Of a DNA stretch of 7,940 nucleotides, positions 1-7,940 are shown piece after piece (position 1 is the first letter of the stretch; each line of letters begins with the position of its first letter). Both the position numbers and the translations under genes were made by a program. The stretch lies in the IMG/VR virus record IMGVR_UViG_2563366923_000002, positions 1-7,940 of that record; one strand, given 5' to 3'. Source of the DNA: a virus (taxonomy: Duplodnaviria > Heunggongvirae > Uroviricota > Caudoviricetes). The notes below the pieces were generated by a model. The model did no database searches and had not been told where the DNA came from. It was given only the letters and a program-made list of their open reading frames with translations.

Positions 1-1152
1 ATGCTCACCGTTAAGCAGATTGAAGCAGCAAAGCCGAAAGAAAAACCATACCGCCTTCTCGATGGTAATGGCCTGTACCTTTATGTTCCTGTATCCGGGA
101 AAAAGGTATGGCAGCTTCGCTACAAGATTGACGGTAAGGAGAAAATCCTGACCGTCGGAAAATATCCGCTTATGACTTTGCAGGAAGCAAGGGATAAGGC
201 ATGGACTGCGAGGAAAGACATCTCGGTTGGCATCGATCCGGTAAAGGCGAAAAAGGCTTCGTCTAACAACAATTCATTTAGTGCGATTTACAAGGAATGG
301 TACGAGCACAAGAAGCAAGTCTGGTCAGTAGGCTATGCAACTGAACTTGCAAAAATGTTTGATGACGACATTTTACCTATCATCGGCGGCCTTGAAATTC
401 AGGATATTGAGCCGATGCAACTGCTGGAAGTAATCCGCAGATTTGAAGATCGCGGTGCAATGGAACGAGCCAACAAAGCACGCAGAAGATGCGGCGAGGT
501 TTTCCGTTACGCTATTGTCACCGGTAGGGCTAAATATAACCCGGCACCTGACCTTGCTGACGCCATGAAGGGATACCGCAAGAAGAACTTCCCGTTTTTA
601 CCTGCCGACCAGATCCCAGCATTCAATAAAGCACTGGCAACATTTTCAGGAAGTATCGTATCGCTTATTGCGACTAAAGTTTTACGCTACACAGCCCTCA
701 GAACAAAAGAGCTTCGTTCCATGCTATGGAAGAACGTCGATTTTGAAAACAGGATTATCACCATCGACGCCAGTGTGATGAAGGGCCGCAAGATTCATGT
801 AGTACCGATGTCAGACCAGGTGATTGAACTTCTCACTACGCTAAGCTCAATCACTAAACCAGTGTCAGAGTTTGTTTTTGCCGGGCGCAACGATAAGAAG
901 AAGCCAATCTGCGAGAACGCGGTATTGCTTGTGATCAAACAAATTGGCTATGAAGGGCTGGAAAGCGGTCACGGATTCAGGCATGAATTCAGCACGATTA
1001 TGAACGAGCACGAATGGCCTGCTGATGCTATTGAAGTGCAACTGGCACATGCCAACGGCGGATCTGTGCGCGGTATTTACAACCATGCGCAGTATCTCGA
1101 TAAGCGCAGGGAGATGATGCAGTGGTGGGCGGACTGGATTGATGGGAAATGA
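1..1152 (+). CDS. intS: Phage integrase, P4-family tyrosine recombinase (383 aa)
   Basis: N-terminus MLTVKQIEAAKPKEKPYRLLDGNGLYLYV is the arm-binding domain signature of P4-like integrases. The C-terminal catalytic region has R (LRTKELR), HGFRHEF and the tyrosine in VRGIYNHAQY. The translation matches E. coli prophage integrase IntS as I recall it (memory, not a search). Stop TGA at 1150-1152. Confidence 0.93.
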   Translation: MLTVKQIEAAKPKEKPYRLLDGNGLYLYVPVSGKKVWQLRYKIDGKEKILTVGKYPLMTLQEARDKAWTARKDISVGIDPVKAKKASSNNNSFSAIYKEWYEHKKQVWSVGYATELAKMFDDDILPIIGGLEIQDIEPMQLLEVIRRFEDRGAMERANKARRRCGEVFRYAIVTGRAKYNPAPDLADAMKGYRKKNFPFLPADQIPAFNKALATFSGSIVSLIATKVLRYTALRTKELRSMLWKNVDFENRIITIDASVMKGRKIHVVPMSDQVIELLTTLSSITKPVSEFVFAGRNDKKKPICENAVLLVIKQIGYEGLESGHGFRHEFSTIMNEHEWPADAIEVQLAHANGGSVRGIYNHAQYLDKRREMMQWWADWIDGK

Positions 1153-1155
1153 TTA

Positions 1156-1177
1156 GACATTTTCTCTAGAAAATGTC
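1156..1177 (+). terminator. Inverted repeat GACATTTT-N6-AAAATGTC 4 nt after the int stop, followed by GCGCGCTTTTCAC; weak candidate int terminator or protein-binding palindrome
   Basis: Perfect 8-bp arms with a 6-nt loop (CTCTAG) read directly from the sequence. The stem is AT-rich and the T run is short and offset, so terminator function is uncertain. Confidence 0.3.
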
Positions 1178-1236
1178 TGCGCGCTTTTCACTCAACTTTA
1201 TTTCCACACTATAAAAACACAGAATCATAAGGAAAA

Positions 1237-1266
1237 TTTGGAGGTATCTACAAAACTTGATAATAT
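1237..1266 (+). promoter_or_regulatory. Possible sigma70-type promoter for the acyltransferase gene (TTGGAG, 17-bp spacer, TAATAT)
   Basis: Hexamers read by eye about 45 bp upstream of the ATG at 1308. Both are imperfect matches to consensus; no experimental basis. Confidence 0.2.
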
Positions 1267-1307
1267 CGTGACATTTTCACAAACAGAGCAACAGGATAGT
1301 AGCCAAG

Positions 1308-2372
1308 ATGAAATCTAGCACCAAACAAGATGTAGGGATACAATATTTAAGGGGGGTATCTGCTTTATATGTCGTATTTTTCCATTTTAGAGAGTTTTTA
1401 GATAATTTTTTGCCAATAGCTATGTTGGGTCAAAAATTTTTTAGCAATGGCGCTTTCGGTGTTGATATGTTTTTTATAATTAGCGGATATATTATTTCTC
1501 TTTCAACAGAAAAAAAAGACAACTCAATTGTTAAGGGATATATCATAAAAAGATTTTTCAGAATATATCCTGCTTATTTCATAGCACTCTCTATTTTGAT
1601 TATTTTATCCCCAATAAAATATTCTCACCATGATATTTTACGTTCATTTATGATGATCCACCCTGATTATCAATATAATGCACCTTACTTTGGCTATGGT
1701 GTACTATTTACAGCATGGACATTAACATACGAGATATATTTTTATATAATATTTCTAATAGGTATGTTTTTCTCACACAAACATCGCATTATATTTACAT
1801 CAACAATTGCAATATTTGCTATGATATCAATACAGCTTATTTTCAACAAATCAATAAACATTTTCCATCAGGAACAAATTAAAAATGGCGCGGGGATATT
1901 GAATGTCCCAGGAAATATAATGGTTATAGACTTTATATATGGAATGTTTATTTATAAGATTAGAAATCATTTAAAATTAAATAAATATTCTATCGCAATA
2001 TCATTTTTACTTATATCAATTGGATTTATAACAATACAATCAGGAGTAAACGCTGGGCATGGTCCACTGCAATACGGGCTTTACTCCCTAATGATTGTTC
2101 TAGGGGTTGTTATGTACGAGAAAAATAACAAAATTACCGAGATTAAGCCATTGGTTTTTCTTGGAGATATCTCATACTCAGTTTATTTGTATCATGTGAT
2201 AATTGCTACATGTGCATATTCACTCCTATTAAAAATAGGATTTTCAGGATTATCTATGTTCTCTATGATGACAGTTTTATCAATATTTCTTGCGTATATT
2301 TCATATGTTTTAATTGAAGTTCCATCAGTTAAGGTAGGGCATTTAATGTTAAAAAAACAAACGAAAGGTTAA
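1308..2372 (+). CDS. Acyltransferase family 3 integral membrane protein, likely O-antigen/LPS O-acetyltransferase (lysogenic conversion, Oac-like), 354 aa
   Basis: The N-terminal segment IQYLRGVSALYVVFFHF carries the conserved Arg and His arrangement of the first transmembrane helix of acyltransferase-3 enzymes. The whole protein is strongly hydrophobic with many predicted helices. Its position between int and tailspike matches the oac position in Sf6-type phages. Codon usage is extremely AT-rich. Confidence 0.85.
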   Translation: MKSSTKQDVGIQYLRGVSALYVVFFHFREFLDNFLPIAMLGQKFFSNGAFGVDMFFIISGYIISLSTEKKDNSIVKGYIIKRFFRIYPAYFIALSILIILSPIKYSHHDILRSFMMIHPDYQYNAPYFGYGVLFTAWTLTYEIYFYIIFLIGMFFSHKHRIIFTSTIAIFAMISIQLIFNKSINIFHQEQIKNGAGILNVPGNIMVIDFIYGMFIYKIRNHLKLNKYSIAISFLLISIGFITIQSGVNAGHGPLQYGLYSLMIVLGVVMYEKNNKITEIKPLVFLGDISYSVYLYHVIIATCAYSLLLKIGFSGLSMFSMMTVLSIFLAYISYVLIEVPSVKVGHLMLKKQTKG

Positions 2373-2448
2373 ATATTAAAAATGTTCTTCATGGACAATA
2401 GTAAAATACCACCTCCTGAGGAGTTTGTTTAGGGATAACAATAAAAAT

Positions 2449-2475
2449 AGGCATCCAAAATGAATGCCTTTTTTA
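2449..2475. terminator. Bidirectional rho-independent terminator between the convergent acyltransferase and tailspike genes
   Basis: An A-rich tract (AATAAAAATA), a stem of about 6 bp (AGGCAT/ATGCCT, 2449-2454 and 2464-2469) with a 9-nt loop, then a T run (2470-2474). It sits exactly between the two convergent stop codons (2372 and 2476) and reads as hairpin plus U-tract on either strand. Confidence 0.5.
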
Positions 2476-3744
2476 TTACTGAATAAGATAAGCAAAAAAG
2501 CTACAGGCCACTTCGCCAGAAGTGTTGTCTCTTACTATTTTTATAGTATTATCGACGACGCCTGCTGAAATATTTGTTGCAACATCAGTTGATGTCGCAA
2601 TCACACCAATAGACGATGTATTTTGAATTGATTTTATTGTTAGAGGAATTTGTACTGATGCAGATCCATCGGGAATGATAATTATTCCTGTTTGTTTATC
2701 TGGATGGCTTGGTGAATCATTATTTATGAGCCTGCAGTTTGTTGGGCCTACGCTCGCCCCTCCATTAATGACTGTATTATATAGATATGCACTAGCACCA
2801 CCACCTGCATTATCAAAAATGGAAATATCTGCCACCCTGCCACTAGTAAGAGTGCAATTAATTACCCTTACATTCGTTACTGAGTTGACAAGAAGATCCC
2901 CGATTTGTTCATCTACGAGGTTGTTATTTTGGATGATGCAATTGTTTAGAGTTACATTAGAAGGTGAAAATATGTTCTTTGTTATTTCCACCCCCCATTT
3001 TCTACTGTCTGAAAATGTAGAACCAACAGCGGTAAACATATCACTTGAGCCTTCAATAATTGCACAAGATGATGTTGAAGAGTTAGATGAAAAATACCCA
3101 CCAACCAACGTTGCTTGTTTACTGTCCTTTACTCTTAGAGCAGGACCAGTAGCAAGATCTGACATAACGTCAATCAACCATGTCCAAGCCACCCCATCAA
3201 TATCTATTGCTGATAGACCAGCGTCTTCGTAACCGCATGAATAAAATAATTCACCATGCAACTTAAGCCCCTCTGTAATTGTTGAGACATCTTTTTTTTC
3301 ACATCTAGCATAAAACCCGGAATAACAATCTGAGTATGTATTCATAAGCATTCTTGAGTTTATTTGCCCGCCTTCAAATCTTATGCCCCAACTGCTAGCT
3401 GCAAACCTGTTATGTCTAATATCAAGCTCAGCTGCAGAATACCCTGATGGTGAATATATGCATGAGTTTAAAAAAGAAAATGAACACTCTTCTATCGTAA
3501 TAAGAGGACTCTTAATTAGAAAGCCAACACAATTACTTCCACTCTTTCCATATTTTGATGTAATGTTTAACCCATAAAATCGACTAAACTCAGAACCTTT
3601 TAATAAAATAAAGCAAGCATCTCCGTTTTTTAATGGCTCAATTACACTAAGTTTTTTAGAATCTCCATAAATACAAACCACGCTGTCTATTTCAATATTA
3701 GAAATGTAATACGGTAGGTTATTTCCTGGAACATAAATTTTTTT
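2476..3744 (-). CDS. Tailspike, C-terminal receptor-binding segment (right-handed beta-helix, putative O-antigen depolymerase); reading frame is -1 relative to the head-binding segment
   Basis: The ORF frame is open back to a TAA at 3748-3750. Read through the A7 tract, the junction gives ...[43 protein letters not shown]..., the DFGA...AIQ...YVPxG motif typical of pectate-lyase-like beta-helix proteins. The rest is rich in Asn/Ser/Thr/Gly repeats typical of beta-helix tailspikes. AT-rich like the adjacent acyltransferase. Stop TAA at 2476-2478. Confidence 0.75.
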
Positions 3745-4298
3745 GTTTTAGAGCTATCACTCTTAATGGCTTGTATGGCCGAATTAAATGCAGCGCTACA
3801 ATCAGTTCCAGGGATGGCTCCAAAATCAGTTATGCTAATAATCTCTTCATTTTTATCATGTTGTGTAGTGGTTATAGATCCGTCATGCGGCTGCTTTACG
3901 AAAACAACGTGATCATTAACAAGACCTGTTAATGTATCTGATTGTAGTTCACGTTTCAGCATATCAGGGTCATACTTCAGCACATTCGGAAAATAGAACT
4001 GCTGCGAACCGTACGCATCATAAACAGCCATAGAATGGCCTTGCACAGTTACGAACTTGGCAATCTGTCCGTTATATACGGGGTAACCTGCAGCGTTAAT
4101 GATGATTGGTTGCGATACAGGAACGTGAGAGCCGTCTTCGTTCTCTACATAAACCTGAATCTGGTTTTCAGAATTTACCGGGTCAGTGTCAATTTTACCG
4201 ATATAAATTTTGCCATTGGCTACGGCTTTAAAAGAACGAGCCATAGTGAAGAGTTGCGAAGGCATGCTGACCACAACATTTGCGGTGATATCTGACAT
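3687..4298 (-). CDS. Tailspike, N-terminal head-binding domain segment (P22 gp9-like); terminates prematurely at TAG 3687-3689 after the frame break
   Basis: Translation from the ATG at 4296-4298 gives [42 protein letters not shown]...[17 protein letters not shown]...NVLKYDPD, a close match to the P22 tailspike N-terminus as recalled from memory ([42 protein letters not shown]...). GGAG lies 6-7 nt upstream of this ATG. The ORF-track start at 4346 adds 16 unlikely leader residues. Confidence 0.9.
3738..3744 (-). other. A7 homopolymer (coding strand A AAA AAA) where the tailspike reading frame breaks; candidate -1 ribosomal frameshift or slipped-strand site, or a sequencing or decay indel
   Basis: The upstream frame reads ...ACA AAA AAA TTT ATG... 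(TKKFM) and stops 17 codons later. The downstream frame reads AAA AAA ATT TAT GTT (KKIYV) and continues for about 420 codons. One extra A or a -1 slip fuses them. Confidence 0.6.
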
Positions 4299-4323
4299 TT
4301 CATTGCTCCAGACGAATGATATG

Positions 4324-4346
4324 ATGCAACCATGATGTGATTGCAT
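4324..4346. promoter_or_regulatory. Palindrome ATGCAA-N11-TTGCAT (extended imperfect 21-bp dyad TGCAACCATGATGTGATTGCA) in the divergent mnt/tailspike control region; candidate repressor operator
   Basis: Inverted repeat read directly from the sequence, 26-48 bp upstream of the tailspike ATG and upstream of the Mnt-like gene. P22 Mnt is known to bind a palindromic operator, but this sequence is not the P22 operator as I remember it. Confidence 0.3.
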
Positions 4347-4419
4347 ACCGAAATGGTACTATTGAGTATTTATCCAGTAGGTTACGATGCCATTCCACCC
4401 AACTGGTGAGGCATCAAGG

Positions 4420-4680
4420 ATGTACAGCAAATACGACGAGGCGCAGTTTCACTTGAGACTTCCGCATGAACTCCACGCGAAAATTAAGCAGCGTGCGAAG
4501 ATGAATAACAGGTCGCTGAACTCAGAGATAATTGCAGCGATTGAGGAATCATTGGATAAACAAAGCTCTGCATCAGTTTACATTGACGATGCAGAGCGTA
4601 TGGCAGAACAACAATCTGATATGGTTAAGAAAATTGTCTTTGATACGCTCAAGAAGCTATATAAAAAAGACAGCAGATAA
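4420..4680 (+). CDS. mnt: Mnt-like ribbon-helix-helix transcriptional repressor (Arc/MetJ superfamily)
   Basis: FHLRLPHELHAKIKQRAKMNNRSLNSEIIAAIEESL and DAERMAEQQSDMVKKIVFDTLKKLYKK align with P22 Mnt (FNFRMPMEVREKLKFRAEANGRSMNSELLQIVQDAL ... DAERLADEQSELVKKMVFDTLKDLYKK, from memory). The ORF is open from the ATG at 4387; the ATG at 4420 (MYSKYDEAQFHLRLP) fits the Mnt alignment better. Either start is possible. Confidence 0.85.
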   Translation: MYSKYDEAQFHLRLPHELHAKIKQRAKMNNRSLNSEIIAAIEESLDKQSSASVYIDDAERMAEQQSDMVKKIVFDTLKKLYKKDSR

Positions 4681-4700
4681 CCATCCGTTACGGAGGATTT

Positions 4701-4778
4701 ATGCACAGAGATATGCTGAATATTGCGTTCTACATATTTGGTTTTTACACGTTCCTGGTGTTTGCGAAGCTATTCTGA
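4701..4778 (+). CDS. Hypothetical 25-aa hydrophobic peptide (MHRDMLNIAFYIFGFYTFLVFAKLF), possible small single-pass membrane protein
   Basis: GGAGG at 4692-4696 lies 4 nt before the ATG, 21 nt downstream of the mnt stop on the same strand. The peptide has a charged N-terminus followed by an 18-residue hydrophobic stretch. It is too short for the ORF track and has no homology support. Confidence 0.3.
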   Translation: MHRDMLNIAFYIFGFYTFLVFAKLF

Positions 4779-6479
4779 CAGCGCATCAGACTTAGCCCCC
4801 TGAGTCAGGGCGTTAATGGCCTTTTGTGCCTGCTGCATGGCTTTCTCGAACGCTGTTGATCCGCGTGGGGTGTTTGCCATTCGGAGCATTGCATTTCTGA
4901 ATGGCTCGCTCTCATAGGCGCGAGTAAGAAGTCCGTAGCTTACCGCTGCGCCAGTTGTCGCAGGGTTCATTGCCGTCCCATACCCGATAATGAACGGGAT
5001 GGTTTGCTGCCCTGTTGGTGTTGTTACTGCCGCTTTTGCAGCCTGCTGCGTGGATTGCAGGTAGTTTTTCAATCCTTTCAGATAAGCAGCGTCCTGCCCC
5101 TTAAATGTGATGCCAGTCTGGTTTTGCAGGATGTTAAGCTGCCGAAGGAACTGGTCAGGGGATCCGCCAGATTTCTCCATCGCCTTTCCAATGATGCCAT
5201 TGCGCATTTGCGCCCTGCCAACACGACCAACTGAGTTATACAGCGTCTTAATTTCCGATTTGTTCTTGCTGAATAGCATGTTGTTGACAACTTCCGGCGT
5301 CAGATCGCCTTTCATGAGAACATTCTTCAGCCTGGTATTCTTTAGTTTCGCGGCTTCGTCAGCGTAGACGGCATTGGCCTGCTGATATTTACGGAGAGTA
5401 ATAGCACCGCCAGCCAGCACACCAACGCCTAAATCGGTGGCGAGTGCTTCCGCATCATCTTTCGCACTGTTTGCAGCAAGTGATCCAACTGCGTTTTCTG
5501 CTAGAAGGCGAGTTGCCCCCTGAGCAATTCGACCAGCAAGTGTTGGTGACTGTGTTGCCGCTCTCTCAACGCCAGCAGGAGTGAGGTAAGGCAATGCTTC
5601 AGCAAATACCCTTCCCTCTGTCGTTTGTGGAGTCAGCGCGCCTTGCTGAAGGCCAAAGTCCTGCTCTAATCCCTGCGTTGTTACTCGTGGTGCTGGTTGA
5701 TATGTACCATCGCCAATGCCGAGTTTACCTCCAGCCCAAGCCGCCGCGCTTGTTACAGCATCAGTGAGTTCAGCAGGTATGTTCGCTACGTTGATTCCTG
5801 CCTGTAGTAAGCCGCGCCCGGTTTCAGCAAGTCCATTACCAAGGTCAGACATTATTCCGCCTTGCTGCTGAACAGGTTTCGGTGCGACAGAACTTACGGG
5901 TTGAGGTGGCTGCTGACTGGCTGCCTGCTGCTCAATCTGAGCAAATGGATTATTTGGGTCTGACTGCACGCCTGATGCCGATACTTGTTCGGATGACTGT
6001 GCTTCCAGTTGTGCAAACGGGTTGTTAGGGTCTTGCTGAGGATGTACCTTTGCAGAGGTGGCGCGCTGTTCGACTGTTGAGTCTGTCACCGGGTCACCCG
6101 CCCATTGAGCAAAGCGATCATCAACGTAACCGCGGCCTTCAGGTCCTAGCGTATATTCACCACGCTTTGCCTTCATAACGTTGCCGGGACCGTCGTGATA
6201 AGCCTGAAGAGCGTCACGCCAGTTACCAAACTGCTGGTACATCTTTGCCAGATAGCGCGCGCCAGCGTCAGCCTGATATTCGGGGTTTTGCATTTGCTCA
6301 TCGGTATAACCCATATCACGCCATGTCCCAGGCATGACCTGAGTCAATCCTACAGCCCCGGCGGAGCTTACTGCGGCAGGGTTGTAAGAAGACTCCTTGG
6401 CACCCAGTGCAGTCATCAACCCTTCTGGCACACCGTAACGTGCGCCAGCCTGCTCTAACAAATCACGGTAATTAGCCAT
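4770..6479 (-). CDS. Virion internal/ejection-type protein with N-terminal lytic transglycosylase (SLT) domain, 569 aa
   Basis: GAKESSYNPAAVSSAGAVGLTQVMPGTW is the classic SLT motif (catalytic Glu in ES, then S...GA.GL.Q). No signal peptide. It is followed by a Q/P/S-rich linker with a duplicated DPNNPFAQ(L/I)E motif and an Ala/Gly-rich C-terminal region. Its ATG (6477-6479) abuts the TAA stop (6480-6482) of the upstream gene. Confidence 0.8.
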   Translation of the reverse strand: MANYRDLLEQAGARYGVPEGLMTALGAKESSYNPAAVSSAGAVGLTQVMPGTWRDMGYTDEQMQNPEYQADAGARYLAKMYQQFGNWRDALQAYHDGPGNVMKAKRGEYTLGPEGRGYVDDRFAQWAGDPVTDSTVEQRATSAKVHPQQDPNNPFAQLEAQSSEQVSASGVQSDPNNPFAQIEQQAASQQPPQPVSSVAPKPVQQQGGIMSDLGNGLAETGRGLLQAGINVANIPAELTDAVTSAAAWAGGKLGIGDGTYQPAPRVTTQGLEQDFGLQQGALTPQTTEGRVFAEALPYLTPAGVERAATQSPTLAGRIAQGATRLLAENAVGSLAANSAKDDAEALATDLGVGVLAGGAITLRKYQQANAVYADEAAKLKNTRLKNVLMKGDLTPEVVNNMLFSKNKSEIKTLYNSVGRVGRAQMRNGIIGKAMEKSGGSPDQFLRQLNILQNQTGITFKGQDAAYLKGLKNYLQSTQQAAKAAVTTPTGQQTIPFIIGYGTAMNPATTGAAVSYGLLTRAYESEPFRNAMLRMANTPRGSTAFEKAMQQAQKAINALTQGAKSDALSE

Positions 6480-7484
6480 TTACTGCCCCAAAGATGGAAG
6501 ATATCCGTAGCGATTAATGAAGTCGATTGACAGCTCGGGGTGCTGCTTCAGGTAATCTATAGAAGCCTGAGGCGCTTCCACTCGCTTGATACCGTTTTGC
6601 TGAACGTACTTACCAACCGCCTCATTACGCTTCTGGTTGAGCGTGTTCAGGATGACGCCAGCGTTGCGACGAAAGGACTCCTCGCTCTGCGAGTTCTGCA
6701 GCGAACCAACAGCCTGGTCGAGCTTTTTGCCCTCGGCATCAGAAAGTGCGCCCATGCCTCGCATGGCCTGAACCGCTGTCAGGTATGCTTGTGATTTAAA
6801 GGTATCAAGTCGTGCCTGAGTGTCTGCAGCCTGTGAGCCTGGAACGTTGGGGATTACTCCACGTAAGCCTGTAATGCTCTTAAGTGAAGGAGAACTAACG
6901 ATATCGTTCAGAGTGAACATGCTGGTTGTGATGGTGTTGATGCCGTCTTTGTAGCCATCATTTAGCGCTTGCTGCTTCTGCTGCAACTGCTGGTTGTTGG
7001 CTGCTATGCGGCTCTGTATTTCCTGGCGCTTCAGGTCGTTAGTTTCTGCTGATAGCATCCGGTCAAGGCGCTTATTTTCGTTGTTAATGCGGTTTGTTTC
7101 TGCGTCCAGGTTAATGCGCTGCTGACCTAAATTCGCCTGGATATCTTGTCCGCGCATTGTGATTGCCTGATTCCGAGCGGCGGTTTGCGAATCCAGATCC
7201 TGACCGCGCATGGTAACCTGTCGACCCTGCATTTTATCCTGTAGGTCAAAGTATTTTTCGGGCCCGAGACTGTTCATCCCCAGGTGATCGACAAATTCGC
7301 CGAACTGCCGCGGGTTCTGTTGGTACATCTGAGCGACGTCATGAGGATTAACGCCAACACGAGCTAACTCACCGGCGTTGTTTTGCAGCCATGATTGCAT
7401 TGCTTCTGGAGAAGATGACGCAAGACGTGCGCCAGCCGCTAATGTACCGATAGAATTACGCTGGTCTTCATCAATGAATCCCAT
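6480..7484 (-). CDS. Putative virion/ejection protein, Gln/Asn-rich with coiled-coil-like repeats, 334 aa; start uncertain, possibly 5'-truncated
   Basis: Long ORF tightly coupled to the downstream SLT gene. Contains a tandem peptide repeat (VTMRGQDLDSQTAARNQ / AITMRGQDIQANLGQQR). The ATG at 7484 has only AGG one nt upstream, and the frame stays open a further 24 codons to a stop at 7557-7559 with no alternative start. Confidence 0.6.
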   Translation of the reverse strand: MGFIDEDQRNSIGTLAAGARLASSSPEAMQSWLQNNAGELARVGVNPHDVAQMYQQNPRQFGEFVDHLGMNSLGPEKYFDLQDKMQGRQVTMRGQDLDSQTAARNQAITMRGQDIQANLGQQRINLDAETNRINNENKRLDRMLSAETNDLKRQEIQSRIAANNQQLQQKQQALNDGYKDGINTITTSMFTLNDIVSSPSLKSITGLRGVIPNVPGSQAADTQARLDTFKSQAYLTAVQAMRGMGALSDAEGKKLDQAVGSLQNSQSEESFRRNAGVILNTLNQKRNEAVGKYVQQNGIKRVEAPQASIDYLKQHPELSIDFINRYGYLPSLGQ

Positions 7485-7606
7485 GCCTTTACGAACGGAT
7501 TCAATCTGGTCTGGATATTGAGTATACCCCTCCGAATGAGACTCAACAAGCTGGAGCTAGACTACCAGCCACCACACCACCAAAGCTAACTGACAGGAGA
7601 ATCCAG

Positions 7607-7692
7607 ATGGATGCACAAACACGCCGCCGCGAACGTCGCGCAGAGAAACAGGCTCAATGGAAAGCAGCAAATCCCCTGTTGGTTGGGGTACT
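7607..7692 (+). pseudogene. N: 5' fragment of a lambda-type N antiterminator gene (arginine-rich boxB-binding peptide), diverging after about codon 28
   Basis: AGGAG at 7595-7599 with 7-nt spacing to the ATG at 7607. Translation MDAQTRRRERRAEKQAQWKAANPLLVGV equals the N-terminus of phage lambda N as I recall it, then continues as unrelated LIQYQRENALCVMQMWCPRTRKTN with a stop at 7763-7765. No nutL boxB hairpin found upstream. Confidence 0.7.
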
Positions 7693-7712
7693 CATTCAGT
7701 ATCAGAGGGAAA

Positions 7713-7940
7713 ATGCGCTATGTGTCATGCAAATGTGGTGCCCAAGGACCAGAAAAACGAACTAAATCTGAAGCGATTTCTTCATGGAATAGTCGAATGA
7801 AAGTATGGGTTTATGATCCAGAAACCATATTAAACGCTGAAGAGCGCAGGAGAACGGAAGTCTATATTCATAACCTTAATGAAGATGGATTTACACCAGT
7901 GCTTGTAAAGGCTACTCCGCAGGAGGTTACCGGCGTGTAA
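7713..7940 (+). CDS. Small protein with Lar-like (restriction alleviation family) C-terminal motif, 75 aa from the ATG at 7713; possibly a truncated or degenerate family member
   Basis: VSCKCGAQGPEKRTKSEAISSWNSR resembles the second zinc-knuckle and C-terminal region of Lar-family proteins (C..CGA.GP...EAI.AWN.R, recalled consensus), but the first CPFCG knuckle is absent. AGAGGG lies 4-5 nt before the ATG. The ORF-track version starts at 7611 and overlaps the N fragment in another frame, so that upstream part is probably not real. Stop TAA at 7938-7940. Confidence 0.4.
   Translation: MRYVSCKCGAQGPEKRTKSEAISSWNSRMKVWVYDPETILNAEERRRTEVYIHNLNEDGFTPVLVKATPQEVTGV

Follow-up and report, generated by a model that had tools for sequence, protein, structure and literature searches.

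What an AT-rich acyltransferase gene and the receptor-binding part of a tailspike gene are doing side by side in a decayed prophage, and whether the two form a functional unit, are the questions raised by this locus. The window, i.e. the whole stretch of 7,940 nucleotides that was analysed, is a 7.9-kb cryptic prophage remnant located between argW and dsdC. It contains int, mnt, gp16 and the acyltransferase and tailspike genes, along with a truncated gp20 and fragments of N and of a Lar gene; it adjoins dsdC, and no head, replication or lysis genes were found within it. According to the reading that we favour, with a probability of roughly 70%, positions 1149-3962 form a cassette for conversion and receptor recognition, open to exchange, in a temperate phage of P22/Sf6 type that integrates at argW and would target a surface polysaccharide of its host, most likely the O-antigen.

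Limits and mobility of the AT-rich block

The first-pass annotation had described, by eye, an AT-rich block extending from the end of int (about 1153) to a tailspike domain boundary at about 3700. The computed composition agrees with such a block, the GC content being far from uniform (0.330 within 1153-3750 vs 0.489 outside). The best two-breakpoint segmentation separates positions 1-1140 (GC 0.475), 1141-4000 (0.336) and 4001-7940 (0.499); its log-likelihood exceeds that of the uniform model by about 94 units. The GC content at the third codon position (GC3) is 0.248 in the acyltransferase gene and 0.254-0.280 in the tailspike between 2476 and 3962, compared with 0.455 in the head-binding part of the tailspike, 0.526 in int and 0.48-0.55 in gp16 and gp20.

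Comparison with the phages Sf6, IME10 and vB_EcoP-611R6 (hereafter 611R6) gives both edges more precisely. On the left, DNA homology to the three phages stops at 1144-1148, next to the int stop codon (1150-1152) and close to the edge first proposed. On the right, it restarts exactly at 3963, which corresponds to residue 113 of the tailspike and coincides with the end of the Pfam Head_binding match (residues 1-112), within a climb in GC content spanning approximately 3880-4000. The position of about 3700 is a reading-frame break and not a domain boundary, and the right edge was consequently moved to 3963. The variable AT-rich cassette thus delimited (1149-3962, GC 0.335 vs 0.49 outside) includes the intergenic region following int, the acyltransferase gene, a terminator and all of the tailspike beyond its first 112 residues. 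These data support the view of a single block of foreign composition, made up of the acyltransferase and the tailspike receptor part and flanked by sequence that P22-like phages have in common. A distinct donor for each of the two genes, considered on the basis of their overall GC content (29% vs 37%), was rejected because their GC3 is equal at 0.25; the gap is confined to codon positions 1 and 2 and reflects a hydrophobic membrane protein.

The conserved left flank is an IntS-type tyrosine integrase gene (1-1152, plus strand; Pfam Phage_integrase, Phage_int_M and Arm-DNA-bind_3), 96% identical to the int of Sf6 over 1-1148 and preceded in one locus (L001) by a tRNA-Arg (argW). The conserved right flank encodes a P22-type head-binding domain (tailspike residues 1-112; 3963-4298, minus strand; Pfam PF09008, E 5e-66), whose DNA is 88-96% identical to that of Sf6, IME10 and 611R6 and has matches in 1230 of 5426 complete E. 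coli genomes; in Foldseek searches, this domain is 73-90% identical to the head-binding domains of Sf6 and P22. Beyond it lies a Mnt/Arc-type repressor gene (4420-4680, plus strand; Pfam Arc and Repressor_Mnt), which belongs to the backbone and not to the cassette.

The first-pass proposal that the cassette is swapped between phages is borne out by four apparently complete P22-like prophages (L005, L029, L030/L033), which differ from the window by only 1-3 single bases across approximately 958-4332 (about 3.4 kb), as against 2.5-4% in int over 1-957 and 1-9% from about 4333 on. Their gp16/gp20 segments are replaced from one backbone to another; GCA_038402015.1 and SRR25282082 are examples of records with a complete prophage. 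Since the single-base differences with other backbones end after about 957, the 3' part of int (about 958-1152) moves along with the cassette; on the other side, divergence among backbones resumes at the repressor gene. Together with the sharp edges of phage homology at 1148 and 3963, this near-invariance in diverged backbones supports a block 1149-3962 travelling as a unit. One contig (L012), which ends 62 nt past the acyltransferase gene, carries this gene beside ybhB and without int. Movement of the gene on its own was considered and rejected; the contig is better accounted for by another class of P22-like prophage, in which the gene occupies the same slot and a remnant of the 3' end of int persists.

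Directly after the int stop codon, a perfect hairpin with a 10-bp stem (1155-1178, plus strand; AGACATTTTC tcta GAAAATGTCT) can be read from the sequence and is likely an int terminator or a boundary sequence; in strain 730V1, an IS5 element (ISKpn26) is inserted at its CTAG loop, with the junction at 1162-1169. No promoter passed a sigma-70 scan of the spacer between int and the acyltransferase gene (1153-1307), which we counted against the favoured explanation. The convergent acyltransferase and tailspike genes are separated by an intrinsic terminator working in both directions (2449-2469), with a 9-bp stem (AGGCATCCA...TGAATGCCT) and T runs on both strands.

Predicted products of the cassette

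The acyltransferase gene (1308-2372, plus strand) is intact and encodes a membrane protein of 354 aa consisting of an acyltransferase-3 (AT3) domain only. The assignment to this family, made in the first-pass annotation, was confirmed by the match to Pfam PF01757 (Acyl_transf_3; 111 bits for a cut-off of 31), in which residues 9-333 cover profile positions 2-325 of 326, and by the match to phrog_3333, annotated "O-acetyltransferase" (E 8.5e-67). Residues R15, H26, the FFxISG motif (55-60), R82 and R85 are strictly conserved in an alignment including Sf6 Oac, and correspond to catalytic residues present in Oac, OacB and OafA; counterparts essential in these enzymes include R14/H25 in OafA, R47/H58 in OacB and R73/R76 of the RxxR motif in Oac (PMC8952252). 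The protein is therefore predicted to be a surface-polysaccharide O-acetyltransferase, and its position together with the analogy with Sf6 would make the O-antigen its probable substrate. It matches Sf6 Oac at 36% identity over 118 aa only, and local identity to characterised relatives goes no higher than this 36%. A search of NCBIfam gave no match for the acyltransferase or the tailspike, and when the acyltransferase alignment was used as a profile against solved structures, only Ninjurin-2 came up, at a non-meaningful E-value of 0.16. In relatives with about 40% identity, the gene again lies at a prophage end and converges on a receptor-binding gene; the neighbour is a Peptidase_S74 fibre in one case and, in another, a G7C-type tailspike next to GpJ.

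The tailspike gene (2476-4298, minus strand) encodes 607 aa in its intact allele. Its receptor-binding part (2476-3962, minus strand) comprises a neck, a right-handed parallel beta-helix (residues about 153-535) and a C-terminal beta-sandwich (about 535-607). The beta-helical C-terminus anticipated in the first-pass annotation is confidently modelled by AlphaFold2, with pLDDT mostly above 85-90 from residue 160 and repeated short strands over residues 153-535. The top Foldseek matches of the tailspike are those of Sf6, P22, HK620, Det7-like phages and CBA120, the best being the endorhamnosidase tailspike of Sf6 (7ukj, E 2e-21; 4urr/2vbm, TM 0.5-0.58 with 15-16% identity). Sequence similarity to the Sf6 tailspike ends at residue 226, and the P22 tailspike chains match only up to residue 123 or so, in line with the previous remark that the P22 receptor domain was not recognised. 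Five acidic residues invariant in the family (E291, E343, D381, D431 and D468) are retained as candidate catalytic residues only.

Only 16 homologues of the receptor-binding part were found, the best outside its own cluster being 44% identical. Three tailspikes, those of Shigella phage Ag3 (orf00210), Salmonella phage KKP 3828 and E. coli phage vB_EcolP_P433.1, are members of this receptor-domain family, with 35-42% identity over the beta-helix, a level too low to infer the same glycan, and with different anchors; no determined specificity was found for these three tailspikes. The receptor domain is thus common to phage types with different N-terminal anchors. Overall, no relative of the acyltransferase or of the receptor domain exceeds 44% identity (best 43-44%), and the earlier suggestion of a new sugar specificity is plausible given that both proteins are without close relatives.

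Putative target and relation to known conversion loci

The cassette carries a putative AT3 membrane O-acetyltransferase transcribed away from int and a tailspike receptor part transcribed toward it, with the two-way terminator between them, and would move by homologous recombination in its flanks, namely the int 3' end on one side and the head-binding domain and mnt on the other. By analogy with Sf6, the beta-helix would bind to a polysaccharide of the host surface and cleave it, the most likely one being the O-antigen, and the acetyltransferase would O-acetylate this same polysaccharide in lysogens; the acetylation would then change the serotype and lower the adsorption of the same and related phages. 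We infer the matched substrate of enzyme and tailspike, as well as superinfection exclusion, from gene position and from this analogy, and expression of the acyltransferase in lysogens is likewise presumed.

Sf6, which is of the same phage type (Lederbergvirus) and has an integrase of the same family, is the closest known system. Its int-oac-tailspike region, encoding Oac and the endorhamnosidase tailspike gp14, shares with the window the order and orientations of int, AT3 acyltransferase, terminator and convergent tailspike, as well as the head-binding domain, a similar sequence over tailspike residues 1-226, the overall tailspike fold and the AT3 catalytic motifs. It differs in that the window acyltransferase is remote from Oac, that the beta-helix past residue 226 is without sequence similarity (about 15% identity in the structural alignment), that the GC3 of the window cassette is lower (0.25 vs 0.39-0.43 in Sf6) and that the window copy is a pseudogenised remnant. 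Phage 611R6 has the same IntS-type integrase, of the Sf6-type family, with a tRNA-Arg-CCT upstream. P22 and other gtrABC-type phages also hold conversion genes between int and the tailspike, but through other proteins and glucosylation via Und-P-Glc; an Enterobacter relative of the receptor domain carries gtrABC. The arrangement of the cassette is itself well known.

The pair could instead target a capsule (K antigen) or another exopolysaccharide, which we consider unlikely. Such a target is known from CUS-3, in which the slot between int and the convergent tailspike is occupied by an acetyltransferase gene (neuO) whose product acetylates the polymer degraded by the K1 endosialidase tailspike. 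The source names of relatives include "exopolysaccharide production protein", and the PHROG that best matches the whole tailspike bears a colanic-acid degradation annotation, albeit with a match confined to residues 1-210. The closest structural match is however an O-antigen endorhamnosidase, while the CUS-3 tailspike is an endosialidase; the characterised AT3-only enzymes of this slot, e.g. Sf6 Oac, act on O-antigen; and the only named carrier of the locus was typed O19:H7, with no mention of a capsule. NeuO is moreover absent among the relatives found for the window acyltransferase. It belongs to the hexapeptide-repeat acetyltransferase family and not to AT3, and is phase-variable via heptanucleotide repeats; these repeats, annotated in neuO in the CUS-3 record, do not occur in the window gene.

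Mere neighbourhood in a recombination hot-spot, with each gene AT-rich independently of the other and an acyltransferase substrate unrelated to the tailspike receptor, seems quite improbable, even if several observations fit it. The slot takes many unrelated cargos. Elsewhere it is occupied by other modifiers of surface glycans, which speaks for the favoured reading, namely gtrABC in Enterobacter, a Wzy-like O-antigen polymerase in E. coli E9, neuO in CUS-3 and, in 611R6, an OafA-like acetylase. AT-rich cargo and receptor parts are also general in these phages. Where the receptor domain has relatives, the accompanying cargo is gtrABC, an unknown 422-aa protein or nothing at all, so that the pairing is not conserved at depth and co-evolution does not speak for a functional match of both genes. 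Furthermore, the acyltransferase gene of L029, a prophage complete in other respects and with an intact tailspike, has lost 10 bp, so that the enzyme is dispensable for the phage. Against simple neighbourhood, the GC3 of 0.25 is equally extreme in both genes, below that of every comparison locus, the joint block is near-invariant in at least four backbones, and Sf6 provides an established precedent of an acetylase and a tailspike acting on the same O-antigen.

Tailspike decay and persistence of the acyltransferase gene

The tailspike of the window is a pseudogene, and its frameshift allele is real and predominant. A homopolymer run located after residue K187 (3738-3744, minus strand) has 7 bases instead of the 8 of intact copies, and this T run, shorter by 1 nt, explains the reading-frame break near 3700. 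The ORF at 3687-4346 stops at 3687 and that at 2476-3681 restarts at 3681 in a different frame, leaving 187 native residues with a tail of 16 out of frame, and then a separate ORF of 401 aa. An intact tailspike CDS of 1824 nt is present in 730V1 with 99.9% identity. The 7-base allele is found in 6/9 loci (L004, L006, L007, L009, L010 and L011) and the 8-base allele in the three others (L003, L005 and L008); among assembly blocks, 109 have the 401-aa product on record and 10 the 607-aa product. Blocks with the acyltransferase or with one of the two tailspike alleles number roughly 108-119. The broken state of the gene had been overlooked in the first-pass annotation. Its statement that the phage recognises a receptor is accordingly inapplicable to the window copy, a frameshifted tailspike in a 7.9-kb remnant.

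A sequencing or assembly error in a truly intact gene, conceivable for a one-base difference in an error-prone homopolymer, was rejected as extremely improbable given the spread of the allele over 6 of 9 independent loci from different projects and assemblers, the exact 401-aa product in 109 blocks, the occurrence of the allele in remnants with a truncated gp20 or further deletions and never in complete prophages, and a second, independent frameshift (+C at 2991) in L009.

At one end of the locus set are complete prophages, and at the other several nested remnants, which form a deletion series with the N fragment, the Lar gene and the truncated dsdC in common at the right end. The tailspike is decayed in most copies, by the two independent frameshifts, and the acetylase was lost once, in an otherwise complete prophage; the acyltransferase gene stays intact in the decaying prophage, which occurs in about 100 assemblies. 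Of the two genes in the window, only the acyltransferase is plausibly functional, its ORF and catalytic motifs being intact and the tailspike being inactivated by a 1-nt deletion. The intact ORF is no evidence of selection, all remnant copies being near-clonal. K-12 offers a parallel at argW, CPS-53 being a cryptic remnant which retains int and conversion genes.

A more specific reading, which we hold as tentative and on balance doubtful, is that the cassette represents an unrecognised depolymerase-acetylase pair for an E. coli O-antigen such as O19, with a domesticated acetylase producing an unrecorded acetylated O-subtype. As a minor part of it, the 7-base allele leaves an in-frame canonical slippery heptamer (A_AAA_AAA), on which a -1 ribosomal slip might restore the exact full-length tailspike at low level. 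In the main text of an E. coli O-antigen review, O19 is mentioned only for the several L-Rha of its O-unit, O-acetylation not being given; the presence of more than one L-Rha is suggestive only for an endorhamnosidase. One survey of tailspike modularity describes neither a phage receptor protein nor a conversion gene for O19.

The locus series shows conversion genes outliving their phage, and leaves the understanding of such systems unchanged. If the proposed functions hold, the cassette would add one more specificity pair to the known tailspike depolymerases and O-antigen acetylases. A catalogue of such depolymerases and acetylases is useful for serogroup-specific phage tools and glycan typing, and for understanding O-antigen subtypes that are invisible to serotyping based on the O-antigen gene cluster alone.

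Composition and boundaries of the cassette

The window comprises the left end and nearly all of a P22/Sf6-like prophage remnant, in which ORF and Pfam analyses identified an IntS-type integrase (1-1152, plus strand), an Acyl_transf_3 protein (1308-2372, plus), a tailspike whose frame is broken (2476-4298, minus), a Mnt/Arc repressor (4420-4680, plus), a gp16-like ejection protein with an SLT domain (4770-6479, minus) and a truncated gp20-like protein (6480-7484, minus), followed past ~7524 by fragments of a lambda-N-like and then a Lar-like gene. No head, replication or lysis genes remain in this remnant, and the element is therefore cryptic.

GC and codon-composition analyses confirmed the AT-rich block that the first-pass annotation had perceived by eye, a block much too marked to be due to chance. 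With two breakpoints, the best segmentation gives GC values of 0.475 (1-1140), 0.336 (1141-4000) and 0.499 (4001-7940), a log-likelihood gain of ~94 units over a uniform model. Third-codon-position GC (GC3) falls to 0.248 in the acyltransferase and to 0.254-0.280 in the part of the tailspike past its head-binding domain, against 0.455-0.55 in neighbouring genes. The two cassette genes differ in total GC (29% vs 37%), but this gap is located at codon positions 1 and 2 and reflects the hydrophobic nature of a membrane protein; a separate origin of the two genes was rejected on this ground. AT-rich cargo and receptor parts are general among P22-like phages and most pronounced here, with a GC3 extreme of 0.25 compared to 0.29-0.43 in the comparison loci.

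The left edge lies near the int stop codon (1150-1152), as initially placed (~1153), since DNA homology to the P22-like phages Sf6, IME10 and vB_EcoP-611R6 ends at 1144-1148. Homology returns at exactly 3963 in all three, and the right edge previously set at ~3700 was misplaced: position 3963 corresponds to tailspike residue 113, the Pfam Head_binding match (1-112) ending just there. The site near 3700 is a reading-frame break and not a domain boundary. A run of 7 bases (3738-3744) replaces the 8 bases found in E. coli O19:H7 strain 730V1 and other loci, splitting the gene into a 203-aa N-terminal product (187 native and 16 out-of-frame residues) and a separate 401-aa ORF. A sequencing artefact can be dismissed, the 7-base allele being present in 6 of 9 independent loci and the exact 401-aa product in 109 assembly blocks on record, compared to 10 for the intact 607-aa protein. 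In frame with the upstream ORF, the shortened run reads as A_AAA_AAA, of the X_XXY_YYZ type (AC A AAA AAA TTT), where a -1 ribosomal slip would restore the exact intact sequence (K-K-I-Y-V-P). This slippery motif is probably a mere by-product of the deletion, and a small amount of full-length tailspike could possibly be produced through it.

Two proteins with distant relatives

The assignment of the cargo gene to the acyltransferase-3 (AT3) family was upheld by a full-length match to PF01757 (111 bits, cut-off 31), by phrog_3333 “O-acetyltransferase” (E 8.5e-67) and by conserved catalytic residues: R15, H26, FFxISG (55-60), R82 and R85 do not vary when the protein is aligned with Sf6 Oac and twelve relatives, and their counterparts are essential by mutagenesis in OacB, Oac and OafA (PMC8952252). 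Like Sf6 Oac, this 354-aa protein is AT3-only, without SGNH domain, but Oac is only a remote relative (36% over 118 aa). Among 5.8 billion proteins searched, the best relative beyond its own cluster shows 43% identity, and no deposited phage encodes a relative above ~35%. In 730V1, an IS5-family element (ISKpn26; L001 3054-4262) is inserted at CTAG in the loop of a hairpin 3' of int (window 1162-1169), upstream of the acyltransferase, whose transcription it possibly affects.

The tailspike receptor domain is, as anticipated, unlike that of P22 in sequence, the P22 tailspike matching the head-binding domain only. Sequence similarity of the intact protein to solved structures is restricted to residues 1-226, with Sf6 gp14 as best match. 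An AlphaFold2 model based on a 16-member family alignment (mean pLDDT 80.5, most of 160-607 above 85-90) predicts a right-handed beta-helix and a C-terminal beta-sandwich, in agreement with the fold first proposed. Foldseek ranked the Sf6 tailspike on top (7ukj, E 2e-21; 4urr/2vbm, TM 0.5-0.58 at 15-16% identity), followed by tailspikes of other phages and by glycan enzymes with a beta-helix. The receptor domain belongs to a small family of 16 proteins, no more than 44% identical, in which the N-terminal anchors vary (P22 head-binding, Tail_spike_N, T7-like fibre). Such variety is in keeping with a receptor domain shuffled horizontally.

Spread of the cassette and erosion of its carriers

Apparently complete P22-like prophages carry the cassette in L005, L029 and L030/L033, with scaffold, coat, gp4, gp10, needle, gp7, gp20 and gp16 genes in L029, L030 and L033, and gp7, gp20 and gp16 in the part of L005 that was read. 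Compared to the window, their int differs by 2.5-4% over 1-957 and their sequences from ~4333 onward by 1-9%, with segments of gp16 and gp20 replaced outright, whereas only 1-3 single-base changes were found over ~958-4332. This near-identity between diverged flanks upholds, in the physical sense, the cassette initially proposed: the int 3' end, the acyltransferase and the whole tailspike have spread recently as a single block into diverged backbones, with crossovers located in the conserved flanks. A copy of the acyltransferase with 99.5% identity also occurs next to ybhB/bio (L012 5455-7127), in a P22-like prophage of a second class, where all that remains of int ahead of the cargo slot is a relic of 78 nt from the IntS 3' end. 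In E. coli E9 (L034 5001-9235), this slot is occupied by a Wzy-like O-antigen polymerase, accompanied by a different tailspike. Sequence matching the relic/cargo-slot junction of this class occurs in 687 of 5426 complete E. coli genomes.

Two loci are 100% identical to the window over all 7940 bases: L004, flanked by the argW-side host genes yfdC and mlaA on the left and by dsdC on the right, and L006, where a P4-like element adjoins int upstream. Such tandem elements, with a P4-like satellite (primase, Psu, Ogr/Delta) immediately 5' of intS, occur in some carriers (L006 1-4000, L007 300-4300). A common right end, made of the N fragment, the Lar gene and a truncated dsdC, is shared by 730V1 (L008/L031), L003/L028/L032, the window group (L004, L006, L007) and L009, which are set apart by nested internal deletions. 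Because of this shared end and these nested deletions, the remnants descend from a single ancestral prophage, whose one integration is eroding. The acyltransferase ORF is unbroken in every remnant of the series and the tailspike broken in most, including a second, independent frameshift in the receptor part in the further-deleted L009 (+C at window-equivalent 2991); the 7- or 8-base allele follows element structure. This suggests retention of the acyltransferase and falls short of proving selection, since the remnant copies are near-clonal.

At the right end of the window, gp20 is shortened to 334 aa (431-464 aa elsewhere) and joined, at a junction near 7524 (window 7485-7940), to a lambda-N-like N-terminal fragment, MDAQTRRRERRAEKQAQWKAAN (7607-7765). 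Positions 7686-7929 share 99% identity with part of the Sf6 Lar-like gene and the final bases overlap the truncated dsdC. The gp16-like protein (4770-6479) has 569 aa and an N-terminal SLT lytic-transglycosylase domain; those of Sf6, L005, L029 and L030 have 662-665 aa and no SLT match on record. Its homology to the latter is interrupted at ~5400 and again at ~5867, and the gene is therefore mosaic.

Proposed functional pairing of the two genes and place among P22-like modules

We infer a functional pairing of the acyltransferase with the tailspike. In its favour, the genes are laid out as in Sf6 (int, oac, terminator, convergent tailspike). In prophages of other types, ~40%-identical acyltransferase relatives likewise occupy the ends and converge on receptor-binding genes, one neighbouring a Peptidase_S74 fibre and another a G7C-type tailspike that adjoins GpJ. 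The cargo slot in general also holds surface-glycan modifiers (gtrABC, neuO, an OafA-like enzyme, the Wzy-like polymerase). Conversely, receptor-domain relatives occur with other cargo or none, and a 10-bp deletion in L029 (window-equivalent 2001-2010) cuts the acyltransferase to 237 aa beside an intact tailspike. L029 constitutes a natural acyltransferase-minus control in an otherwise complete P22-like prophage. In L015, the closest tailspike relative (P0002, 44% identity) faces a convergent gene in the cargo slot (6859-8127), whose 422-aa product has no Pfam match and is a candidate undescribed surface-glycan modifier.

The nearest known system is the int-oac-tailspike module of Sf6; neuO with endosialidase in E. 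coli phage CUS-3 and gtrABC in P22 occupy the same slot as analogues in function. The only named host of the element is of serotype O19:H7; according to a review, the O19 unit contains L-Rha several times, which would fit an Sf6-like endorhamnosidase, as a weak lead. Both cassette proteins are new in sequence. Their architecture, the way in which the cassette is exchanged and its presumed biology are textbook matter among P22-like phages.

What the first reader, a model, noticed from the sequence alone, without database searches (positions are those of the whole stretch)
3687..3750. Tailspike gene is split by a one-base frame break at a perfect slippery heptamer (A AAA AAA) inside a conserved motif
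The head-binding segment and the beta-helix segment are in frames offset by one base, and the switch maps to the A7 run at 3738-3744. Reading through with a -1 slip or one extra A gives ...[47 protein letters not shown]..., restoring the DFGA...YVP-G signature of beta-helix depolymerases, so the two ORFs are clearly one gene. A AAA AAA is the same class of heptamer used for programmed -1 frameshifting (for example A AAA AAG in E. coli dnaX), and homopolymers this long also undergo transcriptional slippage and slipped-strand phase variation. Possible explanations are a homopolymer sequencing error, decay of a cryptic prophage, or a switchable tailspike; the truncated product would be a free head-binding domain.
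Basis: partly seen in the sequence, partly recalled or inferred. Interest (0 to 1): 0.7.

Follow-up and report, generated by a model that had tools for sequence, protein, structure and literature searches.

The report
Frameshifted tailspike pseudogene in prophage remnant
A phage tailspike gene in a decayed E. coli prophage remnant has lost one A from a run of eight, which splits it into two reading frames; this is an ordinary inherited pseudogene mutation, not a sequencing error and not a programmed switch.

Summary
On the minus strand, an A7 run (window 3744-3738) separates a 203-aa head-binding ORF from a C-terminal ORF in the -1 frame. Adding one A, or slipping back one base, gives a 607-aa P22-like tailspike.

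E. coli O19:H7 730V1 has the same 1,825 nt except for A8, annotated as one intact 607-aa CDS. All twelve other full-length or near-full-length variants retrieved also read ...[13 protein letters not shown]... in one frame. Three A8 loci lie directly behind a full P22-type tail and ejection gene block.

A7 is not a sequencing error. Its exact 203-aa product is on 85 contigs, from NCBI isolates, Logan assemblies and an ENA metagenome.

Every A7 locus examined is a remnant at argW/intS with no head, portal or terminase genes. These remnants carry four different internal deletions. Some also have second lesions: a G6-to-G7 indel or an IS in the tailspike, and a C6-to-C7 indel in the acyltransferase.

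Nothing suggests recoding. Downstream RNA folds no better than shuffled sequence (z -0.29 and -0.01). There is no nearby Shine-Dalgarno-like element. The Lys-Lys tract is not conserved in distant homologues. No A5, A6, A9, A10 or A11 alleles are on record.

Verdict: an A8-to-A7 deletion inherited in a decaying cryptic prophage. Low interest.

The parts
3738..3744 (-). A7 homopolymer (T7 on the + strand). It is the site of the 1-bp deletion relative to the A8 of intact alleles. The 0-frame phasing is A AAA AAA.
   Evidence: A8 in L001 and L008-L013; A7 in the window and L002-L007. It is the only difference in 1,825 nt versus NZ_CP061764.1.
3687..4298 (-). 5' part of the tailspike gene. It covers the head-binding domain, the neck and the start of the beta-helix (residues 1-187), then 16 out-of-frame codons and a stop. 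The product is 203 aa.
   Evidence: translation. (PF09008 Head_binding, E 5.1e-66, residues 1-112). (Sf6 gp14 7sg7, E 5.6e-75). (exact product on 85 contigs).
2476..3738 (-). 3' part of the tailspike gene in the -1 frame (I188 to Q607 plus stop). It is the receptor-binding beta-helix domain. Gene callers annotate only a 401-aa GTG ORF, 2476-3681.
   Evidence: It is 38-44% identical to tailspikes and tail fibres that carry PF13229 or PF12708. It is 41.9% identical to the phage Ag3 tailspike.
4306..4309 (-). GGAG ribosome-binding site 7 nt upstream of the true ATG (4298).
   Evidence: sequence. Gene calls in L002-L013 start at this ATG.
2440..2469 (-). Terminator-like hairpin plus T-run just after the tailspike stop codon.
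   Evidence: stem 2469-2449, 9 pairs, followed by ATTTTTATTG. This is a consensus match only.
4387..4680 (+). Mnt/Arc-family repressor gene, transcribed divergently from the tailspike (immI-type remnant).
   Evidence: PF11423 8.7e-15, PF03869 1e-14. It is called as 86 aa in relatives.
4770..6479 (-). gp16-like ejection protein with an SLT lytic transglycosylase domain.
6480..7484 (-). 5'-truncated gp20-like ejection protein: 334 aa, against 443 aa in 730V1.
7523..7524 (.). Deletion junction. Relative to the 730V1 remnant, 2,373 bp are missing here: the repressor, a lysis fragment, KilA-N and the 5' end of gp20. Beyond the junction lie fragments of the phage's early region, namely the N antiterminator and a Lar-like gene.
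   Evidence: BLAST break at window 7523/7524, matching L011 402-2774. (gene tables).
1308..2372 (+). Acyltransferase_3 gene, probably an O-antigen acetylase lysogenic-conversion gene. It is intact in the window.
   Evidence: PF01757, 8.3e-32. GC content 29%.
1..1152 (+). Prophage integrase IntS, next to tRNA-Arg (argW) and yfdC just outside the window.

Best explanation
The tailspike gene of a P22-like temperate phage integrated at argW suffered a genuine 1-bp deletion in an A8 run (A8 to A7), most likely by replication slippage. This happened in an E. coli lineage where the prophage had already decayed to a roughly 8-11 kb remnant containing integrase, O-antigen acyltransferase, tailspike, mnt, gp16 and part of gp20. 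The mutation has been inherited vertically and is now the commonest allele of this tailspike type in public assemblies.

The gene is a pseudogene. Translation ends 16 codons after the tract and yields a 203-aa head-binding fragment. The beta-helix part is untranslated except for trace read-through. That read-through would come from spontaneous -1 ribosomal slippage on A AAA AAA, or from RNA polymerase adding an A, and is expected to be well below 1%. It is incidental, not programmed.

What is shown: the lesion, its reality, the intact A8 ancestor, the remnant context, and the absence of recoding signals.

What is inferred: the direction and mechanism of the mutation, that there was a single event, and that the split has no function.
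For: (1): the window and 730V1 differ only by A7 versus A8 over 1,825 nt; the A8 form is annotated as an intact 607-aa CDS.

(2): 13 full-length or near-full-length variants were retrieved, namely P0001, P0019, P0020 and P0023-P0029 (607 aa) plus P0030 (a 571-aa partial). All read [13 protein letters not shown] in one frame.

(3): A8 loci L009, L010 and L013 have the gp4, gp10, gp26, gp7, gp20 and gp16 genes directly upstream, so the in-frame form is the one found in apparently functional prophages.

(4): the exact A7 products are on 85 contigs (203 aa) and 79 contigs (401 aa). Sources are NCBI isolates (including a 4.9-Mb NCTC contig and KTE233), Logan assemblies and an ENA metagenome, so A7 is not an assembly artefact.

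(5): all A7 loci are remnants flanked by chromosomal genes (GntP and LysR on one side, yfdC and mlaA on the other). They show four different internal deletions, and no capsid, portal or terminase genes appear in any locus table. The window is 100% identical over all 7,940 nt to one of the fetched loci. Its gene layout (334-aa gp20 next to the N36 fragment) matches L003, the commonest architecture, with 16 similar places not shown.

(6): A7 remnants and the A8 remnants L008 and L012 have 100% identical chromosomal flanks. This indicates the same host lineage, so the slip occurred after decay had begun.

(7): further lesions occur in A7 relatives. L005 has G6 to G7 in the tailspike 3' part. L007 has an IS in it. 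L002 has C6 to C7 in the acyltransferase. This is what neutral decay by homopolymer indels looks like.

(8): no downstream structure (z -0.29 and -0.01).

(9): the TKK tract is not conserved at 38-44% identity.

(10): no A5, A6, A9, A10 or A11 products are on record.

(11) Literature. PMC4066793 lists A_AA.A_AA.A without stimulators only among motifs above 0.10%. Motif to no-motif ratios without stimulators are at most 10, over a background of about 0.055%. The paper also reports AAAAAAA as under-represented in E. coli genes, with indel mutation and transcriptional slippage offered as possible reasons. PMC5009743 describes efficient bacterial transcriptional slippage at runs of 9. The abstract of PMC8538453 reports that about 12% of A/T 8+mer loci in Salmonella are mutated.
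Against: One further contig (P0031) carries the A7-type truncated product on a backbone differing by S43P. This could be a second independent slip. It could equally be a SNP within the A7 lineage, a recombinant, or an assembly error. I could not fetch the contig.

The heptamer is perfectly phased for -1 slippage, so some full-length protein cannot be excluded.

The 203-aa ORF is conserved exactly on 85 contigs, while the two secondary lesions in the tailspike both hit the 3' part. With only two events this is not significant; the chance expectation is about 0.44.

No expression data exist.
Confidence: 0.86

Rival explanations
1. Sequencing or assembly error: the true sequence has A8 and the gene is intact.
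For: Homopolymer miscounts are common in some platforms. One complete genome has A8 with otherwise identical sequence.
Against: The exact A7-derived 203-aa protein occurs on 85 contigs and the matching 401-aa ORF on 79. They come from different sources and pipelines (NCBI isolates, Logan, an ENA metagenome). All six A7 loci fetched show A7, while six loci with identical flanking sequence are called A8. The calls are therefore lineage-specific, not random.
Confidence: 0.02
2. Programmed recoding: -1 ribosomal frameshifting on A AAA AAA, or transcriptional slippage, is used to make a set ratio of free head-binding fragment to full-length tailspike.
For: The heptamer is in the correct X_XXY_YYZ phase. 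A_AA.A_AA.A is used by many IS elements (PMC4066793). Poly-A transcriptional slippage rescues a split tssM gene in Citrobacter (PMC4256274).
Against: All intact relatives, including those in apparently complete prophages, encode a single ORF with A8, so the two-frame arrangement is not conserved. There is no downstream hairpin or pseudoknot above background. No Shine-Dalgarno-like element lies 6-17 nt upstream (sequence). A 7-nt tract is shorter than the 9-11 nt of documented bacterial slippage sites. The host element lacks all the capsid genes a tailspike would attach to.
Confidence: 0.04
3. Phase variation: the A7/A8 tract is a reversible slipped-strand switch that turns the tailspike on and off.
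For: Both A7 and A8 occur in remnants with identical chromosomal flanks. An A7-type product exists on a second backbone (S43P) on one contig.
Against: Only two lengths are on record; A5, A6, A9, A10 and A11 are absent. A7 loci carry further irreversible lesions and deletions. Seven to eight bases is short for a contingency locus. The pattern fits one slip followed by clonal spread: each deletion architecture is seen with a single tract length. A tailspike has no obvious role in a remnant that has no virion genes.
Confidence: 0.06

Closest known systems
P22-like (Lederbergvirus-type) tailspikes, e.g. Sf6 gp14, HK620 gp9 and P22 gp9
   Same: The N-terminal head-binding domain matches (PF09008, E 5.1e-66; Sf6 gp14 7sg7, E 5.6e-75 over residues 1-196; 90-93% nucleotide identity over the first ~338 nt to HK620, IME10 and Sf101). 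The exchangeable C-terminal receptor-binding domain follows the same modular plan. The gene position is the same: after gp16 and mnt, and before an O-antigen modification gene and the integrase.
   Different: The receptor-binding domain matches no sequenced phage at the DNA level. The best protein matches are about 40% identity, to Salmonella phage KKP 3828 and Shigella phage Ag3. In this window the gene is split by a 1-bp deletion.
Cryptic prophage remnants at argW/intS of E. coli (the CPS-53/KpLE1 position in K-12, from my own knowledge; Kapi1 also integrates at argW, abstract of PMC8787464 seen)
   Same: Same attachment site (tRNA-Arg, intS, yfdC). Same pattern of retaining the integrase and O-antigen modification end of the prophage while the rest is deleted.
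   Different: The gene content differs from K-12 CPS-53. Here the remnant keeps a tailspike, mnt and the ejection proteins.
dnaX and IS-element -1 programmed frameshift sites (A AAA AAG / A AAA AAA)
   Same: Identical class of slippery heptamer, in the correct phase.
   Different: No stimulators, no conservation of the split arrangement, and an in-frame ancestral state.
Poly-A transcriptional slippage rescue of split genes (Citrobacter rodentium tssM1, A11; PMC4256274)
   Same: A gene interrupted at an A-run, where adding one A to the mRNA would restore the full-length protein.
   Different: That tract is 11 A with about 20% slippage, and both products are shown to be needed. Here the tract is 7 A, the host element is defunct, and the intact relatives have no frame break.

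Membership tests
P22-like tailspike | N-terminal head-binding domain (PF09008) | tested here: met
   E 5.1e-66, residues 1-112; matches solved Sf6 and P22 tailspike N-domains.
P22-like tailspike | C-terminal receptor-binding domain homologous to beta-helix tailspikes | tested here: met
   38-44% identity over 85-100% of the query to proteins carrying PF13229 or PF12708, and to the phage Ag3 tailspike. Pfam itself did not reach threshold on this protein's C-part. No structure was predicted.
P22-like tailspike | Single uninterrupted ORF | tested here: not met
   the gene is split at A7 in the window. The feature is met in the A8 relatives.
Programmed -1 ribosomal frameshift site | X_XXY_YYZ heptamer in the 0-frame phase | tested here: met
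   AC[A AAA AAA] TTT.
Programmed -1 ribosomal frameshift site | Downstream stimulatory hairpin or pseudoknot, or upstream Shine-Dalgarno-like element | tested here: not met
   z -0.29 and -0.01 against shuffles. No GGAG or AGGA within 6-17 nt upstream. Pseudoknots were not explicitly modelled.
Programmed -1 ribosomal frameshift site | Two-frame organisation and slippery site conserved among homologues | tested here: not met
   all homologues are single ORFs, and TKK is not conserved at 38-44% identity.
Programmed -1 ribosomal frameshift site | Measured frameshift product | not testable with these tools
   Needs a reporter assay or proteomics.
Transcriptional slippage site | A or T run of about 9 or more | tested here: not met
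   The run is 7. Documented cases have 9-11.
Phase-variable contingency locus (homopolymer slipped-strand mispairing) | Multiple tract lengths and recurrent switching among close relatives | tested here: inconclusive
   Only A7 and A8 were found, and no A5, A6, A9, A10 or A11. A7 is on one backbone on 85 contigs, plus one contig on an S43P backbone. No host phylogeny is available.
Frameshift pseudogene in a cryptic prophage remnant | An intact orthologue differs only at the lesion | tested here: met
   a single 1-nt gap in 1,825 nt.
Frameshift pseudogene in a cryptic prophage remnant | The lesion is real and heritable | tested here: met
   85 contigs from independent sources.
Frameshift pseudogene in a cryptic prophage remnant | The element lacks essential phage genes and shows other decay | tested here: met
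   chromosomal genes lie within 2-5 kb on both sides. There are four deletion architectures, extra homopolymer indels and an IS insertion.

The most novel reading that the evidence does not exclude
The 203-aa product is a complete head-binding domain plus neck. It might be kept and expressed from the remnant as a decoy that occupies tailspike-binding sites on the tail machines of superinfecting P22-like phages. That would make it a dominant-negative anti-phage function. Rare A7-to-A8 slips, at DNA, RNA or ribosome level, would occasionally supply a full-length tailspike that could be assembled onto heterologous virions and change their host range.
Probability: 0.03. Interest if true: 0.6.

Novelty: already known. 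Interest (0 to 1): 0.1.

Why it matters
It matters little beyond annotation. The two adjacent 'hypothetical protein' and 'bifunctional tail protein' ORFs found in about 80 E. coli assemblies should be annotated as one frameshifted tailspike pseudogene in an argW prophage remnant.

The case is also a clean illustration that a perfectly phased slippery heptamer at a frame break is not evidence of recoding. Population data (A8 in intact phages, A7 only in remnants) settle the question. Had the switch been real, it would have been a new way for a phage to regulate its receptor-binding protein.

Tried and rejected
- Sequencing error was rejected by exact-protein look-ups.
- Stimulatory RNA structure was tested by folding 80 nt and 163 nt around and downstream of the tract; neither differed from shuffles.
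- An Rfam scan of the whole window found no family.
- Other tract lengths (A5, A6, A9, A10, A11) on this backbone were looked up; none is on record.
- A7-type products on five other N-terminal backbones were looked up. Four were absent and one (S43P) was present on a single contig.
- A megablast of the gene against sequenced phages found only the head-binding region (query 1-338 nt), so no isolated phage carries this receptor-binding domain at DNA level. Among 5,426 complete E. coli genomes only 730V1 has the whole gene.
- Two literature searches for a frameshifted or phase-variable tailspike found nothing directly relevant.
- I did not predict a structure or run the large representative search, because the identity of the protein was already clear.

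Full report
**Observation**

The gene lies on the minus strand. The + strand has T7 at 3738-3744, which is A7 on the coding strand. The upstream ORF is listed as 3687-4346. Its real start is the ATG at 4298, preceded by GGAG at 4309-4306. Gene callers use the same start in all related loci. This ORF encodes MSDIT...SDSSKTKK followed by 16 out-of-frame residues ([16 protein letters not shown]) and a stop, 203 aa in total.

The downstream reading frame is -1 and reads ...[13 protein letters not shown]... to a stop at 2476-2478. In the 0 frame the tract is phased AC[A AAA AAA] TTT, a textbook X_XXY_YYZ heptamer. One extra A, or a -1 slip, joins K187 to I188 and yields 607 aa.

The presence of the tract is unremarkable. 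The receptor-binding part of the gene is 37% GC. About 49% of shuffles of the gene contain an A7 or T7 run. Two in-frame 8-mers lie nearby, at 1510-1517 in the acyltransferase and at 3292-3299 in the tailspike 3' part.

**Identity of the gene**

The joined protein has a P22-type head-binding domain (PF09008, E 5.1e-66). It matches the solved Sf6 tailspike over residues 1-196, which spans the break (E 5.6e-75). The rest is 38-44% identical to tailspikes and tail fibres from Enterobacter, Citrobacter and metagenomes, many of which carry Beta_helix or Pectate_lyase_3 Pfam domains. It is about 40% identical to proteins of Salmonella phage KKP 3828 and Shigella phage Ag3. In the 16-sequence alignment, D158, A174 and A177 (before the break) and P191 (after it) are invariant. 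The two ORFs are therefore one gene.

The surrounding genes are as follows:
- intS, 1-1152 (+)
- an Acyl_transf_3 gene, 1308-2372 (+)
- the tailspike
- an Mnt/Arc repressor, 4387-4680 (+)
- a gp16-like SLT ejection protein, 4770-6479 (-)
- a 5'-truncated gp20-like protein, 6480-7484 (-)

Together these form the attR-proximal end of a P22-like prophage at tRNA-Arg (argW), next to yfdC.

**The in-frame relative**

Among 5,426 complete E. coli genomes, only O19:H7 strain 730V1 (NZ_CP061764.1) has the whole gene. Over 1,825 nt it differs from the window by one base, A8 instead of A7, and it is annotated as one 607-aa CDS.

The 90%-identity protein cluster has 54 members. It holds 13 full-length or near-full-length variants (P0001, P0019, P0020, P0023-P0029, all 607 aa, and the 571-aa partial P0030). 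Every one reads ...[13 protein letters not shown]... in a single frame.

Three loci encode the identical 607-aa protein (L009, L010, L013). They have the P22-type gp4, gp10, gp26, gp7, gp20 and gp16 genes directly upstream and carry A8. A8 in frame is thus the state found in apparently functional phages, and I infer it to be ancestral.

**Is A7 real?**

Yes. The exact 203-aa product is on 85 contigs and the matching 401-aa ORF is on 79. Sources are NCBI isolates (KTE233 and an NCTC assembly with a 4.9-Mb contig), Logan assemblies of SRA runs, and an ENA metagenome assembly. All six fetched loci (L002-L007) show A7, whereas six loci with identical flanking sequence show A8. A random homopolymer miscount cannot produce this lineage-specific pattern.

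**Context of A7**

Every A7 locus is a short remnant bounded by chromosomal genes: gntP and a LysR-type gene on one side, yfdC and mlaA on the other. None has capsid, portal, terminase, replication or lysis genes in its locus table.

The A7 loci show four different internal deletion architectures:
- repressor plus full gp20 (L002)
- N fragment fused near gp20 codon ~110 (L003, L006, L007 and the window)
- a 127-aa fusion ORF with Inj_translocase and gp16 hits (L004)
- a 66-aa gp16 stub (L005)

The window is 100% identical over all 7,940 nt to one of the fetched loci. Its gene layout matches L003, the commonest architecture (16 similar places not shown). Relative to the 730V1 remnant it lacks a further 2,373 bp, with the junction at 7523/7524.

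A8 also occurs in remnants (L008, L011 = 730V1, L012). L008 and L012 have chromosomal flanks 100% identical to those of the A7 remnants, while the complete prophages sit in backgrounds about 1.5% diverged. The slip therefore happened inside a host lineage whose prophage was already defective.

A7 relatives carry additional lesions. L005 has G6 to G7 in the tailspike 3' part (window 2991-2996). L007 has an IS in that part. L002 has C6 to C7 in the acyltransferase (window 1351-1356). Homopolymer indels and deletions are plainly the ongoing mode of decay here.

**Tests of the interesting readings**

*Programmed recoding.* The RNA downstream of the tract folds no better than dinucleotide shuffles: 80 nt gives -12.1 kcal/mol, z -0.29, and 163 nt gives z -0.01. 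No Shine-Dalgarno-like element lies at the distance that stimulates dnaX-type shifting. The Lys-Lys codons are not conserved in homologues at 38-44% identity. Rfam finds nothing in the window.

According to Sharma et al. 2014 (PMC4066793), A_AA.A_AA.A without stimulators is only among motifs giving more than 0.10%. Motif to no-motif ratios without stimulators reach at most 10, over a background of about 0.055%. Efficient bacterial transcriptional slippage is documented for runs of 9-11 (PMC5009743, PMC4256274). Any full-length protein from the A7 allele should therefore be a trace.

*Phase variation.* Hypothetical A5, A6, A9, A10 and A11 products on this backbone are absent from a collection of about 15 billion proteins. 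Of five other N-terminal backbones, four have no A7-type product. One, differing by S43P, has it on a single 9.5-kb Logan contig (P0031), which I could not retrieve. This is the only hint of recurrence. It is equally explained by a SNP within the A7 lineage, by recombination, or by an assembly error.

**Conclusion**

This is an A8-to-A7 single-base deletion in the tailspike gene of a decaying P22-like prophage remnant at argW, inherited clonally. The result is a pseudogene.

Shown: the lesion, its reality, the intact progenitor state, the defective context, and the lack of recoding signals.

Inferred: replication slippage as the mechanism, a single origin, and the absence of function for the truncated product.

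The same paper that characterises the heptamers notes that AAAAAAA is under-represented in E. coli genes and offers indel mutation and transcriptional slippage as possible reasons. A survey in Salmonella found about 12% of A/T 8+mer loci mutated (PMC8538453 abstract). The finding is therefore an ordinary, already-known kind of event.

The residual novel possibility is a selected free head-binding 'decoy' fragment, with or without occasional restoration of the full protein. No data support it, and I put it at about 3%.

Noticed in passing
window 7523-7524 (and L002-L012): Remnants of the same prophage, in hosts with identical chromosomal flanks, carry at least seven different internal deletion architectures (four with A7, three with A8). 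All of them remove genes between the immunity region and gp20/gp16, yet always spare mnt, the tailspike, the acyltransferase and int. This could mean repeated independent deletions in one lineage. It could also reflect selection to keep the O-antigen acyltransferase end.
   Followed up: partly
window 1351-1356 (G6) and 2991-2996 (C6 on +): Relatives have +1 indels at these other homopolymers. L002 has C6 to C7 in the acyltransferase (ORF shortened from 354 to 316 aa). L005 has G6 to G7 in the tailspike 3' part. Whether these are real or assembly errors in single assemblies was not checked.
   Followed up: partly
window 1510-1517 and 3292-3299: Two further 8-nt A/T runs lie in frame, one in the acyltransferase and one in the tailspike 3' part. 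These AT-rich genes (29% and 37% GC) are rich in slippage-prone tracts.
   Followed up: no
L001/L011 (NZ_CP061764.1 1523841-1524821): Strain 730V1 has an IS5-like ISKpn26 insertion between the acyltransferase and intS. The window and the other loci lack it.
   Followed up: no
window 4299-4386: An 88-bp divergent intergenic region separates mnt from the tailspike. No arc or ant genes lie between them, unlike P22 immI. The tailspike may therefore be transcribed from an Mnt-controlled, Pant-like promoter in the remnant. Only one weak promoter-like match was seen on the + strand (4292-4320).
   Followed up: no
window 4770-6479 vs L009/L010/L013: The remnants carry a 569-aa gp16 with an N-terminal SLT lytic-transglycosylase domain. 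The complete prophages with the identical tailspike carry a 665-aa gp16 without the SLT hit. The ejection-protein module is mosaic: identity drops from about 99% to about 91% around window 5400.
   Followed up: no
window 7607-7765 (+): A 52-aa ORF matches the N36 peptide of the lambda-type N antiterminator (by correspondence with PF11438 gene calls in L003). It overlaps a 109-aa ORF with a weak Lar-like hit. These are leftovers of the phage's early region, abutting the deletion junction.
   Followed up: no
P0031 (Logan contig, 9,516 bp; not retrievable): An A7-type truncated product occurs on a backbone with S43P. It may be a second independent slip at the same tract.
   Followed up: partly

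Follow-up and report, generated by a model that had tools for sequence, protein, structure and literature searches.

The window, as we call the whole 7,940-nt stretch of DNA analyzed here, carries an mnt repressor gene transcribed divergently from a tailspike gene (Table 1). The gene lies between homologs of P22 genes 16 and 9 and is read against the late operon, whose final gene ahead of the mnt cassette is the gene-16-type ejection gene. At 99.95% identity, the window matches a prophage remnant beside tRNA-Arg/yfdC in E. coli O19:H7 730V1. An IS5 insertion in 730V1 is absent from the window, a 1-nt deletion at 3737/3738 frameshifts the window tailspike relative to the intact 607-aa gene of 730V1, and a further deletion relative to that strain fuses gene 20, near 7523, with the N/Lar region. 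The window lacks genes for the head, terminase and late regulators and is therefore a decayed, defective prophage. In such a remnant, late transcription is not expected at all.

Table 1. Genes and sequence features of the window, with the strand where one applies and the basis of each assignment.
Feature	Position	Strand	Basis or remark
P4-type integrase	1-1152	+	ORF list and Pfam scan
Acyl_transf_3 O-antigen acetylase-like gene, AT-rich	1308-2372	+	ORF list and Pfam scan
Tailspike: P22-type head-binding domain and AT-rich receptor-binding part	2476-4298	-	ORF list, Pfam, comparison with 730V1
Extended -10-like element TGATATGAT	4317-4325	+	PWM 8.2 bits; window leader class only
Dyad ATGCAA-N11-TTGCAT, extended ATGCAACCA-N5-TGATTGCAT	4324-4346		Class-specific tailspike leader at a mosaic junction
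Predicted Mnt operator CATACCGAAATGGTACT, CATACC-N5-GGTAC (core ATACC-N5-GGTAC, 4345-4359)	4344-4360		Alignment to P22 immI
Candidate Pmnt-like promoter TTGAGT-15-TACGAT	4362-4388	+	PWM scans; -35 starts 2 nt past the operator core
Putative decayed ant promoter remnant ATGGCA-17-AATACT	4365-4393	-	8/12, 5.0 bits; faces operator and tailspike
Conserved inverted repeat GATGCC-N18-GGCATC	4386-4415	+	Overlaps Pmnt -10 and mnt Shine-Dalgarno
mnt Shine-Dalgarno GAGG	4407-4410	+	Conserved
mnt, 86-aa Mnt-family repressor	4420-4680	+	Pfam, PDB matches, PGAP
Unannotated 25-codon hydrophobic ORF MHRDMLNIAFYIFGFYTFLVFAKLF	4701-4778	+	Strong Shine-Dalgarno GGAGG; 20 nt past the mnt stop
Gene-16-type ejection protein, SLT lytic transglycosylase domain	4770-6479	-	ORF list, Pfam, 730V1 annotation
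Truncated gene-20-type protein	7484 to 6480	-	ORF list and Pfam scan
Lar-like ORF	7611-7940	+	ORF list and Pfam scan

The 86-aa product is a clear homolog of the Mnt repressor, and both of its domains are recognizable. Residues 7–49 match the Pfam Arc family (PF03869, E = 7.5e-15), the ribbon-helix-helix DNA-binding domain, and residues 57–82 match Repressor_Mnt (PF11423, E = 8.9e-15), the C-terminal tetramerisation coiled coil. The structure of the P22 Mnt N-terminal domain (PDB 1MNT) matches residues 6–78 with E = 7.6e-19, and that of the Mnt tetramerisation domain (1QEY) matches with E = 4.4e-8. An earlier sequence-only reading of this DNA had recognized an Mnt homolog opposite the tailspike start, and these matches bear it out. 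An in-frame ATG upstream, at 4387, would yield a 97-aa alternative product. We prefer the start at 4420, which agrees with how the protein aligns to P22 Mnt, with PGAP and with the conserved GAGG; PGAP gives the same coordinates in 730V1, and the counterpart of the 4387 ATG is out of frame in the class represented by the LF82 prophage Gally. The label “partition protein ATPase”, widespread on these proteins in RefSeq, is wrong.

mnt evolves under purifying selection. Across 56 window-class alleles pN/pS is 0.2, and within the N-terminal domain it is 0.13 between the window and the JEP4/VSe13 type (20/27 synonymous versus 11/117 non-synonymous differences). Synonymous sites are near saturation between mnt classes, and the reading frame is unbroken in more than 150 loci. 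Selection of this kind implies some function beyond self-control. The 25-codon ORF downstream is open in 78 loci, Sf6 and Gally included, and its variants comprise 14 synonymous and 15 non-synonymous changes; it has no PHROG match and is probably co-transcribed with mnt.

The remainder of the P22 immunity-I region is missing. By tblastn, nothing in the window matches Arc of P22, the Arc-like protein of JEP4, Ant, Rha or KilA. No Rfam family, sar among them, reached E ≤ 1 in 3900–5000, and no intrinsic terminator was found around mnt in 4150–4900. Only 121 bp separate mnt from the tailspike, or 88 bp from the longer mnt start. The earlier observation that arc and ant are missing beside mnt holds on both counts. 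Arc, ant, sar and a strong Pant, which together with mnt would make a complete immI region (mnt-arc-ant-sar), are all lacking; mnt is kept, adjoining the 5' end of the tailspike. The locus is most likely a P22-family immunity-I region reduced to mnt alone, the “ant moron”, in its usual place between the gene-16 and gene-9 homologs.

This layout is common among P22-like phages and prophages of E. coli and Shigella, and it is already in the literature. Villafane et al. coined “ant moron” for the hypervariable region in 2008, when mnt-only morons of ST64T, ST104 and Para1 were described (PMC2629481), and an mnt-only ant moron was reported for phage L in 2021 (PMC8022706). Sf101 and IME10 are two phages with the cassette of the window, spacer included, and among 5426 complete E. 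coli genomes 253 carry at least 80% of 4200–4700. Other mnt alleles occupy the same place, again with arc and ant absent, in ST160/SE1, ST64T/L, Gally, JEP4, VSe13 and the Proteus phage Brookers. In a survey of 167 loci, window-class mnt adjoins the tailspike wherever the flank suffices: 75 have the window order of tailspike, mnt, 25-codon ORF and gene 16, and about 50 have an arc-like/Rha/KilA operon with a LexA-like repressor beyond mnt and convergent with it. The sequence-only reading had singled out the orphan mnt beside a tailspike; these counts and the published morons show that it is no oddity. The outcome it had named against itself, that homologous prophages would prove the locus a scar of arc-ant loss with an unrelated operator, is essentially what the comparison returned.

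Alignment to the annotated P22 immI region locates the operator. P22 Omnt with the first bases of the Pmnt -35, AGGTCCACCGTGGACCT-ATTGAG, aligns to CATACCGAAATGGTACT-ATTGAG at 4344–4366 of the window. This alignment, which the sequence-only reading had suggested making, places the Omnt homolog at 4344–4360 and not at the palindrome flagged there. On this evidence 4344–4360 is the positional homolog of Omnt and the predicted Mnt operator. It comprises two half-sites within about 17 bp just upstream of the Pmnt -35, the arrangement that characterizes the Mnt family at sequence level, and the half-site centers keep the 9-bp spacing of P22 Omnt. The window copy is only partly symmetric (ATACC versus GTACC; 4–5 of 8 positions per half); symmetry is perfect in a divergent subclass with GTACC-N5-GGTAC.

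Conservation of this element follows mnt. Its half-sites are constant in nine diverged spacers, while the center varies (GAAAT, GAAAC, AAAAT, GAGAC, TAAAT, TAAAC) and the left flank alternates between unrelated sequences. The motif occurs singly at the operator position in 154 of 167 loci, and its only two other occurrences in 1.1 Mb are chance hits inside tailspike bodies. Apart from those two, no second copy was found near ant-like genes, in the rest of the 38.7-kb Sf101 genome, which has one copy, or elsewhere in the 167 loci. The distance from operator to mnt ATG is 59–63 nt, and the TTG of the -35 stands at +2 in 142 of 142 loci. The distance to the tailspike ATG is 46, 55–61, 184, 337–342 or 570–653 nt, the long gaps containing HNH endonuclease genes or AT-rich inserts. 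By these spacings, the predicted operator is rigidly coupled to mnt, not to the tailspike.

Operator sequence covaries with the recognition strand of Mnt over three specificity classes, each with its operator at the same position before ATTG. The strand ARDDPHFNFRMP of P22 and epsilon34 pairs with GGTCCAC-N-GTGGACC. The strand GRDDPQFNLRLP of L/ST64T, ST160 and Gally pairs with AGACCAC-N-GTGGTCT. The strand YSKYDEAQFHLRL, found in the window, Sf101, IME10, JEP4, VSe13 and about 150 IMG/VR loci, pairs with (A/G)TACC-N5-GGTAC, where P22 has its own, different operator. In the window protein the strand reads Q-F-H-L-R-L, and its P22 counterpart reads H-F-N-F-R-M. The DNA contacts of P22 Mnt we take, after Knight and Sauer, to be Arg2, His6, Asn8 and Arg10. 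Three of these four residues differ in the window, which has Tyr/Lys, Gln, His and Arg at the aligned positions.

Promoter predictions were made with a position weight matrix (PWM) scan calibrated on P22, where Pant scores 15.4 bits and Pmnt 12.2 bits; the best score of shuffled 220-nt stretches averages 7.4 bits. The Pmnt-like element of the window scores 8/12 and 6.0 bits, no better than shuffled sequence. It is kept in all classes, mostly as TTGNNN-17-TA(C/T/A)GAT, the sister classes having a 17-nt spacer versus 15 nt in the window, and it may function as a promoter. On the opposite strand, where the window retains the 8/12 remnant, P22 and epsilon34 have TTGACA-17-TATATT (11/12) at the same position. 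Classes lacking arc and ant score 3.1–6.2 bits toward the tailspike, every class included, and a separate promoter scan found no minus-strand sigma-70-like site in 4150–4900. Read together, the classes show that loss of arc-ant is always accompanied by decay of the ant promoter, and that selection continues to act on the operator, on Pmnt and on mnt itself.

Two further elements stand out in the spacer. The inverted repeat GATGCC-N18-GGCATC occurs in the YSKYDE and GRDDPQ Mnt classes and is absent from P22, and its changes in three lineages are G.U-compatible on the plus strand only. The extended -10-like element TGATATGAT is not conserved in other leader classes; a start near 4332 from it would, speculatively, put the operator at about +12 to +28. 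The repeat over the -10 and Shine-Dalgarno and the class-specific extended -10 hint at regulation outside an autoregulation model.

The palindrome that the sequence-only reading had proposed as operator does exist. It extends to 9-nt arms, 8/9 complementary, around a 5-nt loop, and it lies within chance. The 121-bp spacer contains 2 perfect 6-nt dyads versus 0.61 expected, a number reached by 14% of shuffles, and a 9-nt inverted repeat with at most one mismatch arises in 8% of spacer shuffles. Natural variants alter its right arm at five positions, uncompensated, and it overlaps the predicted operator by its last three bases only. Leader sequence switches class directly left of CATACC, which puts the dyad on the tailspike-leader side of a mosaic junction.

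The same Mnt DNA-binding domain comes with at least four classes of tailspike leader, and the dyad occurs in one of them alone. The classes are the window leader, with the dyad; the P22 gene-9 leader, with a repeated GCGTGGCTACGG boundary sequence that P22 also has upstream of gene 9; and at least two more, typified by loci L065 and L078. Among 50,697 phage records, the window leader segment occurs in Sf101 and IME10 only. The tailspike leader of Sf6 has the dyad arms at identical spacing (GATGCAACC, 8 nt, ATTGCA), and Sf6 has no mnt; there the arm bases belong to a much stronger hairpin (z = -3.4). A sequence at chance level, polymorphic, missing from four other leader classes with the same Mnt domain and recurring as arms in an mnt-less phage is probably not the Mnt operator.

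Two other roles for the dyad region were considered and set aside. As a structured RNA in the tailspike leader it has fold z-scores of -1.3 (minus strand) and -0.6 (plus strand), and the common C4330T variant, which would turn a minus-strand G.U pair into A-U, is too little to support one. TGTGA at 4336–4340 resembles a CRP half-site; judged by eye, the second half-site is missing.

We favor a self-contained, autoregulated mnt cassette, with the tailspike expressed by late-operon read-through and not by an Mnt switch, and give this reading a probability of roughly 0.6. The cassette would run from operator through weak Pmnt and Shine-Dalgarno to mnt and, probably, the 25-codon ORF. We infer from the sequence comparison that Mnt binds this operator; a tetramer would contact the half-sites (A/G)TACC and GGTAC. 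In P22, such binding turns off the strong ant promoter and so frees the overlapping mnt promoter. With arc, ant and sar gone and the ant promoter decayed, Mnt would be left acting on its own promoter region. The tailspike, as last gene of the late operon, would be reached by read-through across mnt in antisense, and no Mnt-controlled promoter would drive it.

The sign of such autoregulation may go either way. The operator is centered near -43 of Pmnt, a geometry shared with P22. Vershon and colleagues reportedly found in 1987 that P22 Mnt at this position does not repress Pmnt and stimulates it indirectly by shutting off Pant. As a separate observation, a repressor that targets itself alone should not remain under purifying selection, which counts against pure autoregulation. 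The sequence-only reading had let Mnt control a tailspike-proximal promoter, itself, or both. Self-control is plausible; the tailspike promoter fares poorly, its candidate scoring 5.0 bits and the distance from operator to tailspike start ranging over 46–653 nt.

Published expression data from the E. coli LF82 prophage Gally, which has an mnt-only moron adjoining a tailspike, bear on tailspike control. Strand-specific RNA-seq compared macrophages with LB (PMC9928086). In macrophages mnt rose 40-fold and the tailspike about 20-fold, and the injection gene (the gene-16 homolog) remained at background, 3.6–4.2 log2 (PMC9928086). GALLYPH_14, a moron gene upstream in the tailspike direction, was 10–20 times above the tailspike, and deletion of mnt left macrophage survival, the one assay done, unaffected (PMC9928086). 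These levels imply that the tailspike can receive transcription from outside the late operon, and they fit polymerase reading through from a moron promoter better than a tailspike promoter silenced by Mnt. That mnt and tailspike RNAs rise together runs counter to the proposal that Mnt keeps the tailspike silent in the lysogen. Gally belongs to a different specificity class, so its expression data are indirect for the window.

Other explanations would give Mnt a task beyond its own promoter. Tentatively, and at low odds, a second job may be added to the autoregulated cassette and account for the place of mnt and its operator beside the tailspike: Mnt would gate tailspike-bound transcription, either by repressing what is left of a weak promoter or by acting as a roadblock and convergent insulator. 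Separately, the GATGCC-N18-GGCATC fold-back would make only Pmnt-initiated transcripts translatable. If the gating were true, tailspike synthesis would depend on antiterminated late transcription; if the fold-back were, read-through RNAs would be inhibited from translating mnt. Considered separately, a promoter route is unlikely. Here the ant promoter would have been left reading into the tailspike after arc-ant loss, with Mnt repressing it in the lysogen. The geometry permits this, as an arc-ant deletion would fuse Pant/Omnt to the gene-9 leader, and the Pant remnant retains two key -10 bases 4 nt from the operator; the GRDDPQ class has another minus-strand candidate, TTTTGT-16-TAT(T/G)AT. 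The Gally tailspike, transcribed while the upstream injection gene is at background, also points to some local transcription into it, but its rise together with mnt and the higher level of GALLYPH_14 fit read-through. Tailspike-directed candidates moreover score 3–6 bits, below the shuffled mean best and far from a real Pant, they differ in position between classes, and in some relatives the HNH genes or AT-rich inserts intervene over the variable operator-tailspike distance. Rather unlikely, too, is a roadblock or insulator, in which operator-bound Mnt and convergent Pmnt transcription would limit upstream transcription reaching the tailspike from the late operon, moron genes or ant-type operons, and would adjust the amount of tailspike or confine its expression to late transcripts that are antiterminated. 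In practically all of about 165 loci, mnt and its operator do form the edge of the moron nearest the tailspike, regardless of what lies beyond, and in about 50 relatives the convergent arc-like/Rha/KilA operon would otherwise read into the tailspike. History would account for that edge position just as well, as the scar of an arc-ant deletion. Small ribbon-helix-helix tetramers are weak roadblocks, especially against antiterminated polymerase, and the Gally mnt deletion had no phenotype in its one assay.

The remaining alternatives look away from the tailspike altogether. Resident Mnt might act in trans as immunity, repressing, through a copy of the same operator, ant or another target in a phage that superinfects or shares the cell, or else a gene of the host. 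Repression in trans is a known role of Mnt in P22 (PMC2629481), and the purifying selection on mnt would be served by a function beyond self-control. We consider it very unlikely even so: an operator precedes an ant or arc gene in none of the 167 loci encoding the window Mnt class, the ant-type operons of JEP4-like relatives have no second operator and carry their own LexA-like and Arc-like regulators, and Sf101 has its single operator in 38.7 kb. The idea is weakened in that no ant-type target of this Mnt class was found. Locus L144, examined as a possible P22-like arc-ant with window-class Mnt, proved to be merely a Rha C-terminal fragment on a truncated contig. Least probable of all is that mnt is a functionless relic drifting toward loss, a possibility raised by the phage L authors (PMC8022706) and consistent with the window being a decaying prophage remnant. 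Against it stand the intact ORF in more than 150 loci, pN/pS of 0.13–0.2 with synonymous sites near saturation between classes, and invariant operator half-sites.

The autoregulated cassette has close counterparts in known phages. P22 shares with the window the slot between the gene-16 and gene-9 homologs, the orientation of mnt against the late operon, a two-domain Mnt (49% identity), the distances of the operator from the Pmnt -35 and the mnt start, and the CC/GG core of the half-sites; P22 has arc, ant, sar and t-ant, whereas the window has none of them. The morons of L, ST64T, ST104, SE1, ST160 and Gally are built like the window: mnt and the tailspike diverge, the operator and Pmnt are retained, Pant has decayed, and the GATGCC...GGCATC repeat lies over the -10 and Shine-Dalgarno. 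They differ from it in specificity, being of the GRDDPQFNLRLP class with AGACCAC-N-GTGGTCT where the window is of the separate YSKYDEAQFHLRL class within the same architecture. They also keep the P22 gene-9 leader with its GCGTGGCTACGG boundary, unlike the window, and have orf62, Orf64 or lipoprotein genes downstream of mnt in place of the 25-codon ORF.

The closest relatives are Sf101 gp14 and an unannotated IME10 homolog, which share 96–100% protein identity with the window Mnt and an identical spacer, dyad and operator included. Unlike the window, a decayed remnant, both Sf101 and IME10 are complete phages and viable. The annotation of Sf101 gp14 begins at the upstream ATG and gives it the mistaken name “partition protein ATPase”. 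JEP4/VSe13-type relatives have the N-terminal DNA-binding domain, operator and Pmnt position of the window. Their C-terminal domain is swapped (pN/pS 0.57 versus 0.13), their leader is P22-type, and beyond mnt they carry a convergent arc-like/Rha/KilA operon that includes a LexA-like repressor.

As first flagged, the locus matters little: its layout is common, has been described before and occurs unchanged in two sequenced phages. What is new is the prediction of a third specificity pair of Mnt and operator, in which Q-F-H-L-R-L would recognize (A/G)TACC-N5-GGTAC. The pair adds to the classic P22 Mnt system for studying how ribbon-helix-helix proteins recognize DNA, and it can be tested directly. 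Correcting the “partition protein ATPase” label in RefSeq is a useful outcome in itself. Decay of Pant with retention of mnt sharpens the question raised for phage L, the role of an Mnt that has no antirepressor to control.

The 5' end of the tailspike gene looks like a hot spot for insertion. Free-standing HNH endonuclease genes, or an AT-rich stretch of about 340 nt, have entered just past the first 4-5 tailspike codons in loci with the window-type leader between mnt operator and tailspike start (L034, L036 and L045), in loci with the P22-type leader (L098 and L029), and in JEP4 (L006) and L020. The HNH endonucleases inserted near the tailspike start are three different proteins of 164-179 aa. 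Throughout these insertion-bearing loci, the leader and a tailspike stub reading 'MSDIT' or 'MTDI' remain adjacent to mnt. Modules upstream of gene 9 are bordered by a repeated boundary sequence, GC(A/G)TGGCTACGG, and in several classes the junction of mnt operator with tailspike leader lies directly beside it. It can be folded into a hairpin of 7 bp, whose pairing is better, with a G.U, on the tailspike-sense strand.

Sequence elements around mnt and upstream of the tailspike gene (window positions unless P22 is named)
Element	Position	Strand	Remark
Inverted repeat GATGCC-N18-GGCATC	4386-4415		spans both the -10 of Pmnt and the Shine-Dalgarno sequence of mnt
ATGAT/GTGAT pentamers	4316-4341		four copies in two tandem pairs
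Extended -10-like element TGATATGAT	4317-4325	plus	lies among the pentamers
Unannotated hydrophobic ORF, MHRDMLNIAFYIFGFYTFLVFAKLF	4701-4778	plus	25 codons; overlaps the end of gene 16
Boundary sequence GC(A/G)TGGCTACGG	P22 (L005), about 1085-1100 and about 1200-1215		also in the class-ii leaders of JEP4, VSe13, ST160 and Gally

The mnt gene is itself internally mosaic. Comparison of the window copy (4420-4680) with those of JEP4 and a further locus, L004, showed a conserved N-terminal DNA-binding half (pN/pS 0.13) and a C-terminal oligomerisation half that has been swapped in the JEP4/VSe13 class (pN/pS about 0.57). RefSeq (NC_027398, NC_002371, NC_011976, NC_004348 and others) and PHROGs (PHROG 795) give Mnt proteins, that of P22 included, the name 'partition protein ATPase', an erroneous annotation that is now propagating.

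Relatives that share the window's Mnt DNA-binding domain can carry a different immI architecture from that of P22. JEP4, L144 and about 50 IMG/VR loci encode an antirepressor-type operon of arc-like, Rha and KilA genes, paired with a divergent LexA-like S24 repressor. In these loci mnt separates the operon from the tailspike, and the two, operon and mnt, are transcribed towards each other.

Two repeat elements mark the DNA upstream of mnt. The GATGCC inverted repeat is kept in the Mnt classes that lack arc and ant and is absent from P22 and epsilon34; changes to it in three lineages preserve pairing, through G.U, on the mnt-sense strand only. The repeat may fold back and inhibit read-through RNA, limiting translation to transcripts initiated at Pmnt. 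The pentamer array is confined to the window's leader class, which also has a Pmnt spacer shortened to 15 nt.

The hydrophobic ORF downstream of mnt may be a moron encoding a small membrane peptide. Its strong GGAGG ribosome-binding site lies 20 nt past the mnt stop, and the frame stays open in 78 loci, including Gally and the mnt-less Sf6, with 14 synonymous and 15 non-synonymous variants. A PHROG search returned no match for it.

The window is a prophage remnant in decay at the argW/yfdC site. Head genes and late-regulator genes are gone from it, and in 6480-7940 a truncated gene 20 is joined to a fragment of the N/Lar region near 7523. E. coli 730V1 has an intact tailspike of 607 aa; compared with it, the window lacks 1 nt at 3737-3738, which breaks the minus-strand tailspike gene (2476-4298) into an ORF from 4298 to 3687 and another from 3681 to 2476. 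The broken gene is either a pseudogene or the product of a sequencing error. In the sister strain 730V1 the deletion is a different one, and an IS5 separates int from the acetylase gene. Within window positions 1201-4000, GC content is 27-31% in the acetylase gene and 35-39% in the tailspike's receptor-binding part, both far more AT-rich than the rest of the window at about 50% GC. Such composition fits the acetylase and receptor-binding regions being exchanged modules for host range and serotype conversion.

What the first reader, a model, noticed from the sequence alone, without database searches (positions are those of the whole stretch)
4681..4780. Unannotated 25-codon hydrophobic ORF with a strong Shine-Dalgarno immediately downstream of mnt
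GGAGG followed by ATG at 4701 encodes MHRDMLNIAFYIFGFYTFLVFAKLF, with a short polar N-terminus and one hydrophobic helix-length segment. It is co-oriented with and 21 nt downstream of mnt, and its 3' end overlaps the convergent SLT gene stop by a few bases. This resembles small membrane peptides and type I toxin-like peptides, or a remnant of a superinfection-exclusion membrane protein (P22 carries sieA in this neighbourhood). It falls below the ORF-track length cutoff.
Basis: seen in the sequence. Interest (0 to 1): 0.5.

Follow-up and report, generated by a model that had tools for sequence, protein, structure and literature searches.

The report
Hidden membrane micropeptide gene, probable phage-exclusion factor
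The 25-codon ORF is a real, conserved and never-annotated gene for a tiny membrane peptide found in hundreds of P22-like prophages, and its Salmonella homologue lies inside a published "non-coding" RNA that blocks phage superinfection, so the peptide may be the true blocking agent.

Summary
In detail: GGAGG at 4692-4696, ATG at 4701, stop at 4776-4778, and a 9-nt overlap with the convergent gp16-like ejection-protein gene.

An ORF this short means nothing alone, but comparison shows a real gene.
- An intact homologue sits beside 183 of 184 relatives of this gp16 C-terminus.
- ATG is kept in 94 of 94 unique sequences, and homology starts at the ATG in four different upstream contexts.
- pN/pS is lowest in this frame (0.34 and 0.22).
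- The 25-aa and 23-aa classes differ by an in-frame indel, and 7 of 13 comparable codons differ only synonymously.
- No RNA structure, terminator or known protein family matches.

The 23-aa form occurs in phages L, ST64T and BTP1. In BTP1 it lies inside STnc6030, a lysogen-expressed "antisense RNA". The cloned 786-nt fragment, which contains this ORF and its Shine-Dalgarno, excludes BTP1 but not P22 and does not affect induction. BTP1 escape mutations change gp16 residues 583-595. P22's SieA-escape mutation gp16 P546S aligns inside that segment.

Best reading (confidence about 0.55): a prophage-expressed inner-membrane micropeptide blocks DNA injection through gp16, working like SieA without being related to it. 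This is untested experimentally.

The parts
4701..4778 (+). Small ORF of 25 codons plus TGA, encoding MHRDMLNIAFYIFGFYTFLVFAKLF. It has a short polar N-terminus (MHRD) and one hydrophobic helix-length segment.
   Evidence: Searches show the ORF. The core has GRAVY 1.7.
4692..4696 (+). Shine-Dalgarno GGAGG, 4 nt upstream of the ATG.
   Evidence: One search shows the site. Of 94 unique family members, 58 have at least 5 nt of AGGAGG at 3-12 nt from the ATG, and all 94 start with ATG.
4420..4680 (+). mnt (Arc-family/Mnt repressor gene, 86 aa). It is the upstream co-oriented cistron and the probable source of transcription of the small ORF in this prophage.
   Evidence: The RefSeq CDS is WP_001543869.1. 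Pfam finds Arc and Repressor_Mnt domains. No terminator-like site lies between mnt and the small ORF. Co-transcription is inferred, not shown.
4292..4320 (+). Sigma-70-like consensus match (CTGACA-17-AATGAT, 9 of 12) upstream of mnt. This is a candidate Pmnt only.
   Evidence: It is a consensus match, not evidence of function.
4770..6479 (-). P22 gp16-type DNA ejection protein with an N-terminal SLT lytic transglycosylase domain (569 aa). It is convergent with the small ORF, and its last two sense codons and stop codon overlap it.
   Evidence: The small ORF is linked to this C-terminal type in 183 of 184 loci and in 80 of 80 loci in the reverse search.
4770..4778 (.). 9-nt overlap of the two convergent reading frames: CTATTCTGA encodes L-F-stop on the plus strand and S-E-stop on the minus strand.
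   Evidence: L24 and F25 are invariant in alignment A2, as expected under a dual coding constraint.
4953..4991 (-). gp16-like residues 497-509 (IIGYGTAMNPATT). This is the segment homologous to the BTP1 STnc6030-escape cluster and to the region of P22 gp16 P546, and it is the proposed target of the peptide.
   Evidence: Alignment A3, and PMC7067206 and PMC10883804. The class of this segment co-varies with the peptide class.

Best explanation
The ORF is a genuine translated gene for a 25-residue single-pass inner-membrane micropeptide. It belongs to a family of 23-26-residue peptides that is strictly linked to one type of P22-like gp16 ejection protein.

Expression: the gene is expressed from the prophage strand, opposite to the late operon. 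In this window it is the second cistron behind mnt. In Sf6- and BTP1-type phages it lies on the lysogen-expressed transcript annotated as STnc6030.

Proposed mechanism (inferred): in a lysogen the peptide sits in the inner membrane. There it prevents incoming P22-like virions that carry the cognate gp16 type from completing DNA delivery. It would do so by interfering with the glycine-rich, moderately hydrophobic C-terminal segment of gp16 (window residues about 497-509). In effect it works like SieA but is about 7 times smaller and unrelated in sequence. An induced resident prophage is unaffected because no injection step is involved.

Shown here: the ORF exists, it is conserved and under purifying selection, it is linked to gp16, it lies inside the cloned STnc6030 fragment, and the escape positions coincide.

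Taken from the literature: lysogen expression, exclusion by the 786-nt fragment, and escape mutations in gp16.

Inferred: translation, membrane location, and that the peptide rather than the RNA is the effector.
For: 1. It is a coding gene.
- Homology among phages starts exactly at the ATG, whatever lies upstream: mnt, the tailspike intergenic region, a lipoprotein gene, or phage L orf62.
- An intact ORF is present in 183 of 184 informative loci with this gp16 C-terminus.
- ATG is kept in 94 of 94 unique sequences, and 58 of 94 have a strong Shine-Dalgarno.
- pN/pS is 0.34 (25-aa class, 36 unique sequences) and 0.22 (23-aa class, 45 unique), the lowest of all six frames.
- The minimum number of changes by codon position in the 23-aa class is 14/8/42 (chi-square p = 2e-7).
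- Only this frame is open in every sequence of both classes.
- The two classes differ by an in-frame 9-nt indel. Of codons 2-14, 7 differ only synonymously, including AGA versus CGT for Arg; shifted frames give 0-1.
- It is present in Escherichia, Shigella, Salmonella, Citrobacter, Pseudescherichia, Erwinia, Klebsiella and Arsenophonus.

2. The conservation is not explained by RNA.
- There is no Rfam hit.
- Folding is no better than shuffled sequence on either strand.
- RNAalifold gives an empty consensus on 61 diverse sequences on both strands.
- There is no terminator.

3. The link to exclusion.
- The BTP1 homologue (MERDLLNFVFLIFGLVVGKLLFA, D23580 404321-404250) lies inside STnc6030 (404727-403942, same strand).
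- It also lies inside the 786-nt fragment defined by primers NW_295/296.
- Per PMC7067206, STnc6030 is highly expressed in lysogens.
- The same paper called it non-coding only because it had no ORF longer than 60 aa.
- The cloned fragment gives total immunity to BTP1 but not to P22, and it has no effect on BTP1 induction.
- The four escape SNPs are all nonsynonymous in gp16-like residues 583-595.
- In my alignment, P22 gp16 P546 aligns inside that 13-residue segment and G532 lies 7 residues upstream of it. Both are SieA-escape mutations per PMC10883804.
- The gene occupies the sieA slot and orientation, and it never co-occurs with the SieA motif in the 266 family loci fetched.
- Peptide class and gp16 segment class co-vary.
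- Among plus-strand ORFs in the STnc6030 fragment, it is the only one with an ATG start; it also has a strong Shine-Dalgarno.
Against: - There is no direct evidence of translation such as Ribo-seq, mass spectrometry or a tagged fusion. The family is absent from every protein database queried.
- The 25-aa class, to which the window belongs, shows only a modest signal on its own: codon-position bias is 17/11/20 (p = 0.27), although pN/pS is 0.34.
- The window peptide is only about 55% identical to the BTP1-type 23-aa peptides, so function is transferred by homology.
- The published antisense-RNA model has not been disproved. The escape SNPs lie in sequence complementary to the annotated 786-nt RNA.
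- The co-variation and strict linkage between peptide and gp16 could be simple physical linkage, since the two are about 200 nt apart.
- No canonical sigma-70 promoter was found for the stand-alone (Sf6-type) arrangement. There is only a conserved TATAAT-like -10 element about 22 nt upstream of the ATG and no -35.
- The gp16 target segment is only moderately hydrophobic (GRAVY 0.9-1.3).
Confidence: 0.55

Rival explanations
1. The locus acts as published for BTP1: a long cis-antisense RNA. Here that would be the mnt transcript reading on into the 3' end of the gp16-like gene. It would base-pair with late mRNA of a superinfecting phage and destabilise it. The peptide would be irrelevant to exclusion and have some other role, or the transcript would be dual-function.
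For: PMC7067206 shows that a 786-nt transcript antisense to the gp16-like and tailspike genes excludes BTP1, and that escape SNPs map to sequence complementary to its 3' part. P22, which lacks nucleotide similarity there, is not excluded. In the window there is no terminator after the small ORF, so an antisense read-through RNA is plausible.
Against: - A single SNP should not abolish pairing when complementarity is perfect along the whole 786-nt RNA (about 320 nt antisense to the gp16-like gene).
- Exclusion does not affect induction of the resident prophage, whose late mRNA is identical. The authors themselves left this unexplained.
- All four escape SNPs change the protein, and they fall where a P22 SieA-escape mutation (P546S) aligns, with the other (G532W) 7 residues upstream of the segment.
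- The major Northern species are about 480-500 nt. If they share the annotated 5' end, they stop just past the ORF stop codon and do not reach the escape region (this step is an inference).
- An RNA-only model does not explain the purifying selection on the peptide, the conserved ATG and Shine-Dalgarno, or the in-frame indel.
- In the window the sequence upstream of the ORF is mnt, not the tailspike 5' end. Only the ORF and the gp16 3' end are shared with BTP1.
Confidence: 0.25
2. The peptide is a small membrane protein with a different role. It could be a type I toxin-like peptide held in check by antisense late or other transcripts, or a modulator of a host membrane protein (lysogenic conversion). 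In either case it would be unrelated to phage exclusion.
For: The size and hydrophobicity resemble type I toxins and small membrane regulators (general knowledge). The late operon transcript is fully antisense to it. It sits in the 'ant moron' region, which collects accessory genes (PMC2629481).
Against: - It has a strong, unoccluded Shine-Dalgarno and no structured leader.
- I found no conserved antisense-RNA promoter, terminator or structure.
- It is co-transcribed with a constitutively expressed lysogenic repressor, and its locus is highly expressed in BTP1 lysogens without reported toxicity.
- Plasmid overexpression of the fragment was tolerated.
- It matches no toxin family.
- Strict linkage to one gp16 type is not expected for a host-directed factor.
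Confidence: 0.15
3. It is a chance ORF in a conserved non-coding spacer, for example the 3' UTR of the gp16-like gene or a recombination joint, with no peptide product.
For: Short ORFs are abundant by chance (19 of at least 20 aa within 700 nt). No pipeline annotates it. The 25-aa class alone shows no significant codon-position bias.
Against: The evidence against is the conserved ATG (94 of 94), an open frame in every sequence of two diverged classes, the lowest pN/pS of six frames, the third-position bias (p = 2e-7) in the 23-aa class, the in-frame indel, the synonymous Arg codon-family switch, and a homology boundary exactly at the ATG in four contexts.
Confidence: 0.03

Closest known systems
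STnc6030 of Salmonella prophage BTP1 (Owen et al. 2020, Microb Genom, PMC7067206)
   Same: It is the same locus in a related phage. The 23-aa homologue of this ORF lies at nt 407-478 of the 786-nt STnc6030 transcript, on the same strand, and overlaps the stop of the homologous gp16-type gene. It is lysogen-expressed, and superinfection exclusion has been demonstrated.
   Different: STnc6030 was described as a non-coding antisense RNA, and no ORF was recognised. In BTP1 the transcript starts inside the tailspike gene, whereas in the window the ORF follows mnt. Only the ORF and the gp16 3' end are homologous. The window peptide is of the 25-aa class, about 55% identical to the 23-aa class.
P22 SieA (types A, B and C; Leavitt et al. 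2024, mBio, PMC10883804)
   Same: It has the same genomic slot and orientation: immediately beside the gene 16 stop, opposite to the late operon. It is a prophage-expressed membrane protein. SieA blocks DNA injection by P22-like phages only, and its escape mutations map to the gp16 C-terminal region that aligns with the BTP1 escape cluster. SieA and the peptide were never found in the same locus in this sample.
   Different: SieA has about 160-200 aa and several transmembrane segments, and it carries the motif FxRYPxEAxxFNK. The peptide has 23-26 aa, one helix, no motif and no sequence similarity. SieA excludes P22 hybrids carrying Sf6 or L ejection proteins, whereas STnc6030 does not exclude P22, so specificity differs.
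Other small phage-encoded membrane proteins that block DNA entry, such as HK97 gp15 and T4 Imm (recalled from general knowledge, not tested here)
   Same: These are prophage- or phage-encoded inner-membrane proteins that stop DNA delivery by related phages, and some are encoded as morons inside late operons.
   Different: They are unrelated in sequence, are several-fold larger, and act on other injection machineries. No comparison was run.
Type I toxin peptides (Hok, Ibs, ShoB, TisB and others)
   Same: They are hydrophobic single-helix peptides of 19-50 aa that are missed by annotation, with an overlapping antisense transcript.
   Different: This locus has no dedicated small antisense RNA, no translationally closed leader, no family match and no reported toxicity on overexpression of the BTP1 fragment.

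Membership tests
SieA superinfection-exclusion proteins (P22 types A/B/C) | Multi-pass inner-membrane protein of about 160-200 aa. | tested here: not met
   The peptide has 25 aa with one hydrophobic segment. P22 SieA has 164 aa.
SieA superinfection-exclusion proteins (P22 types A/B/C) | Conserved cytoplasmic motif FxRYPxEAxxFNK (PMC10883804). | tested here: not met
   A six-frame regex search of 267 loci found the motif only in P22 itself.
SieA superinfection-exclusion proteins (P22 types A/B/C) | Gene lies between the gene 16 and gene 9 homologues, on the strand opposite to the late operon. | tested here: met
SieA superinfection-exclusion proteins (P22 types A/B/C) | Blocks DNA injection; escape mutations map to the C-terminal regions of gp16 and gp20. 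| not testable with these tools
   There is indirect support only. BTP1 escape SNPs (PMC7067206) map to gp16-like residues 583-595, which align with the region of P22 gp16 P546. Injection was not assayed, and gp20 was not sequenced in the escape phages.
STnc6030 locus (BTP1 exclusion 'asRNA') | Transcribed strand antisense to the 3' end of the gp16-type gene, with sequence homology to the BTP1 locus. | tested here: met
   The ORF and the adjoining gp16 3' end are homologous (tblastn; alignment A2). They are on the same strand and in the same register as STnc6030.
STnc6030 locus (BTP1 exclusion 'asRNA') | 5' part antisense to the tailspike gene start. | tested here: not met
   In the window, mnt lies between the ORF and the tailspike gene. 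The Sf6/BTP1-type arrangement is found in 92 other loci.
STnc6030 locus (BTP1 exclusion 'asRNA') | High expression in lysogens and exclusion of the cognate phage. | not testable with these tools
   This is known only for BTP1 (PMC7067206).
Type I toxin-antitoxin systems | Small hydrophobic membrane peptide. | tested here: met
   The peptide has 25 aa, and its core has GRAVY 1.7.
Type I toxin-antitoxin systems | Dedicated antisense sRNA with its own promoter and terminator, and a structured or occluded translation start. | tested here: not met
   There are no promoter- or terminator-like sites on the opposite strand. Folding is no better than shuffled sequence. There is no conserved structure, and the GGAGG is exposed.
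Type I toxin-antitoxin systems | Toxicity on expression. | not testable with these tools
   No experiment was possible. Constitutive plasmid expression of the BTP1 fragment was tolerated (PMC7067206).
Any curated protein family (Pfam, NCBIfam, PHROGs, PDB) | Significant profile match. | tested here: not met
   Searches gave no significant hit. The exact sequences are absent from a collection of 15 billion proteins.

The most novel reading that the evidence does not exclude
The 23-26-residue peptide, not the RNA, is the effector of STnc6030-type superinfection exclusion. It would then define the smallest known phage exclusion protein: a one-helix 'mini-SieA' that recognises a specific C-terminal segment of the gp16 ejection protein in the inner membrane. 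It would be carried unannotated by Sf6, L, ST64T, BTP1 and about 4% of complete E. coli genomes, in a gap that experts have described as empty.
Probability: 0.5. Interest if true: 0.8.

Novelty: new variant of a known kind. Interest (0 to 1): 0.72.

Why it matters
If the reading is right, four things follow.

1. A published phage "antisense RNA" exclusion factor, still listed as such in a 2025 review (PMC12197685), would be re-assigned to a hidden micropeptide. That would resolve the paradox its authors left open, namely why induction of the resident prophage is unaffected.

2. It would add a new, extremely small family to the prophage defences that act at DNA entry. It would also identify a roughly 13-residue segment of gp16 as the common vulnerable point for two unrelated exclusion proteins. 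That makes the poorly understood gp16/gp20 injection conduit directly testable.

3. The gene 16-tailspike gap of Sf6-type phages, described in the literature as lacking a moron (PMC2629481), would in fact carry a gene.

4. It is a concrete example of a functional gene lost to length cut-offs (the "no ORF longer than 60 aa" criterion), present in model phages and in at least 213 of 5,426 complete E. coli genomes.

Tried and rejected
- Rfam scan of 4200-5000 at E up to 10 gave only meaningless eukaryotic snoRNA hits.
- Terminator and promoter scans around the ORF found no terminator. Scans of the Sf6-type intergenic region found no canonical sigma-70 promoter. Only a conserved TATAAT-like -10 element is visible in the alignment.
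- Single-sequence folding of both strands gave z-scores of about -0.2. RNAalifold on 61 diverse sequences gave an empty structure. An RNA-structure explanation is rejected.
- Pfam, NCBIfam and PHROGs gave nothing for three peptide variants. A PDB profile search gave nothing.
An exact-sequence look-up of 10 variants found none in the collection.
- Structure prediction and the representative-protein search could not be used because the peptide is shorter than 30 aa.
- A full-text search for four peptide substrings found 0 papers.
- The SieA-remnant idea is rejected.
- I looked for TSS coordinates of BTP1 in the supplements of PMC6333337. Only the STnc6030 annotation was retrievable, not a TSS near the ORF.
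Full report
**1. The observation**

The window is part of a P22-like (Lederbergvirus-type) prophage of E. coli. Its closest match is NZ_CP061764, strain O19:H7 730V1. The layout is:
- integrase, 1-1152 (+)
- acyltransferase, 1308-2372 (+)
- tailspike, 2476-4346 (-)
- mnt, 4420-4680 (+)
- the small ORF, 4701-4778 (+)
- a gp16-type ejection protein with an SLT domain, 4770-6479 (-)
- a gp20-type ejection protein, 6480-7484 (-)

GGAGG lies at 4692-4696, followed by a 4-nt spacer, ATG at 4701, 25 codons (MHRDMLNIAFYIFGFYTFLVFAKLF) and TGA at 4776-4778. The ATG is 20 nt after the mnt stop, and the ORF overlaps the convergent gene by 9 nt.

An ORF of this length is not unusual by itself: 19 ORFs of at least 20 aa overlap 4300-5000.

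**2. It is a conserved protein-coding gene**

*Homology boundary.* Alignment with Sf6, Gally, 720R6, 683R2 and IME10 shows that homology begins exactly at the ATG. The sequence upstream is unrelated among contexts.

*Presence next to gp16.* I fetched loci through the neighbouring gene instead of through the ORF, using the C-terminal 150 aa of gp16-like proteins (window, Citrobacter and Pseudescherichia versions). These searches covered IMG/VR and one genome per GTDB species.
- 183 of 184 informative loci carry an intact ORF in the same register. The single scripted miss, L107, was an offset error and does have the ORF.
- The locus not counted as informative is cut 30 nt past the gp16 stop (L012).
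- P22 and a Yersinia prophage have a divergent gp16 end and do not carry the ORF.
- The reverse search, using a peptide alignment, returned 80 loci. All lie next to a convergent gp16-like end.

*Two classes.* A 25-aa class occurs in E. coli, Shigella and some Salmonella (consensus MQRDMLNIAFYIFGFCTFLVFAKLF). A 23-aa class occurs in Salmonella, Citrobacter, Pseudescherichia, Erwinia and Klebsiella (for example MERDLLNFAFLIFGLVVGKLLFA). A 26-aa form occurs in Arsenophonus. The classes differ by an in-frame 9-nt indel.

*Four upstream contexts*:
- directly beside the divergent tailspike gene (92 loci)
- after mnt (about 56 loci)
- after a lipoprotein gene (about 34 loci)
- divergent from orf62 in phage L and ST64T

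*Selection statistics*:
- ATG is present in 94 of 94 unique sequences, and 58 of 94 have at least 5 nt of AGGAGG suitably placed.
- pN/pS in the ORF frame is 0.34 (25-aa class, 36 unique sequences) and 0.22 (23-aa class, 45 unique). These are the lowest of all six frames.
- Only the ORF frame is free of stops in every sequence of both classes.
- The minimum number of changes by codon position is 14/8/42 in the 23-aa class (p = 2e-7).
- The same count is 17/11/20 in the 25-aa class, which is not significant alone.
- Between the class consensus sequences, codons 2-14 show 1 identical codon, 7 that differ only synonymously (including AGA versus CGT for Arg) and 5 amino-acid changes. Shifted frames give 0-1 synonymous codons.

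*RNA explanations fail.* There is no Rfam family, no terminator, no excess folding energy on either strand and an empty RNAalifold consensus on 61 diverse sequences.

*Never annotated.* The peptide is absent from Pfam, NCBIfam, PHROGs and PDB, and from a collection of 15 billion proteins. It is annotated in none of the records inspected. At least 213 of 5,426 complete E. coli genomes carry the region.

**3. What it does: the link to a published exclusion locus**

The 23-aa class occurs in phages L, ST64T, ST104, MG40, g341c and BTP1. In BTP1 the ORF (MERDLLNFVFLIFGLVVGKLLFA) lies between the injection-protein and tailspike genes.

Owen et al. 2020 (PMC7067206) described STnc6030 there. It is a 786-nt transcript on the same strand (D23580 403942-404727, confirmed) and is highly expressed in lysogens. 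They classified it as non-coding because no ORF exceeded 60 aa. Their findings were:
- Cloned under a constitutive promoter, it gave total immunity to BTP1 but not to P22.
- It had no effect on spontaneous induction of the resident BTP1 prophage, which the authors could not explain.
- Escape phages carried four SNPs within D23580 404041-404078, all nonsynonymous in the injection protein.

I mapped their cloning primers onto the BTP1 sequence. The insert is L268 1095-1880. It contains the ORF (1501-1572), its GGAGGG and a TATAAT at 1474-1479.

Among plus-strand ORFs in the insert, this is the only one with an ATG start; it also has a strong Shine-Dalgarno.

The escape region encodes gp16-like residues 583-595, ILGIGTVTNPALV.

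Leavitt et al. 2024 (PMC10883804) showed the following for P22 SieA:
- It is an inner-membrane protein.
- Its gene occupies this same slot.
- It blocks DNA injection.
- It is escaped through gp16 G532W and P546S together with gp20 changes.

In my alignment, P546 aligns with BTP1 V589, in the middle of the BTP1 escape segment. G532 aligns 7 residues upstream of that segment.

So two unrelated exclusion determinants, encoded at the same position, are escaped through the same short segment of gp16. That argues for a protein-level block at DNA entry. It also explains the specificity, since the P22 segment RLGAAIPTLGKSL is different. And it explains why induction is unaffected.

A single mismatch would hardly disrupt an antisense duplex of several hundred base pairs.

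The major Northern species are about 480-500 nt. If they share the annotated 5' end, they would terminate 3-23 nt after the ORF stop and would not reach the escape region. This step is an inference.

Peptide class and gp16 segment class co-vary: the 25-aa class goes with GYGTAMNPATTGAAVS, and the 23-aa class with GIG[TS][VA]TNPAL[VI]G[VA]GGG. This is confounded by physical linkage.

No locus with the peptide carries the SieA motif.

**4. Mechanism proposed for the window**

mnt is a lysogen-expressed gene in P22 (established knowledge). The ORF follows it after 20 nt with no terminator between, so it is probably the second cistron of the mnt transcript. This is an inference.

The product is a one-helix membrane peptide. 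I propose that it prevents P22-like phages with the Sf6-type gp16 from completing DNA delivery. Window residues 497-509 (IIGYGTAMNPATT) are identical in Sf6 gp13.

My confidence that the gene is real and under selection is about 0.9. My confidence that the peptide is the exclusion effector is about 0.55.

**5. Rivals**

- *Published antisense-RNA model, about 0.25.* It cannot be excluded without start-codon mutants, and a dual-function RNA is possible.
- *Type I toxin or host-directed membrane modulator, about 0.15.* It is disfavoured by the exposed Shine-Dalgarno, the lack of a dedicated antisense RNA, the tolerated overexpression of the BTP1 fragment, and the strict linkage to gp16.
- *Chance ORF, about 0.03.*

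**6. Comparison with known systems and novelty**

The peptide is not a SieA family member: size, topology and motif were all tested and not met. It appears to work like SieA.

It is homologous to the unrecognised ORF inside STnc6030. The exclusion phenotype of that locus is therefore already known, but its coding nature is not.

Only five papers in the searchable library mention STnc6030. Of the two I checked, the original report (PMC7067206) and a 2025 review (PMC12197685) both treat it as an antisense RNA. The SieA paper does not cite it.

The literature describes the gene 16-tailspike gap of Sf6-type phages as lacking a moron (PMC2629481).

I therefore rate it a new variant of a known kind: prophage membrane proteins that block DNA entry.

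**7. Limits**

- There is no translation or localisation evidence.
- Functional transfer is from the 23-aa class to the 25-aa class.
- The escape phages were sequenced only locally.
- Promoter evidence for the stand-alone arrangement is a conserved -10 element only.
- Papers in subscription journals could not be searched.

Noticed in passing
window 2476-4346 (- strand): The tailspike gene is split into two ORFs in different frames (3687-4346 and 2476-3681). NZ_CP061764 has a single 608-codon CDS, and the window differs from it by one indel and two mismatches over 1162-7524. Either this prophage copy has a frameshifted tailspike or there is a sequencing error.
   Followed up: partly
window 1-1169 and 7484-7940: Relative to NZ_CP061764, the window lacks the IS5-family insertion in the integrase gene. 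It is also not collinear beyond 7524, so the gp20-like ORF lacks its N-terminal roughly 110 codons and is followed by an unrelated 109-codon ORF (7611-7940, +). The prophage looks partly deleted.
   Followed up: partly
L092 and other Sf6-type loci, intergenic region between the small ORF and the tailspike start (for example L268 1425-1455): A conserved hairpin (GCGCAAG-N6-CTTGTGC) is read on the late-operon strand. Variants keep the pairing (GCACAA/TTGTGC, GCGCAAG/CTTGCGC). One position is a G-U pair on the late strand and an A-C mismatch on the other strand, which suggests an RNA element in the late transcript just upstream of the tailspike RBS.
   Followed up: partly
L095 (Yersinia aleksiciae), opposite strand just downstream of the gp16-like stop: A different small ORF (about 42 aa, VLEIASFVALAAIVYLIRQVGILSNRVSELEKITDRLNDKIN) occupies the same slot. 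It has an N-terminal hydrophobic helix and a GGAGG, and an intrinsic-terminator-like hairpin lies upstream. This slot may repeatedly host small membrane proteins.
   Followed up: no
L004 964-1479 (+) and 440-859 (-) (phage Gally), and about 34 IMG/VR loci: Two predicted lipoprotein genes of unknown function (phrog_6067 and phrog_6823; lipobox LLAGC / LLSGC) lie in the 'ant moron'. The first ends 21 nt before the small ORF and appears to form an operon with it.
   Followed up: partly
L239 225-299 and L242 2501-2575: Two IMG/VR contigs have the small ORF's stop TGA changed to AGA, which extends the peptide (MQRDLLNIAFYIFGFCTFLVFSKLFR...). The same change alters the gp16-like C-terminus on the other strand.
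   Followed up: no

What the first reader, a model, noticed from the sequence alone, without database searches (positions are those of the whole stretch)
7446..7606. The Gln-rich virion gene has an implausible start and may be truncated at the lambda-like junction
The only ATG (7484) has a very weak, badly spaced Shine-Dalgarno, yet the frame stays open upstream to a stop at 7557-7559, roughly where lambda-like sequence begins. A strong GGAGGGG on the minus strand (about 7526-7532) is not followed by a start codon. In P22-type late operons the ejection genes follow further virion genes (gp7/gp14 equivalents), but here the upstream neighbour is a divergent early-type fragment. Loss of the 5' part of the operon by recombination fits this.
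Basis: partly seen in the sequence, partly recalled or inferred. Interest (0 to 1): 0.4.

Follow-up and report, generated by a model that had tools for sequence, protein, structure and literature searches.

The report
Truncated phage ejection-protein pseudogene
The odd-looking gene start is the broken end of a phage DNA-ejection protein gene that lost its first 96 codons when a 2.4-kb deletion joined it to a lambda-type N-gene leader inside a decaying E. coli prophage, which is ordinary prophage decay.

Summary
The minus-strand ORF 6480-7484 (334 aa) is the 3' part of a P22 gp20 / Sf6 gp12-type ejection-protein gene. Intact homologues are 443 aa. The window's ATG at 7484 is their internal Met110, and homology starts at Thr97.

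All phage homology stops at 7524. From 7523 the sequence is 100% identical to the leader and first 28 codons of a lambda-type N gene on the opposite strand. The joint carries a 2-bp TA microhomology.

E. coli 730V1 has the same locus at 100% identity but undeleted. It holds an extra 2373 bp here: the first 287 bp of gene 20 with its ribosome-binding site, a KilA-N ORF, Rz/Rz1 fragments, a cI-like repressor, and pL/nutL.

The window is a defective Sf6-like prophage at argW-dsdC, identical to E. coli KTE233. The truncated protein occurs on 59 contigs in public assemblies, so this is not an assembly error.

The lost N-terminus aligns to the part of P22 gp20 that a 2026 preprint places in the gp7 channel and the outer membrane. 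No promoter-like site lies upstream. The Shine-Dalgarno match is -3.2 kcal/mol, against -8.4 at the true start. The gene is most likely a dead pseudogene. Low interest.

The parts
6480..7523 (-). 5'-truncated remnant of a P22 gp20 / Sf6 gp12-type ejection-protein gene: codons 97-443 plus the stop TAA at 6482-6480. The mechanically called ORF is 6480-7484.
   Evidence: 100% identical to residues 97-443 of the 443-aa 730V1 protein and 97% to IME10 gp20. Pfam PF16928 is covered over positions 88-217/218 only. Phage DNA homology ends at 7524 in more than 15 phages.
7482..7484 (-). ATG taken as the start. It is the internal Met110 codon of the intact gene.
   Evidence: Alignment. SD duplex is -3.2 kcal/mol with AAAGG 1 nt from the ATG.
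7523..7524 (.). Deletion joint. A 2-bp TA is shared by both parental sequences.
   Evidence: Three-way alignment of the window with the N side and the gene-20 side of 730V1. BLAST boundaries are 7524 (phage gene 20) and 7523 (N leader).
7525..7559 (-). Eleven in-frame sense codons (LQLVESHSEGY) plus the stop TAG at 7559-7557. This is the antisense of the N leader, not gene-20 sequence.
   Evidence: Codon list. Identity to the N-leader side of 730V1.
7527..7533 (-). GGAGGGG: a chance Shine-Dalgarno-like string, the complement of CCCCTCC in the N leader. No start codon follows.
   Evidence: -10.0 kcal/mol; no ATG/GTG/TTG at 4-12 nt.
7523..7606 (+). Last 84 bp of a lambda/HK544-type N leader. pL and nutL are missing.
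   Evidence: 100% identical to HK544, HK446 and mEp213 over 7523-7690. In 730V1 the sequence continues upstream into text I recognise from memory as lambda nutL boxA/boxB and the pL transcript start.
7607..7690 (+). N': the first 28 codons of antiterminator N (arginine-rich motif only), then out of frame.
   Evidence: Pfam PF11438 N36, residues 2-28, E 6e-20. The identical 84 bp in 730V1 (record 1514872-1514955, which maps to window 7607-7690) is annotated there as partial N.
7691..7940 (+). Lar': a 5'-truncated Lar-like restriction-alleviation gene, joined to N' at 7689/7690.
   Evidence: 99.6% identical to Sf6 gene 20 (Lar-like) over 7689-7929. It lacks the N-terminal MNLYRCPFCGST of the Sf6 protein. 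The Pfam Lar match is partial and below the cut-off.
7927..7940 (-). Last codons and stop (TAA 7929-7927) of the truncated chromosomal dsdC. Its transcription points towards the truncated gene.
   Evidence: Flank of L005 and called genes. The 730V1 annotation reads 'LysR family, missing C-terminus'.
4770..6479 (-). Intact gene-16-type ejection protein with an SLT domain, directly downstream (ATG 6479 abuts the TAA at 6482-6480).
   Evidence: PF01464 SLT; PF26808 Phage_P22_gp16.

Best explanation
The region is a deletion scar in a decaying Sf6/P22-like prophage at the argW-dsdC site of E. coli.

**Shown.** A 2373-bp deletion, measured against the otherwise 100% identical locus of strain 730V1, has one endpoint in codon 96/97 of the gene for the P22 gp20-type ejection protein. 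The other endpoint lies 84 bp upstream of the start of a lambda-type N gene on the opposite strand. The two ends share the dinucleotide TA. The deletion removed:
- the first 287 bp of gene 20;
- its ribosome-binding site;
- the cI-like repressor;
- pL and nutL.

**Inferred.** The deletion arose by illegitimate, microhomology-mediated recombination. What remains of gene 20 is a promoterless, start-less 3' fragment. The '334-aa ORF' exists only because an internal Met110 codon is the first start codon after a chance stop in the antisense N leader. It most likely makes no functional protein. Even if translated, the product would lack the N-terminal segment that in P22 gp20 lines the gp7 channel and crosses the outer membrane. 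No virion is available for it to be packaged into.
For: - **Truncation.** The alignment with intact 443-aa homologues starts at Thr97, and ATG 7484 is Met110. The Pfam domain is covered 88-217/218 against 1-217. IME10 gene 20 runs 287 bp beyond the end of the match.
- **Joint.** All phage gene-20 matches end at 7524, and the 100% N-leader matches start at 7523. The three-way alignment shows the switch with a shared TA.
- **Undeleted relative.** 730V1 matches the whole window at 100% in three pieces across 11.5 kb. It carries a full gene 20, KilA-N, Rz'/Rz1', a LexA-family repressor and partial N.
- **Real allele, not an artefact.** The window is 100% identical to NCBI KB732580.1 (E. coli KTE233). 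The joint is also seen in independent Logan assemblies, and the 334-aa protein is on 59 contigs.
- **The prophage is defective anyway.** No head, terminase or replication genes lie between int and dsdC. The tailspike is frameshifted (A7 against A8), and N, Lar and dsdC are truncated.
- **No expression signals.** No sigma-70-like site was found in 6400-7940 on either strand. The SD is weak.
- **Function of the lost part.** The N-terminal ~200 residues are collinear with P22 gp20. bioRxiv 10.64898/2026.09.03.749273 assigns P22 gp20 residues 1-47 to the lumen of the gp7 channel, hydrophobic residues 51-66 to the outer-membrane helix, and residues 68-185 to PP1.
Against: - The fragment's reading frame is still intact over 347 codons, and the gene-16-type gene downstream is intact too. 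With 100% identity to 730V1, this is what a recent deletion would leave and says nothing about selection.
- The truncated dsdC is transcribed towards the fragment, and no terminator-like site lies between them on that strand. Some read-through RNA cannot be excluded.
- Expression was not measured.
- The direction of change (deletion from a 730V1-like ancestor) is inferred from one complete genome. It is forced by the fact that the full gene is the state in all phages.
Confidence: 0.93

Rival explanations
1. The truncated gene is expressed and has a function. Read-through from the dsdC promoter, or an unrecognised promoter, gives an mRNA. Translation from ATG 7484 then yields a C-terminal gp20 fragment (periplasmic PP1-PP3 part). 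This fragment might, for example, interfere with channel assembly by incoming P22-like phages.
For: - The frame is open for 334 codons and the downstream gene-16-type ORF is intact.
- dsdC' points into the region, with no terminator-like site on that strand.
- The allele is present on 59 contigs and persists in a recombinant background, L006.
Against: - The SD is very weak and badly spaced (-3.2 kcal/mol).
- No promoter-like site was found.
- There is no sequence variation within the fragment between carriers, so there is no sign of purifying selection.
- The product has no signal sequence or N-terminal membrane segment. In P22, ejection proteins reach the envelope only by ejection from a virion (established P22 biology).
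- Neighbouring genes are decaying as well.
Confidence: 0.04
2. The joint is an assembly or scaffolding artefact that falsely joins two prophage fragments.
For: None of 5426 complete E. coli genomes contains the joint. The scan of GTDB species-representative genomes found no exact match.
Against: The identical joint lies inside a 4.9-Mb NCBI scaffold and in contigs of 52-64 kb assembled independently from at least three other sequencing runs. The chromosomal flanks (dsdC'-dsdX-dsdA-emrY) are the same in all of them.
Confidence: 0.01
3. It is a natural mosaic boundary of a viable phage in which a shorter ejection protein starts near 7484 next to an early-region module.
For: P22-like phages are highly mosaic, and lambda-type N and Lar modules occur in them.
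Against: - The element between intS and dsdC' is about 8 kb and has no head, terminase, replication or lysis genes.
- N is cut to 28 codons and Lar is cut at its 5' end.
- The N leader and the gene-20 fragment diverge from the joint, leaving neither with a promoter.
- The breakpoint falls inside a conserved domain.
Confidence: 0.01

Closest known systems
P22 gp20 / Sf6 gp12 ejection (E) proteins, Pfam PF16928 Inj_translocase
   Same: Residues 97-443 are 97-100% identical to full-length E. coli and IME10 homologues. The N-terminal half of the family is collinear with P22 gp20 and Sf6 gp12. The gene-16-type SLT protein follows directly, as in P22, Sf6 and IME10.
   Different: It lacks residues 1-96. 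By alignment with P22 gp20 these are the channel-lining segment, the outer-membrane helix and the start of PP1. It also lacks its own start codon and RBS, the upstream genes 7 and 14, and any late promoter.
Cryptic argW prophages of E. coli (CPS-53/KpLE1 of K-12; Sf6/HK620/Kapi1-type prophages that integrate at argW)
   Same: IntS integrase next to tRNA-Arg, followed by an O-antigen-modifying acyltransferase and tailspike, with dsdCXA on the far side. The Sf6 attP core lies upstream of int, which gives this prophage order. Kapi1 integration at argW is stated in the abstract of PMC8787464. The comparison with K-12 CPS-53 is from my own knowledge.
   Different: This remnant has its own set of internal deletions (gene 20'/N leader, N'/Lar', Lar'/dsdC') and a frameshifted tailspike.
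Defective prophage of E. coli O19:H7 730V1 (NZ_CP061764.1, 1514622-1526137)
   Same: 100% identical over all 7940 window bases, with the same N'/Lar' and Lar'/dsdC' joints.
   Different: 730V1 keeps 2373 bp that the window lacks, has an intact tailspike (A8), and carries an ISKpn26-type IS5 element between the acyltransferase gene and intS.

Membership tests
P22 gp20-type ejection protein (PF16928 Inj_translocase) | Significant match to the family profile | tested here: met
   E 1.5e-29, 103.7 bits against a cut-off of 29.7. The precomputed Pfam hit on the 334-aa product is the same.
P22 gp20-type ejection protein (PF16928 Inj_translocase) | Complete domain including the N-terminal ~100 residues (gp7-channel segment and outer-membrane helix in P22 gp20) | tested here: not met
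   Profile positions 88-217/218 only, against 1-217 for the intact 443-aa protein. The alignment starts at Thr97. Domain roles are from bioRxiv 10.64898/2026.09.03.749273.
P22 gp20-type ejection protein (PF16928 Inj_translocase) | Own start codon with a ribosome-binding site, directly after the gene 7 homologue in the late operon | tested here: not met
   IME10 and Sf6 have the order gene 14, gene 7, gene 20, with AAGGGG before the ATG. The window has an antisense N leader instead.
P22 gp20-type ejection protein (PF16928 Inj_translocase) | Followed by the gene 16 homologue | tested here: met
   A 569-aa SLT / Phage_P22_gp16 protein starts at 6479, one base after the stop.
P22 gp20-type ejection protein (PF16928 Inj_translocase) | Packaged in virions and ejected to form the trans-envelope channel | not testable with these tools
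   There are no head or packaging genes in the element, so packaging is implausible. It was not measured.
Lambda-type antiterminator N with its pL-nutL leader | Full N protein (about 107 aa in lambda) preceded by nutL and pL | tested here: not met
   Only residues 1-28 match (Pfam N36). Only 84 bp of leader are retained. The nutL/pL sequence is present in 730V1 but is part of the deleted 2373 bp. The lambda lengths are from my own knowledge.
Defective (cryptic) prophage at argW | Integrase next to tRNA-Arg, phage genes on one side only, essential modules missing, several disrupted genes | tested here: met
   In 730V1, tRNA-Arg lies 162 bp beyond intS. dsdC'-dsdX-dsdA lie directly beyond Lar' in KTE233 and the Logan contigs. 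Truncated or frameshifted genes are shown. argW itself was not seen in the KTE233 stretch that was fetched.

The most novel reading that the evidence does not exclude
The C-terminal gp20 fragment, and perhaps the intact gene-16-type SLT protein behind it, is transcribed by read-through from the truncated dsdC gene and translated from Met 7484. It is kept because it interferes with the ejection-channel assembly of superinfecting P22/Sf6-like phages. That would make it a domesticated decoy linked to D-serine regulation.
Probability: 0.02. Interest if true: 0.55.

Novelty: already known. Interest (0 to 1): 0.07.

Why it matters
The main value is for annotation. The 334-aa 'hypothetical protein' (ELD72641.1 in E. 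coli KTE233) should be marked as a 5'-truncated pseudogene of a phage DNA ejection protein. The apparent start at 7484 and the GGAGGGG are accidents of a deletion joint.

The locus is also a clean, dated example of stepwise prophage decay. An intermediate survives in strain 730V1, and the joint carries a 2-bp microhomology. Nothing here bears on an open question.

Tried and rejected
- **Exact joint in species-representative genomes.** A 35-nt pattern scan of genome contigs gave 0 hits. The source strain is evidently not a GTDB representative. The exact-protein look-up succeeded instead.
- **Complete E. coli genomes.** None carries the joint. Only 730V1 carries the undeleted intermediate.
- **Rfam.** A permissive-threshold scan of the whole window gave no match, so no known RNA element explains the region.
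- **Promoter and terminator scan of 6400-7940.** No promoter-like site on either strand. Three terminator-like sites, all on the + strand inside the gene-20 fragment, about what shuffles give.
- **PDB sequence search with the intact 443-aa protein.** No hit. The domain roles of the lost N-terminus therefore rest on a preprint's description of P22 gp20 plus my alignment.
- **Is the KilA-N ORF upstream of gene 20 in 730V1 a fusion with gene 7?** There is no protein similarity to IME10 gp7. At DNA level, however, the last 25 bp before the gene-20 ATG, including the RBS, are identical to IME10. Only a short gene-7 tail survives there.
- **ATT at 7505-7503 as a non-canonical start.** Rejected. It lies 21 nt from the GGAGGGG and has no other SD.
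- **Python access.** Scripts could not read the loci from the E. coli collection. Those comparisons were done with the alignment tools.
- **Selection test.** A variant carrier (L006) was compared with the window. All 9 differences lie in the gene-16-type gene and none lie at or above position 6214, so the test says nothing about the fragment.

Full report
**What is in the sequence**

On the minus strand an ORF runs from ATG 7484 to TAA 6482-6480 (334 aa). Upstream of the ATG the frame stays open for 24 codons, back to TAG 7559-7557. None of those codons is ATG, GTG or TTG.

The only purine-rich element before the ATG is AAAGG, ending one base before it. Its best duplex with the 16S 3' end is -3.2 kcal/mol. 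The authentic start of the same gene in phage IME10 (AAGGGGTAATCATG) gives -8.4.

A GGAGGGG sits at 7533-7527 (-10.0 kcal/mol) with no start codon at a usable distance. Gln is the commonest residue, at 11.4%. The observation therefore stands, with a one-base shift for the GGAGGGG.

**What the gene is**

The product matches Pfam PF16928 (Inj_translocase, 'DNA/protein translocase of phage P22 injectosome'), but only over profile positions 88-217 of 218.

Megablast against phage genomes finds the region in many Lederbergvirus genomes, including IME10, Sf6, Sf101, Dewey and Huey. In almost all of them the match stops at window position 7524. In IME10 the match ends 287 bp short of the annotated start of gene 20, which is 1332 bp or 443 aa.

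A protein alignment shows the following:
- The window's homology begins at Thr97 of the 443-aa protein.
- ATG 7484 is its internal Met110.
- The first 11 of the 24 upstream codons (LQLVESHSEGY) have no counterpart in the family.

P22 gp20 (471 aa) and Sf6 gp12 (431 aa) are collinear with the 443-aa protein over the N-terminal ~200 residues.

**What lies on the other side**

From 7523 to 7690 the plus strand is 100% identical to the N region of HK544, HK446 and mEp213.
- 7607-7690 encodes the first 28 residues of antiterminator N (Pfam N36, E 6e-20).
- 7523-7606 is the last 84 bp of its leader.

At 7689/7690 this joins a Lar-like gene that is 99.6% identical to Sf6 gene 20. That gene lacks the first ~12 codons, which include the CPFCG motif.

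The N fragment and the gene-20 fragment diverge from the joint, so each has lost whatever lay upstream of it.

**The undeleted relative and the breakpoint**

E. coli O19:H7 730V1 matches all 7940 bases at 100% identity, but in three pieces spread over 11.5 kb. At this locus it holds, in order:
- Lar';
- N' (annotated partial);
- a LexA-family (cI-like) repressor;
- Rz1'/Rz fragments;
- a KilA-N ORF;
- a complete 443-aa 'phage DNA ejection protein';
- the SLT protein.

Between N' and the repressor gene, its DNA contains sequence I recognise from memory as lambda nutL (boxA/boxB) and the start of the pL transcript. Directly before gene 20 it keeps the IME10-type RBS.

A three-way alignment places the switch at GGGGTA-TA-CTCAATATCC. 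The window follows the N side through 7523 and the gene-20 side from 7524, and both parents share the TA. Against 730V1 the window lacks 2373 bp (L003 3041-5413). It also lacks the IS5-family element that 730V1 carries between the acyltransferase gene and intS.

**Is the joint real?**

The 334-aa protein is on record for E. coli KTE233 (ELD72641.1, 'hypothetical protein A191_00367') and on 59 contigs in total. The NCBI scaffold KB732580.1 is 100% identical to window 480-7940, which is all of the window that the 13-kb locus fetched around the gene reaches. Independent Logan assemblies carry the same joint.

One of those assemblies (L006) is identical from 6214 to 7940. It then differs in the 3' part of the gene-16-type gene and has a different tailspike. 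The deletion allele has therefore persisted through later recombination.

None of 5426 complete E. coli genomes has the joint. Only 730V1 has the intermediate.

**Context**

The window is the whole of a defective Sf6-like prophage.
- It starts at the intS ATG. In 730V1, tRNA-Arg lies 162 bp beyond intS.
- It ends at the Lar' stop. Beyond that lie a truncated dsdC (128 aa), then dsdX and dsdA.
- The Sf6 attP core lies upstream of int, which explains why int, the acyltransferase gene and the tailspike gene sit together at one prophage end.

The other window genes are:
- an intact 29%-GC acyltransferase gene;
- a tailspike gene broken by an A7-for-A8 frameshift at 3738-3744;
- an Arc/Mnt-type gene;
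- an intact gene-16-type SLT protein gene.

There are no head, terminase, replication or complete lysis genes.

**How it most likely 'works'**

It most likely does not. The following are shown:
- The fragment has lost its start codon, its RBS and the genes upstream of it.
- No sigma-70-like site lies anywhere in 6400-7940.

The following are inferred:
- In P22-like phages the late operon is read from a single late promoter far upstream (established P22 biology). That promoter is absent from this element.
- The only conceivable transcription is read-through from dsdC'. Its ORF ends at 7929-7927 on the same strand, with no terminator-like site in between.
- Translation from Met110 would give a protein without the N-terminal part. 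In P22 gp20 that part comprises residues 1-47 inside the gp7 channel, a hydrophobic helix at about 51-66 in the outer membrane, and the start of PP1 at 68-185 (bioRxiv 10.64898/2026.09.03.749273; mapped by the alignment).
- Ejection proteins reach the envelope by being ejected from a virion, and this element cannot build one.

The intact frame is what a recent deletion would leave. There is no variation within the fragment from which selection could be judged.

**Comparison with what is known, and verdict**

This is a member by descent of the gp20/Inj_translocase family, but an incomplete one. It fails the tests for a complete domain, its own start and upstream synteny. It is best filed as a pseudogene in a cryptic argW prophage of the CPS-53/Sf6 kind.

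- The breakpoint is 7523/7524.
- The joint carries a TA microhomology.
- The loss was stepwise, with an intermediate surviving in 730V1.

Interest is low and the kind of feature is already known. The only non-trivial possibility left open is an expressed C-terminal fragment with an anti-phage role, which I put at about 2%.

Noticed in passing
window 3738-3744 (minus strand); ORFs 2476-3681 and 3687-4346: The tailspike gene is frameshifted. It has a run of 7 A where E. coli 730V1 has 8 and a whole 607-aa tailspike. The same split into a 203-aa head-binding part and a 401-aa ORF is called in three independent assemblies (L004, L005, L007). It could be a fixed inactivation or slippage at a homopolymer.
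   Followed up: partly
window 7607-7940 (+): A second deletion joint lies at 7689/7690. The first 28 codons of lambda-type N are fused out of frame to a Lar-like gene that lacks its first Cys pair (CPFCG). For the identical sequence in 730V1, RefSeq still annotates a Lar-family protein, which in window coordinates starts at TTG 7683.
   Followed up: partly
window 7927-7940 (-) and L005 5172-5558: The chromosomal regulator gene dsdC is cut to 128 aa by a third joint (Lar'/dsdC'), and its ORF ends inside the window. dsdX and dsdA are intact. These strains may have altered D-serine regulation, and dsdC transcription runs antisense into the prophage remnant.
   Followed up: no
window 1308-2372 (+): An intact 354-aa acyltransferase (Acyl_transf_3) gene with only 29% GC lies between intS and the tailspike gene. 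It is probably the O-antigen-modifying cargo gene, and it is still intact in this remnant. In L004 it is shortened to 301 aa by a 1-bp indel.
   Followed up: no
L006 (Logan SRR28613074) 7006-12458, against window 2476-6213: A carrier of the same gene-20'/N joint has a 797-aa gene-16-type protein and a 669-aa pectate-lyase-type tailspike in place of the window's versions. Identity to the window is perfect from 6214 to 7940, and the first differences appear at 6213. The distal part of the remnant has been exchanged by recombination.
   Followed up: partly
L003 (730V1) 11842-12986: An ISKpn26-type IS5 element sits between the acyltransferase gene and intS in 730V1 and is absent from the window. 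Each lineage therefore has its own later event.
   Followed up: no
protein cluster: Several members of the 90% cluster of this ejection protein, in Shigella flexneri and E. coli, are named 'acyltransferase' in NCBI records, including full-length 443-aa ones. This looks like a propagated misannotation from the neighbouring oac-type gene.
   Followed up: no

What the first reader, a model, noticed from the sequence alone, without database searches (positions are those of the whole stretch)
7557..7765. Lambda N antiterminator fragment at a mosaic junction, without a nut site
From about 7570 the sequence carries the lambda N ribosome-binding region and the first 28 codons (MDAQTRRRERRAEKQAQWKAANPLLVGV, the boxB-binding peptide), then abruptly switches to unrelated sequence around 7692. 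The N frame ends after 24 more codons, while a different frame carries the Lar-like ORF. I found no boxB-type hairpin (GCCCTGAA(A/G)AAGGGC) or boxA upstream. This looks like a recombination scar joining a lambdoid early region to P22-like virion genes. If translated, the 52-aa product would still contain the complete RNA-binding arginine-rich motif.
Basis: partly seen in the sequence, partly recalled or inferred. Interest (0 to 1): 0.6.

Follow-up and report, generated by a model that had tools for sequence, protein, structure and literature searches.

The report
Dead N gene stub in prophage remnant
This is a real 28-codon leftover of the lambda-type N antiterminator gene, stranded between two deletion scars in a decayed P22-like prophage beside the E. 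coli argW tRNA gene; it is an ordinary pseudogene that the standard NCBI annotation pipeline already labels as one.

Summary
Window 7523-7690 is 100% identical to the N leader and the first 28 codons of N in phages HK544, HK446 and mEp213. Homology stops at 7690. From 7689 the sequence is 99.6% identical to Sf6 gene 20 (Lar-like). The window has no boxA or boxB.

It is a deletion scar, not a mosaic joint between two phages. The window is the remnant of one P22-like prophage at argW-dsdC. P22-like phages such as Sf101 and vB_EcoP-720R6 carry this N type natively, together with the same ejection-protein genes.

Three junctions, each with a 2-nt TA overlap or a shared TA, bound the pieces:
- gp20'|N leader at 7523/7524
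- N codon 28|Lar codon 18 at 7689/7690
- Lar codon 97|antisense dsdC' at 7929/7930

E. coli 730V1 has the same N'-Lar'-dsdC' scar but keeps cI, PL and a complete nutL, which lies 185-214 nt upstream of the window's breakpoint. PGAP annotates N' there as an incomplete pseudogene.

The window itself is 100% identical to two independent assemblies. I found no convincing promoter. Lar' has lost its first zinc knuckle.

Verdict: a non-functional remnant of low interest. A decoy role for the retained RNA-binding peptide is not excluded but has no support.

The parts
6480..7524 (-). gp20' : the 3' 1045 nt of the P22-type DNA-ejection protein gene. The 5' 287 nt are missing. The longest remaining ORF is 334 aa, against 443 aa for the intact gene.
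   Evidence: Homology to IME10, Sf101 and 730V1 gp20 ends at 7524. The intact 443-aa gene is present in 730V1 and L013. Precomputed Pfam hit: PF16928.
7523..7524 (.). Junction 1. A TA is shared by the gp20 side and the N-leader side. This is the end point of a deletion of about 2.37 kb relative to 730V1, or about 1.67 kb relative to L013.
   Evidence: blastn pieces overlap by 2 nt. Three-way comparison of the sequences across the joint.
7523..7606 (+). The last 84 nt of the N leader, including the Shine-Dalgarno AGGAG at 7596-7600. PL, boxA and boxB lie upstream of the breakpoint and are absent.
   Evidence: 100% identity to HK544 and 730V1. In 730V1, boxA is at L001 8787-8794 and boxB at 8802-8816, while window homology starts at L001 9001.
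7607..7690 (+). N codons 1-28 (MDAQTRRRERRAEKQAQWKAANPLLVGV). The boxB-binding arginine-rich motif is complete. The NusA-binding and RNA-polymerase-binding parts are absent.
   Evidence: PGAP annotates the same 84 nt in 730V1 as a pseudogene: 'antitermination protein N, incomplete, missing C-terminus'.
7689..7690 (.). Junction 2. A TA is shared by N codon 28 (GTA) and Lar codon 18 (TAC). The deletion removed the rest of N and the early-left genes down to Lar.
7691..7765 (+). The out-of-frame tail of the N' ORF: 24 codons plus a stop, read from Lar' DNA in the wrong frame.
7689..7929 (+). Lar' : codons 18-97 of the 100-codon Sf6 gene 20 (Lar-like restriction alleviation protein). The first 17 codons, which include the CPFC zinc knuckle, are missing.
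   Evidence: 99.6% identity to Sf6. Sf6 translation: MNLYRCPFCGSTVLNIGYSF.... The Pfam PF14354 score falls from 35.8 to 22.6 bits, below the 28.6 cut-off, and only profile positions 24-57 are matched.
7611..7940 (+). A 109-aa chimeric ORF. It starts at an ATG in the +1 frame of N, runs in frame into Lar', and ends with 3 codons and a stop supplied by antisense dsdC. Some gene callers call it a gene. PGAP calls an 85-aa version that starts at TTG 7683.
7930..7940 (-). Start of the truncated chromosomal gene dsdC (junction 3 at 7929/7930). It continues beyond the window as a 128-aa stub containing only the HTH domain.
   Evidence: Sf6 homology ends at 7929. The PGAP pseudo-CDS 'LysR family transcriptional regulator, missing C-terminus' starts at L001 9408, which is window 7930, and is followed by dsdX and dsdA.

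Best explanation
The N fragment is a non-functional pseudogene remnant inside a heavily decayed P22-like prophage of the Sf6/IME10 type. The prophage is integrated at tRNA-Arg argW, between yfdC and dsdC, in E. coli.

The prophage originally had the usual order: argW-int-oac-tailspike-arc/mnt-gp16-gp20-...head, lysis, Q, replication...-cro-cI-PL-nutL-N-early-left genes-Lar-gene 19-xis/torI-att-dsdC.

End joining at very short microhomology (TA at each joint) then removed three stretches:
(a) N codon 29 through Lar codon 17.
(b) Lar codon 98 through the attachment site into the 3' part of dsdC.
(c) In the window's lineage, everything from gp20 codon ~96 to 84 nt upstream of the N ATG. This took out cI, PL and nutL.

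Shown: the three break points, the shared scar in relatives, the chromosomal context, and the absence of nut and of a good promoter.

Inferred: the order of the deletions, the slippage or illegitimate-recombination mechanism, and that the fragment is silent.
For: 1. Break points were defined at nucleotide level against HK544 N, Sf6 gene 20 and 730V1.
2. E. coli 730V1 covers the whole window at about 100% identity in three pieces. It keeps full gp20, KilA-N, Rz/Rz1', cI, PL and nutL upstream of the identical N'-Lar'-dsdC' scar. There the element is flanked by tRNA-Arg/yfdC on one side and dsdC'/dsdX/dsdA on the other.
3. The window is 100% identical over all 7940 nt to two independent assemblies, GCA_048336235.1 and Logan SRR29249369. 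The same gp20'|N' joint is present in at least six further contigs, so this is not an assembly artefact.
4. Other contigs carry other, overlapping deletions with different left end points but the same N'-Lar'-dsdC' scar (L013, L017, L018). That is what stepwise decay predicts.
5. No phage record among 50,697 spans the joint, and only 1 of 5,426 complete E. coli genomes does.
6. Sf101 and vB_EcoP-720R6 carry both this N type and the same gp20/gp16 genes, so N is native to this phage type.
7. The window has no boxB or boxA. There is no sigma-70-like site in 7200-7940, and only one weak site in 4300-7940, which is fewer than chance.
8. A published P22-like phage, Kapi1, integrates at argW with int next to yfdC and xis next to dsdC. 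This is the same orientation as here (PMC8787464).
Against: - The N ribosome-binding site and start codon are intact, so read-through transcription from the + strand could still yield the 52-aa peptide. The consensus scan cannot rule out weak or non-sigma-70 promoters.
- The 52-aa ORF is listed in 106 blocks of the assembly index. That shows persistence, but it may only reflect repeated sampling of one lineage.
- No expression data were available.
Confidence: 0.9

Rival explanations
1. The 52-aa N' peptide is made and acts as a boxB decoy. Its intact arginine-rich motif binds the nut boxB RNA of superinfecting lambda-type phages, but it lacks the NusA-binding and RNA-polymerase-binding parts. 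It would therefore compete with the phage's own N and blunt antitermination. That would be a crude exclusion function, analogous in target to HK022 Nun.
For: - Residues 1-28 are 100% N and cover the part of the N36 peptide solved with boxB.
- The SD and ATG are intact.
- Nun shows that an ARM protein competing at boxB can exclude lambda (PMC5386594).
- In relatives such as 730V1 and L013, the fragment still sits behind PL-nutL under a cI repressor.
Against: - The window has no promoter-like site and no nut.
- Nun needs its C-terminal segment to arrest RNA polymerase, and nothing equivalent is present here.
- N is an unstable Lon substrate (general knowledge), and a 52-aa peptide with a random tail is unlikely to accumulate.
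- The joint occurs in only 1 of 5,426 complete genomes, and all copies are identical, so no signal of selection can be read.
- In relatives PL would be repressed by cI, so no peptide would be present at the time of superinfection.
Confidence: 0.03
2. The deletion created a new working gene. The N ribosome-binding site drives the 109-aa ORF from ATG 7611, or the 85-aa ORF from TTG 7683, giving a Lar-type restriction-alleviation protein with a new N-terminus.
For: - The ORF is open from 7611 to 7940 and in frame with Lar'.
- Gene callers and PGAP call it a protein and name it Lar family.
- The C-terminal 80 codons are 99.6% identical to Sf6 gene 20.
Against: - The first CxxC of the four-cysteine zinc ribbon is deleted.
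- The Pfam score is below the gathering cut-off, and only the second half of the profile is matched.
- The last three residues come from antisense dsdC.
- No promoter was found.
Confidence: 0.03
3. The joint is a natural mosaic boundary of a viable phage, or an assembly chimera.
For: Lambdoid phages are mosaic, and short-read assemblies can collapse repeats.
Against: - The element lacks head, lysis, replication and immunity genes, and it is flanked by chromosomal argW/yfdC and dsdC'XA.
- No phage record spans the joint.
- The same joints are found in a closed genome and in several independent assemblies.
Confidence: 0.01

Closest known systems
Lambda-type antitermination protein N (HK544/HK446/mEp213 allele; Pfam PF11438 N36)
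   Same: The leader (84 nt), the SD, the start codon and codons 1-28 are identical. The complete boxB-binding arginine-rich motif is encoded.
   Different: Codons 29-108 are missing; these hold the NusA-binding and RNA-polymerase-binding regions. There is no nutL and no PL in the window. The ORF ends in 24 unrelated codons.
Cryptic prophages at argW in E. coli (CPS-53/KpLE1 of K-12; P22-like prophages such as Kapi1, Sf6 and IME10)
   Same: The integration site is the same, and so is the orientation, with int next to argW/yfdC and the xis side next to dsdC. It has the same IntS-type integrase, the O-antigen-modifying gene next to int, and the tailspike, gp16 and gp20 genes.
   Different: Only about 8 kb remains. 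The dsdC-proximal attachment site and the 3' part of dsdC are deleted, so the element can no longer excise.
Sf6 gene 20 / Lar family restriction-alleviation protein (PF14354)
   Same: Codons 18-97 are 99.6% identical at the DNA level.
   Different: The first 17 codons, which carry the CPFC knuckle, and the last 3 codons are lost. The score is below the Pfam cut-off.
HK022 Nun (ARM protein that competes with N at boxB and excludes lambda)
   Same: It is an N-terminal ARM able in principle to bind lambda boxB, encoded by a resident prophage.
   Different: There is no Nun-like C-terminal arrest segment, no sequence relationship beyond the ARM class, and no evidence of expression.

Membership tests
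Lambda N antiterminator | N-terminal arginine-rich motif that binds boxB (residues about 1-22) | tested here: met
   28/28 identity to HK544 N. Pfam N36 at 6.4e-20, profile positions 1-27 of 35. PDB N chains are matched over residues 1-30.
Lambda N antiterminator | NusA-binding region (about 34-47) and C-terminal RNA-polymerase-binding region (about 73-107) | tested here: not met
   Homology to N stops after codon 28, and the remaining 24 codons come from Lar' DNA read out of frame. The region boundaries are from established knowledge of N.
Lambda N antiterminator | Cognate nut site (boxA + boxB) in the leader transcribed from PL | tested here: not met
   The window has no boxB with up to 3 mismatches and no boxA. 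Both are present in 730V1 at L001 8787-8816 and in HK544, upstream of the deletion end point.
Lar family restriction alleviation protein (PF14354) | Complete domain with two CxxC knuckles, scoring above Pfam's gathering cut-off | tested here: not met
   The score is 22.6 bits against a cut-off of 28.6, and only profile positions 24-57 of 58 are matched. Intact Sf6 gene 20 scores 35.8 bits. The CPFC knuckle is in the deleted 17 codons.
Defective (cryptic) prophage | Phage genes at a known attachment site next to an integrase, with essential modules missing and genes interrupted | tested here: met
   The intS-type integrase lies next to tRNA-Arg. There are no head, lysis, replication or immunity genes. 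gp20, N, Lar and the tailspike are truncated or frameshifted.
Nun-type exclusion protein | ARM plus a C-terminal segment that arrests RNA polymerase; expressed from the prophage | tested here: not met
   There is no C-terminal homology and no promoter-like site. Expression cannot be tested with these tools.

The most novel reading that the evidence does not exclude
The retained 28-residue N ARM, translated from its intact ribosome-binding site, acts as a boxB-binding decoy. It would weaken N-dependent antitermination of incoming lambda-type phages. This could operate in this strain through read-through transcription, or in relatives that still have PL-nutL in front of it. The 'dead' gene stub would then be a primitive superinfection-exclusion factor.
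Probability: 0.03. Interest if true: 0.5.

Novelty: already known. Interest (0 to 1): 0.08.

Why it matters
It matters little on its own. It is a textbook gene fragment left by prophage decay, and the automatic NCBI annotation already flags the identical fragment as an incomplete N pseudogene.

Its modest value is as a marker. One identical three-part scar (N'-Lar'-dsdC') is shared by a set of E. coli assemblies that differ by further nested deletions, a tailspike-module swap and a different immunity region. That gives a natural series for ordering the steps of prophage decay at the variable argW-dsdCXA locus.

The same deletion also truncates the D-serine regulator dsdC, which may matter more to the host than the N stub does.

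Tried and rejected
- **Species-representative genomes:** I scanned genome contigs for exact 36-37-nt strings across both junctions. Neither gave a hit, so the joints are absent from the species representatives. They were found instead through the exact-protein index.
- **Rfam:** a scan of the window and the 730V1 locus at gathering thresholds found nothing.
- **RNA folding:** the retained leader plus N' (7523-7700) folds no better than shuffles do (z = -1.44). The fragment shows no evidence of a conserved structure.
- **Promoters:** none in 7200-7940. One weak match inside the arc/mnt ORF in 4300-7940, which is below chance.
No N homology exists beyond 7690 in any frame.
- **IS-mediated origin of the deletions:** I considered this because all three joints end in TA and 730V1 carries an IS5 nearby. 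No IS sequence is at or next to the joints, so I dropped it.
- **Literature:** a search for reported dominant-negative N-terminal N fragments turned up nothing directly relevant apart from the Nun precedent.

Full report
**Observation**

A megablast of 7400-7940 against phage records splits the region into two blocks:
- Window 7523-7690 is 100% identical (168 nt, E = 2e-82) to the N leader and the start of N in HK544, HK446, mEp213 and vB_EcoP-720R6. It is 99.4% identical to Sf101, and lambda itself matches from 7568 at 99.2%.
- Window 7689-7929 is 99.6% identical to Sf6 gene 20, annotated as a Lar-like restriction alleviation protein.

The 52-aa ORF at 7607-7765 is 28/28 identical to HK544 N and then diverges. 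It hits Pfam N36 at 6.4e-20 and matches solved N chains (5lm7, 6gov, 1qfq) over residues 1-30. The window has no boxB-like hairpin sequence, even with three mismatches, and no boxA. All factual parts of the finding are confirmed.

**What the window is**

The ORF list and the similarity searches give this layout:

| Coordinates | Strand | Feature |
|---|---|---|
| 1-1152 | + | IntS-type integrase |
| 1308-2372 | + | O-antigen acyltransferase |
| 2476-4298 | - | Tailspike gene, frameshifted |
| 4387-4680 | + | Arc/Mnt repressor |
| 4770-6479 | - | gp16-type ejection protein with a transglycosylase domain |
| 6480-7524 | - | 3' part of the gp20-type ejection protein |
| 7523-7690 | + | N stub (leader plus codons 1-28) |
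| 7689-7929 | + | Lar stub |

These are the int-proximal arm and a sliver of the early-left arm of a P22-like phage of the Sf6/IME10 type.

In the closed genome of E. coli O19:H7 730V1, the whole window is found at about 100% identity in three pieces. There the element lies between tRNA-Arg/yfdC and dsdC'/dsdX/dsdA. This is the argW attachment site used by Kapi1 and other P22-like phages, in the same orientation: int next to yfdC and xis next to dsdC (PMC8787464).

The Sf6 record places attP on the xis side of int. In a lysogen the int-oac-tailspike arm and the Lar-xis arm therefore form opposite ends of the prophage, which is how they are arranged here.

**The three junctions**

- **Junction 1 (7523/7524).** gp20 homology ends at 7524 and N-leader homology begins at 7523, so the two share a TA. 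Relative to 730V1, about 2.37 kb are missing. The lost stretch holds the first 287 nt of gp20, a KilA-N gene, Rz/Rz1 remnants, the cI-type repressor, PL and nutL.
- **Junction 2 (7689/7690).** N codon 28 (GTA) is joined to Lar codon 18 (TAC), again through a shared TA.
- **Junction 3 (7929/7930).** Lar codon 97 is joined to the antisense strand of a truncated dsdC. The last three codons and the stop of the 'Lar' ORF are therefore chromosomal DNA.

These short overlaps suggest illegitimate (microhomology) end joining or replication slippage. That mechanism is an inference.

**Why no nut site is present**

In 730V1 the sequence upstream of the N stub reads ...GACGCTCTTAAAAATTAAGCCCTGAAGAAGGGCAGC... 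It has boxA at L001 8787-8794 and boxB at 8802-8816, downstream of a PL-like promoter. The window's homology begins at L001 9001. nutL was therefore removed by junction 1, and its absence needs no other explanation.

**The Lar-like ORF is also a fragment**

Sf6 gene 20 begins MNLYRCPFCGSTVLNIGYSF..., and the window keeps only the part from Y18 onward. The first CxxC knuckle is gone. The Pfam Lar score falls from 35.8 to 22.6 bits (cut-off 28.6), and only the second half of the profile is matched.

By chance, an ATG at 7611 in the +1 frame of N opens a 109-aa ORF that runs in frame into Lar'. Gene callers disagree about this region. They call the 52-aa ORF, the 109-aa ORF, or (PGAP) an 85-aa ORF starting at TTG 7683.

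**Not an artefact, and not a phage**

The window is 100% identical over its full length to contigs from two independent assemblies, GCA_048336235.1 and Logan SRR29249369. The gp20'|N' joint recurs in at least six more contigs.

No record among 50,697 phage genomes spans the N'-Lar' joint, and only 730V1 among 5,426 complete E. coli genomes does. Two exact-string scans of species-representative genomes found nothing.

**Relatives show stepwise decay**

Every contig read that carries the 52-aa ORF has the same N'-Lar'-dsdC' scar, but the contigs differ upstream:

| Contig | State upstream of N' |
|---|---|
| 730V1 | Keeps gp20, KilA-N, Rz', cI, PL and nutL |
| L013 | Lacks KilA-N and Rz |
| L017 | Lacks gp20 |
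| L018 | Deleted from inside gp16 to just before cI |
| Window type | Lost everything from inside gp20 to the N leader |
| L015/L006 | Window-type joint, but a different tailspike/gp16 module |
| L016 | Q, nin, replication, cII and cro genes and a different repressor, joined to the identical nutL-N'-Lar'-dsdC' segment |

In L016, homology with the other contigs starts at the PL start point.

Junctions 2 and 3 are therefore the older scars, since all variants share them, and junction 1 is a later event in one sub-lineage.

**Function**

The most likely answer is none, with confidence 0.9. The NusA-binding and polymerase-binding parts of N are missing, there is no nut site to act on, and no sigma-70-like promoter precedes the fragment. 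There is no promoter match in 7200-7940. There is one weak match in 4300-7940, inside the arc/mnt ORF, which is fewer than shuffles give. The retained RNA shows no special fold and no Rfam match.

PGAP already annotates the identical 84 nt in 730V1 as 'antitermination protein N, incomplete; missing C-terminus'.

**What remains open**

The ribosome-binding site, the start codon and the full arginine-rich motif are intact. A peptide made by read-through transcription could in principle bind the boxB of incoming lambda-type phages and compete with their N. HK022 Nun is the precedent for exclusion through boxB competition (PMC5386594).

Nothing supports this idea here. There is no promoter and no Nun-like arrest segment, and the identical copies carry no readable signal of selection. 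In relatives that keep PL, the fragment would be repressed by cI in the lysogen. I give it about 3%.

**Comparison and novelty**

The piece is a fragment of a lambda-type N gene, and the membership tests for a working N fail on two of three defining features. It sits in a cryptic P22-like prophage at argW, a locus already known to be hypervariable (PMC8787464, citing Moritz and Welch 2006). This is an already known kind of object and it is already annotated as such.

Interest is low, at 0.08. The shared scar with its nested deletions is a tidy example of prophage decay, and the accompanying truncation of dsdC is probably the more consequential change for the host.

Noticed in passing
window 3737-3744 (tailspike gene, - strand, 2476-4298): A T8-to-T7 change in a homopolymer run frameshifts the tailspike gene into 401-aa and about 203-aa ORFs. 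730V1 and L017 have the intact 607-aa gene. The frameshift recurs in several independent assemblies, so it is probably real.
   Followed up: partly
window 7930-7940 and beyond (L014 10321-10707): The deletion that cut the 3' end of Lar also removed the dsdC-proximal attachment site and the C-terminal part of dsdC. dsdC is the activator of D-serine detoxification. A 128-aa stub with only the HTH domain is left in front of intact dsdX and dsdA. The prophage remnant therefore cannot excise, and D-serine regulation is probably altered.
   Followed up: partly
window 1156-1177, between int and oac: A perfect 10-bp inverted repeat (GACATTTTCT..AGAAAATGTC) lies just after the int stop. In 730V1 an IS5/ISKpn26 element is inserted at the CTAG in its centre (window 1166-1169). 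The window lacks this IS.
   Followed up: partly
L013, L017, L018, L001 (730V1) versus window 4982-7523: At least four different, overlapping deletions occur between gp16 and the N leader in otherwise about 99.97% identical loci. All share the N'-Lar'-dsdC' scar, so they form a natural nested series of prophage decay steps.
   Followed up: partly
L015 and L006 (locus coordinates 1170-7800): These contigs have the same gp20'|N' junction, but the int-proximal module differs. The integrase is only 95% identical. The tailspike is a different 669-aa protein, gp16 is 797 aa, and extra small genes replace oac. This suggests module replacement by recombination with another P22-like phage after the deletions.
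   Followed up: no
L016 1-9660 (GCA_900604275.1, UWNV01000001.1): A near-complete early-right operon (Q, ninH/G/F/X, dam, ninB, an intein-containing DnaB, O, cII, cro) and a different repressor sit directly upstream of the identical nutL-N'-Lar'-dsdC' segment. Homology to the other variants starts at the PL start point. This would fit a heteroimmune phage having recombined into the remnant through the nutL-N' homology. I could not walk further upstream.
   Followed up: no
window 7523/7524, 7689/7690, 7929/7930: All three deletion joints in the window sit at a TA dinucleotide. I verified that the TA is shared by both parental sequences at the first two; the third was compared on the Sf6 side only. 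This may be coincidence, and no IS sequence is adjacent.
   Followed up: partly
window 7607-7940: Annotation is inconsistent across pipelines. The same DNA is called as a 52-aa 'N36' protein plus a 47-aa ORF, as a 109-aa ORF, or as an N pseudogene plus an 85-aa 'Lar family' protein with a TTG start. The 'Lar family' protein name is probably an over-annotation of a truncated gene.
   Followed up: yes

What the first reader, a model, noticed from the sequence alone, without database searches (positions are those of the whole stretch)
7693..7940. Lar-like anti-restriction motif in a small ORF that seems to lack its first zinc knuckle
The segment CKCGAQGPEKRTKSEAISSWNSR resembles the C-terminal half of Lar-family restriction-alleviation proteins, but the upstream half has only a PC..G remnant (IPCWLG) instead of the usual CPFCG. 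Either the gene was truncated at the lambda-like junction, or it is a divergent two-cysteine variant with a C-terminal extension (WVYDPETILNAEERRRTEVYIHNLNEDGFTPVLVKATPQEV). Anti-restriction genes are typical early-region cargo.
Basis: inference. Interest (0 to 1): 0.45.

Follow-up and report, generated by a model that had tools for sequence, protein, structure and literature searches.

The report
Truncated Lar gene in prophage wreck
The small ORF is a leftover piece of a known phage anti-restriction (Lar-family) gene that lost its first 17 and last 3 codons to deletions in a decaying E. coli prophage, so it is an ordinary gene fragment and not a new two-cysteine variant.

Summary
Window 7689-7929 is 99.6% identical to Sf6 gene 20 and 100% identical to an intact E. 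coli allele, both annotated as Lar family. The copy starts at codon 18, so the first zinc knuckle (CPFCG) is missing.

The cause is deletion, not divergence. DNA up to 7690 is the first 28 codons of a lambdoid N gene, 100% identical to HK544/HK446/mEp213 N and joined out of frame at a 2-nt TA overlap. The supposed "IPCWLG remnant" is N-gene DNA read in the wrong frame. The 3' end is also cut: from 7930 the sequence is antisense host dsdC, which supplies the last three codons and the stop.

The "C-terminal extension" is native to intact Sf6-type Lar proteins and is their best-conserved part.

The fragment scores below both curated Lar cut-offs, while the intact parent passes both. All four cysteines are invariant in intact relatives.

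The window is a decayed Sf6/HK620-like prophage at argW. It lacks pL, nutL and any predicted promoter upstream of the fragment. The same junctions occur in E. coli 730V1 and in several independent assemblies.

Verdict: a known family and an almost certainly inactive pseudogene fragment; low interest.

The parts
6480..7524 (-). 5'-truncated phage DNA-ejection protein gene (334-aa ORF remnant; the intact homologue in 730V1 is 443 aa). It ends at deletion junction J1.
   Evidence: ORF list. Pfam Inj_translocase on the same product in L004. The collinear match to 730V1 stops at window 7524.
7523..7524 (.). Junction J1: a TA overlap between the ejection gene and the N leader. Relative to 730V1 it removes 2373 bp holding the 5' end of the ejection gene, KilA-N, Rz/Rz1 remnants, the cI-like repressor, pL and nutL.
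   Evidence: blastn breakpoints. Parental sequences. The same junction is present in L004, L005, L008, L009 and L010.
7523..7606 (+). Last 84 nt of a lambdoid N leader, including the N Shine-Dalgarno AGGAG (7595-7599). It has no pL and no nutL boxA/boxB.
   Evidence: 100% match to HK544/HK446/mEp213. In 730V1, pL and nutL (GCCCTGAAGAAGGGC) lie further upstream in DNA the window lacks. No promoter-like site in 7200-7940.
7607..7690 (+). N': the first 28 codons of the lambdoid antiterminator N (the arginine-rich boxB-binding peptide). After the junction this frame runs out of frame to a stop at 7763-7765 (52-aa chimeric ORF).
   Evidence: Pfam N36 E=6.4e-20. 100% DNA identity to N genes. PGAP annotates it in 730V1 as 'antitermination protein N, incomplete'.
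7689..7690 (.). Junction J2: a TA overlap joining N codon 28 to lar codon 18, out of frame with respect to N.
   Evidence: Alignment with Sf6. Identical junction in all nine E. coli loci L002-L010.
7689..7929 (+). lar': codons 18-97 of an Sf6-type Lar-family gene. It keeps part of beta1, beta2, the second knuckle CKCG, the EAISSWNSR helix and the conserved tail. It lacks knuckle 1 (CPFCG) and the first 4 residues of beta1.
   Evidence: 99.6% identity to Sf6 gene 20. 100% identity to the intact allele of E. coli H2. HMM hits cover the C-terminal part of each profile only. Secondary structure from the AF2 model.
7611..7940 (+). The 109-codon ORF as read by stage 1. Codons 1-26 are N-gene DNA in the +1 frame, codons 27-106 are lar', and codons 107-109 plus the stop are antisense dsdC. 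PGAP calls an 85-aa version from TTG 7683.
7928..7929 (.). Junction J3: a TA overlap between lar codons 97/98 and host dsdC codon 128 (antisense). It removes the rest of the prophage early-left arm, attR and the 3' part of dsdC beyond codon 128.
   Evidence: Three-way base-level comparison of Sf6, the window and K-12 dsdC. The dsdC' translation ends ...GDFTRR* at the junction.
7930..7940 (-). Start of the host dsdC remnant (antisense). It provides codons ..GV and the TAA stop of the ORF.

Best explanation
The ORF is a pseudogene fragment of an Sf6-type Lar-family gene (phage Sf6 gene 20). It sits in a heavily deleted Sf6/HK620-like (P22-like) prophage integrated at argW in E. coli. Two illegitimate deletions, each at a 2-nt TA overlap, define it. 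One fused codon 28 of the prophage's lambdoid N gene, out of frame, to lar codon 18. That removed the early-left genes between N and lar and the first Zn knuckle (MNLYRCPFCGSTVLNIG). The other fused lar codon 97 to antisense host dsdC at its codon 128, removing the prophage end, attR and the rest of dsdC. In this window a third deletion removed the repressor, pL and nutL, leaving the fragment without its native promoter. The open frame back to ATG 7611 is an accident of the +1 frame of N. With two of four invariant Zn ligands and part of the first beta strand gone, the product, if made at all, should not fold as a Lar zinc ribbon. It is therefore most likely inactive. Shown: the homology, the breakpoints, the missing parts and the recurrence of the junctions in other genomes. 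Inferred: lack of expression and lack of function.
For: DNA identity: 7523-7690 is 100% identical to lambdoid N and 7689-7929 is 99.6% identical to Sf6 gene 20. The latter stretch is 100% identical to an intact 303-nt allele in E. coli H2. Intact gp20 carries CPFCG at residues 6-10. The intact protein passes the curated cut-offs (Pfam 35.8 vs 28.6 bits; TIGR03655 58.7 vs 39.6). The window ORF fails both (22.6 and 33.2 bits) and matches only profile positions 24-57 and 17-55. C6, C9, C31 and C33 are invariant in intact relatives. Both knuckles are present in 141 of 149 exhaustive-search representatives. The AF2 model (pLDDT 83.7; 85-95 over the Lar domain) places the lost residues in knuckle 1 plus the start of beta1. 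For the 3' junction, from 7930 the sequence is K-12 dsdC antisense. Context: the region runs argW-intS-oac-tailspike-...-N'-lar'-dsdC'-dsdX-dsdA in E. coli 730V1, where PGAP flags N and dsdC as incomplete. The window is 100% identical to an independent assembly, L004. Of 154 E. coli complete genomes holding this allele, 152 hold at least 80% of the gene. No sigma-70-like promoter was found in 7200-7940, and pL/nutL are absent.
Against: The frame is open for 109 codons. Its ATG (7611) lies 11 nt from the strong N Shine-Dalgarno, so translation is conceivable if any transcript crosses it. The fragment carries no inactivating substitutions relative to intact alleles, although 241 nt is too short and too recent for that to be informative. 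The conserved tail domain is almost intact. J2 and J3 are retained in several lineages and decay states. That could reflect hitch-hiking, but it does not exclude selection. No expression or activity data were available.
Confidence: 0.93

Rival explanations
1. It is a genuine, functional two-cysteine Lar variant with a C-terminal extension: a divergent family member that does not need the first knuckle.
For: An ORF is open across the region and PGAP names an 85-aa version 'restriction alleviation protein, Lar family'. One other contig (L013, P0004) has a different in-frame N-terminus joined at the same MRYVSCK boundary. Rare family members have altered first knuckles, CxxxC or CxxH.
Against: The fragment is not divergent at all: it is 100% identical in DNA to intact four-Cys alleles. 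The sequence replacing the N-terminus is N-gene DNA in the wrong frame. Its scores fall below both curated cut-offs. The apparently common 75-aa 'two-Cys' form P0005 is only a start-codon miscall, since intact CPFCG is encoded in frame just upstream. The four Cys are invariant in the subfamily.
Confidence: 0.03
2. It is a domesticated remnant. The conserved beta-alpha-beta tail (residues 54-97 of gp20) is the active module. It is still produced from ATG 7611, TTG 7683 or ATG 7714 and gives the host some benefit, which would explain retention of the junctions in several lineages.
For: The tail is the best-conserved part of the Sf6-type subfamily. It is predicted to fold on its own (pLDDT 70-81). 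J2 and J3 are identical in nine loci, including one with different tail modules (L005).
Against: The window has no native promoter and no promoter-like site. In 730V1 the fragment sits behind a repressor-controlled pL, in the wrong frame relative to N. The tail has no known function or family. It occurs only fused to a complete Lar domain in intact genes. Shared junctions are what common descent of a small neutral remnant would produce.
Confidence: 0.03
3. It is an assembly or chimera artefact: the N|lar and lar|dsdC joins do not exist in a real genome.
For: There are three abrupt junctions within 420 bp.
Against: The same junctions are present in a complete, closed genome (730V1) and in at least 8 independently assembled contigs. 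One of these is 100% identical to the whole window.
Confidence: 0.01

Closest known systems
Shigella phage Sf6 gene 20 protein (NP_958196, 'Lar-like restriction alleviation protein', 100 aa) and its E. coli prophage alleles (e.g. WP_001309625 in strain H2)
   Same: The same gene by descent. Identity over window 7689-7929 is 99.6% (Sf6) and 100% (H2). It shares the second knuckle CKCGAQGP, the EAISSWNSR helix and the 45-residue tail.
   Different: The window copy lacks codons 1-17 (MNLYRCPFCGSTVLNIG) and codons 98-100. It has no native start codon, ribosome-binding site or promoter.
Lar / RalR of the E. coli K-12 Rac prophage (b1348, 64 aa), founding member of PF14354 / TIGR03655
   Same: Intact Sf6 gp20 shares the CPFCG...C-x-C...EA(I/L)xxWNxR pattern with RalR (34% identity over 53 residues, E=1e-5). 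Both lie in the early-left region of a lambdoid prophage near recombination genes. Reported activities: alleviation of EcoKI restriction and enhanced modification (King & Murray 1995, cited in PMC4041452), and a non-specific DNase toxin paired with the RalA sRNA (PMC4041452).
   Different: RalR is a bare 64-aa Lar domain without the Sf6-type tail, and its second knuckle is CxxC rather than CxC. No activity has been shown for Sf6 gp20, and none can be expected of the window fragment, which has only half the Zn site.
Lambda Ral
   Same: Functional analogue only: an early-left-operon protein that alleviates type IA restriction by speeding modification (PMC12707154).
   Different: This is my own knowledge: Ral is not sequence-related to Lar and has no zinc ribbon. 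This was not tested here.
Lambdoid antiterminator N (HK544/HK446/mEp213 type)
   Same: Window 7607-7690 is the first 28 codons, the arginine-rich boxB-binding peptide, at 100% identity.
   Different: Only 28 codons remain. They are fused out of frame, and the window has no nutL or pL.

Membership tests
Lar restriction-alleviation family (Pfam PF14354 / NCBIfam TIGR03655) | Score at or above the curated family cut-off | tested here: not met
   Window ORF: Pfam 22.6 bits against a cut-off of 28.6; TIGR03655 33.2-33.3 bits against 39.6. Intact Sf6 gp20 passes both, at 35.8 and 58.7 bits.
Lar restriction-alleviation family (Pfam PF14354 / NCBIfam TIGR03655) | Four Zn-ligand cysteines in two knuckles (CPFCG ... 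CxxCG/CxCG) | tested here: not met
   Only the second knuckle (C40, C42 of the ORF) is lar-derived. The first is deleted. The four Cys are invariant in intact relatives, and 141 of 149 representatives have both knuckles.
Lar restriction-alleviation family (Pfam PF14354 / NCBIfam TIGR03655) | C-terminal helix motif EA(I/L)xxWNxR following knuckle 2 | tested here: met
   The ORF contains SEAISSWNSR. W50 is invariant and A46, N51 and R53 are nearly invariant across 91 family members.
Lar restriction-alleviation family (Pfam PF14354 / NCBIfam TIGR03655) | Descent from a bona fide family member (orthology at DNA level) | tested here: met
   100% identity over 241 nt to the intact Lar-family gene of E. 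coli H2, and 99.6% to Sf6 gene 20. The ORF is therefore a fragment of a member, not a complete member.
Lar restriction-alleviation family (Pfam PF14354 / NCBIfam TIGR03655) | Alleviates type IA (EcoKI) restriction / enhances modification | not testable with these tools
   Needs a plating assay. The activity is documented only for Rac Lar (King & Murray 1995, cited in PMC4041452 and PMC6158711).
RalR/RalA type I toxin-antitoxin | Cognate antisense/trans sRNA antitoxin next to the toxin gene | tested here: inconclusive
   No Rfam family reaches its gathering score anywhere in the window. I did not verify that a RalA model exists in Rfam. The downstream DNA where K-12 carries ralA is deleted here.
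Lambdoid antiterminator N | N-terminal arginine-rich boxB-binding peptide | tested here: met
   Pfam N36 E=6.4e-20, residues 2-28.
Lambdoid antiterminator N | Full-length protein with the C-terminal regions, plus a nut site upstream | tested here: not met
   Only 28 codons remain before the out-of-frame junction. nutL boxB is present in 730V1 but falls in the 2373 bp missing from the window.

The most novel reading that the evidence does not exclude
The conserved ~45-residue beta-alpha-beta tail of Sf6-type Lar proteins is an uncharacterised functional module. The fragment, translated from the second ATG (7611) that shares N's ribosome-binding site, still delivers that module to the cell. On this reading the remnant is a domesticated gene rather than junk.
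Probability: 0.03. Interest if true: 0.35.

Novelty: already known. Interest (0 to 1): 0.08.

Why it matters
It matters little biologically. This is a textbook example of prophage decay by successive short-overlap deletions, and the gene family is already named in public annotation. The practical value is for annotation. The 85-aa and 109-aa ORFs should be flagged as a pseudogene fragment rather than as 'restriction alleviation protein, Lar family'. The 75-aa 'Lar' cluster seen in protein databases is a start-site miscall. The one modestly open question is the function of the conserved C-terminal tail in intact Sf6-type Lar proteins, which no library or solved structure explains.

Tried and rejected
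1. Two-cysteine variant. I checked P0005 (75 aa, 147 member sequences), which starts at MRYVSCKCG. The DNA in L012 shows the intact CPFCG N-terminus in frame, with an ATGA start/stop overlap, so the 75-aa form is a gene-calling artefact.

2. Synthetic or mis-assembled window. The window matches 730V1 in three pieces, which raised this possibility. It is rejected because Logan contig L004 is 100% identical over all 7940 nt and four more contigs share J1.

3. Tail as a known domain. Pfam, PHROGs and PADLOC gave nothing for residues 54-100 alone. A PDB sequence search found nothing with E<0.9.

5. IS-mediated deletion. ISKpn26 copies flank the region in 730V1, but no IS sequence sits at any junction and the parental sites are not consistent IS5 YTAR targets (my reading).

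6. Known RNAs. Rfam found none in the window.

7. Promoter or read-through. There is no promoter-like site near the fragment. The single weak + strand site at 4505-4532 is below the number expected by chance.

Full report
**1. What is at the coordinates**

The + strand carries a 109-codon ORF at 7611-7940. A second ORF starts 4 nt earlier, at ATG 7607, and reads MDAQTRRRERRAEKQAQWKAANPLLVGV.... Pfam identifies that peptide as the N-terminal boxB-binding peptide of the lambda-type antiterminator N (N36, E=6.4e-20). The 109-aa ORF hits the Lar models only weakly and only over their C-terminal parts:
- Pfam PF14354: 22.6 bits, E=1.3e-4, profile positions 24-57 of 58, against a cut-off of 28.6.
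- NCBIfam TIGR03655: 33.2 bits, E=4.6e-8, profile positions 17-55 of 55, against a cut-off of 39.6.

**2. The region is a three-part mosaic with base-level breakpoints**

A megablast against phage records splits the end of the window into two blocks.
- Window 7523-7690 is 100% identical to the 5' end and leader of the N gene of HK544, HK446 and mEp213.
- Window 7689-7929 is 99.6% identical to gene 20 of Shigella phage Sf6, annotated 'Lar-like restriction alleviation protein'.

Intact Sf6 gp20 is 100 aa: MNLYRCPFCGSTVLNIGYSFSIRGKMRYVSCKCGAQGPEKRTRSEAISSWNSRMKVWVYDPETILNAEERRRTEVYIHNLNEDGFTPVLVKATPQEVNHG.

The pairwise alignment shows that the window copy begins at codon 18 (Y). The 17 lost codons include CPFCG. 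The join is N ...TTGGGGTA | CTCATTCAG... lar, with a TA overlap at 7689-7690, and it is out of frame relative to N.

It follows that 'IPCWLG' (7671-7688) is N-gene DNA read in its +1 frame. It is not a degenerate knuckle. The long open frame back to ATG 7611 is accidental.

The last 11 nt also differ from Sf6. A three-way comparison with K-12 shows that from 7930 the sequence is antisense dsdC, broken at dsdC codon 128, again with a TA overlap (7928-7929). The truncated dsdC keeps only its LysR HTH domain and stops exactly at the junction. The lar remnant is therefore cut at both ends and comprises codons 18-97 only.

**3. Genomic context**

The whole window matches E. coli O19:H7 strain 730V1 at about 100% identity in three collinear pieces. 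In that genome the order is yfdC - tRNA-Arg (argW) - intS - [ISKpn26] - acyltransferase (oac) - tailspike - arc/mnt - ejection proteins - KilA-N - Rz/Rz1 remnants - cI-like repressor - N' - lar' - dsdC' - dsdX - dsdA. PGAP flags N and dsdC there as incomplete. This is a gutted Sf6/HK620-like prophage at the argW attachment site. The Sf6 record shows the same int-oac and gene 20 layout, with attP between int and the xis-side genes.

Relative to 730V1 the window differs in two ways.
- It lacks the IS, which in 730V1 is inserted at a CTAG.
- It lacks 2373 bp between the ejection gene and the N leader (junction J1 at 7523-7524, again a TA overlap). That stretch holds the repressor gene, a pL-like promoter and nutL with boxB GCCCTGAAGAAGGGC.

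The window is not an artefact. Logan contig L004 is 100% identical over all 7940 nt. Four more independent contigs share J1. All nine E. coli loci examined share identical J2 and J3. Among 5426 complete E. coli genomes only 730V1 has the N'|lar' junction. Of the 154 genomes carrying this lar allele, 152 hold at least 80% of the gene.

**4. Is a two-cysteine form plausible?**

No, for the following reasons.
- The fragment is 100% identical in DNA to an intact 303-nt allele in E. coli H2. Nothing about it is divergent.
- In seven intact relatives down to 67% identity, C6, C9, C31 and C33 are invariant.
- An exhaustive phmmer search with an intact relative returned 258 cluster representatives. 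Nearly all align from query residue 1-5 to 53-55, which is the whole domain including knuckle 1.
- A pattern count found both knuckles plus the Trp in 141 of the 149 listed hits. The exceptions were fragments, repetitive proteins, or rare CxxxC/CxxH variants.
- In a 91-sequence alignment the four Cys and W50 are invariant. That set was pre-filtered on the motif, so the 141/149 count is the unbiased figure.
- The apparently common 75-aa form (P0005) is a start-site miscall, because the intact N-terminus is encoded in frame upstream.
- One single-contig case (P0004) has a different in-frame N-terminus at the same boundary. This shows that the gene is broken here more than once. It does not show that such forms work.

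**5. Structure**

AlphaFold2 with the 91-sequence alignment gives a confident model of an intact relative (mean pLDDT 83.7; 85-95 over residues 1-50). The elements are:
- an N-terminal knuckle segment (residues 1-13);
- a beta-hairpin (14-21 and 24-31);
- the second knuckle;
- a helix (43-52) carrying EAIxxWNxR;
- a separate beta-alpha-beta tail (56-58, 67-82, 88-90; pLDDT 70-81).

The deletion removes the first knuckle and the first four residues of beta1.

By established knowledge of zinc ribbons, losing two of four ligands abolishes the metal site that holds such a small domain together. This step is inference and was not tested here.

**6. The 'C-terminal extension'**

The extension is native to the Sf6-type subfamily and is its best-conserved part. 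It is restricted to a narrow enterobacterial clade, with relatives at 62% and 38% identity. Other Lar-domain proteins carry unrelated extensions or none. K-12 RalR is a bare 64-aa domain. No library assigns the tail a function.

**7. Expression**

No sigma-70-like promoter or terminator was found in 7200-7940. The only promoter-like site further upstream on the + strand is a weak one at 4505-4532, below the number expected by chance. The native pL and nutL are deleted.

The neighbouring genes upstream are on the opposite strand. The dsdC' gene is oriented so that its transcription runs antisense into the fragment.

ATG 7611 lies 11 nt from N's AGGAG, so translation is conceivable if a transcript exists. 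The N ATG, at the better 7-nt spacing, would compete with it and leads into a 52-aa out-of-frame product. All of this paragraph is inference from sequence.

**8. Comparison with what is known**

The family is known. Rac Lar/RalR alleviates EcoKI restriction (King & Murray 1995, cited in PMC4041452 and PMC6158711) and has been described as a DNase toxin with the RalA sRNA antitoxin (PMC4041452). Lambda Ral is the functional analogue (PMC12707154).

The window ORF is a fragment of a family member by descent. It fails the family's defining tests, both the curated score and the four-Cys site. It should therefore be filed as a pseudogene fragment, not as a member or a variant.

**9. Verdict**

The 'divergent two-cysteine variant', the 'PC..G remnant' and the 'extension' readings are wrong.

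This is an ordinary product of prophage decay, with low interest. Residual uncertainty (about 5-7%) concerns only whether the remnant is expressed and does anything.

Noticed in passing
window 3737 (tailspike gene, - strand, 2476-4346): A 1-nt deletion in a poly-T run (T7 here, T8 in 730V1) splits the tailspike/head-binding gene into 401-aa and 219-aa ORFs. In 730V1 it is one 607-aa CDS. This is a further sign of decay.
   Followed up: partly
window 7928-7940 and beyond (L003 14006-14389; L004 8118-8504): Host dsdC is cut at codon 128, leaving only the LysR HTH domain, with its stop codon created by the junction. dsdX and dsdA are intact downstream. Carrier strains have probably lost normal DsdC activation of D-serine catabolism.
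   Followed up: partly
window 7523-7524, 7689-7690, 7928-7929: All three deletion junctions have the same 2-nt TA overlap. Five of the six parental breakpoints read GGNTA immediately 5' of the break (GGGTA, GGATA, GGTTA, GGATA, GGTTA; the sixth is GAGTA). This is probably ordinary short-homology illegitimate recombination, but the recurrence is striking.
   Followed up: partly
L003 (730V1), L006/L007, window/L004/L005/L008-L010: Public assemblies capture at least three nested decay states of the same argW prophage remnant, with 2373 bp, 1666 bp or 0 bp between the ejection gene and the N leader. All share identical N'|lar' and lar'|dsdC' junctions.
   Followed up: partly
window 1162-1169 vs L003 3670-4861: 730V1 carries an IS5-family ISKpn26 inserted at a CTAG between intS and oac, which the window lacks. 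A second ISKpn26 copy lies about 8 kb beyond dsdA, next to a truncated gene following evgA (L002 17548-18418).
   Followed up: partly
L012 3926-4228 (protein P0005): A 75-aa 'Lar' cluster with 147 member sequences is a start-codon miscall. The real gene starts 75 nt upstream, at an ATG overlapping the preceding gene's stop (ATGA), and encodes the full CPFCG N-terminus.
   Followed up: yes
L013 3253-3549 (protein P0004): A single contig carries a lar gene whose first 25 codons are replaced in frame by an unrelated N-terminus (MTTITKDRLLTIQQWRETYGPGS) exactly at MRYVSCKCG. This is a second, independent break inside the gene a few codons from the window's junction.
   Followed up: no
L005 (Logan SRR26665493) vs window 1143-5398: This contig shares J1-J3 and the ejection-gene remnant at 99.6% identity. 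However, it has a different tailspike (669 aa), a longer gp16-like protein (797 aa) and other genes in place of oac. This implies recombinational replacement of the left part of the remnant after the deletions.
   Followed up: no
window 7607-7613: The tandem start ATGGATG gives two ATGs 4 nt apart behind one Shine-Dalgarno. The first opens N'. The second opens the +1 frame that happens to run in frame into lar'.
   Followed up: partly
L015 (E. coli H2, NZ_CP028733 1503903-1507143): This is another decayed P22-like prophage. An intact lar gene there sits directly after a truncated ead/Ea22 pseudogene and an oppositely oriented DNA-transfer gene. It is an independent example of large internal deletions ending near lar.
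   Followed up: no
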